Counted from the stretch's first letter, positions 1 through 64,000 are shown. The stretch: DNA of 64,000 nucleotides from an uncultured Planctomycetaceae bacterium (GCA_963813715.1 CAWFAK010000005.1:128001-192000); one strand, 5' to 3'. The notes: generated by a model not told the origin, from the letters alone. Numbers and translations: made by a program.

Positions 1-924
1 GATACCTACGAAATCCACGACGTGCGTCCAGCGCCGGCAACGACGGACGATCCGTTTAAACCCAGACTCGAGCCCCCGCGCGATACCGAGTTTCGTGCGG
101 CCGGCACGGAGCGATTCGAAGTGAAACAAGCGACCGGCGGGCACCTGTTCGTGCGGCCCAAAATCAATGGCGTCGACGTCGGCTGGTTCGCCCTCGACAC
201 GGGAACCGGCGCAGGCATGACGATTTCGCCCACGCTCGCCCAGCGGCTAGCCATGCCCGCGTTTGGCCAGGTGGTGCAGGGGGGCGCGGGGAAACTTGGC
301 TTGGGTCAGCTCTATCAAGGTCAAACGTTCGAGTTGGGCTCGATCACGATCCACAACAGCGTCTACGTCGAGTTGCCGCAGGCCTTTTGCGACGCGATGA
401 AAAAACTGTTCGGCTTGGAACTCGTCGGCACGTGCGGCTACGACCTGTTCAGCCGAGCGGTCGTCGAGCTCGATCTGAAGCAGTTGACGGCGTCCTGCCA
501 CGAGCCGACCAGTTACACGCTCGAGAGCGGCCATTGGCAGGAGTTGCGGCTCAATCGCAAAATCTCCTGCGTCCAAGCCGCGTTCGAAGGTGGGCACGAC
601 GCCTTGTTCCAATTCGATACCGGGGCCGGCTCGAACATCGTCTTTCACGCGCCGGCCGTAGCACAGCTCAAGCTGCTCGAGCATCGCCGGACGAGGCCCA
701 TCAAAGTCGGCGGCGTGGGCGGCACGCTCGACGCGCAGCTCGGCCAGCTCGAATGGTTTCAAGTCGGCCAGCAACGGCTCGAGAAATTGAACGCCGTCTT
801 CCTGTCCCCGCACGAGGGTGCGCTCGACGACCCGTACGTTGCCGGCACGTTCGGCGCGGGGATCCTCAAAGGGATGAAGATCGTCTTCGACTATCCGCAC
901 CGCCGGATCGCGTTCCGAAAATGA
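1..924 (+). CDS. Retropepsin-like aspartyl protease with two tandem catalytic domains (5' end probably outside the window)
   Basis: Two DTG motifs (FALDTGTG, FQFDTGAG), each followed by a flap and a G-x-x-G-hydrophobic motif (GTCGYDLF, GTFGAGIL). The frame is open from position 1. Confidence 0.8.
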   Translation, partial: DTYEIHDVRPAPATTDDPFKPRLEPPRDTEFRAAGTERFEVKQATGGHLFVRPKINGVDVGWFALDTGTGAGMTISPTLAQRLAMPAFGQVVQGGAGKLGLGQLYQGQTFELGSITIHNSVYVELPQAFCDAMKKLFGLELVGTCGYDLFSRAVVELDLKQLTASCHEPTSYTLESGHWQELRLNRKISCVQAAFEGGHDALFQFDTGAGSNIVFHAPAVAQLKLLEHRRTRPIKVGGVGGTLDAQLGQLEWFQVGQQRLEKLNAVFLSPHEGALDDPYVAGTFGAGILKGMKIVFDYPHRRIAFRK

Positions 925-963
925 GCGGTCGCGGTTACCCAGAACACGCGCAGCGAACCGGTC

Positions 964-2087
964 TCACCCCCGGTCGCCCAGCGGCACGAATTTTCGTTCT
1001 TTCGGGCCCGTGTAGTTCGAGCGGGGGCGGATCAGGCGGTTGTTTTCCGTTTGCTCGATGAAGTGGGCCGCCCAGCCGACGATGCGGCTGGCGACGAACA
1101 GCGGCGTGTAGAGTTCGACCGGCAGGCCCATGTAGTGGTAGAGCCGGGCGCTGGGCCAATCGAGATTCGGCGGCAGCCCTTTCTCCGCGCGGACGTGCGC
1201 TTCGATGGTGTCGGCAATTTGCTCGAGCTCCAGTCGAGCCGCTCTCCTCGGCCAGGCGACGGCAATGCTCGCGCAACAGCACGGCCCGCGGATCGCCGTC
1301 CTTGTAAACGCGATGGCCAAAACCCATGATCCGCCGCTTCTTCGCCAGCGCGTCGCGGACCCATTCCTCGGCCACCTCGGCGGAAGGGACCTCCTGCAAG
1401 ACTTCGATCGCCCGCTCGTTGGCCCCGCCGTGCAGCGGACCTTTGAGTGCGCCGATGGCGGCGGTGATGGCCGAATAAATGTCCGATTGTGTCGACGCGA
1501 CCACTCGAGCCGTGAAGGTTGACGCGTTGAATTCGTGCTCGGCGTACAGGATCAGCGAGACGTCCATCGCCTGCTCGTGCGCAGGGGACGGTTCTTTACC
1601 CGTGATCATGTAGAGCAGGTTGCCCGAAAAACTCAGCTCGGGGTTGGGAGTCACCAGCGGCAAGCCGCGGGAGCCGCGGTGACGGGCGCCGATCAACACG
1701 GGAATCCGCGCCAACATGCGGATCGCCTTGGCGCGATTGGCCTCCGACCCCGTCATCGTCCAACTGCGGATCGAAGTGGGCCAGCGCGCTCACGCCCGTG
1801 CGGAGCACGTCCATGGCGGGAACGTGCAGCGGAATGTGGGCCAAGAACTCGAGAATCGACGGCTCGACCTCTTCCGATTCGGACAACACCGACTGAAAGT
1901 CGGCCAGCTCCTCTTGCGACGGCAGATCGTCGTGCAGCAGCAGGTAGGCAACGTCGAGGAACGAGCCGTGCTTGGCCAACTCTTCGATCGTATAGCCGCG
2001 GTAGGTCAGCCCGCCTTCGACGGTCGAAACGGCCGTCTCGCCGGCGATGACTCCCTCCAGCCCGGGATAATAGCGCTCGTTGCTCAT
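964..2087 (-). CDS. Citrate/2-methylcitrate synthase (rejoined across 2 frameshifts near 1755 and 1235)
   Basis: GLEGVIAGET, LYAEHEFNASTF, GPLHGGANE, GFGHRVYK..DPR and PNLDW motifs spread over ORFs 1596..2102, 935..1756 and 964..1320. Confidence 0.9.
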
Positions 2088-2204
2088 CAAAGTGTCCTTC
2101 AAGCATCGCGTGCAGTGGACGCGACAATCCAGTCCCAGCGTGCGACGCGATTCTAACCGAATCGACAGACGAAATCCGCCCGGTTCCCGCTCAGGCGGCC
2201 CGTC

Positions 2205-2429
2205 TTAATAGTGCGGCGGCCGCTCTTCCTCGGGGTCGCGAGTTTCGGGCGGCCCGCCGTTGTCGCGGTCGAGCCGCCACTCGAGGCGTTCGACGGCGAC
2301 GCGAAGTGCTTCAAGGGCCCGGTGCTGGGTGACGACGGATTCGCTGAGCTGTTCGACCTCGTGTTCCAGCTGCATAAGCGCCGTTTCGAGTCGAACGAGC
2401 CGATCTTCGGGAGCATTGCCGGGCTGCAT
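2205..2429 (-). CDS. slyX: SlyX family protein
   Basis: Short coiled coil (RLVRLETALMQLEHEVEQLSE) with the C-terminal EERPPHY signature. Confidence 0.85.
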   Translation of the reverse strand: MQPGNAPEDRLVRLETALMQLEHEVEQLSESVVTQHRALEALRVAVERLEWRLDRDNGGPPETRDPEEERPPHY

Positions 2430-2573
2430 GCCGGGTTCCTCGAGAACGGGCCCTTTTCGTGGAGGGGCCAATTTTTTGGTGCCGCGTTTTCCTTCCGCCA
2501 GTCTCTTTGAGCATAATCAACAATCAGACCGATCGACGCGACTTCCACGAGCTTCTGCGAGGCGCCCACTCCG

Positions 2574-4203
2574 ATGAAACGTCTTTCCGCTGTAACCCGA
2601 ACGCGAGCAACCCGAACCGGCGCGATTCCTACGTGGGCAAATCGACTTTCTGTGCTCCGGATCTCGCTGGCCGCTGCCGGCTTGGCGGTGGCGATCGGTT
2701 CCCCGGCCACGGCCGAGGACTGGCGGTTCGCCGTCAAGTTTTCGGAAAGCGTCCGCCAAGAGCCTTACACGGGCCGCGTCTATATCTTCTTGAATAACGG
2801 GAGCGAGCCGCGGCGCGATTCGGGCTGGTTCAGCCCGGGGCAGATTCTGGCTCGCGACGTGGAAAACTGGAAGCCGGGTGAGCCGTTGGAGTTTGCCAGC
2901 GGAGACAAATCGGTCCTGGCCTATCCGAAGCCACTCGCCAAGATGAAGCTCGCCGAGGAGTCGGCGGAGGCCGTCATCCGCTTCAACCCGTACGAGCGCG
3001 AGGTCGGCAGCGGTCCAGGCAACGGATACAGCCAGGCGATCAAAGTCGGCGAATCATCGGCCAAGCGTCCGGTGCTCATCGTCGATCGCGTGGTGCCGCC
3101 CCGGCGGTTCGTCGAGACCGACACCCGCAAGGAGATCTTCGTCCACTCGAAACTGCTGTCCGATTTCTACGGACGGCGACGTCGAGCTGAGCGGGGCCGT
3201 CTTTCTGCCCAAGAGTTATCGCAACAATTCGACGGCCCGCTATCCGACCTTGTTCATGATTCCCGGCTTCGGCGGGACCCATTACGTGACCCGCACGCCG
3301 CGCTTTGCCGAGGAAGCGGGGGGAGTCGAGTTTATCCGCGTCGTGCTCGAGCCGAGCTGTCCCATGGGCCATCACGTCTTCGCCGACTCGGCCAATAACG
3401 GTCCCGTGGGGCAGGCCCTCGTCACCGAGTTTCTGCCCGGGTTCGACCGGGCATTCCGTTCCGTGAGCGATCCGCGGGCCCGCTTCCTGACCGGGCATTC
3501 GTCCGGGGGCTGGAGCAGCCTGTGGATCCAGATCAGCCATCCGGACGACTTCGCCGGCACCTGGAGCACGTCGCCTGACCCGGTCGATTTTCGCGATTTC
3601 CAGCAGATCGACATCTATCACCCGGGCACGAACATGTACGTCGACGCCAAGGGGAAAGAGCGGCCCCTGGCGCGGCTGGGTTCGGGGCCGGTCCTCTTCT
3701 ATAAGAACTTCTGCCAGATGGAGGACATCCTGGGACCCGGTGGACAGCTGATGAGCTTCGAAGCGGTGTTCGGGCCCAGCCTGCCGACAGCCGGCGGCTC
3801 ACCCGTCACGAGCGGCATCCGGCATCCCCGCCCGCTGTGGAACCGCAAAACAGGGGAGATCGACCCGGCTGTCGCCAAAGACTGGGAGAAGTATGACATT
3901 CACCTGGTGCTCGAGCGGAACTGGGATCAATTGGGGCCCAAGCTGGCGGGCAAACTGCATGTCTACATGGGGACCGAGGACACGTTCTACCTCGAGGGAG
4001 CGGCCCGCCTGCTCAAGAAATCCCTGGCCAAATTGAAGAGCGATGCCGTGGTCGAGCTGATCCCGAAAAAGAACCACATGAACCTGCTCGACCGCGCCCT
4101 GTCCGATCGGCTGCAACGGGAAATGGCCGCCTCCTACCGCAAGTCTTTCCCCGACGCCAAGCACGCCGAACCCGCGGCCGCCGCCACCAGCTCGGCGAAG
4201 TGA
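2574..4203 (+). CDS. Secreted alpha/beta-hydrolase (enterochelin-esterase-like), frameshift near 3176
   Basis: Signal-like segment (LAAAGLAVAIGSPATAED), nucleophile motif GHSSGG, and GTEDTFYL..NH acid/His region. ORFs 2574..3398 and 3250..4203 join in YGRDVELSGAVFLPKSY. Confidence 0.8.
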
Positions 4204-4739
4204 CCGCAAGCCGAAGCAGCGGCCGTCGGCCCTCTACGCGCGACTAACACCCCCTGGTCGCCGTTGTGCATCACTGCGGCGTCGTCACCGGTCGCTTTTA
4301 GATGCGAGCGTACCGGCCGGTCAGGCTCTCTTCAGGGCTCGATTACGTGGCCCCCGCCGACCGGGTCGATCGACCGTTTGCCCCCCATTTGGAGGTCCAA
4401 AATCCCGCTCAGACCCCAATCCATCGGTAATGTAATGAACTTGTGATTATGCCAGTAAGTTATTTCAGGAAAGCATGTTAACGGAAGTGTCTCGCCTGAG
4501 GACCGTCTCGGATCCGTAGCTTTGTACACCCCATTTGGCCATCCCGGGGTTGACCGGTTTTTGCGGAGGCCATACATACGTTGCCACACATGTAACTTGA
4601 TTGATGCGTGGTGGTGTGCTCTAATCTGAGCCCTGCCCGCCTTGGGTGCTCCGACCTGCGGACCGGCCTCTGAAGTCGGTTTCGCCGAGCCCCCTCTACC
4701 TCCCGCCGCGGTTTTCTGTCTGTTACTACCGGAGGGCCA

Positions 4740-6253
4740 ATGATGAAAGCTCTAGTAGCCATACTGGCAATGTCGACTTCTGTCGCCGCAGGTACGGCGG
4801 TCTACCTGTCGACGACTCGGCCAAAGCTGACTCCCAAGCCGACAATGACGGCCACCGTCCCCACAGCGGACGCGCTAGCTGACGTGACTCCCCTTGCTCG
4901 CCGGACGCCGGCTGAACGGACCGACGTGGGCGGCCGGCTGGTGGCGGCCTCGGAATTCGAGGTTCGGGCGACGACGAGCGGCAGCGTCCTGCACGCCCGT
5001 GTCGATCCGGGCGACTTCGTCGAAAAAGGTCAAACTTTGATCGAATTGGAGAACATTGCTGTCGACGAATCGGTCCGACGAGCGGAAACCGGCCTCGAAC
5101 AAGCCAAGAGCGACCTCGAGGCCGAGCAGGCACGGCGGGCCAACATTGAGCAAAGCCAAGCCTCGACGGGCCGATTTGCGTCGCGAAGCGGTCTGGGACG
5201 TTTTGCCCGCAGCGACGAGCAGCAGGCCCGAGCCCGGCTGGCCGAGGCCGAAAATGCCCTCGCCAAGGCTCGCCAGTCACAGGCCGACGCCCAAATCGTC
5301 TCCCCGATCAACGGCTACGTGGCCGAACGGCGGGTCAGCATCGGCGACCGGGTGTCTCCGGGCACGGAGGTCGTTCACGTGGTCGATATTTCGATCCTCA
5401 AGCTGACGGTCGACGTGGTCGACGTCAACTCGTCCGAAACGCTGTCGACCCGCGAAGCACTCGTCACCTGCGAGGCGGTTCCTGGTCGGCAATTCGTCGG
5501 CCGAGTGGTCCGCTCCTTGAGCAACGACACTGCCCCGGGTCATACCAACACGCTGACGATCGAAGTCGCCAATTCCGATCGAGTGCTGAAGCCGGGAATG
5601 GCGGCCCGGCGCGGCTCGTATCCGAATCGTCCGGCGAGTTGGCATACGCCTCGCGGTCGGGCAGCTACGGCTCGCTACGGCGGCAATCCGCGAGCACGGC
5701 CAACGGTCCCAGCGATGGGGACCTCTTCCGCGAAATGGTCTCGAGCATCAAGGGCTTGGCCGTCACGCTGACGGCTGCGGCGGACGCCCAGAACAAAGAT
5801 TTGACGCGCAAGCAGGAAGCCGCCAAGGTGACGGTCGACGCGACGACGCAATACTTCGGACTCCTCGAACGGCAGGTCAACGACCTGCGGCCGGAGAATG
5901 CGGCGCACCACGCGGTCAGCCTCGAGAAATCGGCCGACGAAATCGATAGTCTGCCGATCCTGCACGTCGACGAGGAGCTGTTGGCTTTCGGGGCGGAGGT
6001 AGCCCAAAATCTGCGTTCGATGGCCGAACGCCGGCGGTCGATCAGCCGCTCGCGATCCAATGCCGACGTGACCGTGTCGGATGAAGCGCAGTCCGAGAAC
6101 AGTGCGATTCGCACGCAGGGGATCCAAAGGATCACCATCGGCCTGGCGGGCATGCGGCGCAAGATGACCAAGAAGTACAATCTGGAGTTCCTCGCCAACG
6201 CCGGAAACCTGCGGGCCGCCGCTTCGACGCGGCGACACACCGCCCGACGCTGA
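4740..6253 (+). CDS. RND-type periplasmic adaptor (MFP) with a C-terminal helical extension, frameshift near 5610
   Basis: Lipoyl/hairpin motifs VDPGDFVEKGQTL and IVSPINGYV, then LKPGM. A one-base correction gives AARARLVSESSGELAYASR, which runs into ORF 5639..6253. Confidence 0.7.
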
Positions 6254-6317
6254 AACGTGGCCCGTCCCCGGCCGGTGCGTTTCGCGCCGGCCGGACGGGT
6301 TGGCACGAAAGGCCTGT

Positions 6318-7454
6318 ATGAGCCACGCCAATCCGGAAGACGGTTTTCGCGACGCCACGCGAGTCGTGCGCGCGGGACTTCCCGCGCCTGCGCAAGGCGA
6401 GGCCTTCTTGCCCGGGCCCGTCTTTGCCGCGATGTTCCAGTTCTCGGGCGACCCGGCAAGCTCGCCCTTCACATACGGGCGGTTCCACAATCCGACGTGG
6501 AACCACTACGAGGCGGCGCTCGCCGAGCTCGAGGGCGGTCCCGCGGTGGCGTTTGCCTCGGGAATGGCGGCGGTCGCCGCGGTGCTCGGCACGGCGCTGG
6601 GGCCGGGCGACGTCCTCGTGATGCCGTCCGACGGTTACTACACCTGCCGGCTGCTCGCCAAGGGGCATTTTGCAAACGCCCAGATCTCGGTCCGCGAAGT
6701 GCCAACGGCCGCCGTCCCAGCCGAACAGCTGCGCGGCGCCAAGCTGCTGCTCCTGGAGACGCCGACCAATCCCGGACTCGACGTCTGCGATATCCGCGCG
6801 CTGGCGGCCGCCGCAAACGAGCAGGGAGTTCTGGTCGCCGTCGACAACACGACGCCCACGGTGCTCGGTCAGCGTCCCTTGGCGCTCGGTGCCGATTTTT
6901 CGCTGGCGGCCGACACCAAAGCGCTCTCCGGCCACGCCGACTTGATGCTGGGGCACGTCGCCTGCCGGAGCGAAGAGGCGGCCCAAAAACTAAGAACGTG
7001 GCGCACACAGATGGGATCGATCCCAGGACCGATGGAAGTCTGGCTGGCCCACCGCTCTTTGGCGTCACTCGATGTTCGGCTCGAGCGGATGTGCGTCAAC
7101 GCGCTGGCGATCGCGCAGTGCCTGGCCGAACACCGGGTCGTGCGGAGTGTGCGTTATCCCGGGTTGCCGGCCGACCCGGCGCATGCCGTCGCGCGACAGC
7201 AAATGAGCCGCTTTGGTCCCGTCGTCAGTTTCGAGCTGGCCGGCCAGGCGCAGGCTGAGCGGTTCTTCAAAGAGTCGAAGCTCGTGGACGAAGCCACCAG
7301 CTTTGGCAGCGTGCGGACGACGGCCGAACGCCGCGCCCGTTGGTCCAGCGACCCGGTTTCTCCCGGGTTCATCCGGCTGAGCGCAGGCTGCGAGGACACC
7401 GGCGACCTGCTGGCGGATCTGTCGCGAAGTTTGGATGCAGTGTCGCAAGACTGA
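6318..7454 (+). CDS. Cystathionine gamma-lyase/synthase family PLP enzyme
   Basis: YGRFHNPT, FASGMAA, ETPTNP, VDNT, DTKALSGHAD (PLP lysine), ATSFG and IRLSAGCED motifs. Confidence 0.9.
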   Translation: MSHANPEDGFRDATRVVRAGLPAPAQGEAFLPGPVFAAMFQFSGDPASSPFTYGRFHNPTWNHYEAALAELEGGPAVAFASGMAAVAAVLGTALGPGDVLVMPSDGYYTCRLLAKGHFANAQISVREVPTAAVPAEQLRGAKLLLLETPTNPGLDVCDIRALAAAANEQGVLVAVDNTTPTVLGQRPLALGADFSLAADTKALSGHADLMLGHVACRSEEAAQKLRTWRTQMGSIPGPMEVWLAHRSLASLDVRLERMCVNALAIAQCLAEHRVVRSVRYPGLPADPAHAVARQQMSRFGPVVSFELAGQAQAERFFKESKLVDEATSFGSVRTTAERRARWSSDPVSPGFIRLSAGCEDTGDLLADLSRSLDAVSQD

Positions 7455-7614
7455 GACACATTCCGCGTCCCTTTGCCCGGCAAAACCGTTCCGATTGGCC
7501 AGATCCGGTCCAAATCTCGCGTTTCTCCGGACCGTCTTCGCTCTGCCGCGCGATCGTAACCTATCGTTTGCCAATACTTTGCGCGGCGGGAGCGGTCTGG
7601 CGCGCGGGCATTCC

Positions 7615-7630
7615 CGGCATGGCTCTTGCA
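7615..7630 (+). promoter_or_regulatory. Candidate sigma-54 (-24/-12) promoter
   Basis: CGGCATGGCTCTTGCA has GG-N10-GC spacing and lies about 85 bp upstream of the ATG at 7715. Confidence 0.55.
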
Positions 7631-7714
7631 TTTCTTACAGCCTGGGGCGCACGACGGAACGTGCAGTCTCTCATGGGGCAGAACCAAAAGCGAACCAATG
7701 ACGGAGACATCATT

Positions 7715-8059
7715 ATGAGGACTGCGATTCGAGCTTTGACAGTGGCCGGCATCGTCGGAATGGCGATGCTTGCGGGCAATGTTTCGACGGCGAAGGCGGC
7801 ACCGTACTGGAATCGGCCGGGCTACGGACGATTCAATCCGGGCTATCGGGCTTACGTTTATCCGTATGCCGCCGGACCCTACGCGTACGGCTACGGCTAC
7901 TCGTATCCGGGTTATTACGCCGGCTACACGCCGGGGTACTACGGCTACGCGTCGCCGGGCGTTTACGTCGGCGGGGGCTACTGGGGCGGCCGCGGATACT
8001 ACGGTCATGGGTACGGGGGCGGCCGTGGCTACGCGCACGGCGGCCACTGGCGCCGCTAG
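7715..8059 (+). CDS. Small secreted Gly/Tyr/Pro-rich low-complexity protein
   Basis: GGAG RBS, Sec signal (MRTAIRALTVAGIVGMAMLAGNVSTAKA), then YGYGYSYPGYYAGYTPGYYGY... ending in HWRR. Confidence 0.75.
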   Translation: MRTAIRALTVAGIVGMAMLAGNVSTAKAAPYWNRPGYGRFNPGYRAYVYPYAAGPYAYGYGYSYPGYYAGYTPGYYGYASPGVYVGGGYWGGRGYYGHGYGGGRGYAHGGHWRR

Positions 8060-8084
8060 AGGTCGGGAGCTAGCCAACGAGAAC

Positions 8085-8118
8085 GAAAAGGCGAGGGGGC
8101 AGACCCTCGCCCTTTTTC
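8085..8118 (+). terminator. Rho-independent terminator
   Basis: Hairpin GGCGAGGG..CCCTCGCC followed by a T-run, with an A-run on the 5' side, right after the stop at 8059. Confidence 0.75.
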
Positions 8119-8223
8119 ATTGCGAACGCCGTGGAACTCCGCACGCCGAGGACCCGTCTTAATCACGTTCCCACGTCTCTCTGGTAGAATCGCGGCCCCG
8201 TTTCTCTTGTCGGAGGATCCGTC

Positions 8224-8643
8224 ATGTCGCAGCGACGTCTGGCCGTATTGGGAATCGTCGGCGTTCTCCTGATCGTGGTCGTTGCCGGCGGCTTTTGGAT
8301 ATCTGATCGCCTCGAGCAGCGTCTGGCAGGGCTCGGGCACGAGGTCGCGTCACTCGAAATGGCGTTTCTAAAGCGCGCGTCGGAAACGGGGACGATCCCA
8401 GTTGCCAGTCCCCAGGTTCAGTTGAGTTGGGTAACTCCGGACAACAGCTTCGCGGTGCCCGCGCCCCCGGCGATTGCGACCGTCCGTCAGTCGCCCGGTC
8501 GATTCGCCGACGGCACGCCGCTCCCCGACGGCACTACCGCGCACGAAATCAACGGCATTCCCTATTACATCATGCCGCTGGCGGACAGCGCTTCGATCGC
8601 GCCGCTGGCGGGCGTCGGAACCGTGACGACGACTCGTCGCTAG
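8224..8643 (+). CDS. Hypothetical membrane-anchored protein
   Basis: GGAGG RBS, one N-terminal TM helix and a C-terminal PDGTTAHEINGIPYYIMPL motif. Confidence 0.65.
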   Translation: MSQRRLAVLGIVGVLLIVVVAGGFWISDRLEQRLAGLGHEVASLEMAFLKRASETGTIPVASPQVQLSWVTPDNSFAVPAPPAIATVRQSPGRFADGTPLPDGTTAHEINGIPYYIMPLADSASIAPLAGVGTVTTTRR

Positions 8644-8670
8644 CCGAGCCGGGGCGCAATAGACAAAGCC

Positions 8671-11600
8671 TTACTGCCGCTCGCGGTCGGGCGATTGCTT
8701 CACTTTGGCAGCGCCGGAGCGATGGCCCGAGTCGCGCGACTTTTTGCTCGAGCTTGCGGTGCCCGAACCCGCCGTGCCCGATCCTGCCGCCGGGCGCGTG
8801 GCCGGCCGTTCGATCCAGAATCGCTTCCGCTCGAACGGATACGTGGGCAGCACCATGCGGCGGCAACCCGCATCGGCGTAAACGCTCTCCCAATCGACAT
8901 GCAATCCGGCCTGATACAGCTCGGCGAGGGATTGAACGAACGCGAGACGCTCATCGGTCCCCGAGCCCAAGCTTGCCAGCCAGCAGCCCGCCGACTGGAA
9001 TCGCGAATCGTCGCGGAACAATCGCCGCGTCAGCTCGAGCAACGTGCCCCCGGGACCCACCTCGAGGAAGCAATCGCAGGCTTCGGCCAGCGTGCGGGCG
9101 CCTTCGGCAAAGCGGACCGGCTCGAGCAGCTGTCGACACCAATAGTCGGCCGTCGCAATTTCCGCCCCGGCGGGCCGCCCGGTTAGGTTAGACAAGAGCA
9201 GCGTTTGTGGCGGCGAAAGCGAAATCGATTCGACGACCTTGCGGAACTCAATGAAAGCCGGGTCGTCGGCCGACAGGTTGGACCGGCCGGCCAGCGGCAA
9301 TTTGCACGCGGCGATTCGCCGAGAGGTGAGTTCGCGAGCAAAGCGGCAGAGCGCCTCGGCCTCGCCCGCGACCACGACCTGATCGGGACCGTTGATCGCG
9401 GCGAGCGAGATGCCCGGCACGATCGGCAGCAATTCGCGAATCCTGGCTTCGTCCGCGCGAACAGCCAGCAGACCCTCGCGTCGTGTCGTCTCACGTTCGA
9501 GCTTCGCGCGGGCGGCGACCAGACACAGCCCGTCTTCGAGACTGAAGACGCCCGCCACCGCGGCCGCCGCGTACTCGCCCGCGCCGTGGCCGATCAGGGC
9601 CGCCGGTGCGACGCCCCACTCTCGCCACATCTGGGCCAACGCGTATTCGATCGCGAAGAGCAGGGGCTCGGCACTTTCGGGCCGGCTCGCCAGCGGAGCC
9701 GTCTCCTCGAAGAGGGGAGCCAGCAGCGGTTGCGGCAGATCGTTGGCCAACAACTCGGCACAACGATCGAGCGTTTGGCGGAAGCGCGGCTCTGTTTCAT
9801 ACAGCCGGCGGGCCCGTTCGAGCGACTGCGTGCCGACGCCGGGAAACAGAAAGCCGACGCGCGTGCGCGACACGTGCTTCGCCCCGTTCTCGCTGCCGTT
9901 CTTGGCCGCCGAGAGCGCGGCCACGAGTGCGTTGCGGAGCTCGGCCACACTCGAACCGACCGCCGCGAACCGCTCGCCAAAGTGTGCTCGGCCAACGGCC
10001 GCCGTAAAACAAATATCCGCGAGCGAGGAATCGTCCGCGTGTTCAAGCGCATCGCGATAGCGGCCGATCAAGGCCCGCAGCGCCGTGTGACTTCGTGCCG
10101 AGATCGGCAGCACGTGCGGCGTCCCGCCCGGCCGTTGTTGGGTCTTTAGCGACGGAGCCTCTTCGAGGATCACATGCGCGTTCGTGCCGCCGATGCCCAG
10201 CGAATTGACGCCGGCCCGCAACGGCTCTTCGCCGCGCCGCCAGTCCGCCAGATGCTTGTTGACGAAGAACGGGCTGTTGGCAAAGTCGATCCGCGGATTG
10301 GGCGTGTTGAAATGCAGCGTGGGTGGGATCTGCCGATGATAAATCGCCAAGGCCGCCTTGATGAAACCGGCGACGCCCGACGCGATCTGCAAGTGGCCCA
10401 CGTTGGTCTTCACCGAGCCGACCGCACAAAATTCCTTCTCGCCCGTGTGCTCGCGAAACGCCTGCGTGATGGCGCCCAGTTCGATGGGATCGCCCAGCAC
10501 GGTGCCGGTGCCATGCGCTTCGACGAAGCCGATCGTGCGGGGATCGACGCCCGAGCGGGCCAGCGCGTCGCCGACGACGTTCGCCATGCCTTCCTGGCTG
10601 GGGGCCAGATAGCCAACCTTGCCCGAGCCGTCGTTGTTCATCGCCGAACCCTTGATGACCGCAAAAATGTGGTCACCGTCGGCGATCGCTTCGTCGAGCC
10701 GTTTGAGCAGCACCATGCCGGCCCCGTTTCCGAAGACGGTCCCTTGGGCCCGCGCATCGAAAGCGCGGCAATGGCCGTCGGGCGAAACAATCATGTCGTC
10801 GAGGTAGAGGTAGCCGGCTTCCTGCGGCACCTTGATCGACACGCCGCCCGCGAGCGCCATGTCGCACTCACCGTAGCGGACGGACTGCGCCGCCATGTGG
10901 ATGGCAACCAGGGTCGTCGAGCAGGCGGTCTGCACGTTGATGCTGGGGCCGCGGAGGTTGAGCTTGTAGGAGATGCGGGTCGGCAGGTAGTCCTTGTCGT
11001 TGGCCACCATCACCTTGAACCCGCCCATCGAGTCGAGCGTGAAGATCTCCGACGGATCCTGCGGCGACTGGAAGGCCTGCGCGGGGCACAGATTGTTGAC
11101 CAGGTAGGTGTTCATCACCGCGCCGGCATAGACGCCGACCGAGCCGGCATACGCGTGCGGGTTGTAGCCGGCGACCTCGAACGTCTCCCACGCACACTCC
11201 AACATCACCCGCTGTTGCGGGTCCATGAGCGCGGCGTCGCGGGCGCTGAATACTGAAGAACTTCGCGTCGAACCACTCGATGTCGGGCAGGACAGGCGCA
11301 ACCTTCACGTAGTCGGGATTGGCCAGCAGGCTGGGATCGACGCCGGCGGCCAACGCTTCTTCGTCGGAGAAGAACTGCATCGACTCGACGCCGTCGCACA
11401 GGTTCTGCCAGAACTGCTGGAAGTTGCCCGCGCCGGGAAGCGGCAGGCCATGCCGATCACGGCGACGTCGCCCGCAGGGGCGACATTCGTGCGTGCGGCC
11501 TTGCGCCGACGGGCCGCAGTCCGTTCATCCGCCGGCGACCCCGCGTTGGACTTCGCCTGCCGGCTGAGGTAACCCGAGAGCGACTCGATCGTCGGATAGT

Positions 11601-13833
11601 TGAACATCTCGACCAGCGAGATCTGCGGGCCGAAGCGGTCTTGCAGCTTCACGTGCATCCGCGTCAACAGCAGCGAGTCGCCGCCCAGGTCGAACAAGTT
11701 GTCGCGGACGTCGATCTGCTCGAGGGACAGCGCCTCTTTCCAGATCTCGGCGAGCTGCTTTTCGATTTCGTTCTGCGGCAGTTGCGGCTGGGCATGTGCG
11801 GCACGAGCGTCGTCGGGCTGCCGCTGCAGGCGACCGACGGCGGCCAGCACGGCGGCAAACTCGCCGGCGGCGAACCGGCGTGCCAGTTCCATGCGTTGAA
11901 TCTTGCCGATCGCCGTCTTGGGGATCGCCTCTTTCGCGACAGGGAGCAAGAAATCGGGTCGCACGCCGGTCTGGCGGACGAGTCGTTGCTGGATCTCACG
12001 CAACAGCTCGCTCAGCGGCGTTTCTTCATCGGTCGCCGTGTGGAAGAAGACGGCCAATTCCTCGCGGTCGCTGCCGGGGCGACGCACCGCGCAAGCCGCG
12101 GTGAATGAAGGTTCGACGCCGGGCACGCCGCCGACCGTCTCTTCCAACTCGCTGCAGGCGTAATTGACGCCGCGAACGATGATGCTTTCCTTCGCCCGCC
12201 CCGTGATCACCAGTTCGCCGTCGGCCAGAAGTCCCAGGTCGCCGGTTTCAAACCAGCCGTCCGCGTGAAAGACGCGGTTGGCTTCCGGGTTGTGAAAATA
12301 GCCCGGCGTGACGGCCGTGCCGCAAACCTGCAAATGGCCGATCGTCGCTTCCGGAACGACCTGCTGCTCGTCGTCGACGATCCGCAGGCCGACGCCGGGA
12401 ATCGGCGGCCCCAGGCTGGCGAAGGTGCCGGCGCTCTCGACTTCTGACTTGGACGAACCCGCGGAGGGCGCCGGCGCGCCGGACCGCTGCACCGAGAGAA
12501 ACTTCAGCGGCCGATCGTGCCGCACGACTTGATACGTAATGCCCGAGCCTGTTTCCGCCATGCCGAACGCCGGCCGAATCGCGGTCGCGGGAAGTCCATA
12601 AGGCGCGAGCTCTTTCAAGAAGGGCTCGGTCACGGTTTGCGAAACCGATTCGCCGGCCGTCAACATTCCGTCGACGCACGACAGGTCCCACGTCGGCGCG
12701 GGCGAGTTACCCGGCCGCGCGGTGAGTGAGCTCGTCACGAGCGAATACGCAAAGTTGGGCGCCCAGGTGTGGGTGACCCGATATTTGTCGATCAGGTCGA
12801 GCCAGTGCAGCGGCCGGGCGATCACACTTTCCTTTTCGGCATACACCATCCGACAGCCAAGCAGCACGCAGCGGAGGTGCCAGTCCGAAATGCTGCCAAT
12901 GTGATCGAAGGGCAACCAGTTGAGGACGACGTCCTCAGCCGTGTGACCGCACAACAGATTCGCGCCGTGGGCACGCTGAATGATGTTGGCGTGCGTCAGC
13001 ATGATGCACTTGGGTACACCCGTGCTGCCGGACGTGAGGCTGAAGAACGCCGTGTCTTCGGGGCGAGCTGCAAACGTATCGTTCGCGGGAGCCGACGTGA
13101 GCAGGCTCGCAATGTCCGTCGTGCGGACCGATTCGACATCGAGCCTTCCGGCCAATGAGCGGACCGGTTCGAGCAAGTTGCTCTTCGTGATCAAGAGCGG
13201 ACCATCAAGCAGTCGCCAGACCTTGCAAAGCTGCTCGAGGCCTCGGTTTTCTCCGGTGAACGTGGGAGGAATTTGCGCGATGGCCGGTCGAATTCCACCG
13301 AGCAGACAACCCCAGAACGCGGGCAGTACATCGGCACTGCGATCGAGCAACAAGAGTGCGCTGTCACCCGGCTTGAGTCCCAACTTTGCGAGACCACCGC
13401 AGACGGCCGAGGCTTCGCCGAGCAGGTCCCCGAAGTTTTGCCATTTTTCGCTCCCATCCGCGCGGACATGCACGAGGCTCTGGGCCGAGTCGTTTTGCGC
13501 CGTGCGCCGCAGTGCATCGGGCAGCGTTTGCGGGAATTCCGCGAGACCTGGCAGAGCGACCGCCGGGCAGTGCGCAAGAGCGGGAGAGGGGGCAGGAGCA
13601 TCGCTCATTGCCGCGTCCGGCGTTGTAGACAGTGAGGTCACAATCCGCACGTCAACTTGCTCGGCCAGATTGGCTGCACGTTCATTCAGCAGGCCACGCA
13701 GATCGTCCACCGACCGATCGGCTTCGACGACGCAGCGGACCGTCCAGCGCCCGTCCGATCCGGGGAGCACTTCAAATGCGCGGATCCACGCAGCTGAGGC
13801 GAACAGAGAGAGCAATGTCGCCGATGGATCCAT
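8671..13833 (-). CDS. Type I PKS: fatty acyl-AMP ligase-like A domain + ACP + KS + degenerate AT (frameshifts near 11440 and 11250)
   Basis: A domain: TSGSTGVPK, FGMAET, TGDLG, GRAKE, PKTAIGKIQR. ACP: LGGDSL. KS triad: TACS, EAHGTGT, NVGHL. AT: GHGAGEY. Post-AT linker: LPTYPFERKRFW. The start could be 13833 or 13920. Confidence 0.85.
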
Positions 13834-14401
13834 AAGCCCGCAATCTCGCGCGACGATTCCGTGCCGGGCAAACTGGTTCGACGCCGAACCCCTGGTCCCA
13901 AGAGTGGCGCAACAAACCATTTCCGCGAGGCATTTTTGATGCCGCGGTTGCCCAGACAGTGAATCGCTTCGTGTTGTTGGAGTTGATGGCCTGACGGTCA
14001 GCCCGGATTCTTAAAGGTCGCGTCATCCGGGACAACGGCTGACTGCGCGTGCAGTCGATGCGGGCTCTGCGACGGGCCTGTTCGACCGCGAACGCCGGTC
14101 AGCGCTCCCAGCTTCGCTCACCTTCGACTGCGGTCCAAAAGTCAGTAGAGAGCCACTGTTATGTTGCGCAAGGCAAAAGTCAAGAACTGAGGCCTAAAAC
14201 CCCCAGATCAAACTTGGACCGTCGCCCGCCGGATCGACGAATCGTTGTGATCGTTTAAGAGTCGCGCCTGACCCAGCAGCTCGTTTGGCCGCGGTGCGGG
14301 CGCCAAAATTAAATGCGGTTTAGAGAACCCAAAGTCTCGCGCGTCTTCGGCAGGGCCGTCGCGACGAATTGAGATCTCCGCGGCCGCTGGCTCGGCAACA
14401 G

Positions 14402-17400
14402 TCAGGTCGCGGGACCCTTGGGGCCGTAGCCTTTGCGCCGTTTGCCTTCGGCCTGCCGTTGTGCGTCGGCGAGGGCGGCGGCCCGATCGGCGAACGCTTT
14501 CGTCACGCCCTGGCCGCGCGAGCCGATGCGACCGAAGCGCACCGTTTGCTCCGACCCGTTCACGGAGATTTCCCAGAACTTCGAGGAGCCGCCCCCCACG
14601 AATTCGAGATATTCTGTCCAGCGGTCGGTGGACTCCTCTGCCGGAGCCGCGGGCGGCTGCGGATGTGCTGTCGGGTCCAACCTCGGGGGGCGGATCGGGA
14701 GGCGGATTGTGGGTCGGACCAGGCAGCGGATCAGGCGGCACGAGTTCGCCCTCGTCGACCGGCTCGTCCAACTCTTCACCCGCCAGCAGTCGTTCGATTC
14801 GCGCCACCACACCGGCCCGATCTTGATACCAGTCGCGGGCCAGCACGACGTAAGTTCGCCAGCCGAACGCGGTGAGTAAGTCGGGCTTGAGCAGCTCGCG
14901 TTCGATCAAGTCCCGCTGGGCGTACCAGTCCGCCGTGTCGACCAGAATGCCCAGCCGATACCCGCGGTCGCCGGCTCGCGAAACGGCCAGGTCGCAGCGG
15001 AAGTGCGATTGGCCGACCGACCGATCGACGCGGTACCCACGTTCTTCTAGTGCGCTGGCCAGCTGGCCAACAACGGCGTCGTCGGTCGGCTCGCGCGCGT
15101 CGGTCGCCGTCCGCGCCTGCGAAAGCGTGGCCAGCAGCTGCGAGGCGATCTCGACGTCACCGATCGAGGCCGCTTCAGCATATCGCAAATAGTTCTTGAG
15201 GCAGTTGGCCCCTTCGTTGTAGTCGTTGGTGATGTCGGAGAAGCGGATCGAGCTGACCAGCGCCATCTGGCAGCGGGCCCGCGAAAAGGCGACGTTGAGC
15301 CGCTTGTGACCGCCCGACACGTTGATCGGGCCGAAGTTCATGCGCATCTTGCCGTCGCGGGTCGGGCCGTAGCAGACGCTGAGGATGATGATGTCCCGCT
15401 CGTCCCCCTGGATGTTCTCCAAGTTTTTGACGAGCAGGCCGACGAATTGCTCGTCTTCCTCCCGTTCCGTTTCCAGTTCCAGCCGGCGGGCGAACTCCGG
15501 ATCCTCGTCGGCCAGGCTGGCCAGTGCCGACTCGATCTCCGCTTGCTGGGCCTCCGAGAACGCGATGATGCCGATGCTGCGGCCTTCCTCGCGCTCCAGA
15601 ATCCGCCGCACGAGCCCGGCGATATAGGCGGCCTCCTCCGCGTTGCGGCGGTTTTCGTAAACGCCGTGCTCCAGGAAGTGGAAGCTCACGGCGCGCTCGA
15701 GTAGCTCGTCCGCGTTCTGGGTCGCGTCGTCCGGCGACTCGACGCGGAGCTCGCGGGCGCCGCGCGTCGAAAGCCGCGCGTCGGGGACGGTCAACAGGCG
15801 GCCGTCGTAGAAGGCATGGTTCGAGAAGCTGATCAACGATTCCGACTGGCTGCGGTAGTGCCAGGCCAGCATGCACGCGGGCAAGTTGCGGGCCGCCTGG
15901 TTGAGGAAGCTGTTGCTGTCGACATCGTAGGTCACCAGCTCGCCGTTCTCCTCGAACGTCAGCTCGTCCCCTTCGTCCGGGCGCTGGCTCACGAAGAAGT
16001 TCGTGGGAGGGAGCTGCATCTCGTCGCCGACGACGATCGCCTGCCGCGCGCGAAAGATCGACGGCACGGCCTCCTCCAGCGTGATCTGGCTCGCTTCGTC
16101 GAAGATCACCACGTCGAAGGTGTCGGCATTGAGCGGCAGCGTGTCGGACACGCTGAGCGGACTCATCAGCCAGACGGGCTTCAAATCGCGGATGACGGCC
16201 CCCGAGTCGCCCGACATCAGGTCGCGGATCGACTTGTAGCGCATGGTCTTGGCGAATTCGTGTTCCAGCTCGCGCCGGCCGCGGTTGTACGTCGGTTTGA
16301 ATGCCTTTTGTGGCACGCTGAGCTGCGCGGCTGGACTGGCGAACGTGTTGACGTGCTCGAGAAACGTCTGGCGAATGATCTCGCGGACGCGCTGGGCATT
16401 TTGTTTCTGCCAGTCGTCGCCCAGACGGCGGAGCCGCGCGAGCTGTCGGCGGCGCGCCGTTCCATCGAAGCGGCCGACGGCCCGGTCGCGCCAGGCGAGC
16501 TGCAGGCTGCGTTCGGCCGTCGCCGCCTCCAGCGCCGGCAGGCTGAGCGGAAAGCTGCGGATCGACTCGGCCAGTTTCGGCGGGAGCGCGCTCAGTTGCG
16601 TCAGGCAATGCAGGTAATCGGGCAGCTCGTCGAGCGAGTCTTCCATCTCGGTGAAAGCGTGTTCCAGCTCGGGCAGGCTCGCGTGCCGATACGCGTCGAG
16701 GAATTCGTCGCAATTGGCCACCAACCGACCCAACTCGTCGGAGAGCGCGGCCACGCCGAGAACCTGCGCGTCGCCACCGGGCGACGTCGTGACGTGCCGG
16801 TGCAGCGAGCGGACGGTCTCGGGCAAGCGATCGATTGTCTGCTCGAGCGACGACAGCTCGGCGGCCAGCTGGTCGAATTCCCCCTCCAAGCCGAAGGCGT
16901 GACAAGTCGCCCGGGCCAGTTCGTCGCGGCGGGCGACGGCCTGATGCTCTTCGCGCAGCTGGTCGAGGATGCGGACCCAGGAAGGGCGGACTTTGTGCTG
17001 CGAGAAGTCGTAGGCCCGATGGAGCACGCCGCGGAGCCGCCACCAGGCCGGCTGGAGGAAGGCAAACATCCGCCCGTCGAATTGGCGGGCTTGGGCGAGG
17101 GCCGTCTCGACGTCGTCGGGCGACAGTTTTTCCCGCCAGGCCTGCGTCGCCTCCCGCTTCTTGGCGATCTCCTGGTCGCCCTGTCGAATCTTTTTTGTCT
17201 CGGCTTGCCAGCGCTGGGCTGCCTCGCTCGAGGGATTCAGAATCGACATCGCCTGCGCGGGCGAGAAAGGCTGCCTGCCGCGCGTAGGCGACGGCCTGGC
17301 ACAAGTTGCCCCAGATCATCGAACGAGCCGCCCGGCAGCGCGAGCCGCTCCAGGTCGGCCTGCAATCGGCGGAGCTCGGCGCCGCTCTGTGTCAGGCAGC

Positions 17401-20034
17401 GGCTGACCAAGTCCAACGGACGCTCGGCTTCGACAACCTTGCCGCTCAAGAGGTGCAGCGGATGATGAGCCAGGATGCCGTCGGCCTGCACGTCGCCGAC
17501 GGTTTCGCCCAGCTCGGTCAGTTGCCCGCGGTGGCGGTGCCAGTCGGCGTAAAACGGGATTCGCTCCCACTCCAGCGGCGACAGGTCGGGCGCCTGGTCG
17601 GCCAGGCGGATTCGCCGATCGAGCGTCGCCCGCAGCGGCCACGCAGCACGTGTCGGGAGCGCTTCGCATGGCGGCATCGAACTGCTCGAGCGGCTGCAGC
17701 TCCTTCTCGAACTGGCCGACGAGACGCCCGCGGCGCGCCGCCGCCTCGTCGCGCTTTTTGTCGGCGGCGGCCAGGTGCGACTCGTACGTCGCCTTGAGAT
17801 CCATCACGAACTCTTTCTTGTCGGCCTGCGAGTCGTGAATCAGGCAGCAGAGTTCGTGCAGGCCGCGCTGCTTGAGCCGATGATAGACGACGTCGATCGC
17901 CGCCCGCTTCTCGCACACAAAGAGCACGCGTTTGCCGCGGACGACGAAGTCCGCAATCAGATTCGTGATCGTCTGCGATTTCCCGGTTCCCGGCGGCCCC
18001 TGGATGATGTAGCTCGCGCCGCTGCGAGCCAGGGCGATGGCGTGGGTCTGCGTCGGGTCGCAGGAGACAACGTGAAACCGCTCGGCCAGCGGCAGCGTTT
18101 CCGTCGTGGCCGGCCGCACCTCGCGCGGCGCGATGGCGAACGTCGCCTCGAACGCCGGATTCACCGACGTGTCGTCCGCCAACTCGCCGTAATCGCGAAC
18201 CAGCGACATGCGACGATATCGCAAGTTCGACAGTGTCACGGAGCAGAGATCGAACTCCCAGTTGTACGGGTTGTCGTCCGCCTGCTTGCGGACCTGGTAG
18301 AACTTGCGCTCGGCTTCGGCGACGGGCGGTCCGTCTGAGGCGGCCGCCGCTGGCTGGCTCTTCCGCGGCTGGGTCTTCCGCACGTCGACCGGCGGCGGAT
18401 CGGTTGTCTGCCCGTCCTGCGGCTCCGCCTCGTCCTTTAACTCGACCATATATTGAGGCGGCGGCGGACCCGTCGACACGATCTGCTCGAGACGCGTTTT
18501 GGCGGGGCGGACAAACTCTTTGAAGATCCGCACGCCCAGCGGATGGTAGTTCGACGAGTCGTAGCTGTAGTCGAGGTCCAGAAACGAGCGGATGCCGCGG
18601 CCGGACAGCCGGGCGTGCCGGCGAAACTGGTCGAGCCGCCGCCGGGCCTTCTCGTGGATCAAATCAATCCGCGGCCGGTCGACCTTCGTCAGCGTCACCG
18701 ACGGATCGCCCGCCTGAATCTGCGCGTTGAGGTCGGCGTGAAACGCGGCGATGCCCTCGGGCGTGGGGTCGATCGAAACGGGCAGATCGATGTCGTACCA
18801 CTGCTTGAAGAGGTGCCGCACCACCGGGTTCACTTCGGCCTGCGTTTCAAGAGCGGTGAGCAAGTAGCGATCGTGAATCCCCTTTTTCACCGCGAGCCTC
18901 ACCGGCAGCATCAACAGCGGCGACTCGTAGCGGCCGGGGGGCTTGTCCTTGAGATTGGCCCACCGCAGGAAACAAATCACCAACCGCAATTGGGCGAAGC
19001 CGTATTCGCGCTCGTCGCGGGCGGCCTCGGCCCGGATGCGGTCGAGCGTGCCCGGCAGGTACACGGCCTCGCGAAAGTTCAGATACTTGTTGAGCGAGAC
19101 GGCCTGGCCGCTGAGGACATCGCGGCAGAAGCGACCGTTCCAGGTGACCAGCTGATCCTCGCGGACATTGCGGTAGTCGAACATCAGCGGGATCGAGGCG
19201 TGCGTCAGGTTGACCGACTGCATCGTCGACTGGAACTCGAGCAGCCGATTGCGGCGCGAGACCTCGAACAGCCGCTCCCGCAACTTGTCGAGAATGATCC
19301 GTCGCTTGGCGGGCGGCGCCGCGCCGCCAAAACCGCGATTGCTGGCGAGATCCGTCTCAAAGTCGACTTCCTGATCGCGATAGTTCTCGAGCGCGTGCAG
19401 CACGCTCCGCAGATCCTGCGGCCGCTGGTGGCGATCGAGTTCGGTCATCGCCCGGATGACCTTCGCCAGCACGGGATGCAGTCCGGGCGTCAATTCGAAC
19501 AGGTTGCCGCGACGAGCGACGAACCGCTCGGTGGTCCGTCGGGATCGGTGAGGTCCAGGCTGCAGGCCAGGCTGGCCAGAATCAGCCCCAAGCTGAAGAC
19601 GTCGGTGAGCGGGTCGTGATGCCCCAGCCGATGTTCCCAGCAGACGTAGCCACGGAGATAGGCGGGTCGCTCGAGTTCGGCGCCGGGCTCGCCGGCCGCC
19701 TTCGATTGGACTTCGTCGACCCCCGTGTCGAGCTGGCGGACGACGGTCGCCCGGTTGACGACCTCGACCCCCTTGGCCTCCGGCTTGAGCAGGCGGCGGA
19801 CGCGCGACAGCTTGCTCTGAGGCGGACAGCGATCCTGCTCAGCCGAAGCCGATCCGCCCGCCATCGACCTGGAGCGCGCTCAGCCCCTCGAGCGGCGCAC
19901 ATCCCAGCCTCGTGCGCAGCGATCACCTGACGTACAAGCGGCAGAAACGCCGCCAGCGCGTCTTCGGTTGTGAAGCCGCCGTGTTCGATGCGCTCGTGGA
20001 GAAATTCGTGAAACGACGTCAGTCGGCTGGACAT
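14402..20034 (-). CDS. Large multidomain SF1 helicase: pseudokinase C-lobe / DUF4011-like / UPF1-DNA2-type helicase / Vsr-MTES_1575-like / WGR (rejoined across about 6 frameshifts)
   Basis: Kinase remnants: DVFSLG and MTELDRHQRP. DUF4011-like: LFEVSRRNRLLEF, SPLLMLPV. Walker A: QGPPGTGKSQT. Helicase motifs: IFDEASQ, GDEMQLPP, HYRS, IQGDERD, RLNVAFSRAR. Nuclease-like: VGQSHFRCDLAV..GW. WGR: SSKFWEI..FGRIG..KRRKGY. Confidence 0.85.
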
Positions 20035-21271
20035 CGTCCGGATGTCGTTCGGCCTCGGCCACGATCGTGGCGGCGTTTTTGCGAACGGCTTCAAATTGTC
20101 GTTTGGTCATTCGCAGTTCCTTCCCCGCGATGGCGACCAGGCGATCCTCAATTTCGAGCCGGCGCGCCAGCAAGAGGGCGGCGGCGAACGGGGCCTCTTC
20201 CAGGTCGGCATCCGACGTGGCGAAATCCAGCAGCACGTAGCAGAAGTAATCCCGCAGCGGCTCGTCGCCGGCGGCGATGGCCTGCGTCAGCTCGTCGAGA
20301 TTTCCGTCGCGGCATTCGGTCGCATCGAAGTCTTCAAAAAACTGTTTGGCGTGGGCCAGGATCGTGTCTGTCTGGATCCAGGCGGGCGCGAGAAAGTGCT
20401 CGAGCAGCGCCCGCGTCGACTGGGCGACTCGCTTTTGCCGCAACAGGTCGAGCGTGCCGATGGCCAGCGGCCCTTCGATGAGCGTTTCCAGCGCCGCATC
20501 GACGCTCTTGGGATCGAGCGACCAGAGCTGCAGAGCCCGCGCGCGAATGAACATTTCCGGATGCGTGACGCCTTCGCTCTTGGTCGCCCCGCGCCGCAGC
20601 ACCTCTTCGGCCTGCTTGAGGTAGGCGTCGGCACTCGCCTGCCGCAGGCCAGTTTCCATTTTCACCTGCATCGACACGCAGGCCGCCAGATCGCCGGTCA
20701 TCGCCAGCGTCAGGCGGTCGCAGAACAGCTCGGTGTAGAGCTTGAAGTGCTTCCACGTCCGCTCGTGCGCGGCCGATGCGGCCCGGTCGCCCAGCATGGC
20801 CGCCAACACCTGTTCGACGATCAGATACGCGCCGTCCTCGATCGAGAACAACCAATGGTGCGCGATCTCGTGCCCGAACAGCGCGATCAACTCCGCTTCG
20901 GTCAGCGTCTCCTGCACGGGGCCGTGCAGCACGACGTGCACTTCGCCCGGCAGCCACGCCAGCGACGCATTGAGCCCCTTGGCGTTTTGCGCCTGGTAGA
21001 GCGTGATGGACGTATCGTGGCCGAGGCGGTCGGCCGCCGCCTTCGCCGCCCGGTACAAGTCAGCCGAGGTGGCCGGCTCGAGCCGATAGGTCGACTTGAG
21101 CAGTTCGTGTCGCACGGCCTCGGCGTACTCGGTCCGCACTTTCTGCGAGGCGATCCAATTCCAGATTTCCTGCTCGTCCGTGCGAAGAAATTCGAGCAAC
21201 TCGCGGTGATAGCGCGTCGGTTCGACGACCGGGCGACCCGCGTCTACCGAGGTCGTGAGGGAGGTCGACAT
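19880..21271 (-). CDS. M48 (HtpX/Ste24-like) zinc metalloprotease; the true stop may lie near 20020-20040
   Basis: LNAS, GHEIAH zinc motif, third ligand in TELFCDR, and THP..R motif. No signal peptide. Its 3' end overlaps the helicase start at 20034. Confidence 0.85.
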   Translation of the reverse strand: MSTSLTTSVDAGRPVVEPTRYHRELLEFLRTDEQEIWNWIASQKVRTEYAEAVRHELLKSTYRLEPATSADLYRAAKAAADRLGHDTSITLYQAQNAKGLNASLAWLPGEVHVVLHGPVQETLTEAELIALFGHEIAHHWLFSIEDGAYLIVEQVLAAMLGDRAASAAHERTWKHFKLYTELFCDRLTLAMTGDLAACVSMQVKMETGLRQASADAYLKQAEEVLRRGATKSEGVTHPEMFIRARALQLWSLDPKSVDAALETLIEGPLAIGTLDLLRQKRVAQSTRALLEHFLAPAWIQTDTILAHAKQFFEDFDATECRDGNLDELTQAIAAGDEPLRDYFCYVLLDFATSDADLEEAPFAAALLLARRLEIEDRLVAIAGKELRMTKRQFEAVRKNAATIVAEAERHPDDVQPTDVVSRISPRAHRTRRLHNRRRAGGVSAACTSGDRCARGWDVRRSRG

Positions 21272-21465
21272 CGTGATCCGCACGAGTTGAGAGGGATTGC
21301 GACCAGGCACGCGCGAGCGATCGAAACAGCCGGCGCAAGAGCGCCTGCATCGCCCCGTCATCTTGTCCGACGATATTGCCCCAGAATGACGGGATTCGGC
21401 GGAAAACGCCAGTTCTTGTGCGCAGGCGTGCGGCGAACGATCAGCCGCCGCCCAATCGCGATGCT

Positions 21466-23137
21466 TCAGTGCCCGGTCGCCGCTTCCGACTCCGGCGTCG
21501 GCGGGCGTCGCCCCACCCACCAGCCAAAACTCACAAACACTGCGGCGAACAACAGGTATCCGACGGCGATGCCGAACGTGTGGGCCGCGAATGCTCCTGG
21601 CGCCGGCTCGGCGAAGATGAAGAGGAAGTCGACCACGTTCCCCTTCAACTGGTAGGCGTGTGTCAGCCCCAGCGCGGCAAAGGCGGCAGCGATCAGCGAC
21701 CAGAGTGCGGCCGCGTAGAACTTGCGATCGATGAGGAAGGCGGCAATCGCGGCCAGGATCATGCAGGTGAAGATGTAGCCCCGCTCCATCACCAACAGGC
21801 CGTGCAGCAAAAAGCCGTTCACGTCAAAGTTGTGATTGGCGGTGAGCGCGGCTTGCATCGTCAGTGTGGCGCCCGCCAGCCCCACCATAATAAACGCCCC
21901 TTGCACGACGGTCAGACCCCACGCGGCGATCGCCGGAAACAGGCCCACGGCCACGGCCGGTGCGTGGTCGCGCGGCGTCGTTTGAAACGCCTGGGCCGTG
22001 ATGATCACGCCGATCCAGAGCACGATCGGCATCCCCGCCTCGATGGGGATCACGCTGCGAATCAGGCTCACGGTTCCGGTGAGGCAGATCAGCGTGATCA
22101 CCAGCCCGTTCAAGGTCGAGTAGCCGGCCCGCGCGCCGAGCGCCTTCCAGCCGGGATGCCCGATATAAATCGTCGTGGGAAAGCAGCTGCCAAACAGCGA
22201 CGCCGCGATCGTGGCGATACCGTTCACCGAGAGCGAAGCGGCCGTGGGAAAGCGATCGCCCGCCGCCTCGGCCGACTCGATGTTCTGCAGGCTGCCCAAC
22301 ACGTTGAACAGGCCCATCGGAATGATCACCGACAAAAATCCCAACCACTCGTGCGGGTTGTTGGCGATCTCTTTGAGGAAGTTCCACAGCGGCACGCCGG
22401 CGAAGTGCGGATAGTGCAGACCCGCGCTCGGCCCAGGCGGAGCTGACGGCGCTCGCGCTCATCGCCGGTCCGGCCAGCGACTCCGGCAGCACGCGGGGCA
22501 GCAGCCAGGCGCAGAGCGTGCCGCTGGCAATGGCGACCAGCCCGCCCGGCAGCCCCAGCGGAAAACCGACCCGCGAAAAATACGTGATCAGGATCAGCGC
22601 CAGCGGAAGCATGCCGACGAGCGGCCGCTGAAAGATTTCCAGCGTGAACTTCATCGCGATAAAGCCGATGGCGATGCCCGCCAACGTCGAGAGCAGGGCG
22701 GCCCGCGGCGTGCGGCGACGGATCGGCTCCGCGACGAACGCACCGAAGAACTCGATCAGGCCGCTCCCCAGGCAGGCCACCATTCCCGCCAGCCACGCCG
22801 TCTCCCCGCTGTTGGTCCGTTCAAAGACGGGCTTCATCACGAAGTAGATGTAGATCAACAGCGACGGCGTGTTGATGCCGAAGGGGAGCGCGGTGACATC
22901 GCTGCGGCCGGTGGCCCGGGCGACGAAATGGGCCTGCACGGCGTAGTAGACGTTGCCGATCAGAATGCTGATCGCCGCTCCCGGCAGGATGTACGAGAGC
23001 ATCAGCGACGAACCGCCGCCGATGCCGCAGTCTGCGCACAGTTGCACGATCAGCAGCAACTGCACGAGGTTGTCGACAAACAGGCCGAAAAACCCGTCGA
23101 GATCCCGTTTGACAAAGACCGGGTAGCGTGCCGGCAT
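21466..23137 (-). CDS. NCS2-family nucleobase permease (frameshift near 22420)
   Basis: Many TM helices plus [22 protein letters not shown] and [21 protein letters not shown]. Confidence 0.8.
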
Positions 23138-23280
23138 GATGCGGGCAGACTACTGTGCGGCTCGGCAGCCAGTCAAGAACCGATGCGGCGGCCCCCAGAA
23201 CCGCCGTAGTGGAGTGCTTTGAAATCCGCGGCGGGCGGCCGCTAAGATCAAAATTCTAGCATTGGATCGATTCGCCCTCG

Positions 23281-24666
23281 ATGCCCGGGGAGTTTGCGCC
23301 GGAGATTCTCCGGGCAGGAATTGTTTGCGTGAGTGCCTCGACAACTTCGACTGCCTCCCTGGCGGCCCGCAACGTGCGGTCGCCGCGACGCGGGCCAACC
23401 GGCAAAAGGCTCTGGTTCTATCGGCTGGCGCTCCTCATCGTACTGCTGCCCCTGCTGGAGCTGATCTCGTGGGTTGGGCTCCGCGTCGCCGACCCGCAAG
23501 TTTCCCTCGCCGACCTGCACGACGATCAGGAGCAGTTGGCCCGCGCGTCCGTGGCGCTGGATCGGCCCGAGGTCGTCCATCCCTACATGGGTTGGGTCCT
23601 CAATCCGCAGACTCACTCCCAGGCCGAGGTCGGCGATCACCTGGAGCCGATCAACGAGATGGGCTTTGCCGACCTGGGGCCCACGCTGCGGAAGCGGGCG
23701 CCGGGCCACTTTCTGTTGGGCATCATCGGCGGCTCGGTCGCGCAGCAGTTCAGCTTCCGCGGGGCCGACGCGCTCATCCGCCGGCTCAAGCAGAGCGAGC
23801 GGTTTCAAGGCGTGACGATCGACATCGTGCGGCTGTCGTTCGCCGGCTTCAAAGAGCCGCAGCAGCTGATGACGCTGAACTATGTCCTCGCGCTCGGCGG
23901 CCAGCTCGATGGGCTGATCAACATCGACGGCTTCAACGAAGTCGCCTTGCCGACGTGCGAGAACCAGGACGATATCTTTGCCGCTTACCCCCGACTCTGG
24001 AACACGCTGACGATCAACCTGGTCGATCCACGGCACAGCGCGGAGGCGTATCGGTTGCTGGAGCTGCGGGCGCTGCGGCAGGAAGCGGCCCGCGCCATGC
24101 TCGATTCCCCGCTCCGCTGGTCGCCGACGCGGAACCTGCTCTGGAAAATTCGCGACAGCTACTTGGCCAAGAAACTCCTCGTACTGGCCAACGTCGTCTT
24201 CACCAAGGAACGGGAGGCGGGCCGCGCCTTTGCCATCGCCGGGCCCCCGCAGCTTTATCACAGCGAGAAGGAGCGGTATCCCCAACTTGCCGAGCTGTGG
24301 GCCAACGGCTCGCGGCAGCTCGATTATCTGTGCCGCGCCAATCACATCGCCTACGTGCACGTGTTGCAGCCCAATCAATACGTGCCCAACTCGAAGTCCC
24401 TCGGCCCGCTCGAAATGAGCGTCGCCTATCACGATGACAACTGCTATGCGAGCGGCGTGAAGGGCGGCTATCCCGAGCTGTTGCGCGCCGGAGAAAAGTT
24501 GCGGGCCGACGGCGTCGACTTTCACGACCTGACGCGGCTCTTCGCCGCCTTTGCCGATCCGATCTACGTCGACGCGTGCTGCCACTACAACCAGAAGGGG
24601 AACGACCTCTTGGCCGAGGCCGTGGCGGAAGCCCTGTTGGCGAACCTCGAGCATGCGTCGCACTGA
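23281..24666 (+). CDS. Membrane-anchored SGNH-hydrolase-like protein (start uncertain)
   Basis: N-terminal TM (LALLIVLLPLLELISW), then GGSVA, DGFNE and DACCHYN, which resemble SGNH blocks I, III and V. Confidence 0.6.
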   Translation: MPGEFAPEILRAGIVCVSASTTSTASLAARNVRSPRRGPTGKRLWFYRLALLIVLLPLLELISWVGLRVADPQVSLADLHDDQEQLARASVALDRPEVVHPYMGWVLNPQTHSQAEVGDHLEPINEMGFADLGPTLRKRAPGHFLLGIIGGSVAQQFSFRGADALIRRLKQSERFQGVTIDIVRLSFAGFKEPQQLMTLNYVLALGGQLDGLINIDGFNEVALPTCENQDDIFAAYPRLWNTLTINLVDPRHSAEAYRLLELRALRQEAARAMLDSPLRWSPTRNLLWKIRDSYLAKKLLVLANVVFTKEREAGRAFAIAGPPQLYHSEKERYPQLAELWANGSRQLDYLCRANHIAYVHVLQPNQYVPNSKSLGPLEMSVAYHDDNCYASGVKGGYPELLRAGEKLRADGVDFHDLTRLFAAFADPIYVDACCHYNQKGNDLLAEAVAEALLANLEHASH

Positions 24667-24697
24667 CGGTCGATCGAGTCCGGCACCGACCGGCCGG

Positions 24698-26402
24698 TCA
24701 GATGTAGCCCAGGTCGTGCAGCGTCGCCATCGTCCCCACCGCAATGAAAAACGTGCCAAAGCAGACCATCGCGATGCGGATCACCCAACTGGGCCGCAGC
24801 TCCTTGGGCAACAGCAGCGAGTTGACGACCACCGTGTGGAAGCAACTGAAGCCGAAGGCGAAGTTGTAGACCATGCCGGCCAAGAGCAAGAGTCGCGTCG
24901 GTTCGTTGAACGAGAGCATGACCAGGCTGAACGCCGACAACACGGCCAGCGTGCCGAAATAGACGTAGCGGATTGATCCCGGGTCCATGGCCCGCAGCGT
25001 TTTGCTCGACGTCCAGAAGACGTCGACCCAGCGGCGGACGACGCCGTCGGCCGCCGTTGCCATCGTTGGGGCGAGCACCAGGAATCCGCAGAAGAGCGTC
25101 ATGTACCAGACGAAGTGGCCCCAGGCGGGGCTGCCCATCGACGTCGCCACCCGGTCGCGGACGGCGCCGGCCGTAAAGCCGGCAGCCACCCAGCCGCTCG
25201 ACATCACCTGGCCCCGCTTGAGAAACTCGACCGACAGCATGCTGGGCAGCGCGAGGCCGAAGAAGCAGGCCGGCATCCAAACGGCCGTCTGGTCGCGGAC
25301 GACGTGCCGATACCAGCGCTTCCAGCGGGGCAACGACTCGTCGTCGACCAGGAACACCGTGCCCACGTGCGAGAGCTGGATATTCTGCCCGCCGAACACG
25401 CTGGGAATCGCGCCGACGTGGGCCCCCATGCCCCAGCCCTGGTCGCGCGTGTAGTTGCTGATCGGCGTGTTGGACAGGCCTCCGTTGCCCGAGATGGCCA
25501 CGAGGGCCGAAAGAAAGGCGATCATCGCCCAATCGACGTGCGGCAGCTTGCCGGTCTCCCAGAGTGAGACGAACGCGTTTCGCGTTTCGGCGCCGGGCGG
25601 GATGGCGTCGCTTTCCTTGTCATTTGCCGCGACGGGAGCTTTGTCGCCTGGCGGCTCTTCGACCGAGTGGATCGGCACGCTGCCGAACTTGAAAAAGCCG
25701 CTGGAGATTTCGGCCCACGTCTTCCAGTGCGATTGAAAGATCGCCAGCACGATCAGAAAGCCCATCACCGACGATGATCTTGAACGTCATGATGGCCTTG
25801 AGCGCGTTGTAGATCTTGCCGCCGAAAATCAGCGGCAAGAGCGAGGCCAGAAAGATGGCGTACGCCAGCCCCCGGATCATCTGCCTGTGCGTGAAGACCG
25901 AGGTGAATCCGAGCAAGTGCAGCGTGGCCGAGCCGTGGTCCGCATCGGGAATTCTGCCCAGAATGACGGCCGCGAGCGGCGTGGCCGCGTTGGCGGCCAG
26001 GTACGGGAAGACCGAGCCAAAATCGAGCAGCAGGTACACGATCACCCAGAACTGCGGCCCGGGCAGCGTGCGAAACTTGCCCGTGAAAATCGGCTCGCCC
26101 GAGTACAGCGTGTAGCGGGAGATCTCGATGTTATAGATGACCTGCCCGACGATGCTCAGCGTGGCCAGCCACAAGAGGCTGCCGCCGAACCGCGCGGTAA
26201 CGGCCGGCCCCATCAGCCATTCGCCGCCGCCGATCGCCGCGCCGCCGGCCAGGAGCCCCGGTCCGAGCATCGAGAACCAATTTCGCGAGGTGAAGTGCGG
26301 AGCGTCGGGGAGTTTGCCGACGTTCCAACGCGGCATCTCTCGCGAGCCGGGGTACGGAGCGACGGCCGATTCCGGCGAGGCGGATTGAGGGGGGCGGTCC
26401 AT
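24698..26402 (-). CDS. Nramp-like/APC-fold transporter (frameshift near 25770)
   Basis: LGPGLLAGGAAIGGGEW TM1 motif, RYTLYSGE, about 11 TM helices and DQGWGMG. Confidence 0.75.
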
Positions 26403-26609
26403 GCTGTGTGTCCGCGCGGTAGGAGGGCGAAACGGCCCGCGGGGTGGGTCGAGCGCGCAAAGCGACTTTCTTCCGTTTTGACATGCGTGGCTCGGAACGT
26501 CAAACGCAACGCCCGGCGACCCGCATTCTCAGGCCCTCCGGCACCGTCTACAATTGGCGGTTTGGCCGTCAACGGTCGCTGTGCCGAGCGGAAAGAAATC
26601 GACCTACGA

Positions 26610-27807
26610 ATGAATTGGCTCAACCTCTTTCTCTTGATGCTGCTGACGGTCGGCCACACCGAGCTCCTGGTCACCGTGATCAACCGCATCGAGTCGCTGC
26701 CGTTCCCCAAGCGCGTGCTGCGCGGCTTGCGGATGCTCGAGGATCTGGTGATCGCCGCCTTTCCGATCGTGGCGATTTTCGCAGTCGGGCTGGGAGGCGC
26801 CGGGCTCTTGCGCGGCGGACGCTGGAGCGACCTGCCGACCGGCTGGCTCGTCTACTTTTCGCTCTGCGCGTGCGGTTTCGTCGGGCTGGTGATTGCCGTG
26901 CTCCGCTGGTGGGCGTTGCGGCCGCCGACACTTCAGCTTTCCAATCACTCGCGGACCGTCGACATCGCGCAGACGCTCGGCTACCCGCCGGTTGGGCACG
27001 GCCTCGTCCGCCTGTTCGCGCGGCTCCCCCAGAACCAAATCTTTCGCGTGCAGGTGTCGGACAAGCGCTACGCTCTGCCTCGCGTGCCGAGCTGCGTGGA
27101 ACGAGCTGTCGATCCTGCATCTGACCGACACGCACTTCACCGGCAAGATCGATCGCCCGTTCTTCGAGGAAATCGCCCGGCTGGCCGAACAGACCCCGGC
27201 CGACCTCGTCGTCTTCACCGGCGACCTGCTCGACGACATCGACCTGTTGCCCTGGCTCGCCGCGACCATCGGCCGCCTGAAAGCGCCGCTCGGTTGTTAC
27301 TTCGTCCTGGGCAATCATGACTGGTTCTACGGGGCGGACGAAATTCGAGCCGAGTTCGAGCGGTGCGGTTGGCACAGCGTCGCGGGGAAGGTGATCCGTG
27401 TCGAGCACCGCGGCCAAACGCTCGAGATCGGCGGCACGGAACGTCCGTGGATGGGCCGGCAGCCGCAATTCGCGCCGCCCAGCGATGCCTTTCGCGTGCT
27501 GTTGAGTCACACCCCCGACCATTTCGAGTGGGCGCAGCGAAATCGCGTCGACCTGATGCTCGCCGGACACAACCACGGCGGACAGATCGTGCTGCCGGTC
27601 ATCGGTCCCGTCTTCAGCCCGAGCCGCTACGGCGTCCGCTACGCGGGCGGAGCGTTTTGGGTCGATCCGACACTCTTGTACGTGTCGCGCGGGCTCTCGG
27701 GCCGGCGCCCGATTCGATTCAATTGTCCGCCCGAGATGACGCGACTGATCCTTACGCCCTCCGCCAGCCCTTCGCCAACGGGAACACCGCCATGGGCCGG
27801 CGGCTGA
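26610..27807 (+). CDS. Membrane-anchored metallophosphoesterase (YkuE-like), frameshift near 27090
   Basis: N-terminal TMs; HLTDTH, GDLLD, GNHD, SHTPD and GHNHGGQ motifs. Confidence 0.85.
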
Positions 27808-28917
27808 CGCTGGTCTCCCCGTCGCTCGCACTCGGCGGGGCAGAGCGGGTCGTCTCGCGGATGGCCAACCACTGGGCAGCCGGCGGCGACACCGTCTCCG
27901 TCATCACGCTCTCCGGAACGGCTTGCGACACCTACGCGCTCGACCCGGCCGTCGCGCGCATCGCGCTCGACATGATGGGGGAGTCGAGGGGACCGCTCGC
28001 CGCACTCTTCAACAATTGGCGCCGCGTGTCGCCGATTGAGGAGCGCCATTCGCCAGTCGCAACCCGACACAGTGATCAGCTTCACCGACCGGATGAACGT
28101 CGTGACGCTGTTGGCGGGTCGGCCGCTCGGCGTCGACACCGTCGTCTCCGAACGGATCGACCCGTCGCAGCAGCCGTTCGGCCGGAGCTGGTCGTGGTTG
28201 CGTCGTCGCGCTTATCCGTCGGCACGAGCCCTGGTCGTCCAGACGCAAGCCGCGCGGCGACACCTCGAATCGGTGATGCGCGGCCGGCCGATCTACGTGA
28301 TTCCAAACGCCATCGACGAGCCGACCGCCCCGGGCCCGGCGGGCAATCCACGCCGCTCTGCTGACGGCAAACTGCAACTGGCCGCGATGGGCCGCCTCGC
28401 TCCGCAAAAGGGATTCGACCTGCTCATCGATGCGTTCGCGCAGGCTGCCGAGGATCGGCCGGATTGGTCGCTCGTGATCCTGGGCGAAGGACCGGAGCGA
28501 AAGCACCTCGAGGAACAGATCCAGTCGCGCGGGCTGCAGGGCCGCGTTCGGCTGCTTGGCTGGGTTGCCGATCCAAACGCCGTGCTGCGTGACTGCGATG
28601 CGTTCGTGCTGTCGTCCCGCTTCGAGGGCTTTCCGAACGCGCTGCTCGAGGCCATGGCGCTCGGTTTGCCGGCCGTCGCCGTCGATTGTCCCTCCGGCCC
28701 GGCGGACATCATCCGCGACGAAGTCGACGGTCTGCTCGTTCCCCTGGGAGACGTCCCCGCCTTGACCACGGCCCTCCGCCGGCTGATGTGTGACGAAAAG
28801 CTCCGCCACCGGTTGGGACGAGAGGCGGTGCAGGTTGTCGAGCGTTTCAGCAGCGAGCGCTACTACGCCCGCTGGGAAGCCGTCCTCCGCCACGACCCGC
28901 CGTCAAGCCTCGAATGA
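27792..28917 (+). CDS. Glycosyltransferase family 4 (frameshift near 28030)
   Basis: GGAERV, GRLAPQKGFDLL and SSRFEGFPNALLEAMALG motifs. Confidence 0.9.
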
Positions 28918-29108
28918 CGCGGGCGAACGTCCGCGCGCTTCTGGCGGCGTTCCCAAAAATCTTCCGACTTGTTTCTACGCCCCTAGAAACTCGCTCTCCG
29001 CGCCCGCGGCTCGGCGCGTCACGATGGGCACTGGATCTCTCACCGCAGCCGACTCGCGGGGTGCCGAATGGTCAGCGTTTGTCCTGCGAGCGAACGGCGG
29101 CTGAAGCG

Positions 29109-29363
29109 GGGACGGGACACGAACATTGGGACGGGACTGCATTGCCCTCACCACGGGACGGGACACGAACGGGACGGGATTCATCCCGGGTAAGGGCAAG
29201 GCTTTGCCTGCCGCCAGCGCCGGTAGCGGGACGGGACAAGTTGTTTGACCCGGGAAAACAGCCGAATCCGGGACGGGACACGAATATTGGGACGGGATTG
29301 AATCGCCCTCATCCCGCCCTCGCCAATCGGGAGCAGTCGGAGGAAAGTCGAATGGGACGGGAC
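29109..29363. repeat. Intergenic cluster of 8 GGGACGGGA direct repeats
   Basis: Copies start at 29109, 29128, 29155, 29171, 29228, 29270, 29289 and 29354. The larger unit GGGACGGGACACGAAYATTGGGACGGGA occurs at 29109 and 29270. Confidence 0.85.
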
Positions 29364-31658
29364 TCAGAAATCCCGGCGTTCGATGTAGACGCACGTGATG
29401 GTCAGCACCACAGCCAGGAAGATCACGTTGCTGATGATCGGCGGCCAAATGTTGACCGGCGGTCGCTCCTCGCGGTTCGGCTCTTCGCGCGGTCCCCGTG
29501 CCTGGTCGAACAGCTCGATCGGGTCCCCTGCCACCAGGTACGTGACGACGTCGTTCAACTCGCCCGGCTTGGGAAAGACCGTGTACAGCGGCGTCACCAC
29601 GAAGCGATAGAGGATTTGCAGTGTGTCCATCGGCGGCAGATAGGCGTTGCCCCGCTCGAACGGGTCGAGCCGATAGGCGTTCACGCGGCCGAACCCGTCG
29701 GCAACGAGCAGCCGATTTTCGGGCGAGAAGGTGATGGCGGTGATGTCCCCCTGGTTGCCGATTCGCAGCTGCAGCTGCTTTTCGACGTCGTACAGCCAGA
29801 CGTGGCCGTCGTCGAACAGCACGGCCAGATAGCGACCGTCGGGCGAGGCGGCCAGCTTCCGCGGCTTGGCCGTGCCGCGCGGCGTGAGATCGAGTTCTTC
29901 GTTGAGCGAGGCCGCGTCGTGGATCCGGACATGTCCGTCGCCCGTCGCCAGGGCAATGCGATTGCCGACGAAGTCGAGGAGGGCCCCTTTTTCGGTGTCG
30001 ATGTCGGCGTCGCGCGTGAGCGTGTAGTGGCCGGCGGCGTCGGGTGTGAACAGGCTGAGCGTGCCATGCGAGAAGATGGCCAATCGCCCATCCTGATGAT
30101 TGATAGCCGCCGCGAACGGTTTGCGCCATTTTTGTTCGGGTGTGGGGCCGATCTTCTCGAACTTGCCGCTGTCCTGCGGAGAGATGTCGACGCCGAACAC
30201 TTTGAACGGCCGATGCTCGTGGGCCGCATCCCCCTGAAAGCGGAAGATGCCGGTCAGGCTGATGACGAGGATCTGCCCCTTGGGATCGATCAACAGGGCC
30301 AGCGGATTGCTAGGAGTGACGGCATTCTCCATGCGGCGCCACTCCTGATTGCGTTCGCCGATCAGCAGCTTCCCCGAGCCGCCGAACATCTCGAACCGCG
30401 TGCGGGCCGATTCGACGGCCACGATACGATTGTGAATCGGATCGTAAACCGGGCCGAGCAGCGATGGGCGAAAGAAGAGGCGGGCGCTCCCTTCATCGCG
30501 CCCGCGGAAGACCTCGTCCCACGCCTGGTGGTCGTTGGCCCACTCGAAGGTCTGCCCGGAGCGGTTGACCGTCAGCAGCTTTTCGCCGGCCGGAATAATG
30601 TTCGAGACGCGGATGGGATCGAGAAACGTCTCCTCGGCCACGCGCTTCGCTGTGCCCACGGTGAAGCAGACGCCCCAGAAGAGGGCCGTGCAACAAACCG
30701 ACACGATGGCGTTGCGCCAAATCACGCCCGTGAGCGCGGAGACCGAGTAGTAGATCACGAACAGGAACAGAAACACCGGCACGCACAGCAGGAGCTTGCC
30801 GCTCCAGATGTCGAACCGCAGCCCGGCGATCAGCCACATCCCGCCGATCAGGTAGATCGAATTCAGCAGAATGAATGTCGACGCGCCGAAGAACTTGGTG
30901 AGAAACAAGAGCGAACGCGAGACCGGCTTGCTCAGCAACAGATCGATGGCCCCCGGCTCGAACGTCTGCGGCACCATCGGCGCCGTCACCAGAATGGCGA
31001 TCAGCACGCCCAGAATGCCGGCCAGAAACGTCATCAGCAACGAGAGGGCATAATTCACCAACAGCGTGAGCTGCTTGGGCTCGAAGGGGAGCGGCGCGCC
31101 CAGCCGATAGCCAAACCACTCGGCGTACAGGTTGCGACCCGGGGCGGGCAAGAGATATTCGGGGAAGGCGGCATCGATCAGCAGGCGATTGAAGCGACGC
31201 TGTTCATCGGTCGAGAGGTTGTCCCAGCCGCGTTCCGCCAGCTTTTGACCTTCGCCGGTCAGACTGCCGGTCGGCCACAGCTTGGGATCGTAGAGATCCT
31301 GTTTGTCGACCATGCCGTTGAACTCGCCGCGCACGTCGCGGAGCACATCGAGCTGCCGATTGATGTTCGTCGGGCTGACGACGTGCAACTCGTGGCGCAG
31401 CGATTCGTCCAACCGCGACCAGATCTTGTGAGCGGCCGACGGTGCCTTCTTCGTTTCCTGCGACGCCAGGAATTGCAAGAACTCGGGGCCGTTGCGGAAT
31501 TCGTTCCGTTGGAAGCGGTAGGCCGTCTCTTCGCGAAGCGCGAAGGGGGCCAAGCCGACAAACAGGACCAGCGTGATCAGGCCGGTGATCAGCCAGAGGA
31601 TCCGCGACGCGAAGGCTTCGCGAAACGAGTCTTTGAAGACAGCCAGGTAGGGTCTCAT
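29364..31658 (-). CDS. ABC-2-type permease with large extracytoplasmic insertions (WD40/beta-propeller-like)
   Basis: DSFREA start, EPGAIDLLLSKPVSR..KFFG, LAASPDGRYLAV/ITFSPENRLLV repeats and a terminal ERRDF. Confidence 0.8.
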   Translation of the reverse strand: MRPYLAVFKDSFREAFASRILWLITGLITLVLFVGLAPFALREETAYRFQRNEFRNGPEFLQFLASQETKKAPSAAHKIWSRLDESLRHELHVVSPTNINRQLDVLRDVRGEFNGMVDKQDLYDPKLWPTGSLTGEGQKLAERGWDNLSTDEQRRFNRLLIDAAFPEYLLPAPGRNLYAEWFGYRLGAPLPFEPKQLTLLVNYALSLLMTFLAGILGVLIAILVTAPMVPQTFEPGAIDLLLSKPVSRSLLFLTKFFGASTFILLNSIYLIGGMWLIAGLRFDIWSGKLLLCVPVFLFLFVIYYSVSALTGVIWRNAIVSVCCTALFWGVCFTVGTAKRVAEETFLDPIRVSNIIPAGEKLLTVNRSGQTFEWANDHQAWDEVFRGRDEGSARLFFRPSLLGPVYDPIHNRIVAVESARTRFEMFGGSGKLLIGERNQEWRRMENAVTPSNPLALLIDPKGQILVISLTGIFRFQGDAAHEHRPFKVFGVDISPQDSGKFEKIGPTPEQKWRKPFAAAINHQDGRLAIFSHGTLSLFTPDAAGHYTLTRDADIDTEKGALLDFVGNRIALATGDGHVRIHDAASLNEELDLTPRGTAKPRKLAASPDGRYLAVLFDDGHVWLYDVEKQLQLRIGNQGDITAITFSPENRLLVADGFGRVNAYRLDPFERGNAYLPPMDTLQILYRFVVTPLYTVFPKPGELNDVVTYLVAGDPIELFDQARGPREEPNREERPPVNIWPPIISNVIFLAVVLTITCVYIERRDF

Positions 31659-32668
31659 GAGATGCGCTCGAGCCCTTCCTTGCCGTCAACCGCCGGTTCG
31701 CTTTTCCCGTTCTCTTTGCCGTCGTCGTTGAGCACCAGGTCGAGAAAGACCTGCTCGAGCGACAGTTGCCGCCGGCCCACGGCCGCAATGCTGATGCCGC
31801 CCTGCCGGAAGAGGTCGATCCAATGATCCAACTCTCCTTGATCGCGGGCCTCGACCGTGATGCGCAGATGATCGGCATCGACCGGCTGGGCTGCCAGCAC
31901 GGTGCGTCCGTTGAGCAGCCGGCGGACACGCGCTTCGTCGGCCCGCAGCGTGATCACGGCATCGGTCGAAGTGTTGTGCCGCAACGCGTCGACGGTATCC
32001 ATGCGGCGAAGCTTGCCGCGGCCGAGGATGGCCACCCGATCGCACACCAGCTCGACTTCTTGCAGCAGGTGGCTGTTGAGAAAGATCGTTTTGCCCTCGC
32101 TCTTGAGCCGGGCGAGGACCTCGCGAATTTCGGCTCGACCCACCGGATCGACGCCGTCGGTCGGCTCGTCGAGGATCAGCAAATCGGGATTGTGCAGCAT
32201 GGCCTGCGCGAGGCCCAGTCGCTGCGCCATGCCCTTGGAGTATTTCCGTACGAGGGTTTTGCCCCAGCGTCCCAGCCCGACCATTTCCAGCAGCTTGGGT
32301 CGCAGACGGCGGATTTCCCCGAGCGGCACATTGCTCAGGCCGCCGTAATACTCGAGCGCCGTATTGCCGGTGAGGTGGTGGGGAATGCGATGGTGTTCGG
32401 GCAGGTAGCCGATCTTACGCCGCGTCGCCCGATGCCCGGCGGGCCGGCCCAGCATCTCGGCCTGCCCGCCCGACTTGTGCACGAGTCCCAGCAGGATCTT
32501 GATCAGCGTGGTCTTGCCCGCGCCGTTGGGCCCCAGCAGCCCGAAGATTTCGCCCCGGTTGACGCTGAGACTGACGCCCTGGAGCGCCGGCACGCGGCGC
32601 CTGCCAAACCAGCCGTCCCGGTACGTTTTCGACAGCTCGTGCGTCTGGATGGCCAACGAATCGGACAT
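31655..32668 (-). CDS. ABC transporter ATP-binding protein
   Basis: GPNGAGKTT, YSKGM, ILDEPT and NSH motifs; 4-bp overlap with the permease. Confidence 0.95.
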   Translation of the reverse strand: MSDSLAIQTHELSKTYRDGWFGRRRVPALQGVSLSVNRGEIFGLLGPNGAGKTTLIKILLGLVHKSGGQAEMLGRPAGHRATRRKIGYLPEHHRIPHHLTGNTALEYYGGLSNVPLGEIRRLRPKLLEMVGLGRWGKTLVRKYSKGMAQRLGLAQAMLHNPDLLILDEPTDGVDPVGRAEIREVLARLKSEGKTIFLNSHLLQEVELVCDRVAILGRGKLRRMDTVDALRHNTSTDAVITLRADEARVRRLLNGRTVLAAQPVDADHLRITVEARDQGELDHWIDLFRQGGISIAAVGRRQLSLEQVFLDLVLNDDGKENGKSEPAVDGKEGLERIS

Positions 32669-32918
32669 AGTCTCTCGGGTGCCGGTGGCACGTGCCTCAT
32701 CAAAGTTGTGCCGCGGCTGACGCTCCATCACCCGGCGCTCGGTTCCACTATGATAGTCGTCGGCACCCTCGGGACAAATTCGGGCGCGAACAATTCGACG
32801 ATGGCTGCGCGGTCGAAAGGGTTTGCGACCAGAGACGACCGGCGCGATCAACCGGCCCGATGCAACAACCGACGATCCCAATACAGCTCAAGACTTTTTG
32901 ACGACGAGGACGCCCAGC

Positions 32919-33284
32919 ATGCAGCGGCGATCACTGGCGGCCAGCTTTCGCGATGCGTTCAACGGGATCGGCCACGTCCTGTGGACTCAGCGCAACGCGA
33001 AGATTCAGCTCGGGGTCGGTGTGGTCGTGCTGGCTCTGGCGGCCGGCCTGAAAGTCTCCCCTCGCGACTGGGCGGTGTTGCTGCTGACGTCGACGGCCGT
33101 GCTCGCCGCCGAGATTGCCAACACGGCGGTGGAAACGTTGGTCGACGCCTTCTGTCCCGGCCCGAGCGAATCGGCCCGCATTGCCAAGGACGCAGCCGCC
33201 GGCGCCGTGTTGATGCTGGCCATCGGCTCCGTGGCGGTCGGCCTCTGCATCCTGGGCCCGCCGTTATGGCGGCTGCTTGTATGA
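32919..33284 (+). CDS. dgkA: Prokaryotic diacylglycerol/undecaprenol kinase
   Basis: SFRDAFNGI, AEIANTAVETLVD and AKDAAAGAV motifs with 3 TM helices. Confidence 0.85.
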   Translation: MQRRSLAASFRDAFNGIGHVLWTQRNAKIQLGVGVVVLALAAGLKVSPRDWAVLLLTSTAVLAAEIANTAVETLVDAFCPGPSESARIAKDAAAGAVLMLAIGSVAVGLCILGPPLWRLLV

Positions 33285-34283
33285 GTCGCGTTCGCTTTTC
33301 GGTGGACGCAACATTAAGGAAGCGGTGGCTTCGGCCGGAGATTTTTGTTCGAAGAGCACCGCGTAGACTTCTGCCGCGATCGGCATTTCGATCCCGCGCT
33401 GCTCGGCTAGCTCGGAGATGCTGCGAGTCGTTGTGATGCCTTCGGCGACGCCGTTCATCTCTGCGACGATCTGCTCGAGGCTTTGTCCCCGGCCGAGGCA
33501 TTCGCCGACGTGCCGGTTGCGGCTGTGCCGCGAAAAGCAGGTGGTGACGAGATCGCCCAGGCCGGCCAGGCCGTTGAACGTTTCCGCCTCGGCGCCGAGG
33601 GCCGTGCCGAAGCGGATCATTTCGACGAGACCGCGGGTCACCAGGCCGCTCTTGGCGTTGTCGCCAAAGCCCAGTCCGTCGCAAATGCCGGCCGCGATGG
33701 CGATCACGTTCTTGATCGCGCCGGCCAGTTCGACGCCGACGATGTCGACGTTGGTGTACACGCGAAAGCGAGCCGTGCTGAAGAGCGTCTGCACTTGTTC
33801 GGCCAGATGCCGATCGGAGGAGGCAGCCACGACGCCGGCGGGCAGACGGCGAGCGATTTCCTCGGCATGGCTCGGGCCGCCGAGCGCGGCCACGGCGCGA
33901 GAGCCAAGCACGTCGACGATGATTTCGCTGGGACGCATCAGCGTGCCGATCTCCAGCCCCTTCGCCACGCTGACGACGGGCAATCCCGCCGGAATGCTGC
34001 CCGCAAGCGGGCTGAGTGTGTCGCGGAGATATCGCGTCGGGATGGCGGCGACGGCCAGTTCGGCTCCGTCGACGACCTGGGCAATGTCGCTCGTGATCCG
34101 CGCGCCCACGGGAAGTGGCACTCCGGGAAGCAGCTTGCGGTTTTCTCCGTCGCGGATCAGTTCGGCCGCACGCTCGGGCGTGCGCGTCCAGATTCGCACG
34201 TCGCACCGCGATCGCTCGGAGAGCAAAACGGCGCAAGCGGTTGCCATTCCACCGCTGCCAAGAATCGCGATCGGTTCAGCCAT
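33264..34283 (-). CDS. gpsA: NAD(P)H-dependent glycerol-3-phosphate dehydrogenase
   Basis: GSGGMA, AKGLE, GPSHAEE, GVELAGAIKNVIAIAAG and GLGDLVTTC..SRN motifs. Confidence 0.95.
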   Translation of the reverse strand: MAEPIAILGSGGMATACAVLLSERSRCDVRIWTRTPERAAELIRDGENRKLLPGVPLPVGARITSDIAQVVDGAELAVAAIPTRYLRDTLSPLAGSIPAGLPVVSVAKGLEIGTLMRPSEIIVDVLGSRAVAALGGPSHAEEIARRLPAGVVAASSDRHLAEQVQTLFSTARFRVYTNVDIVGVELAGAIKNVIAIAAGICDGLGFGDNAKSGLVTRGLVEMIRFGTALGAEAETFNGLAGLGDLVTTCFSRHSRNRHVGECLGRGQSLEQIVAEMNGVAEGITTTRSISELAEQRGIEMPIAAEVYAVLFEQKSPAEATASLMLRPPKSERDSYKQPP

Positions 34284-34606
34284 GGGCGAAACTCGGGACA
34301 CAAACGGGCAACTTCCGGTCCGTGGATCGAGCCGTTGCCGTCGGGAACGGATTGGCACGCACAGACCGTCGATCCGGCATAATCGGCTTTTTGCTTGGGG
34401 ACGGAAGGGGCAATTTCCGTGCGGCATTTGCCGCTTGGAAAGAATTTGCCCGTAGGGTGATTCGGGGCTAAATTTTGACGACCGCTTGCCGACAGATGCT
34501 ACTGGCGTTCGCCGGATCGTTCGGACTGAAGGCGTGCCGCTGGGCAGTGTCGACGCGATCGCCGTGACGATCTCCGTCGCACGGTCACGCTTTAGGGGTA
34601 TCGTAA

Positions 34607-34843
34607 ATGGAATTGGGACTCGAACAAAAGCCGGCTCCCTTCGTCGATCGCCGGGGAACTGCTGCTACGCCGTGGGGCGACGGGGCGGAACGCCGCCAGT
34701 TCTCCAACGCGTACGACTCGTCGCGCCAGGAAGTCAACGAGATGGCGCTGGCCATCGACCAGTACAAGCTGCGGCATCGCCGCCGGTTCATCACGTTCGA
34801 AGAGCTGTACGACGTGATTGCCGGCCTGGGCTACCACAAATAA
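34607..34843 (+). CDS. Small hypothetical protein (78 aa)
   Basis: Compact ORF with coding-like composition: ERRQFSN..AIDQYKLRHRRRFITFEELYDVI..LGY. Confidence 0.7.
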   Translation: MELGLEQKPAPFVDRRGTAATPWGDGAERRQFSNAYDSSRQEVNEMALAIDQYKLRHRRRFITFEELYDVIAGLGYHK

Positions 34844-35393
34844 CGCGAGCTCGAGTCGGGCCGGCTCGCTGGAGCCGGTCCGGTCGCTCGTCCGCGTCTT
34901 TTTGCGCCTCGCTCGGCACGCGTTCGCGTCTGTGGCTGACGCCTCCGTTCGCGCTGCCCACGACCAGCGTTTTGTCTCCCGAATCGCCCCAGATCGGCGG
35001 CGATCGCCGGGTTTCGCCGCTCGCCGGGCTTTGCCAGACGGCGCGCTTTATCGCCGCCGCGCACTGCGCCGCATCAAGCCATTTGGCGGCCGATTCTTGA
35101 CCGAAATCCGGCTTCGCCAGCGGTTTTGCGTCCAAGAACTTGCACGCCGGCAGGAATTCGGCGATTTCTGCCCGTTTCGACCTCAATTTGGGCTGAGTTG
35201 AGGTTGACGCTTTGGCGATCATCGGCGAGATTTCGCCCCTCATTTCTCAAACTCGAAACCGCCCTCTCCGGCTCAATTCAATTTCACGCAACTCCGCAGG
35301 CGGGCCACCGACTCGGAATTCGGCGAATTGAATCGTTCGCAAGTCCCGTCAGACGACTCGTCAAATCCCGTTCCCGCAAGAACAGGTCACGAC

Positions 35394-36696
35394 GTGAAAC
35401 TCCAGCTCATCGTCTGCGTCCTCGTCGTTTCGGCCGGCTCCCTGCTCGCCGATGACGGTCCCTTCCCCGTTGGCCCCATCCCTGTTGGCGCCGTTGTTCC
35501 TGCTGACGGAATGCCGCTCGGCAGCGCCGGCTCCATTTGTCGGTTCGCCCGTGGAACAATCCGTCGACGCAGTTGTGCCTGTTTCCGCGATGGCGCAAGG
35601 CGGCGCGATGGCTCCGCCCGTCGTCCTGGGACCGGATGGAAGCCCCGCGGGTGCCGGATATCAGCCGCCCCTTATGGTGCAACCGGGACCCGGCGGTTGT
35701 CCCACGTGCGGCGGAGGAGCGCCGGCCTATGCGCCTCCCGGTTACCCGGCGCCGATGATGGGAGGGCCGATGATGGGAGGACCCGCGGGCGTGCCTCCGG
35801 GTGGAATGGTCGGGCCAAACTGCGGCCTTTCGATCCCTTCGCAGACGCCCGACGTCACGATGGTGCCCACGACGCCCCAGGGTCCGCTGCCGAATCGCGC
35901 GGGCTGGGTGCAGCAATATCAGTTTGGCGGCATGCCCTTTTCGGCCACGAACAACGGTTGGGGCCACTTCGCCGAGCAGACGTTTGACCTGGCCTGGAAG
36001 TACGTCACGCCGCTCGCTCCGGCTCCGCTCATCTTTTCATTCACGCAACAATACGACCTGCGATTGCTCGAAGGACCGTCGAGTCCGCAGGGCATTCCAC
36101 CGACAAATTTGCCAGGGGCCCTCGACCGCATCGGCTGGGACTTCGAATTGAAGACCAACCTGCCGAGCGAATGGAACGCCGTCGTCGGCTTTAATCCGTC
36201 GATCGACAGCGATTTCCAGAAGAGCCTCACCAAGCAAGCGTACAACTGGGACGCACGGGCCGCCTTCCTCTACTCGCCGCAACCCGACCTGACGTTTGTG
36301 TTGGGTATCTTCGAGTGGGACCGAATCAACGTGCAGGTGCTCCCCTGGGTCGGTGCCATTTACCGGCCGAACCGGTACTGGCAGTTCGACCTGGTCTTTC
36401 CGCAGTTCCGCGTGGCCACGTTCCTCTGGGACGAGTGGGGCTTCAAAACGATGCTCTACGGCCGCGTCGAATATCACTCGGAGGCGTACCAAATCTACAA
36501 CCCGGTGCTGGGCCAGCGCGACCAGGTCCAATTCACCGACTGGCGGGCGGTCCTGGGCGTCAACAAGGACCGGGGCGAGTTCGACTACTTCTTCGAGGGC
36601 GGTTGGATCTTCCACCGCGACGTCGACTTCGCCAACTCCCCACAAGGGTTCCAGGTCACGAGCGGCGTGATCGTGCAGGGCGGCCTGCGGTTCTAA
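35394..36696 (+). CDS. Putative outer-membrane beta-barrel protein with a Pro/Gly-rich N-terminus (frameshift near 35530)
   Basis: Signal peptide (MKLQLIVCVLVVSAGSLLA), alternating aromatic beta-strands and a terminal Phe (GGLRF). Confidence 0.65.
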
Positions 36697-36945
36697 GGGC
36701 GTCCTGCTTGCGAATCGTTCGGCTGGTCAGCACGTCGGCGATTCCGCGAGACTGGCCCTGTTCACGATGGCGGGTTGAGCGTCGCGACCGGGCTGAAGTT
36801 ATGCTTCGCCGGGCGATCTCGCGTGGCGCAATCCCGAACCGACGCAGGCTCTTGAACTGGTGAAGGATGCGGCCGCCGCCCACATTATAACGGCGGCCAA
36901 AGCCGGGCTTGCGTGTTCAGTCTGCAGCGTACGGATCGCCCGGTC

Positions 36946-39159
36946 TCAGGCCGCGCGGCTCGCGTCGGTCGCGGCGGGCTTTGCCGGCTCGGCCGCCGGG
37001 TCCTGAACGGACTGCTGACCCAGCTGCACCAACAGACCGCGGATGATGCGCTCGACTTCGATCTTCTCGCTGATCCACTGTTCGCGGAGCGCGTGGACCT
37101 GCTCTTCGCGCGTTCGCATCGAGCCGGCGTTTTCGGCAATCGCTCGGCTGCGGCGGTCGAACTCTTCGCGCCGCTCCTTGGCGGCGACGGCCGCTTCCTG
37201 GCTTTCCTTCGCCAGTTCGTGCCGCTGGGCTTGGATGGCCGACTGCAGAAGGGCCAGCTCTTTCCGTTCGCGCTCGACGGTGTCGCGCGCCTGTTGCGTA
37301 TCGTCCTGCAGACGGCGTTGTGTTTCGGCAAGGCGCCGCTTGGCCGTTTCGCCTCCGGCCGCCTCGGAAAACTGGGCCCAGACCTCTTCGATGGCCATCC
37401 GCATCTCGAGCGTGGCCCGGTGCGTTTCTTCCAATTCCGTCCGCAGTCCCTCGAGCCGTTCTCGACGCTTGTCGAGGCGGTCGCTTTCGGCGGCTACCGC
37501 CGTCTCCCGTCGCTCGAGTTCGGCTTCCCGTTCCTGTCGCAGCTCAACCCAGGCGTCGCGCTCGCGCGTGAATTCCTCTTCGCGACTGGCCAGATCGGTT
37601 TCGCGGCCTTGGTGCTGATCAGCCTTGAGAGAATGTTCTCGTTCCAGCGACTGTTCGCGTTCTTCGATCAGCGCCCGCACGTGCGCCACCTGCTCGAAGC
37701 GCAGCCGGCAGGCGGCTTCCCGCGCTTCGAGATCGGTCCGATCGGACTGGTGCTGGCGCCGCAGCTCGTTCTGCGCCGCCTCGACTTCCTGACGCGCTTT
37801 TTGCAGATGTTCCTGCTGGAAGCGGAGGCGGTTCTCGAGCAGGTTGCGCTCCTGTTCGAGGCGACCCAGCTGCTCGCGGTGCTGCTCTTCGAGCTTTCGC
37901 TGCTCTTCGCGCAGGTTCTGCTCGCGAGCGTCGACGCGCTGCTTCAGATCTTCTTCGATGCGGGAACGCACGCTATCCAAATCGCGTCGGGACGTCTCGA
38001 TCTCATCCCGCACGGCGGCTCGCTCACGCTCGATCTCCTCGATCTGAATTCGCTTGAGCTCGCCCAGTTCGTCGGAGAACCGCCGGCGATCGGTTTCGAG
38101 CTTCTCGCGATCGGCCGCCAACGATTGGCGGGCGGCCAGATCCTGGGCTTCGAAGGTTTCGCGTTCGCGGCGGAGCTCGTCGAATTCCCGGCGTCGCACC
38201 GCGTGCATTTCTTCCTGGGCACGTTCGGAAGCCGACTGCGAGACTTCGCGCCGCTTGGAAAGCTCCTCGTCCTCCTGGCTTCGCCGTCGGTCCCAGGCGG
38301 CCTTTTCCGCCTCGAACGCGGCTCGTTCGGCCGCCGCCTGCGTGTCGAGTTGTGCTCGCTGCGAGTTTCGCTCGTTGGTCAGTTGGGCCTGCAGCGAGCG
38401 GACCATTTCCTCCCGCTCGCGGCGGCGTTTTTCGATTTCTTCCGCCAGGGCACGGCGTTCTTCGTCGAGAGCCTGCTGGGTCTGCTGGATGGCGATCCGT
38501 TCGACCTCTAACTCGCGGTCGACCATGGACCGCAGGCCGGACCGCTCCGACGACATCTGATCGCGGAGCCCCAGGACGAGCCGCTCCTGCTCTTCCAAAT
38601 CACTGACGAGCGACTCGCAGGCGCCGATCTTTTCGTTGAGGGCCTCCTCGCGGGCCTTGCATTCGGCCTGCCGCTTGAGCATCTCCTCTTCGAATTCCTG
38701 CACCCACATCCGGGCGGTGCGCCATTCCTGGTCCAAGAGCGCATGTTGCTCGTGCAAGGCCGACTCGCGACGCTCCAGATCCTGTCGTTCGGTCCGCAGA
38801 TGAGCGGCGATCTGGCCGGTTTGTCGCAGCACTTCCTCTTCGCGACGCGAAAAAGGAGCCGCCGGCGTCCCCCGCGCTGCTGCGCCCGACAGATCTTTCC
38901 GCAGTGTCGAGTCGGCCCCGGTTACGGCGGTCGGCGCTGTCGTCTGCGGGGGTGCTGCTTCCTCGCGTGCCGGAGGCACCGCCAGGTGCGCGCGATCGAT
39001 GCGGCGTTGGGTGATTTCTGCGGGAGTTCCGTCCGCGGCGGCCGGCGGTTGCTTCGAGTCCAGTAGTTGCCCGGCGATGCGGCGCAAGAACGAAGTCGTG
39101 GGGCCCGCCGGCAGGGGAGGCGAATTCCGGTCGCGTGGATTGCGAACTGGATCGCTCAT
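36946..39159 (-). CDS. Long coiled-coil protein
   Basis: About 600 aa of E/R/Q/L heptad-rich sequence after a Pro/Ala-rich N-terminus; no ATPase motif. Confidence 0.8.
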   Translation of the reverse strand: MSDPVRNPRDRNSPPLPAGPTTSFLRRIAGQLLDSKQPPAAADGTPAEITQRRIDRAHLAVPPAREEAAPPQTTAPTAVTGADSTLRKDLSGAAARGTPAAPFSRREEEVLRQTGQIAAHLRTERQDLERRESALHEQHALLDQEWRTARMWVQEFEEEMLKRQAECKAREEALNEKIGACESLVSDLEEQERLVLGLRDQMSSERSGLRSMVDRELEVERIAIQQTQQALDEERRALAEEIEKRRREREEMVRSLQAQLTNERNSQRAQLDTQAAAERAAFEAEKAAWDRRRSQEDEELSKRREVSQSASERAQEEMHAVRRREFDELRRERETFEAQDLAARQSLAADREKLETDRRRFSDELGELKRIQIEEIERERAAVRDEIETSRRDLDSVRSRIEEDLKQRVDAREQNLREEQRKLEEQHREQLGRLEQERNLLENRLRFQQEHLQKARQEVEAAQNELRRQHQSDRTDLEAREAACRLRFEQVAHVRALIEEREQSLEREHSLKADQHQGRETDLASREEEFTRERDAWVELRQEREAELERRETAVAAESDRLDKRRERLEGLRTELEETHRATLEMRMAIEEVWAQFSEAAGGETAKRRLAETQRRLQDDTQQARDTVERERKELALLQSAIQAQRHELAKESQEAAVAAKERREEFDRRSRAIAENAGSMRTREEQVHALREQWISEKIEVERIIRGLLVQLGQQSVQDPAAEPAKPAATDASRAA

Positions 39160-39331
39160 TTTGGGAATCCTTTCCCCGGGCGAGCTTGGGCGTGCGGTCG
39201 GATCGGCCAGCTTGATTCCGGCCCGATCGAACCGGCGACTTCGGCCGAGCCGATCCATCGGCTCGATCCGGTCGCATGTTTCAGGTCTGCCTGAGCGTCA
39301 GCCGCGGCTCCCGCCCAGGCGAAATCGTCGC

Positions 39332-39679
39332 TCAGGCGAGCTTCGCGCTTTTGTCCGCGTGGTTATTGAGCAGTGAGACCAACTTGTCCTTGGGGACCAG
39401 TCCCACCTGGCGATCGACGGCCTTGCCATCTTTGAACAAGATCACCGTCGGGATGCCCTGAATGTTGTACTGTGTGGGGGTGACGTTGTTTTCGTCGGTG
39501 TTCATCTTGCCGATGCGCACCTTGCCCGCGAATTCCCCGGCCAGCTCTTCGATCGTCGGCGCGAGGCGCAGACACGGTCCGCACCAGGGCGCCCAGAAAT
39601 CAACGAGCACCGGTTCGCTGGAATCGAGCACTTCGGCCTTGAAATTGGCGTCGGTAAATTCTTTGAGTCCTTGAGCCAT
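39332..39679 (-). CDS. trxA: Thioredoxin
   Basis: DFWAPWCGPC and GIPT motifs. Confidence 0.97.
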   Translation of the reverse strand: MAQGLKEFTDANFKAEVLDSSEPVLVDFWAPWCGPCLRLAPTIEELAGEFAGKVRIGKMNTDENNVTPTQYNIQGIPTVILFKDGKAVDRQVGLVPKDKLVSLLNNHADKSAKLA

Positions 39680-39819
39680 GACGGATCCCTATTTGCTGCC
39701 TGCGAGGCTCGTACGCTCGGTTCGACCTCGAGCCGGGACCGACCGGCTCGCTGTCACCAGGCAGTGCCTCGCGACCTCGAACATACCTCTATTATTTTCG
39801 TGGTTTTGCTTGCGGGGGG

Positions 39820-39847
39820 ATTATAGGGGAATCGGCTAGTGTGTCAA
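39820..39847 (-). promoter_or_regulatory. Sigma-70 promoter of trxA
   Basis: Perfect TTGACA (39847-39842), 16-nt spacer, TATAAT (39825-39820) on the minus strand. Confidence 0.8.
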
Positions 39848-40010
39848 CTTTTGCCTGGTTGCCAGCGTCGCCGTAAAGTTTTTCGGCTGCGGAAGATTCG
39901 GCTGCGAAGGGAGACCAGGGACAGGCCCCAGCTTGCATCCCCCCGATCCGTGCGGTTAGCCTCGTTAGTGCCGCAATTGCCGGAGCGTTGATTTTTTCTG
40001 AGGACGGGCC

Positions 40011-40694
40011 TTGACCGAAAAACACGAAATTCGTCCCCTGCCAGAGTCGCTGCAAGCGGCCCATTCGGCTGGGGATTCTGGTCTCCGGCGGGGGGTCGAA
40101 CCTCGCGAATCTGCTGAAATGCCGGGAAAACGGCGCTGCTGAAGGCCGATTTTCCGTTGGTGATTGCCAGCCGGCCTGATTGCCGGGGCCTCGAAATCGC
40201 CCACAAAGCCGGCATCCGCGCGGAAACTGTTTGTCGCAAGGACTTTAAGAGTACCGAGGACTTCAGCGCAGCGGATCTTCTCCTTGCTCCGCGAGGTGGA
40301 GGCCGACTTGGTCGTCCTGGCCGGCTACCTGTGCCTGCTCCGCGTGCCGCCGGATTTCGAGAATCGGGTGATGAACATCCACCCGGCACTCATCCCATCG
40401 TTCTGCGGCAAAGGGCTTTACGGGATGAAAGTGCACGAAGCGGTGTTGGCGCGAGGCTCGAAGCTCAGCGGCTGCACCGTGCATTTCGCCGACAATCTCT
40501 ACGATCACGGGCCGATCATCGTCCAGAAGACGGTGCCCGTGCTCGAGGATGACACTCCGCAAACTCTGGCCGCCCGGGTCTATCAGGCTGAATGCCAGGC
40601 CTTTCCCGAAGCGATCCGCCTGTTTGCCGAGGCCCGACTGGTCGTCAGCGAGAGCCGCTGTCGCATCGTCGACGGCAATGGGTCCGCCCACTAG
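40011..40694 (+). CDS. purN: Phosphoribosylglycinamide formyltransferase (several frameshifts, start approximate)
   Basis: ILVSGGGSNL, VLAGY, NIHPALIPSF.G, GCTVH and YDHGPII motifs. Confidence 0.9.
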
Positions 40695-40809
40695 GCGGTC
40701 GCCCGACCCTCTCGAGCGACTCTGTTCCGATCGCAGCCATTCGTCGCTGCGAGAAGGCCGCTGAACCCACCCGCGATCCGGCACGCTCAATAATGATAGA
40801 ATATGACGT

Positions 40810-40833
40810 AATCTGATTGATATCGATCAGATT
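40810..40833. promoter_or_regulatory. Candidate DeoR operator upstream of the BMC operon
   Basis: AATCTGAT-T-GATATC-G-ATCAGATT, a 24-bp palindrome with one mismatched pair, in an AT-rich patch 50 bp upstream of the regulator. Confidence 0.65.
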
Positions 40834-40883
40834 GCGCGGTAATCTATCAGTGGTCATCGGGACGCAAGGGAGGCTGGCGGCGG

Positions 40884-41646
40884 ATGCTCGTCGATCAAAG
40901 ACGGCAGCAAATCCTAGAATTTACGGAAAAAGGCGGGTTTGTCTCGCTCGCCCAGCTCGTCGAGCGGGTCGGGGCCAGCGAATCGACCGTGCGACGGGAT
41001 TTGGAGTTTCTTGACGGAATTGGACAGATTCGCCGCACGCGAGGAGGCGCGGCTTACGTCGGCGAGTCGATCACGCCCTTCGAGGTCCGCGGGACGCGGG
41101 CCAGGGAGCAAAAGGAGGTCGTCGCCGCGGCGGCTGCCGCGCTGATCGAGCCGGGCGAAACCGTCCTGCTCGACGGCGGGACGACGACGCTCGGAGCTCG
41201 CCAAGCAGCTGGTCGGCAGGCCCCTGCAGGTGGTGACCAACTCCCTGCCGATCGTCAACGTCCTGATGAGTTCTCCGCAGACCGAGCTGATTGTGATCGG
41301 TGGCTTCTTGTATCCGAAAACGGGCGTCAACCTGGGACCGATCGCGGTGGCCGCACTCAAAAGCATTCATGCCCGCCGGCTCTTTGTCAGCGCGGGCGGA
41401 ATCACTCCGGCCGGTCTCTTCAACAGCAACGCACTCTTGGTCGAGACCGAACGCCAGATGATCGAGTCGGCCGAAGAGCTGATCGTGGTTTCCGACAGCT
41501 CGAAGCTCGGTCACTCGGCCCTCGCCCATCTCTGCCCGCTCGACGTCGTCGATCGGCTGGTGATCGACGAGGGCATCAGCGACGAGTGGAAACAGATCGT
41601 GCAGCGGGCCGACATCGAACTGACCGTGGCGAGGAACGAGCAGTGA
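40884..41646 (+). CDS. DeoR/GlpR family regulator of the PV-BMC operon (frameshift near 41192)
   Basis: [19 protein letters not shown]; DeoRC motifs LDGGTTT, VTNSLP and DSSKLG. Confidence 0.92.
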
Positions 41647-42374
41647 CGACAATGCTGGCCGGCACGCAATCGGGTCGCCCGACAGTCGATCGCCCCACGA
41701 TTGATCGAACGGAGATCGAGCGGATCGTCCGCGACGTCATCGTGCGGCAACTCGGCGGAGGCAACGGGCAGCCGAAACCCAATCCGCTCGTCGTGAATAT
41801 CTCCGCCCGACACGTCCATCTCACGGACGAGCACGTCCGCATTCTGTTCGGCAAGGACGAGCTCGAGCCGATCAAGCCGCTGTATCAGGACGGCTTTTAC
41901 GCGGCGAAGGAGGCGGTGGCCGTCGTCGGGCCGCGGATGCGGATGATTCCCAACGTCCGCGTGCTGGGTCCGTGCCGCGGCGATTCGCAGGTCGAGCTGG
42001 CCTTCACCGACGGCATCTCGCTCGGCATCGAGCTGCCCGTGCGGATCAGCGGCGACATTCAGGGCACGCCCGGCTGCGTGCTCGTCGGGCCGGCGGGAGT
42101 CGTCGAGCTGAAACAGGGCGTGATCCGCGCGATGCGGCACGTCCACATGGGTCCGGCCGATCTGGCGCACTACGGCGTGAAGAACGGCGAATCGATGAAC
42201 CTGCGGATCGCCTCGCGCGGCTGCACGACGGTGCTCGAAGACCTGGTGATTCGCGCCGGCGACAACATCAAGCTTGAAGTGCATTTGGATACGGACGAAG
42301 GAAATGCCGTCAATCTGGAGGGGGCGACCGAGGTGGAATTGGTCAAACCGCACGGATGCCAGTGTCAGCATTGA
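41643..42374 (+). CDS. pduL: PduL-type phosphotransacylase with N-terminal encapsulation peptide
   Basis: SARHVHL, RVLGPCR..QVE, RHVHM and HLDTDEGNA motifs; GTGA overlap with the DeoR stop. Confidence 0.93.
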
Positions 42375-42424
42375 GAAATGAATTGGCGGTCGCCGTCGCG
42401 TTGGCGTCGCTGATCGCTTGAAGA

Positions 42425-42447
42425 CACTGGCGGGCAAGCCGCCAGTG
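42425..42447. repeat. REP-like hairpin between pduL and the first BMC-H gene
   Basis: CACTGGCGG-GCAAG-CCGCCAGTG; a related inverted copy sits at 55079-55110. Confidence 0.6.
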
Positions 42448-42483
42448 CCACCCATCAAACAACTACTTTTCGGGAGACTGCTC

Positions 42484-42771
42484 ATGGCGAAAGTGATGGA
42501 AGCCCTGGGGATGATCGAGACCAAGGGGCTGGTGGCGTTGATTGAAGCGGCCGACTCGATGCTCAAAGCGGCCAACGTGCAAATGGTCGGCTGGGAGAAG
42601 GTCGGCAGCGGACTTGTGACGGCCTTCGTCGTCGGCGATGTGGCGGCGGTGAAGGCGGCCGTCGACGCGGGCGCGAGCGCGGCCGGCAAGATCGGCGAAG
42701 TCGTCAGCGTGCAGGTCATTCCGCGTCCGCACGAAGAGCTGGCGGCCGTGTTGCCCAAGGTCAAAGCCTGA
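42484..42771 (+). CDS. BMC-H hexameric shell protein
   Basis: [34 protein letters not shown]. Confidence 0.97.
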
Positions 42772-42817
42772 GCCTCTCGCACAGTTACCGCGCAGATTTG
42801 AAAATCCTGGAGGAACC

Positions 42818-43083
42818 ATGAACGAAGCCATTGGATTGATCGAGACGAAGGGGCTTGTCGCCCAAATCGAGGCGGCCGACGCCATGCTCAAGGCGGCCCA
42901 CGTGACCCTGGTGAAGCAGATCCAGATCGGCGGCGCCTACGTGACCACCGTCATTCGCGGCGACGTCGGCTCAGTGCGGGCCGCGGTCGACGCGGGCGCT
43001 GCGGCGGCCAGCGCCGTCGGCGAGCTGGTGAGCGCCCATCTGATTCCGCGCCGGAGAAGGGCCTGATGGAGAAGTTCGTCTAA
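42818..43083 (+). CDS. BMC-H hexameric shell protein (3' frameshift near 43052)
   Basis: [40 protein letters not shown]. The corrected end is ..GLMEKFV*. Confidence 0.95.
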
Positions 43084-43131
43084 CTCGCCGTAGTAGATGA
43101 TCTACTGCAGCCTGTCGCCCGGATGCGTCGC

Positions 43132-44341
43132 ATGAAAATCCTCGTCGCCAACTTGGGCTCAACCAGCTTCAAGTACCGGCTGTTCGATCTGCCCGGCGAG
43201 ACACAGCTCGCGCGGGGCGGCATCGATCGGATTGGACAGGATCGGATCGGGGAGCGGACGGGGCATTGCTTCGTGCAGATCGGCGAGAATCGCGAGGAGA
43301 CGAAGCGGAGCTGTGCCGATCATGCGGAAGCCGTCCGCATCTGCCTCGAGCAACTGACGAACCCCGAGTGGGGTTGCCTGAAGTCGGTGAGCGAAGTGGC
43401 GGCCATCGGATTCAAGGCGGTCTTTGCCGGGCGCCTGAGCGGCGTGCGGCTGGTCAACGAAGAGTTGCTCTCGACGATGGAAACGCTGGCCACCGTCGCT
43501 CCCGCGCACAACCCGCCCTACGCGCGGGCCATGCGCGAGCTGCAGCAAGCCTTTCCACAGATGCCGCTGGTGGCCGCGCTCGAAACGGGATTTCACGAAA
43601 CGATTCCGGAGGCCAATCGCATTTATGCGGTGCCCTACGAGTGGAAGACCGAGCACGACGTGCAGCGTTGGGGCTTTCACGGGGCCAGTCACCGCTATAT
43701 CGCCGGTCGCATCGGCGAAATCCTCGGGCGGGACGATCTTCGGGTGATCTCCTGCCACCTCGGAGGGAGCAACTCGCTGTGCGCGATCCGCGCCGGCCAG
43801 TCGCTGGCAACGACCATGGGAATGAGCCCGCAAACCGGACTGCCGCACAACAACCGCGTCGGTGATTTCGATCCATTTGCCCTCCCCGTGCTGATGCAGG
43901 CGACCGGCAAGAGCATGGAGACGCTCCTGGAGGAGCTGGCCGAGCAGAGCGGCCTGTTGGGCATCAGCGGGTTAAGCGGCGATGTGCGCGACCTGGAAGA
44001 GGCAGCCGCCAAGGGCCACGCGCGAGCCGACCTGGCACTCGAGGCCTTCGTGGCGTCGATCCGTCATTACGTCGGCGCATCTCTGATGGTGCTGGGCGGG
44101 GCCGACGCGATCGTCTTCACGGGCGGCATCGGCGAGAACAGTCGGCGTGTTCGCTGTGGCGTGTGTTGCGACATGGAATGGACCGGACTGCGGCTCGATC
44201 CGGCGCAACGAGTCGGCCAAGGGCGAGGCTCGCATCTCGGCCGACGACAGCCGCATGGAAGCCTGGATCGTGCCGACGAACGAAGAGTTGGTGGTGGCCC
44301 GTCAGGCCGCCGAGTTGATTGGCAGGCAGCAGCGCGACTGA
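43132..44341 (+). CDS. ackA: Acetate/propionate kinase (frameshift near 44205)
   Basis: [35 protein letters not shown] and PTNEE motifs. Confidence 0.93.
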
Positions 44342-44375
44342 GCGGGGCCCATTGGACCCCCGACGGGAGGCAGCA

Positions 44376-44702
44376 ATGTTTTTGGGACGAATCACAGGCA
44401 GCCTGGTGGCGACGCAAAAGGTCGAGTCGATGATCGGCCAGAAGCTGCTCGTCGTCGAGCCGTTGCGGGTGAACGAAAAAGACCAAAGCGATCTCGTGCC
44501 CACCGGCCGAACGTTTGTCGCCGTCGACACCGTCGGCGCCGGCGAGGGGGAGATCGTCCTCTGTGTGCAGGGATCGAGCGCCCGCTTTACCCCGGAGACT
44601 AAACAGCTGCCGATCGACGCGGCCGTGATCGGAATTGTCGATCGCGTGCAAGTCGGCCCGAACACCGTTTTCAGTGCCCGCGCGACCTCGAGTCGCACCT
44701 AA
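44376..44702 (+). CDS. BMC-P vertex protein (EutN/CcmL family) 1
   Basis: [43 protein letters not shown]. Confidence 0.95.
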
Positions 44703-44754
44703 CCAAATCTACGCGACCCTGAGTCGCGCCGAGAACTTTCCCGCAGGATGAGCC

Positions 44755-45265
44755 GTGTCGCAAGCCGAAGGACAATTGCCGAGCGAACAGGTGCCGTTCC
44801 GGACGATTCAAATCGTCATCGGCGCGTTGATGTTCGGCGCACTGGTGTTCGCGGTGATCGCCTACTCCGTCGCACAGCCGCCGCGGGCGGGCAACGAGCT
44901 GCTGGCTTACGTTGCCGCGGGTTTTGCGGGGCTTCAGCTCGTGATGAGCCTTGTCGTGCCCGCCGTTGCGATCCGTCAAAAGCTGCAGGAGCTGCAGGCC
45001 CGCAGTTCGGCCAGTGGTCCGGTTTTGGCCATGGATTACTTCAACGTCTATCAGACGCGGGTCGATCGTGCGGGCCGCCCTGCTCGAGAGCGCGGCGTTC
45101 TTTGGCGGCATCGCCTACATCATCAGCGGGCTCTGGTGGATTCTCGCCACGGCGCTCGCGTTGATTGCCGTCATCGGCATCTTCTTTCCCACGAGGAGTC
45201 GTTTCGACGACTGGGTCCGCGAGCAGCGGGAGCTGGCCTCGCTCGATAACGCCACGGGTGTCTGA
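44755..45265 (+). CDS. Hypothetical 4-TM membrane protein inside the BMC operon (frameshift near 45062)
   Basis: Hydrophobic helices in ORFs 44755..45249 and 44951..45265 (IVRAALLESAAFF..FFPTRSRFDDW). Confidence 0.7.
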
Positions 45266-45312
45266 CTCACAACCGAAATTATGAACATTCAACTTTGGGA
45301 TAAGGTCCGTTC

Positions 45313-46743
45313 ATGATCCAAGCCAACGAACAAGCCATCCGGCAGGTCGTGCAAGAGGTGCTGGCCCAGTTGGGCAAGCGCGGAGGAGCGCCGCACGGCA
45401 GTAACGGCCACGCCAACGGCGATTGGGGCGTGTTCCGCACCGTCGACGACGCGGTGGCCGCCGCCACGCAAGGCTTCGAGCGATTCCGCGACGTGTCGAT
45501 GGAGAACCGGGCCAAGGCCATCGCCTGCGTCTATCGCATCTGCGACGAGCAGGCCGAAGAGCTGGGCCGGATGGAGCTGGAAGAGACCAAGATCGGCCGC
45601 CTCGACCACAAGATCGAGAAGCTCAAGATCGTGAAGCTCGTCCCGGGCATCGAGTTCCTCCGCTGCGACGCACGCAGCGGCGACCACGGGCTGACCATCA
45701 CCGAGTACGCTCCGTTCGGCGTGATCGGCGCGGTGACACCGGTGACACACTCGCTGCCGACGCTGGCCGGCAACGTGGTCAACATGCTGGCGGCCGGCAA
45801 CACGGTCGTCTTCAACCCGCACCCGTCGGGAGCGCGGATCGCCTGCGAAGGAGTCCGCCGCTTCAACAAAGCCATCCACCAGGCGATCGGCGTCGAGAAT
45901 CTGATCACGATCATCGGCGAGCCGACGCTCGAAACGGCCGGCCAGCTCTTCGATCACCGGGGCGTGCGACTGTTGGTGGCGACCGGCGGTCCGGGCGTGG
46001 CGAGGGCGGCGCTCGCGAGCAAGAAGCGGGCAATCGTCGCCGGGCCGGGCAATCCGCCGGTCGTGGTCGATGAAACGGCCGACATCGAAAACGCGGCCCG
46101 CTCGATCGTCCGCGGCGCGGCCTACGACAACAACCTGCTCTGCATCGGCGAAAAGGAAGTCTTCGCCGTCGAGCCGATTTTCAACGGACTGCTCGAAGCG
46201 GTCGGCCGCAACGGCGGTTTCCGTCTCAATCGCTCGCAGGTTGAGGACCTGACCAAGCTGGCCTTCGCGCCGCCGGAGAAACCGGGGGGGCACGCCGTGC
46301 TCAATCGCGATCTGATCGGCAAAGACGCGGCCGTGCTGGCCTCGCTGATCGGCGTGCGAGTCCCGGCCGACACGCAAATCCTCTACGGCGAAACCGACAC
46401 CAGCAACCCGTTCGTGCCCGAAGAGCAGATGATGCCCTTCGTGCCGTTCGTGCGGGCCCGCGACGCCATGCACGCGATCGACCTGGCCCGCGAGTTCGAG
46501 CACAACTTCAAACACACGAGCCTGATTCACTCGCGCAACGTGCGGACGATGACCATCATGGGCCGCACGATGGACACCACGCTCTTCGTCAAGAACGGCC
46601 CTTGCTCGGCGGGGCTCGGCCTGGGAGGTGAAGGCTACCTCTCGTACAGCATTGCCACGCCGACGGGTGAAGGCGTCACCAACCCGCTGACCTTCACGCG
46701 GCAACGGCGGTGCGCGATGGTCGACGACCTGCGGATTATTTGA
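45313..46743 (+). CDS. CoA-acylating aldehyde dehydrogenase (EutE/PduP family) with N-terminal encapsulation peptide
   Basis: [35 protein letters not shown] (catalytic Cys), EEQMMP and PTGEG motifs. Confidence 0.95.
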
Positions 46744-46758
46744 GACACGGAACGCGTC

Positions 46759-47037
46759 ATGCAGCTCGGTGAAGTGATCGGCCACGCGACCTCGACGGTC
46801 AAGCATCCGACGCTGCGCGGTTGGCGGATGGCCATCGTGCAGCCGCTCGACGCGCGGATGCGGCCGGACGGCGTGCCGATTGTGGCCATCGATCCGCTCG
46901 GCGGCTCGCGGGGCGACCGCGTGGTAATCAGCAGCGACGGCAAGGCCGCTCGCGAATTGATCGGAGCCGAGAACAGCCCGGCCCGCTAGCTCGTGATCGG
47001 ATTGGCGGACGGCAACACCGGAGTGCGCCAGCCATGA
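46759..47037 (+). CDS. BMC-P vertex protein 2, interrupted by an in-frame TAG at 46987-46989
   Basis: MQLGEVIGHATSTVKHP..VAIDPLGG..SDG..NSPAR*LVIGLAD. The frame continues to TGA at 47035, which overlaps the next ATG. Confidence 0.85.
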
Positions 47038-47774
47038 CGAACCCGGCGGACATGGTCGATCGCATCGTGGCCGGCGTGCTGGAGCAGCTGCAGGCTCCCG
47101 CCACCGGCACTGCCAGTGCCAATGCGACGGTCGCCACGCCCGCGATTCGTCCGGCCGCGTTTCCAGCTGCGACGGCGAACGGTGCTCTCTCGATTCCAGA
47201 CGTTGTGATCACCGCGGGCCTGCTCGAGACGCGCGGCGTCCTCTCCGGCCCGGTCGTCTTTGCCGCCAAAGCAATTCTCACTCCGTCGGCCGTCGACTTC
47301 CTGAAGAGCCGCAAGATCGCCTGGAGCAAAGCAAACAACAGTCAGTCCGGCGCCGCGGCGGCGAGCACAAGCAACGTCAGCTGGCTGGCCCTGGTCTCGC
47401 GTTCGACACCCGCCGTCGAGTCGGCACTCGATGCACTGGCTAAGCAGCCCGGCATCCACTGGCAGCGCGAGCTGGTCGGCTGCCACCGCGAGTCGGCCCG
47501 TCGGGCGGTGGCCGCGTTGTGCCGCGGCGAGTGCGACGCTGCGATCGCCGTCACGGGTAAGCCCGAATCGGTCGTCTGCCGCGCCAATCGGAATGCTCAA
47601 GTGCGGGCGGCCGCCGTCGACTCGCTCGAACAAGCCAAGCGGGCGAAACGCACGCTCGGCGCCAATCTGTTCGCGATCGACCCGGCAGAGCAATCGATGT
47701 TCGCGCTGCGAGGTCTGCTGCGGGAAATCGTCGCCGGAGGCAAACCCGTCCTGCCGTCCGATTGGAGCGAATAA
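47034..47774 (+). CDS. Conserved PV-BMC hypothetical protein (N-terminal encapsulation-like helix, RpiB-like C-terminal part)
   Basis: ADMVDRIVAGVLEQL; ILTPSAVDFL; CRANRNAQVRAA..GANL resembles the RpiB/LacAB fold. Confidence 0.7.
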   Translation: MTNPADMVDRIVAGVLEQLQAPATGTASANATVATPAIRPAAFPAATANGALSIPDVVITAGLLETRGVLSGPVVFAAKAILTPSAVDFLKSRKIAWSKANNSQSGAAAASTSNVSWLALVSRSTPAVESALDALAKQPGIHWQRELVGCHRESARRAVAALCRGECDAAIAVTGKPESVVCRANRNAQVRAAAVDSLEQAKRAKRTLGANLFAIDPAEQSMFALRGLLREIVAGGKPVLPSDWSE

Positions 47775-47808
47775 TCCGACACATGAGCGTAGAGCGAATA
47801 GTCCAACC

Positions 47809-48138
47809 ATGAGAATCGCGTTGGTGATCGGGAACGTCACGCTTTCGCAGTGGCATCCGTCGTTGACGGGGGCCGCGTGGCGAATCTGCACGCCGCTCGA
47901 CCGGGCCGCGCTCGAACGGGCCGGGCTTGACCGGGCTGCCCTTGAACAGCCGGACGAGTCCAGCAGCGAGGAGCCTTTTGTGACTTTCGACGAATTGGGG
48001 GCCGGGTTGGGCTCGCTCATCGCCGTCAGCGAAGGGGCCGAGGCTTCCGCTCCATTCCATCCCGAGGTCAAGCCGATAGACGCCTACAACGCAGCCATCC
48101 TCGACACGATCGACGTAGGACACCGAACCCATAACTAA
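47809..48138 (+). CDS. BMC-P vertex protein 3
   Basis: MRIALVIGNVTLSQWHP..FDELGAGLG..SEGAEA..PIDAYNAAILD. Confidence 0.9.
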   Translation: MRIALVIGNVTLSQWHPSLTGAAWRICTPLDRAALERAGLDRAALEQPDESSSEEPFVTFDELGAGLGSLIAVSEGAEASAPFHPEVKPIDAYNAAILDTIDVGHRTHN

Positions 48139-48142
48139 TCCT

Positions 48143-48182
48143 GGCGAGCGATCCGCCGCGGCGGATCAGCTTGCCCGTTCTC
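48143..48182 (-). repeat. Dispersed REP-like element, copy 1
   Basis: The reverse complement GAGAACGGGCAAGCTGATCCGCCGCGGCGGATCGCTCGCC matches the copies at 50302, 50391 and 59124. Confidence 0.7.
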
Positions 48183-48232
48183 AAATTTGACCAACCGGTC
48201 CACGAATCCGAACCAATTAAAAGGTCTTTAAC

Positions 48233-49174
48233 GTGATCAAAAGCAACCCGCAGCAGGCCCCGGCTTCTCCCTGGGCCGGCAAGAACGGCATGAGCCGCCT
48301 GAACGACCGCAAACTCAAAGAGCTGATCTGCGAGATCGGCCGGCGGGTTTACAACAAGGGATTTGCCGCGGCCAACGACGGCAACATTTCGATTCGCGTC
48401 GGCGAGAACGAAGTCCTCTGCTCGCCCACGATGATCTGCAAGGGCTTCATGAACCCGGACGACATCTGCGCCGTCGACCTGGACGGCAATCAGATCGCCG
48501 GCAAGCGCAAACGCACCAGCGAAATCCTGCTGCATCTGACGATCATGAAGGCCCGCCCCGACGTCGAGGCCGTCGTCCACTGCCATCCGCCCCATGCCAC
48601 CGCGTTCGCGGTCGCCGGCGAGCCCATCCCGCAGTGCATCCTGCCCGAAGTCGAAGTCTTCATGGGCGAGATTCCCATTGCGCCGTACGAAACGCCGGGC
48701 GGCCAGAAATTCGCCGACACCGTGCTCCCTTTCCTTAAAGGGACGAGCTGCGTGATCCTCAAAAACCACGGCACCGTGAGCTTCGGCAAAAACCTCGAAG
48801 AGGCGTACTGGAAGACCGAAATCCTCGACGCCTATTGCCGCATCCTGCTGCTCTCCCGGCAGCTGGGCCGCGTCGACTACTTCACCCAGCAGCAGACCAA
48901 CGAGCTGCTCGACCTGAAGAAGAAGCTGGGCTTCGACGATCCGCGGTTCCATGTCGAGAACTGCGACCTGTGTGGCAACAGCGCCTTCCGCGACGGTTAC
49001 AAGGAAACGCTCCCGCAGTCCAAGGCCTTCGAACCCGCCCCGGACTACCCGGGCTATCTCGCCAGCAGCAAGGCGGGATCGACAAGTAGCGCGCCGAGCA
49101 AGAACGGCGCGGACATCGAGGGACTCGTGAAGGTGATTACCGACCAGGTGCTGCAGGCGCTGGGGAAGAACTAA
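48233..49174 (+). CDS. Class II aldolase (fuculose/rhamnulose-1-phosphate aldolase-like) with C-terminal encapsulation peptide; alternative start at 48290
   Basis: NDGNIS, TSEILLH, VVHCHPPHATAF and LKNHG motifs; tail DIEGLVKVITDQVLQAL. Confidence 0.93.
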   Translation: MIKSNPQQAPASPWAGKNGMSRLNDRKLKELICEIGRRVYNKGFAAANDGNISIRVGENEVLCSPTMICKGFMNPDDICAVDLDGNQIAGKRKRTSEILLHLTIMKARPDVEAVVHCHPPHATAFAVAGEPIPQCILPEVEVFMGEIPIAPYETPGGQKFADTVLPFLKGTSCVILKNHGTVSFGKNLEEAYWKTEILDAYCRILLLSRQLGRVDYFTQQQTNELLDLKKKLGFDDPRFHVENCDLCGNSAFRDGYKETLPQSKAFEPAPDYPGYLASSKAGSTSSAPSKNGADIEGLVKVITDQVLQALGKN

Positions 49175-49177
49175 AGG

Positions 49178-49301
49178 GAAATGACGAAGCACGAATGACG
49201 AAAGAAGCACGAAGCCTGAAGCACTAATGAACGCGCCCTTCTTTCGGGCTTAAGTCATTCGGAAATTCCTTCGTCATTCGAGCTTCGTCATTCGTCATTT
49301 C
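49178..49301. repeat. Inverted repeat built of AATGACG(A) units
   Basis: Left arm GAAATGACGAAGCACGAATGACGAA; right arm TTCGTCATTCGAGCTTCGTCATTCGTCATTTC. Confidence 0.75.
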
Positions 49302-49373
49302 ATTCCGGTCGTGCTACCAGACTGACGGCCTGTGGCCACGCGTCGCCCGTTCCACAAAAGCGAATTCGACACC

Positions 49374-50300
49374 ATGAAAGTTGCAATTATCGGCGGAGGC
49401 GGGTTGGTCGGCTCGTGCGCGGGGTTCGCGCTGCAGGCCGGCCGGATTGTGCGAGAGATCGCGCTGGTCGACGTCAATCGCGAGCTGGCCGAGGGGCAGG
49501 CCCTCGACTTGATGCACGGCTCTTCGCTCGTCGCCGACCAGGCGATCACGGGCGGCGGCATGGAGCAGATCGCCGGGGCCGACATGGTCGTGATCACGGC
49601 CGGATTGCGGCGCAAGCCGGACGAGAGCCGGCTCGACCTGATCAATCGCAACGTCGAGCTGTTCCGTAAAATTCTGGCTGACCTCAAGGCGAACGACCTG
49701 CGGAAAGACGCGTTCGTGTTCGTCGTTTCCAATCCGGTCGACGTGCTGACGTACCTGGCGGTGAAGGAGTTGCCGCAGGGGCCGCAGCGAATCTTCGGGC
49801 TGGGAACGATGCTCGACACGACGCGGCTGCGTGGCATTCTGGCTCAGCAATTGAAGGTGCCGCCGACGCAGGTTTCGGCCATGATGCTGGGCGAGCACGG
49901 CGACAGCATGGTGGCCATCTGGTCGGCCGCGCAGATCGCCGGCCTGCCGCTCGACAAATGGCCGGGCGTCACCCCGCCGGTGATTCAAGAAGTCGAAAAA
50001 CGCACGCGGGGCAGCGGGGCGGAAGTCATCAAAAAGAAAACGGGAGCGGGCTTCGCGGTGGGCGTGTCGATCGCCGACGTGGTTCACAGCATCGCCCTCG
50101 ACCAACGCCGTATCCTGCCCGTCTCGACGCTGCAGACCGGCGCCTACCAGATCCGCGACGTCTGCCTGTCGGTGCCGACGGTCGTCGGCCGCGCCGGTAT
50201 CCTCGGCCACACCGAGATCGAACTCTGGCCGAAGGAACGGATGGGACTCACGAACTCGGCAAAGGTCCTGCGGGAGACGGTCGACAAGGTACTGCGCTAA
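49374..50300 (+). CDS. Lactate/malate dehydrogenase family protein (BMC-associated)
   Basis: IIGGGGLVG, ITAG..ESRLDL, VSNPVD, GTMLDTTR and GEHGDS motifs. Confidence 0.92.
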   Translation: MKVAIIGGGGLVGSCAGFALQAGRIVREIALVDVNRELAEGQALDLMHGSSLVADQAITGGGMEQIAGADMVVITAGLRRKPDESRLDLINRNVELFRKILADLKANDLRKDAFVFVVSNPVDVLTYLAVKELPQGPQRIFGLGTMLDTTRLRGILAQQLKVPPTQVSAMMLGEHGDSMVAIWSAAQIAGLPLDKWPGVTPPVIQEVEKRTRGSGAEVIKKKTGAGFAVGVSIADVVHSIALDQRRILPVSTLQTGAYQIRDVCLSVPTVVGRAGILGHTEIELWPKERMGLTNSAKVLRETVDKVLR

Positions 50301-50301
50301 A

Positions 50302-50429
50302 GGCGAGCGGCCGGTGTCAGCCGGCCGGTTCTCAGTCCTTATCTTCTCTTCCTGCTGCTTGTTCTCTTTTGACCGCGACAAACGTCAGAAAGAACCGGCG
50401 GGCTGATCCGCCGCGGCGGACCGCTCGCC
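50302..50429. repeat. Inverted pair of the dispersed REP-like element (copies 2 and 3)
   Basis: 50302-50333 is GGCGAGCGGCCGGTGTCAGCCGGCCGGTTCTC and 50391-50429 is AGAACCGGCGGGCTGATCCGCCGCGGCGGACCGCTCGCC; they flank a pyrimidine-rich spacer. Confidence 0.75.
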
Positions 50430-50450
50430 GGCTCGGATTGCCGACTCAAT

Positions 50451-51470
50451 ATGCAAAAATCGCTCGACCGCAAGTTGGCGGCCATTCATGCCGATCCGCA
50501 CGGGTCGAAGGAGTTCATTCTTGCCGATGCCAAGGACGCCGACATGGCGTTCGGCCTCGCCGCGCCGGGAAAGCTGAGCGAGCGAGACGGGCAAACGCGA
50601 TTCAAGTCGCTGGCTGAGTTTCGCCAAAACATCCGCAAGGTGGTCGGGCAGCAAATCGTCGACATCATGCTGATGTCGGCCAGCACCAGCGAGTTGCTGT
50701 GCCTCGAGGAGCGGCTGTTTGACGACTCGCCCGTCACGCCGGCCGTGCGGGCCAACGACGCCACCGACATCCACCTTCCCCGCGGCGGCACGATTCACAC
50801 GGAGCCGGCTCGCCCTTTCCGCACGGCAACGCTCGACCACATTCAGTGCGGCTATCTCGACTGCAGCCCCGAGGAGCGGGCCCGCGGCGTCGACCTGGGT
50901 CTCTACTCGGTGACCTTCAACAACCGCTGCGAGCTCGATCTCGTCACCGTCGAGAACTACAAAGAGTTCCGCGAAGAGGCCGAGCGGCGACGGTTCCGGC
51001 ACTTTCTCGAAGTCTTCGATCCGAACGCGCCGCAAGGCCTGACGCCCGAGCAGATTCCCGGATTCGTCAACGACATCATCGCCCGCACCCTGGCTGGAGT
51101 GACCAAGGCCGGCCGGCCGCTGTTCCTCAAGATGGCCTATCACGGGCCGCGGGCGCTGGAAGAACTCGTCAGCTACGATCCGCACCTGATCGTCGGCATT
51201 CTCGGCGGAGCGGCGGGCACCACGCTCGATGCGTTTCAATTGATCTATGAAGTCCGCAAGTACGGCGGCCGCGCGGCTCTCTTCGGGCGAAAGATCAACC
51301 AGGCCGAAGACCAGCTGCAGTTCATCGAGTTCTTGAAACTCGTGGTCGACGGCGCGGTCGGTCCGGCCGATGCTGTGCGGGCTTACCATGCGGCGCTCGC
51401 ACAGCGCGGCATCAAGCCGCACCGAGCGCTGGCCGAAGATCTCGAGCTGCGAACGCTGTCCGCGAGCTAG
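50451..51470 (+). CDS. Hypothetical TIM-barrel protein, class I (DhnA-like) aldolase-like
   Basis: Intact 339-aa ORF. FLEVF, PLFLKMAY (candidate Schiff-base Lys), ILGG and FGRKI parallel class I aldolase strand motifs. Confidence 0.55.
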   Translation: MQKSLDRKLAAIHADPHGSKEFILADAKDADMAFGLAAPGKLSERDGQTRFKSLAEFRQNIRKVVGQQIVDIMLMSASTSELLCLEERLFDDSPVTPAVRANDATDIHLPRGGTIHTEPARPFRTATLDHIQCGYLDCSPEERARGVDLGLYSVTFNNRCELDLVTVENYKEFREEAERRRFRHFLEVFDPNAPQGLTPEQIPGFVNDIIARTLAGVTKAGRPLFLKMAYHGPRALEELVSYDPHLIVGILGGAAGTTLDAFQLIYEVRKYGGRAALFGRKINQAEDQLQFIEFLKLVVDGAVGPADAVRAYHAALAQRGIKPHRALAEDLELRTLSAS

Positions 51471-51496
51471 ACGCCCCCTCGCGTTCGCTGTCGCGT

Positions 51497-52318
<822 letters not shown>

Positions 52319-52660
52319 GTCGTGTCCTCGACCGCGTTCCGGGATTCGCCGGACGAGCGGATTGTGCTGCTTTTCCGTATCGGAGCGATTGAACGGAGGA
52401 CTGAAGGCTAGCCCGCACCGCGGCCCCCCGAGGGTCAACGTATGCGACGGGCGTGCTCGACTTGTCATGAAAGCCGGTTGGCGGAGGGCGGAAGTCTGGG
52501 AAGACTGCTGAGATGGTGACGGCAGCCCAGCGAAACCGAGCCGCTCGCTCGCCGAGATTTGCGAGCGGCGGCCACCGGACATTATCGTAGATCTCGAGCG
52601 GTACAATCGTAGAGCATCTGGCCTCGAGCCCCTGCGCCCAACTCCAAAAGCGATGCGACC

Positions 52661-53352
52661 TTGATTCGAGTCGAGAACCTCAGTTTGCGCGCGGGGCATT
52701 TCGCGCTCGACTCGATCAATTTCGAGATTCCCGCCGGCCAATACGGCGTGCTGATGGGCCGCACGGGCACCGGCAAAACGACGCTGCTCGAATCACTGTG
52801 CGGCTTGCGGCAGGTCACGGCCGGGCGAATCTGGCTGGCCAACCGCGATGTCACTACGCTGAAACCGGCCGAGCGAGGTATCGGCTTCGTCCCGCAGGAT
52901 GGGGCGCTGTTTGAAACGATGTCGGTCCGCGAGCATCTCGGCTTCGCACTGTCGATTCGCAAGGCTAAGCCGCCCGTCATCACCGCCCGCGTCGCCGAGT
53001 TGGCTGAGCTGTTGGGCCTACAACACCTGCTCGACCGCCGGCCCGACGGACTGAGCGGCGGCGAACGCCAGCGCGTGGCCCTCGGCCGCGCCCTGACGGC
53101 CCGGCCCGATATTCTCTGCCTGGACGAACCGCTGAGCGCGCTCGACGACACCACCCGCGACGAAATGTATACCTTGCTCGAATCGGTCCGCGCAGAACGA
53201 GCGTCACCACGTTGCACATCACACACAACCGAGCCGAAGCCGTCCGCCTGGCCGACGTGATGCTGCTGTTGGAAAAAGGCACGATCCGCAGACTGACGCG
53301 GGACGAGCTGGCCGAGCTCGATGCGAGCAAGGACCAGGGTCGCAAGAGTTGA
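52661..53352 (+). CDS. ABC ATP-binding protein, molybdate/tungstate/sulfate-like (frameshift near 53200)
   Basis: GRTGTGKTT, LSGGERQRVA and LDEPLSALD motifs; the corrected C-terminus reads LHITHN. Confidence 0.85.
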
Positions 53353-53525
53353 AGCCGGCGGCGACGACGCGATCGATGTTGGCATCAGTTGCGACCCACA
53401 CTTTCCCAAGCCGACGGCGAGGCGGGCGCGTCGAAAAATAAGACAAGGGAATGGAGACGAAAAGGATTTAAAACGAAATCAGAAAAGAAAGACCGAAAAG
53501 ACACCGCTTACTGCGTGCGCGGCTC

Positions 53526-53939
53526 TTAAGAGTCCGCGCGATCGAGTAGCTCGAATAGCCGATCGAGAAACGGCGCCTGGTCGGGATGGATGCGCAACCG
53601 CGCTTCGTCCAGCGGCAGGAAGGCGGCCTGATCGATTTCCCAGCTAGCCGCACGCGGGGCAGCATCCGCGGGCGCTTCGCCGGCAAACGCATGCACGCGC
53701 TTGCGGCTCTTCTTGTAGTCGATCGACGAGAGGTCGCGGAGTTCGCCCGCCACCACGCCCGTCTCTTCGAGCGTCTCCCGCCGGGCCGTCTGTTCCAGCG
53801 TTTCGCCGGGATCGCCGAGGCCTTTCGGAATGCCCCACGGCGCTTTGCGGTTGTAGTTTCCCGACGCGTGCACGAGGAGGACCTCGAGCTTCCCCGATGG
53901 GCCACGCCGATAGAGCAGGGTTCCGGCCGATTCTTTCAT
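53526..53939 (-). CDS. NUDIX hydrolase
   Basis: Nudix box PKGLGDPGETLEQTARRETLEETG. Confidence 0.9.
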   Translation of the reverse strand: MKESAGTLLYRRGPSGKLEVLLVHASGNYNRKAPWGIPKGLGDPGETLEQTARRETLEETGVVAGELRDLSSIDYKKSRKRVHAFAGEAPADAAPRAASWEIDQAAFLPLDEARLRIHPDQAPFLDRLFELLDRADS

Positions 53940-53961
53940 GAGTTGATGATCCGCGGCAACT

Positions 53962-54387
53962 TCACGTCGTGAGAGATCGGCCCTCGAAGATCTTCTTGGG
54001 CAGGGTCAATTTGGCGATGCTCGGCGATCCGACCTCGAAGGTGGCGTCCTCCGTCCAAAGGATCCGCCGAGTGCGAACGTGGTGGATTTCGTTCCAGGGA
54101 ATGAACAGCGGCGGATGTCCGGCCCGAAACGGCCACATCGTCGTCAAATATATTCCGTCCAGGCCGCTGTAGATCGTCAAAGAGCTGCTGTAGTTCACCC
54201 AGCCGACGGAACCGCTTTGCCAGAGGAACCGCCGCCCCGCCGGCAAATCGGTCGCGGGGTAGAACTCGGCGAGCCGCCGCCATCCGCCCAGTGCCGCCAG
54301 GATGAAGAGGCTGACCGAAATCACCCCGAACATCAGCAGGGGGACGACGAGGATCAGCGACCAAATCACCACCACCGGATTGGCCAT
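53962..54387 (-). CDS. Hypothetical membrane protein
   Basis: N-terminal TM, then GGWRRLAEFY..HPPLFIPW. Confidence 0.7.
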   Translation of the reverse strand: MANPVVVIWSLILVVPLLMFGVISVSLFILAALGGWRRLAEFYPATDLPAGRRFLWQSGSVGWVNYSSSLTIYSGLDGIYLTTMWPFRAGHPPLFIPWNEIHHVRTRRILWTEDATFEVGSPSIAKLTLPKKIFEGRSLTT

Positions 54388-54440
54388 TGAGTTGACGGAA
54401 CCTCATGAACTCACGGGGAGCAACAAATGCGCCGGCTCCG

Positions 54441-54959
54441 TCAGCGAAGCTGCACGGGAACGAGGCTGCAACTCTTCGCGTAGCCGAGCGCCCGCTTGAC
54501 GGTCGGCGGGATGCGGCTGCTGGCAATCGCATAGGAAAGTTCGATCAAGCCCCGCTCGCCGTAACGTTGCCGCAACGTGTCCCGCAGGCCGTCGTCTTCG
54601 TCGCTCGCATTGAGCACCGACTGGGCGAACCGCAGCACGTCGGCCAGCTCGGGCGTCAGCGAGTCGGTCTCGCCTGCCAGCACGGTCCGAATCAGCTGCG
54701 GGTCAACGCCGCTTTGCCGGGCCAGGTTCACGCCGATCTGCAGGCAGGTGCCGCAATCTTCGTGCTGCAGCGCGGCGATCGACGCCACGAACCAGGCGTC
54801 CCGCGGCAGCACCTTGCGACTGTTGGCGAACGGCATGATGCTGGCAAAACGAAAAAACATCCCCGGCGAGACGTCGACGATGTGGCGAATGTACTCCACC
54901 GACTCGCCCAGTTTTTTCTCCTCGGCGTTGAGTTTGCGTTTAATCAGCCACCGCAGCAT
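54441..54959 (-). CDS. AhpD/carboxymuconolactone-decarboxylase-like protein
   Basis: GGAGG RBS; HEDCGTC CxxC motif in a helical CMD-like context. Confidence 0.7.
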   Translation of the reverse strand: MLRWLIKRKLNAEEKKLGESVEYIRHIVDVSPGMFFRFASIMPFANSRKVLPRDAWFVASIAALQHEDCGTCLQIGVNLARQSGVDPQLIRTVLAGETDSLTPELADVLRFAQSVLNASDEDDGLRDTLRQRYGERGLIELSYAIASSRIPPTVKRALGYAKSCSLVPVQLR

Positions 54960-55261
54960 GGGCACCTCCCCGAAACAGATCGTGCGTGGAGGACAGTTCA
55001 CATCCCGATCGGACAAAATGCATCTATGCGAAGTGTCCCGTCCCACCAAGGGTTCCGTCCAGCGCTCGGGTGCCACTAGGTGCCATTGGCGGGAGCTTTG
55101 GCCCGCCAGTTCTCTCCGAGACATGCACAGTCGGACGACATTGACGTCTCAATCGGCGTTGCTGAAGTGATCGACCACATCGTCAGTCGGTTGCCGTGAC
55201 TGGCGTGGATTAAAATGGGTGGGAAACTCCCACCCAATTGGGAAGGCCGTCCGCACCACTC

Positions 55262-55828
55262 ATGCCACGATATTTCGCCGCACTAACGCTCGTGCTCGTC
55301 GTCGGACTGGTGTTGTCCCGCGTCTTCATGATGAGGCGACGCGGCATCCGGGCGATGCGCTTCGGGCAGCTCGACAAGCGGGACTTCTTGATCCCGCCGT
55401 TCGCGTTCTTCTACTTCTATCTCGTCTTCGCCGCCGCGTTCGGCCTCCCCACCGTTAGCCGGCAAGAGTTCTTCGATTCGGAAGTCGTCGCCTGGATCGG
55501 CGTGCTGTTTTGCCTGGCCGGCGTGGTGGGCTTGGCGTGGAGCCTCGTCTCGTTCGGCCGCAGCTTTCGCGTCGGCATCGATACCGAGCAACCGGACAAA
55601 CTGATCACGACGGGCATCTTCCGCCTCAGCCGCAATCCGATCTACGTGGCCTTCGCCTTCGTGCTGATCGGCCAGTTCCTGATCTTCCTCAACTGGATCC
55701 TGCTGGCCTATCCGCTCGCCGCGAGCTGGCTGGTCCATCGCCAGGTTCTGCTTGAGGAGCATTATCTCAAGAGTCACTACGGCCAGGAGTACGCCGACTA
55801 TTGCCGCCGCGTCCGGCGGTATTTGTGA
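55262..55828 (+). CDS. Isoprenylcysteine carboxyl methyltransferase (ICMT/PEMT) family membrane protein
   Basis: LITTGIFRLSRNPIY..EEHYL..YG.EY..YCRRVRRY. Confidence 0.85.
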   Translation: MPRYFAALTLVLVVGLVLSRVFMMRRRGIRAMRFGQLDKRDFLIPPFAFFYFYLVFAAAFGLPTVSRQEFFDSEVVAWIGVLFCLAGVVGLAWSLVSFGRSFRVGIDTEQPDKLITTGIFRLSRNPIYVAFAFVLIGQFLIFLNWILLAYPLAASWLVHRQVLLEEHYLKSHYGQEYADYCRRVRRYL

Positions 55829-55844
55829 CGACGATGACGGGTCG

Positions 55845-56897
55845 CTAGCTCATGGTTCCCCCGCAACGCAGCGGCGGACGCGTGCCGGCCCGAACCTTTT
55901 CTTCTGCGATTCCGCCCGCGTCGGCAGAGAACAGATAGGGAACCCCAAGAGTCGAAGCCAAACGCTCCGCCAACCGGGCACCGCCAGCGAAGTCGCTGGT
56001 TAAGAAAAGAGCCAGCCGAAGGTACTTCTGGCTCGGTTGGTTGGCGAGAACGAGCACGCCTTGGACGGCCCAGTCGCTCTGCGTTCGGCGGGGCTGGCCG
56101 ATGACGACCTTCCAGGGGCAAATCTGCACGGCCCTGACGACTTCGCGCGGAAACGCGAGGGCCCGCCTCGGAGTGTCTCCGATGAAGATCCACCTCACGC
56201 CGGCACTCACGTCCGCGTTCTCCGGTTCGGGTGGCTCCGCCAGATCAAGTTCAAGGTCGCTTCCGTTCCGCGGAATGCTCAGCCAAGAGAGCCGGCGATA
56301 TCCGGCGCGCATTATCAGGCCGATCAAGTAAAGCACGGTACCGCCGCAGGCGAGCGTCACGAGCGTTCCGGCCAAGATCGCTGGCACCCAGCCGCCAACG
56401 TTGAGCTGCGTGCGGAAGATCCAGCTCCAGAGGGCGGCACCCAGAATCAGAAAGGGGATGCCGAAGCCAAGTAAGAAGAGTCGGTCATATTGCCGCACCT
56501 GAGACGAGGGCCGGAGTTGCCAGCCGTTGGAATCTTCGATGAGCTCGTGAGTCAGTCGCCCGTGAACGACGGCGCCTTCGACGACGACCGGCTCCCGCGG
56601 AACATCCGGTAGCACGTCCGAAGCAGCATGGCGCACGCGTACAGGCGAGATCAAGCGGGGTAGCATCGACAGGCAAGCCGCGCTTCCGACCAGCGCGAAC
56701 CCTCCGAAAACCGCTCGCGCGACCCAACGCTGCGGACCGGCAGGTGCCGTCTGCCCGATCGTGAAGAACCCGATCACGCCGATCAGTAGAAATCCCGCGA
56801 CGACGGCCAGCCCGACCCAGAGGAGCGGCCGATCGACTTCCGATTCCACCTCACGCCAGGCGGGAGTCTCCAGCACAGCGCGTGTCCTAGCAATCAA
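55845..56897 (-). CDS. Hypothetical multi-TM protein
   Basis: 350-aa ORF with four hydrophobic helices. Confidence 0.6.
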   Translation of the reverse strand: MIARTRAVLETPAWREVESEVDRPLLWVGLAVVAGFLLIGVIGFFTIGQTAPAGPQRWVARAVFGGFALVGSAACLSMLPRLISPVRVRHAASDVLPDVPREPVVVEGAVVHGRLTHELIEDSNGWQLRPSSQVRQYDRLFLLGFGIPFLILGAALWSWIFRTQLNVGGWVPAILAGTLVTLACGGTVLYLIGLIMRAGYRRLSWLSIPRNGSDLELDLAEPPEPENADVSAGVRWIFIGDTPRRALAFPREVVRAVQICPWKVVIGQPRRTQSDWAVQGVLVLANQPSQKYLRLALFLTSDFAGGARLAERLASTLGVPYLFSADAGGIAEEKVRAGTRPPLRCGGTMS

Positions 56898-56920
56898 ATG
56901 CAGAATTATTGAGGACTAGA

Positions 56921-57508
56921 TCAGTCGCGCCCCACGCCATCCAGCAGCACGTCCACAATCTGCACGGCCACTTCTCGCGAGACTTCGGCTTCATCCTTGA
57001 TGGTCAAGATCACCCAGAAGTTGATCATCGCGTTGAGGGCTGTTTCCAGGGCTTCGACTTTGGTGGAGTCGATGAGGCCGGCGGTGGCGGCGCGGGTGGC
57101 CGATTCGTGGACGAGTTGGCCGCCGGTGCCGGCCGCGGCGAGGATGGCCGGGTGGAGCGGGCTTTCGTCGGGGCCGAAGAAGACCGAGTAGAAGAACTTG
57201 GAGAAGTCGCGGTTGGCGCGACAGTAATCGAGATGGCACCAGACGACTTCGACCAGCGCCTCGCGGGGCGGTCGCGGCTCTTCGATGACGGCTCGCAGCC
57301 GGGCGTAAAACGGCGACAGGAAGCGGGCGAGCACCGCCTCGCAAAGCCCTTCCTTGCTCTTGAAGTAGTAGTAGAGCATGGGCTTGGTGACACCGGCCGC
57401 TTCCACGATCTCGCGGGTCGACGTGGCCTCGAACCCTTTGCGGGCAAACAGCCCGAGGGCCGCTTGCAGGATGTCTTCCGCGATCGGGGTTGAAACCTGG
57501 ACTTCCAT
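56921..57508 (-). CDS. TetR/AcrR family regulator
   Basis: LFARKGFEATSTREIVEAAGVTKPMLYYYFKSKEGL; divergent from the RND operon. Confidence 0.95.
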   Translation of the reverse strand: MEVQVSTPIAEDILQAALGLFARKGFEATSTREIVEAAGVTKPMLYYYFKSKEGLCEAVLARFLSPFYARLRAVIEEPRPPREALVEVVWCHLDYCRANRDFSKFFYSVFFGPDESPLHPAILAAAGTGGQLVHESATRAATAGLIDSTKVEALETALNAMINFWVILTIKDEAEVSREVAVQIVDVLLDGVGRD

Positions 57509-57670
57509 GGCAGCGTACTACTGAAGTGCGTTCGCTCGACTGGGTGAGGACTGGCGGCCGATCTGAGCCCCGCCGGGCTGGCGGTCAGCGAGTTTCGGCC
57601 CGAGATTCAGCGGCTGACAATCCCCCGGAAAGAACGCGCTTGACCTAGGCGGCCGTTCTGATTTAGTTTA

Positions 57671-57688
57671 TTACCTACCGGTAGGTAA
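57671..57688. promoter_or_regulatory. Candidate TetR operator
   Basis: Perfect 18-bp palindrome TTACCTACCGGTAGGTAA, just downstream of a possible TTGACC/TAGTTT promoter. Confidence 0.8.
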
Positions 57689-57736
57689 AAAGCAACCCCT
57701 AAACCGAACTCCTTTGGCAGGCTTGTTGTTGGGGAA

Positions 57737-59068
57737 ATGAGTAAGACCAAAAATCGACTGATTGGCGCGGTCATCGTCGGGGCCGTCGTCCTGGCGGGGG
57801 CCTGGACGCTCGGATACGCGGGCTTTGGCGGCCCGGCGCGCGAGGCACTGCCCCCCGAGCCGACGGCCGAGCAAGCCCCGGCGGGCGCGGTGGCCGTCAC
57901 TTTGGAAAACGTGTCGCTGCGTCCCGTGCAGCGGACGATCGAAACCGTCGGCACGCTCTTCCCCTTCGAGCAGGTGATCGAGTGTGCCAAGGTCGAAGGC
58001 CGCGTGCGAAAGATCGCGCATGACGTGGGCGACCGAGTGAAGCCGGGCGACATGCTGCTCGAGGTCGATCCGACCGATTTCGAACTGTCGGTCCGGCAGG
58101 CGCAGCGAGCGCTCGAGGTCGAACAGGCCAAGCTCGGGCTGAGCGAAGCGCCGACGGGCGACTTCGACGTGTCGCAACTGCCCGTCGTGGTGGAAGCGGG
58201 TGCGAAGGCGGGGCGGGCCAAAGAGCGGCTCGACCGGGTTCGCATGCTCGTCGCGCGAAGCGCGCTCTCGAAGGAAGAGATGGGCAATGCCAACAGCGAT
58301 GCCCGCGCGCTTGAGGCGGAATACCAGAACCAAATCCTGATGGCCAAGAGCGGCGTGGCCACGGTGCAGATGAAACAAGAGGCCCTGGCGATCGTCACGC
58401 AGCAACTGCGCGATACGCGGATCGTCGCCCCGCGGCCTTCGGCGAGCGATCCCAACGTCGAGATGACGTACGCCATCACCAGTCGCAGCGCGGCCGAGGG
58501 TTCGTTCGTGCGGATCGGCACGGAAGTCTTCAAGCTCGTGATCGACCGGATGCTCAAACTCAAAGTGCCGGTGCCCGATCGTTACGTCGGCGAGGTGAAA
58601 GAAGGCCAGAAGGCGAGCGTGAAGACGGCCGCCTACGAGAAAGCGTTCGAGGGCACGGTGACGCGAATCAATCCGTCGGTCGACCAAGCGACGCGGACCT
58701 TCGAGGTCGAAATCCAGGTCCCCAATCCGGACGGCGTATTGAAGTCGGGCAGTTTTGCCAAGGCGGCCATCGTCACGCGGCGGGACGTCAACACGCAGAC
58801 CGTGCCGCTCGACGCCGTCGTGCGTTTCGCGGGCATCACGAAGATTTTTCTCAAGGAAGGTGACAAGGCTCGCGAGCGGCAAGTGACGCCGGGCGCGATG
58901 ACGGCCGACTGGATCGAGATTGCCAGCCCGAAGTTACCGACCGGAGCGCAGGTGGTGACGAGCGGCCAATCGCTGCTGTCCGACGGCTTGCCGATCTTCG
59001 TGCGACATCCGAGCGGGGCGGGCCCGCGGACCGCGAGCCAGGTCGAGGCGGAGCCGAAGCAGGAGTGA
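57737..59068 (+). CDS. RND efflux periplasmic adaptor subunit
   Basis: N-terminal anchor; DVGDRVKPGD, IVAP, RINPSVDQATRTF and LKSGSFA motifs. Confidence 0.92.
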   Translation: MSKTKNRLIGAVIVGAVVLAGAWTLGYAGFGGPAREALPPEPTAEQAPAGAVAVTLENVSLRPVQRTIETVGTLFPFEQVIECAKVEGRVRKIAHDVGDRVKPGDMLLEVDPTDFELSVRQAQRALEVEQAKLGLSEAPTGDFDVSQLPVVVEAGAKAGRAKERLDRVRMLVARSALSKEEMGNANSDARALEAEYQNQILMAKSGVATVQMKQEALAIVTQQLRDTRIVAPRPSASDPNVEMTYAITSRSAAEGSFVRIGTEVFKLVIDRMLKLKVPVPDRYVGEVKEGQKASVKTAAYEKAFEGTVTRINPSVDQATRTFEVEIQVPNPDGVLKSGSFAKAAIVTRRDVNTQTVPLDAVVRFAGITKIFLKEGDKARERQVTPGAMTADWIEIASPKLPTGAQVVTSGQSLLSDGLPIFVRHPSGAGPRTASQVEAEPKQE

Positions 59069-59123
59069 GCTGTCTGTCGGACTGCGACGCGGGGAAAAAA
59101 GACAATGAGAAGAAGGAAGGCAA

Positions 59124-59154
59124 AGAACCGGCGGGCTGACACCCGCCGCTCGCC
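59124..59154 (+). repeat. Dispersed REP-like element, copy 4
   Basis: AGAACCGGCGGGCTGACACCCGCCGCTCGCC, preceded by a purine-rich tract. Confidence 0.7.
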
Positions 59155-59211
59155 AGGTTGCTCGCCGGACTCAACTAGCACACTGCTTGCCACTCGACTC
59201 TTCGCTGCCCT

Positions 59212-62351
<3,140 letters not shown>

Positions 62352-62374
62352 GGGCTCGACCTCGATCAGTGCTG

Positions 62375-62445
62375 CGTAGGGCAAGCTGCCAGCTTGCTCC
62401 CATTTCCATTTCGTCGGCTTGGGCAAGCTGCCAGCTTGCCCTACG
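62375..62445. repeat. GTAG-type REP doublet
   Basis: CGTAGGGCAAGCTGCCAGCTTGC (62375-62397) and the inverted GGGCAAGCTGCCAGCTTGCCCTACG (62421-62445). Confidence 0.75.
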
Positions 62446-63115
62446 TCACCGACCGCGGTTACCACCCTCCGAAAACGGCGACAGGGAGTCAGGCCGTTTC
62501 TCCCGACTCCCTGCCAACCGCTGCGCGCTCGAAGTGCGGAGCACGACGAGCAACACCTACGAGTTCGTTGCGCTCACCGAGCGCAAGCGCTGCGCGGGTG
62601 AGCGAGGTCTCTTCTGGAAAAAGTCTCCGGCAACGCTCCGTGTCGAAATGTTCTGCGCCCGGAAAATGCTGGGCGCATCCCGGTCCTTGCAAACGGGCAA
62701 AATGCCCGCTCGGCGGGCCACCGCAACTCGCATGCCCGGGCCAGATTTCGAGACCGGCGGCTCGTCGCTTCGCAATTTTCTCGGCATTTTCCGCGGGAAA
62801 GAGCGGTGGCCGTCGAACCCGTCGAGCACCCGCTTCGCCACGCCCTGCCGCTTGTTCGTGCAGGCCTGCCTGAAGAATGCTGGAGGCGCGCGTCGGGCAC
62901 ATTGCGACGCTTCGCGGTCGCGGATCGAGCAGGTCGCCCGGTCGTTGTGGGCCCACTTCGGACGGGCCTTTTCGCTAAACGTCCCCGCGCAGGCACGTTA
63001 CGGCAATCGCTGGGGCGGCACACCGATTGCGACTTACGCCGTCACCACGCGGTGGGCCCGGTCGGATTGCCGGAGCTCCCAGCCGCTTTTCCCTCCCTCC
63101 CCGAGCACCCGCAGC

Positions 63116-64000
63116 ATGGCCGCTCCCAGCGTCTTTTTCGTGATTCCCACCCATCGGCTTCGCGAAGTCGGCGAGACGGTTAAAAGCTACGACGAGCATT
63201 TTTGGCGGAACGGGCATGCCGTGCGGCTGATCGTGTTTGACGACTCCAGCCCCGTGAACCAGGAAAAGTATTATCCGCTGCTCGAGCAGACGAAGACGCA
63301 TAACGAGCTGTACTACGTCGGCCCGCGCGAGAAGGAACAGTTCCTGGCCTACCTCAACGCGCGGCTCCGCGACAAGCGGCTGGAAGGCCTGGTCAAGAAT
63401 CTGTTCCGTCCCAGCTACGGCGGCAACCGCAATTGCACGCTGATGTACACGCTGGGCGGGCTGATGGTCTCGGCCGACGACGACATGCGTCCCTATACGC
63501 TGCTTGGAGCACAGCCCCGAAACGCTCGGGCCGGAAGAAGTCTGTCGCGGCAAGCTGGTGCGGACGGGGGAAAACGGCTACAGCAAAAAGTCGTTCGACG
63601 TGCTGGGCTCATTCCTCGACGTGCTGGGCAAGCGGGTAAGCGAAGCGCCGGACAACTACGAGCGGGGCGAGCTCCTGGTCGACACCGCGATGGACCTCGA
63701 GACCAACACGTCCAACGGTCTCGCGCGGCAAAACTCGCTCGTGCTCAAGCGCGGTCCCCTCGCGGGCGACGCGCGGATCAAGATGGCCCAGACGTTTCGC
63801 TCGGGCACCAACGACCTCGACGCCATCGACTACGTCGACATGTTTTTGGAGGACGACGACCAGACCGATCCCGACGCCCTCTCCGATTTCTACGTGCTCG
63901 TCAATTTTCGGCCCGTCGTCACCAAGAAGAACTGGCGGATGGACTGCGGCGTCGCCGCCTACGACAACTCGTTCGGCCTGCCGCCGTTCTTTCCGACGCG
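63116..64000 (+). CDS. Hypothetical protein with GT-A-like motifs, running off the window (not in the ORF track; frameshift near 63505)
   Basis: Manual translation: MAAPSVFFVIPTHR..LIVFDDS..SYGGNRN..SADDDMRP; after the shift ..FRSGTNDLDA..GLPPFFPT. Confidence 0.7.
   Translation, partial: MAAPSVFFVIPTHRLREVGETVKSYDEHFWRNGHAVRLIVFDDSSPVNQEKYYPLLEQTKTHNELYYVGPREKEQFLAYLNARLRDKRLEGLVKNLFRPSYGGNRNCTLMYTLGGLMVSADDDMRPYTLLGAQPRNARAGRSLSRQAGADGGKRLQQKVVRRAGLIPRRAGQAGKRSAGQLRAGRAPGRHRDGPRDQHVQRSRAAKLARAQARSPRGRRADQDGPDVSLGHQRPRRHRLRRHVFGGRRPDRSRRPLRFLRARQFSARRHQEELADGLRRRRLRQLVRPAAVLSDA

Follow-up and report, generated by a model that had tools for sequence, protein, structure and literature searches.

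The findings of this study suggested that an M48-type protease and a large helicase-nuclease, encoded next to each other in an uncultured Planctomycetaceae bacterium, represent a widespread two-gene module in which a cytoplasmic protease of the M48 clan would work with a ProA/Hhe-type helicase-nuclease bearing an inactive kinase C-lobe, with defense as the possible outcome; we give this reading a probability of about 0.5. The pair was nearly obligatory, co-inherited, and accessory in its distribution, and a single long branch carried the gain of both the protease and the kinase-like head of the helicase. We read the module as a variant, under the control of a protease, of a helicase-nuclease already known from defense; its own role would likewise lie in defense.

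Gene content and integrity of the locus

In the window, that is, the whole stretch of 64,000 nucleotides that was analyzed, both genes lay on the minus strand, with the protease gene followed by the gene for the helicase-nuclease of about 1,900 aa (Table 1). An earlier note on this DNA had described two co-directional, closely coupled genes, and such coupling and co-conservation were also seen across phyla. The ATG at 20034 was read as the start of the helicase-nuclease, which ended in a stop codon at 14402-14404. The rejoined second protein of roughly 1900 aa predicted in the earlier note was borne out by the domains found by Pfam and by an intact orthologue of 1,908 aa in the same genus; the order within this protein was a kinase C-lobe-like head, DUF4011, a split SF1 helicase, an MTES_1575 nuclease, and WGR. 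A scan of the window for promoters and terminators was uninformative, yielding no promoter-like site and four terminator-like sites versus 5.9 expected by shuffling. Contigs from an RNA library (run X5) covered 30 of 30 bins of the stretch; DNA carry-over is possible, so no expression is claimed.

Table 1. Coordinates of the features at 14402-21271 of the window (uncultured Planctomycetaceae bacterium, GCA_963813715.1 CAWFAK010000005.1:128001-192000)
Feature	Position	Strand	Basis
Soluble M48-type zinc metalloprotease gene	20020..21271	-	~417 alignable residues; Pfam Peptidase_M48, 21.1 bits
HEIAH zinc-binding/catalytic motif (H134, E135, H138)	20858..20872	-	Invariant in 50 aligned sequences, likewise in a second alignment
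E181-x-x-C-D185, probable third zinc ligand	20717..20731	-	E181 and D185 invariant in 50 sequences
THPE motif, then R-A-R-A	20555..20566	-	H237, P238, E239, R243, A244, R245, and A246 invariant
Helicase-nuclease gene, ~1,900 aa	14402..20034	-	tblastn with the intact same-genus orthologue P0001
Helicase-nuclease pieces	19894-20034, 19842-19901, 19538-19861, 17652-19559, 17303-17638, 17251-17310, 14736-17258, 14405-14632	-	tblastn
Kinase C-lobe-like head (apparently inactive)	19325..20034	-	Approximate coordinates; three of the seven frame changes inside
DUF4011 domain	18819..19274	-	Pfam PF13195, 42.7 bits
SF1 helicase motif I region (GPPGTGKSQTITNLIA; AAA_11 N-part)	17829..18059	-	Pfam AAA_11, residues 479-555 of ORF 17316-19493; conservation of 95% or more across 50 members
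Insertion between helicase motifs I and II, ~450 residues	16131..17828	-	AAA_11 split in Pfam; common to ProA/PDC-S37
Helicase motifs II-VI (FDEASQ, VGDEMQLPPT, QGDERD, RLNVAFSRA)	15249..16130	-	Pfam AAA_11 C-part, 31.1 bits; AAA_12, 68.1 bits
MTES_1575 (Vsr/DUF559-like) endonuclease domain	14790..15062	-	Pfam PF18741, 64.8 bits
C-terminal WGR domain	14414..14614	-	Pfam PF05406, 56.6 bits (gathering cut-off 22)

Searching with the intact 1,908-aa orthologue (P0001) by tblastn divided the helicase-nuclease gene into eight collinear pieces and hence seven frame changes; the breakage reported in the earlier note was upheld, but not its count of about six single-base frameshifts. A stretch of 5.6 kb with seven frame changes, next to a protease gene with no stop codon at its expected end (the assembled frame continued to 19880 without one), would fit a decaying pseudogene with nothing functional left. 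However, rpoB lay in four pieces and rpoC in at least three frames in the window's own genome, a similar rate of breakage in the same assembly, and a many-contig assembly from the same genus held the gene as a single intact 1,908-aa frame. In three further assemblies of the genus, each with few contigs and low completeness, the gene was broken at other places (one, one, and seven frame changes). Contigs from four independent public runs (Illumina-based, 90-99% alike) carried an indel of 2 nt at 19894, one of 1 nt at 19843, and two of 1 nt at 19529-19539, so that among the indel rows listed at least three of the seven frame-change sites coincided with an indel; gaps also fell within the pieces spanning 16536-17555 and 14383-14734, and the site near 17640-17652 lay outside the independent-contig pieces listed. 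Moreover, none of the eight aligned pieces (the longest of 841 residues) contained an in-frame stop, identity to the orthologue over these pieces was 60-82%, and all motifs were retained. Because rpoB and rpoC were similarly broken, the same-genus copy was intact, and the independent contigs carried indels at three sites, the seven frame changes are assembly errors, not gene decay; decay of this copy is very improbable and was rejected on the rpoB/rpoC breakage and the independent-contig indels. Where exactly the protease ends and the helicase begins (approximately 20020-20034) is uncertain because single bases at both 20022 and 20024 were missing from the independent contigs.

The protease of the window exceeded the gathering cut-off of Pfam Peptidase_M48 (PF01435; 21.1 bits versus 20.3), protease P0003 reached 26.0 bits, and the structural neighbors in the ESM Atlas were M48 clusters (TM 0.83-0.94). 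The complete M48 active site described earlier (HEIAH, a downstream E, THP) was present, its positions being invariant in the alignment of the window protein with 49 family members. The motif E181-x-x-C-D185 is presumably the E-x-x-[AC]-D motif of M48/HtpX; residues 171-217 of the Bremerella orthologue, spanning the equivalent E179/D183, matched NCBIfam HtpX models (E 3.6e-8), and no HtpX equivalog was matched at cut-off by the window protease or its orthologues. The classic M48 members HtpX and Ste24 are membrane-anchored, whereas the present protease appeared soluble, as no transmembrane segment was found and no 19-residue window exceeded a Kyte-Doolittle mean of 1.21; with the Peptidase_M48 match, this agreed with the cytoplasmic M48 protease of the earlier note. 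A C-terminal helical region of about 160 residues was specific to the family. The Bremerella protease gave a weak SprT-like Pfam match (E 0.0063), and a Blastopirellula homologue was named "SprT-like domain-containing" in one source. Judged by its residues, the protease looks active.

In the helicase-nuclease, Pfam assigned DUF4011 and the N-part of AAA_11 to the ORF at 17316-19493, the C-part of AAA_11, AAA_12, and MTES_1575 to that at 14208-17249, and WGR to that at 14402-14812, all on the minus strand. The DUF4011 and Vsr/MTES_1575-like domains and the full set of SF1 helicase motifs had been proposed before; the former were recovered by these matches, and motifs I-VI were kept at 95% or more across 50 members. 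The enzyme therefore looks active as far as its motifs indicate. The terminal WGR domain was also found, at 56.6 bits in the window and at 58.1 and 67.2 bits in orthologues (PF05406). It was optional in the family, as 34 of 48 full-length members carried one and 14 did not, and so does not define the system.

Three weak but concordant lines pointed to the nature of the N-terminal head. Protein kinases accounted for 45 of its 47 matches to PDB profiles (weak; best E 0.0026), hhalign against two real Ser/Thr kinases gave a weak E of 5.4e-5 (probability 66.6%), and its protein-language-model neighbors in the ESM Atlas were kinase families throughout among the matches listed (score 0.95); no Pfam kinase match was obtained in the head at E<=0.1. 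The kinase-alignable part covered only residues ~123-213, reaching from the APE motif as far as subdomain XI, with "VAPL" at the presumed HRD position (placed by eye), and the domain began at the first residue, which left no space for an N-lobe. The head is thus probably a kinase C-lobe relic without N-lobe or catalytic residues, and the pseudokinase of the earlier note stands as a kinase-like and seemingly dead domain, but as a C-lobe only. The head was invariably N-terminal, the longer proteins being 1,640-1,942 aa among the matches listed; 499 representative clusters matched, and many of the shorter head-bearing proteins are probably contig fragments. The N-terminus of ProA was unrelated to it (hhalign probability 0.2%), and the head is specific to the protease-linked clade.

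Pairing, distribution, and genomic surroundings

The helicase gene lay directly downstream of the protease gene, on the same strand, in 77 of 80 protease loci from Planctomycetota, Verrucomicrobiota, Acidobacteriota, and Lentisphaerae, with alignments starting from residue 1-7. Two of the three exceptional loci ended at contig edges; locus L050 had a protease with no helicase within 8 kb, and locus L071 had only a 166-aa helicase stub. The gap between the genes was typically 0-60 nt, with a 4-nt overlap in Bremerella and Ralstonia. Across 401 Planctomycetota genomes, 11 had the head and 10 had a strong protease match, in every case adjoining a head; the eleventh head-bearing contig ended within the helicase. 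Co-conservation across phyla, which the earlier note had named as a check, was supported. Pairwise identities of protease and head were correlated (r = 0.94 over 1,176 pairs, inflated by kin). Within the genus, 4 of 11 other genomes carried the pair (5 of 12 with the window's own), the full pair was on 14 of 28 Ralstonia megaplasmids sharing the flank, and carriers included the cultured non-pathogens Bremerella and Blastopirellula, the module spanning five or more phylum-level groups overall.

No third conserved gene was found near the pair, as no flank gene was common to more than 5 of 68 loci. A search for fused protease-helicase proteins, in a length range that excluded full fusions (~2,250 aa), returned two matches of 1,310 and 1,766 aa, both incomplete. 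These apparent fusions are probably indel artifacts, the one inspected (P0274) having garbled stretches, and they give no Rosetta-stone support.

The earlier note placed the unit amid unrelated genes, in line with its ordinary flanks and with the different genomic context of the pair in another species of the genus (G005). The enrichment near defense islands that it raised was not seen: at E<=1e-12, 9 of 216 flank ORFs from 50 loci matched PADLOC models, about four of them specifically (a DruE fragment, PDC-S24, PDC-S03, and an SNF2 helicase). Housekeeping genes made up most of the 82 flank ORFs closest to the pair, with no integrase or transposase among them, and no copies were found in IMG/VR viral contigs or INPHARED phages. 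Guilt by association, viral or phage copies, and mobile hallmarks were all lacking, which weighs against a defense role. In Ralstonia, a uvrA-annotated gene followed the pair, a neighbor not conserved elsewhere. Upstream of the pair, five of six LexA-type box patterns, taken from consensus motifs, occurred in none of 64 regions, and the sixth occurred in two.

Relation to described helicase-nuclease systems

The head-bearing helicases formed a separate clade of the ProA/PDC-S37/Hhe family (MAFFT and FastTree, support 1.0), with a sister clade of ~1,450-1,530-aa helicases that had neither head nor conserved partner. Against NCBIfam ProA (NF058533, cut-off 1500), the orthologues P0001 and P0002 scored 695 and 688 bits and the window pieces 187 and 477 bits, and in the Planctomycetota genome scan head-clade helicases reached 540-650 bits versus 1516-2237 for true members. 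Scores against NCBIfam Hhe (NF042953, cut-off 2000) were 449 and 456 bits, and those against PADLOC Hhe were 310 and 306 bits. As the helicase fell below the curated cut-offs of both ProA and Hhe, function is not transferable by family membership. The earlier note recognized no named system; this held for the two-gene form, which was in no PADLOC or NCBIfam model or paper found, but not for the helicase, a sub-threshold relative of ProA (Prometheus), PDC-S37, and Hhe.

ProA of P. aeruginosa is reported to be an experimentally validated single-protein defense system, laid out as DUF4011, a helicase with an insertion, a nuclease, and DUF3320, and is described as a relative of eukaryotic R-loop-acting enzymes (PMC13700489). 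In the present protein, as in ProA, DUF4011 preceded a Upf1/DNA2-like SF1 helicase whose motifs I and II were separated by a large insertion, and a nuclease of the MTES_1575 type came last; one continuous alignment covered profile positions 583-1731. However, identity in the core was about 35%; no DUF3320 tail was found here at E<=0.1, the profile beyond ~1739 being unmatched with WGR or nothing in its place; and an M48 partner was present in 77/80 loci here, whereas protease and head were both absent from all 10 of the bona fide ProA loci.

The best PADLOC match was PDC-S37 (PDLC05009; 684 and 714 bits, E 1e-205 and 1e-214, ~71-75% of the profile), aligned over positions 254-1350 (P0001) and 217-1382 (P0002) of 1550, with head and partner outside the model. 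Unlike the present pair, PDC-S37 is a single-gene candidate; its profile has no kinase-like head, because only ~250 positions precede the helicase core, and its last ~170-200 positions (after 1350/1382) were unmatched here. A literature search for PDC-S37 by name found no paper. Hhe likewise has DUF4011, a helicase, and a Vsr-like nuclease, but the match was mainly to its C-terminal helicase-nuclease half, and Hhe is single-gene, without protease, kinase-like head, or WGR. The MkoA protein of Mokosh, with a kinase-type domain ahead of an Upf1-like helicase, provides a precedent for the domain order: real Ser/Thr kinase ORFs matched MkoA model positions 7-283 and 5-283, and the helicase core here matched positions 778-1097 and 790-1099 (120-125 bits). 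The differences were a C-lobe only, apparently dead, a protease partner, no PLD-nuclease partner, and the presence of DUF4011 and MTES_1575.

Proposed function of the pair and alternatives

Our inferences on how the two proteins bind, which regulates the other, and what they do in defense are as follows. The kinase relic may serve as a docking or regulatory surface for the protease, both proteins residing in one complex, and the helicase-nuclease would sense abnormal nucleic acid, such as invading DNA, an R-loop, or, where WGR is present, DNA ends. Sensing would be coupled to site-specific proteolysis, in which the protease may cut the head off the helicase, thereby releasing the helicase, or the sensor may free the protease as effector. 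The outcome would be protection from phages or from mobile DNA of other kinds, in keeping with the nearest tested relative, ProA. The regulatory proteases BlaR1/MecR1 (M48/M56 clan) and the DNA-activated metalloproteases SPRTN/Wss1, IrrE, and CapP are zinc proteases with HExxH that cut at a specific site upon a signal, and by analogy they make it plausible that a protease could be linked to a sensor of nucleic acid; by sequence, however, the present protease belonged only to Peptidase_M48 (21-26 bits), with a weak SprT-like match. More tentatively, the module could be a new immune or surveillance machine in which the M48 protease is an obligatory subunit of a nucleic-acid-sensing helicase-nuclease and a domesticated kinase C-lobe acts as docking site, pseudosubstrate, or bait in a proteolytic switch. 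To our knowledge, neither a Prometheus/Hhe-type system nor an M48 protease has been described to work through such a switch, and the module would be the first in which a protease of the M48 clan forms part of a DUF4011 helicase-nuclease system.

ProA-like helicases occurred in 155 of the 401 Planctomycetota genomes, which leaves room for a role other than defense. The pair might be a module for DNA repair or nucleic-acid surveillance, in which the protease clears trapped or cross-linked proteins in the manner of SprT/Wss1/SPRTN, the helicase-nuclease unwinds and cuts at a lesion or R-loop, and WGR recognizes breaks. WGR is the break-sensing domain of PARPs, and the SprT-like match and name, the uvrA-annotated gene in Ralstonia, and housekeeping flanks rather than defense islands all accord with such a role, as does the kinship of ProA to eukaryotic R-loop-acting enzymes described in PMC13700489. 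However, a patchy distribution (11/401 in the phylum, 5/12 in the genus) in varying contexts is unlike that of core repair genes, LexA-type boxes of the consensus patterns used were essentially absent from the 64 upstream regions, the uvrA neighbor was not conserved outside Ralstonia, and 14/48 members did without WGR, so that we regard repair as unlikely. Less likely still is that the protease is a mere conserved neighbor, chaperone-like or an unrelated operon partner, of a helicase-nuclease acting alone like ProA or Hhe. ProA, PDC-S37, and Hhe are all single-gene, the sister clade lacks a partner, and L050 and L071 depart from the pairing, but a mere neighbor would hardly fit the near-perfect co-occurrence in at least four phyla plus Betaproteobacteria, the translational coupling, the joint gain of protease and head, or the invariant active site of the protease.

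The DUF4011 literature found, in its accessible parts and with the primary Prometheus paper excluded, did not cover the mechanisms of DUF4011 helicase-nuclease defense proteins (Hhe, Prometheus). A clade with a recruited protease and an apparently dead kinase domain would provide a natural handle on the regulation of these enzymes; if the pair instead acted in repair, it would point to a bacterial pathway in which a protease and a helicase remove protein-nucleic acid blocks. As the module is clean, with two genes and no other conserved partner, and has cultured carriers and a range of at least five phylum-level groups, it is open to direct testing.

Conservation of the protease-helicase pair

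A one-genome-per-species scan for relatives of the protease gave 294, and the best 80 of these 294 loci were examined; by record title, they belonged to Planctomycetota (48), Verrucomicrobiota (23), Acidobacteriota (5), Lentisphaerae (1), and others (3). At 77 of the 80, the helicase-nuclease gene lay directly downstream on the same strand, matching from its residue 1-7. Two of the three exceptions were contig ends, and the third (L050) had 8 kb available with no helicase. At another locus (L071), the helicase was cut down to a 166-aa stub made up of its kinase-like head. L050 and L071 both resemble a decaying module. Across 401 evenly sampled Planctomycetota genomes, the head turned up in 11 and a strong match to the protease in 10. 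Each of these 10 was adjacent to a head, and at the 11th head locus the contig stopped within the helicase. The genomes of five weak protease paralogues from this sample held no head, and at one such locus (G048) no helicase occurred inside a 9-kb stretch.

The pair was also found in fourteen Ralstonia megaplasmid records, where the genes overlapped by 4 nt, the protease was 37.5% identical, and a 1,833-aa "WGR domain-containing protein" was 40% identical over its full length. The adjacent flank was common to 28 Ralstonia records. At one Ralstonia locus, the next gene after the pair on the same strand was annotated uvrA and was unusually long (5.8 kb); this neighbour was not seen at other loci.

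Collinearity with the window extended over 19.5 kb in the closest species. In a second species only the two genes matched (78% DNA identity), and the homologue of one flank lay ca. 100 kb away; in a genome without the pair, the homologous flanks were not adjacent. The 82 nearest flank ORFs were chiefly housekeeping, with one HipA-like ORF and no integrase or transposase among them, and no third gene beside the pair was common to more than 5 of 68 loci. Co-conservation across phyla, a check proposed in the earlier note, and the placement amid unrelated genes that it described were borne out, and by genome comparison the data show a two-gene accessory module.

Features of the pair, its surroundings, and compared loci (L, fetched loci; G000, the window's own genome)
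Feature	Position	Strand	Remarks
Protease gene	window, start 21271	-	product ~420 residues, begins MSTSLTT
Helicase-nuclease gene	window, ATG at 20034, stop at 14402-14404	-	eight pieces
Insertion in related strains	window 20314-20318		18 nt, in frame
Polyketide ORFs	window 8671-13920	-	fatty-acyl-AMP ligase/PCP ORF (AMP-binding + PP-binding) runs into KS-AT polyketide synthase ORF
rpoB and rpoC	G000:C9:452772-460787		outside the window; rpoB in four adjoining pieces, rpoC in at least three frames
PDC-S24 match	L072:4596-6092	+	full length, 592 bits
DruE fragment	L058:157-738	-	at contig edge
PDC-S03 match	L071:9848-10441	+	
Ralstonia pair, then uvrA-annotated gene	L097:15886-19149 (CP047137.1 1083226-1089063)		same strand

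Protein architecture and the broken reading frame

Both products, encoded in a region of 65% G+C, agreed with the earlier description of an M48 protease with a complete active site preceding a DUF4011-SF1 helicase-MTES_1575-WGR protein. The window protease scored 21.1 bits against Pfam Peptidase_M48, narrowly over the cut-off of 20.3, and a hydrophobicity scan revealed no segment of sufficient length to span a membrane. HEIAH (H134, E135, H138), E181-x-x-C-D185, and T-H-P-E followed by RARA were invariant in 50 aligned members of a family numbering at least 1,070 proteins (E<=1e-5) of ~410 aa each. In the Bremerella orthologue, the region round E181 matched NCBIfam HtpX models (E 3.6e-8), far under the equivalog cut-offs. 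The ESM Atlas model of this orthologue was confident (pTM 0.84), and its structural neighbours were M48 clusters of ~400 aa, some of them from Bacteroidota and Pseudomonadota. Related strains in three public runs carried an in-frame insertion in the C-terminal region of the protease.

The window helicase gene consisted of collinear pieces in alternating frames, giving seven frame changes, and Pfam matched DUF4011, a split AAA_11, AAA_12, MTES_1575, and WGR across them. Intact orthologues of 1,908 aa (same-genus genome) and 1,843 aa (Bremerella cremea) kept the same domain order. Motif I (QGPPGTGKSQTITNLIA), FDEASQ, VGDxMQLPPT, QGDERD, and RLNVxFSRA were at least 95% conserved in 50 full-length members, across which the nuclease Asp positions were also retained, and the window pieces contained every one of these. 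WGR stood at the C-terminus in 34 of 50 single-frame complete ORFs (1,815-1,914 aa); 14, all from Planctomycetota, ended after the nuclease (1,717-1,764 aa), and two were truncated.

Helicase residues 1 to ~245 had no Pfam match, and a protein-kinase C-lobe is indicated by three weak, independent lines. At E<=1, a profile built from 50 heads matched 47 PDB sequences, of which 45 were kinases, among them AMPK alpha2 (E 0.0026), PLK1, and MAPKAPK2/3, aligned over subdomains IX-XI. Alignment by hhalign to two genuine Ser/Thr kinases encoded by flanking genes (E 5.4e-5, probability 66.6%, 91 columns) placed the head's W-E-H opposite A-P-E, its invariant D140 opposite the Asp of subdomain IX, and its R199 opposite the Arg of subdomain XI. 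Protein-language-model neighbours, among those listed, were all kinase families (score 0.95). There is no N-lobe, as the domain begins at residue 1, and the catalytic loop, placed by eye, reads A-H-x-x-G-x-V-A-P-L; the head would therefore be an inactive relic. Among 1.84 billion proteins, the head profile found 499 representative clusters, with the head invariably N-terminal, and the longer proteins among the matches listed had 1,640-1,942 aa.

The helicase frameshifts are assembly errors. The window genome comprised 7.5 Mb in 18 contigs with a marker-gene completeness of just 82.6%, and its rpoB and rpoC were likewise broken. In three further assemblies of the genus, all with few contigs and low completeness, the helicase gene was broken elsewhere (1, 1, and 7 frame changes); in a 680-contig assembly of the genus, it was one open frame. 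Relative to the window, which they resembled at 90-99%, contigs of four independent public runs (soil metagenomes in three cases, a rhizosphere RNA library in the fourth) had 2 nt inserted at 19894, 1 nt missing at 19843, and 1 nt missing twice within 19529-19539. These indels coincided with three of the seven frame changes. Gaps also occurred in the pieces spanning 16536-17555 and 14383-14734, and the site at ~17640-17652 had no coverage among the listed pieces. The public-run contigs lacked single bases at 20022 and 20024; these extra bases in the window explain the missing stop of the protease frame and leave the exact protease/helicase junction uncertain. Indel errors occurred genome-wide at roughly one per kilobase, and therefore any frameshifted gene of this genome is presumed intact.

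Relationship to ProA and single-gene helicases

For the two intact orthologues, PADLOC ranked PDC-S37, a single-gene candidate, first (684 and 714 bits), then Hhe (310 and 306) and MkoA (120 and 125), while NCBIfam ranked "anti-phage protein ProA" first (695 and 688 bits; cut-off 1500), then Hhe (449 and 456; cut-off 2000). ProA alone makes up the system "Prometheus," which is described as validated in P. aeruginosa; the protein has four domains, all essential, and is related to eukaryotic R-loop-acting enzymes (PMC13700489). The protease-linked helicase matched ProA continuously from helicase core through nuclease, including an insertion of ~450 residues between motifs I and II. The final ~165 positions of ProA were unmatched; Pfam found no DUF3320 in the intact orthologues. 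The N-terminus of ProA bore no relation to the head, and ten true ProA loci, in contrast to the pair, had neither protease nor head. ProA-like helicases occurred in 155 of the 401 Planctomycetota genomes (E<=1e-50), 50 exceeding the ProA cut-off. Such a frequency (loci L098-L107) is strikingly high and unusual for a gene regarded as accessory defence.

In a FastTree phylogeny of the motif II-to-nuclease core of 70 sequences, a branch of 1.0 substitutions/site (support 1.0) divided the 50 protease-linked helicases from the remaining 20. Their sister (support 0.984) comprised single-gene forms of ~1,450-1,530 aa (L108-L113), with neither a kinase-like head nor a conserved neighbour, which would make them a natural comparator for experiments. 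Given this separation and the headless, partnerless relatives, protease and kinase relic appear to have arisen together on a single branch.

Possible roles and genomic surroundings

We favored a protease-regulated helicase-nuclease directed against phage or mobile DNA, at a probability of about 0.5, because of the family resemblance to ProA and Hhe and the patchy, horizontally spread distribution. This role is weakened by the absent defence-island association. The enrichment near defence islands considered in the earlier note did not appear, as only 9 of 216 flank ORFs from 50 loci matched PADLOC at E<=1e-12, and five of these were generic kinase, ABC, or ankyrin matches. No relatives of the pair were found on viral contigs or phage genomes. 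A role in repair or surveillance seems unlikely, though its share is not negligible; the near absence of LexA-type boxes in upstream regions of the protease gene counts against it, and the kinship of ProA to R-loop-acting enzymes speaks for it. That the protease is functionally unrelated to the helicase, as its standing without one at L050 might be read, is more doubtful still, set beside the near-constant adjacency of the two genes. Other readings share the remaining probability.

Literature searches found no paper on the pair and yielded nothing for PDC-S37, for DUF4011 with WGR or a metalloprotease, for M48 with "WGR domain" and helicase, or for both annotation names jointly. Among the DUF4011 papers listed by search, which include PMC10250203, none concerned this pair.

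Defence-type neighbours occurred at a few loci, including matches to PDC-S24 and PDC-S03 and a DruE fragment. In the window, the pair had as neighbours two polyketide genes (FAAL-PCP and KS-AT) and ORFs that matched no family. The two polyketide ORFs are probably one hybrid gene broken by assembly error, because the first already ends in what reads like the beginning of a KS and then continues out of frame. The 8-mer CTTTGACC was present in 12 of 64 upstream regions, taken as the 250 nt before the protease gene (L015-L094), and could be a -35-type promoter element that one lineage has in common.
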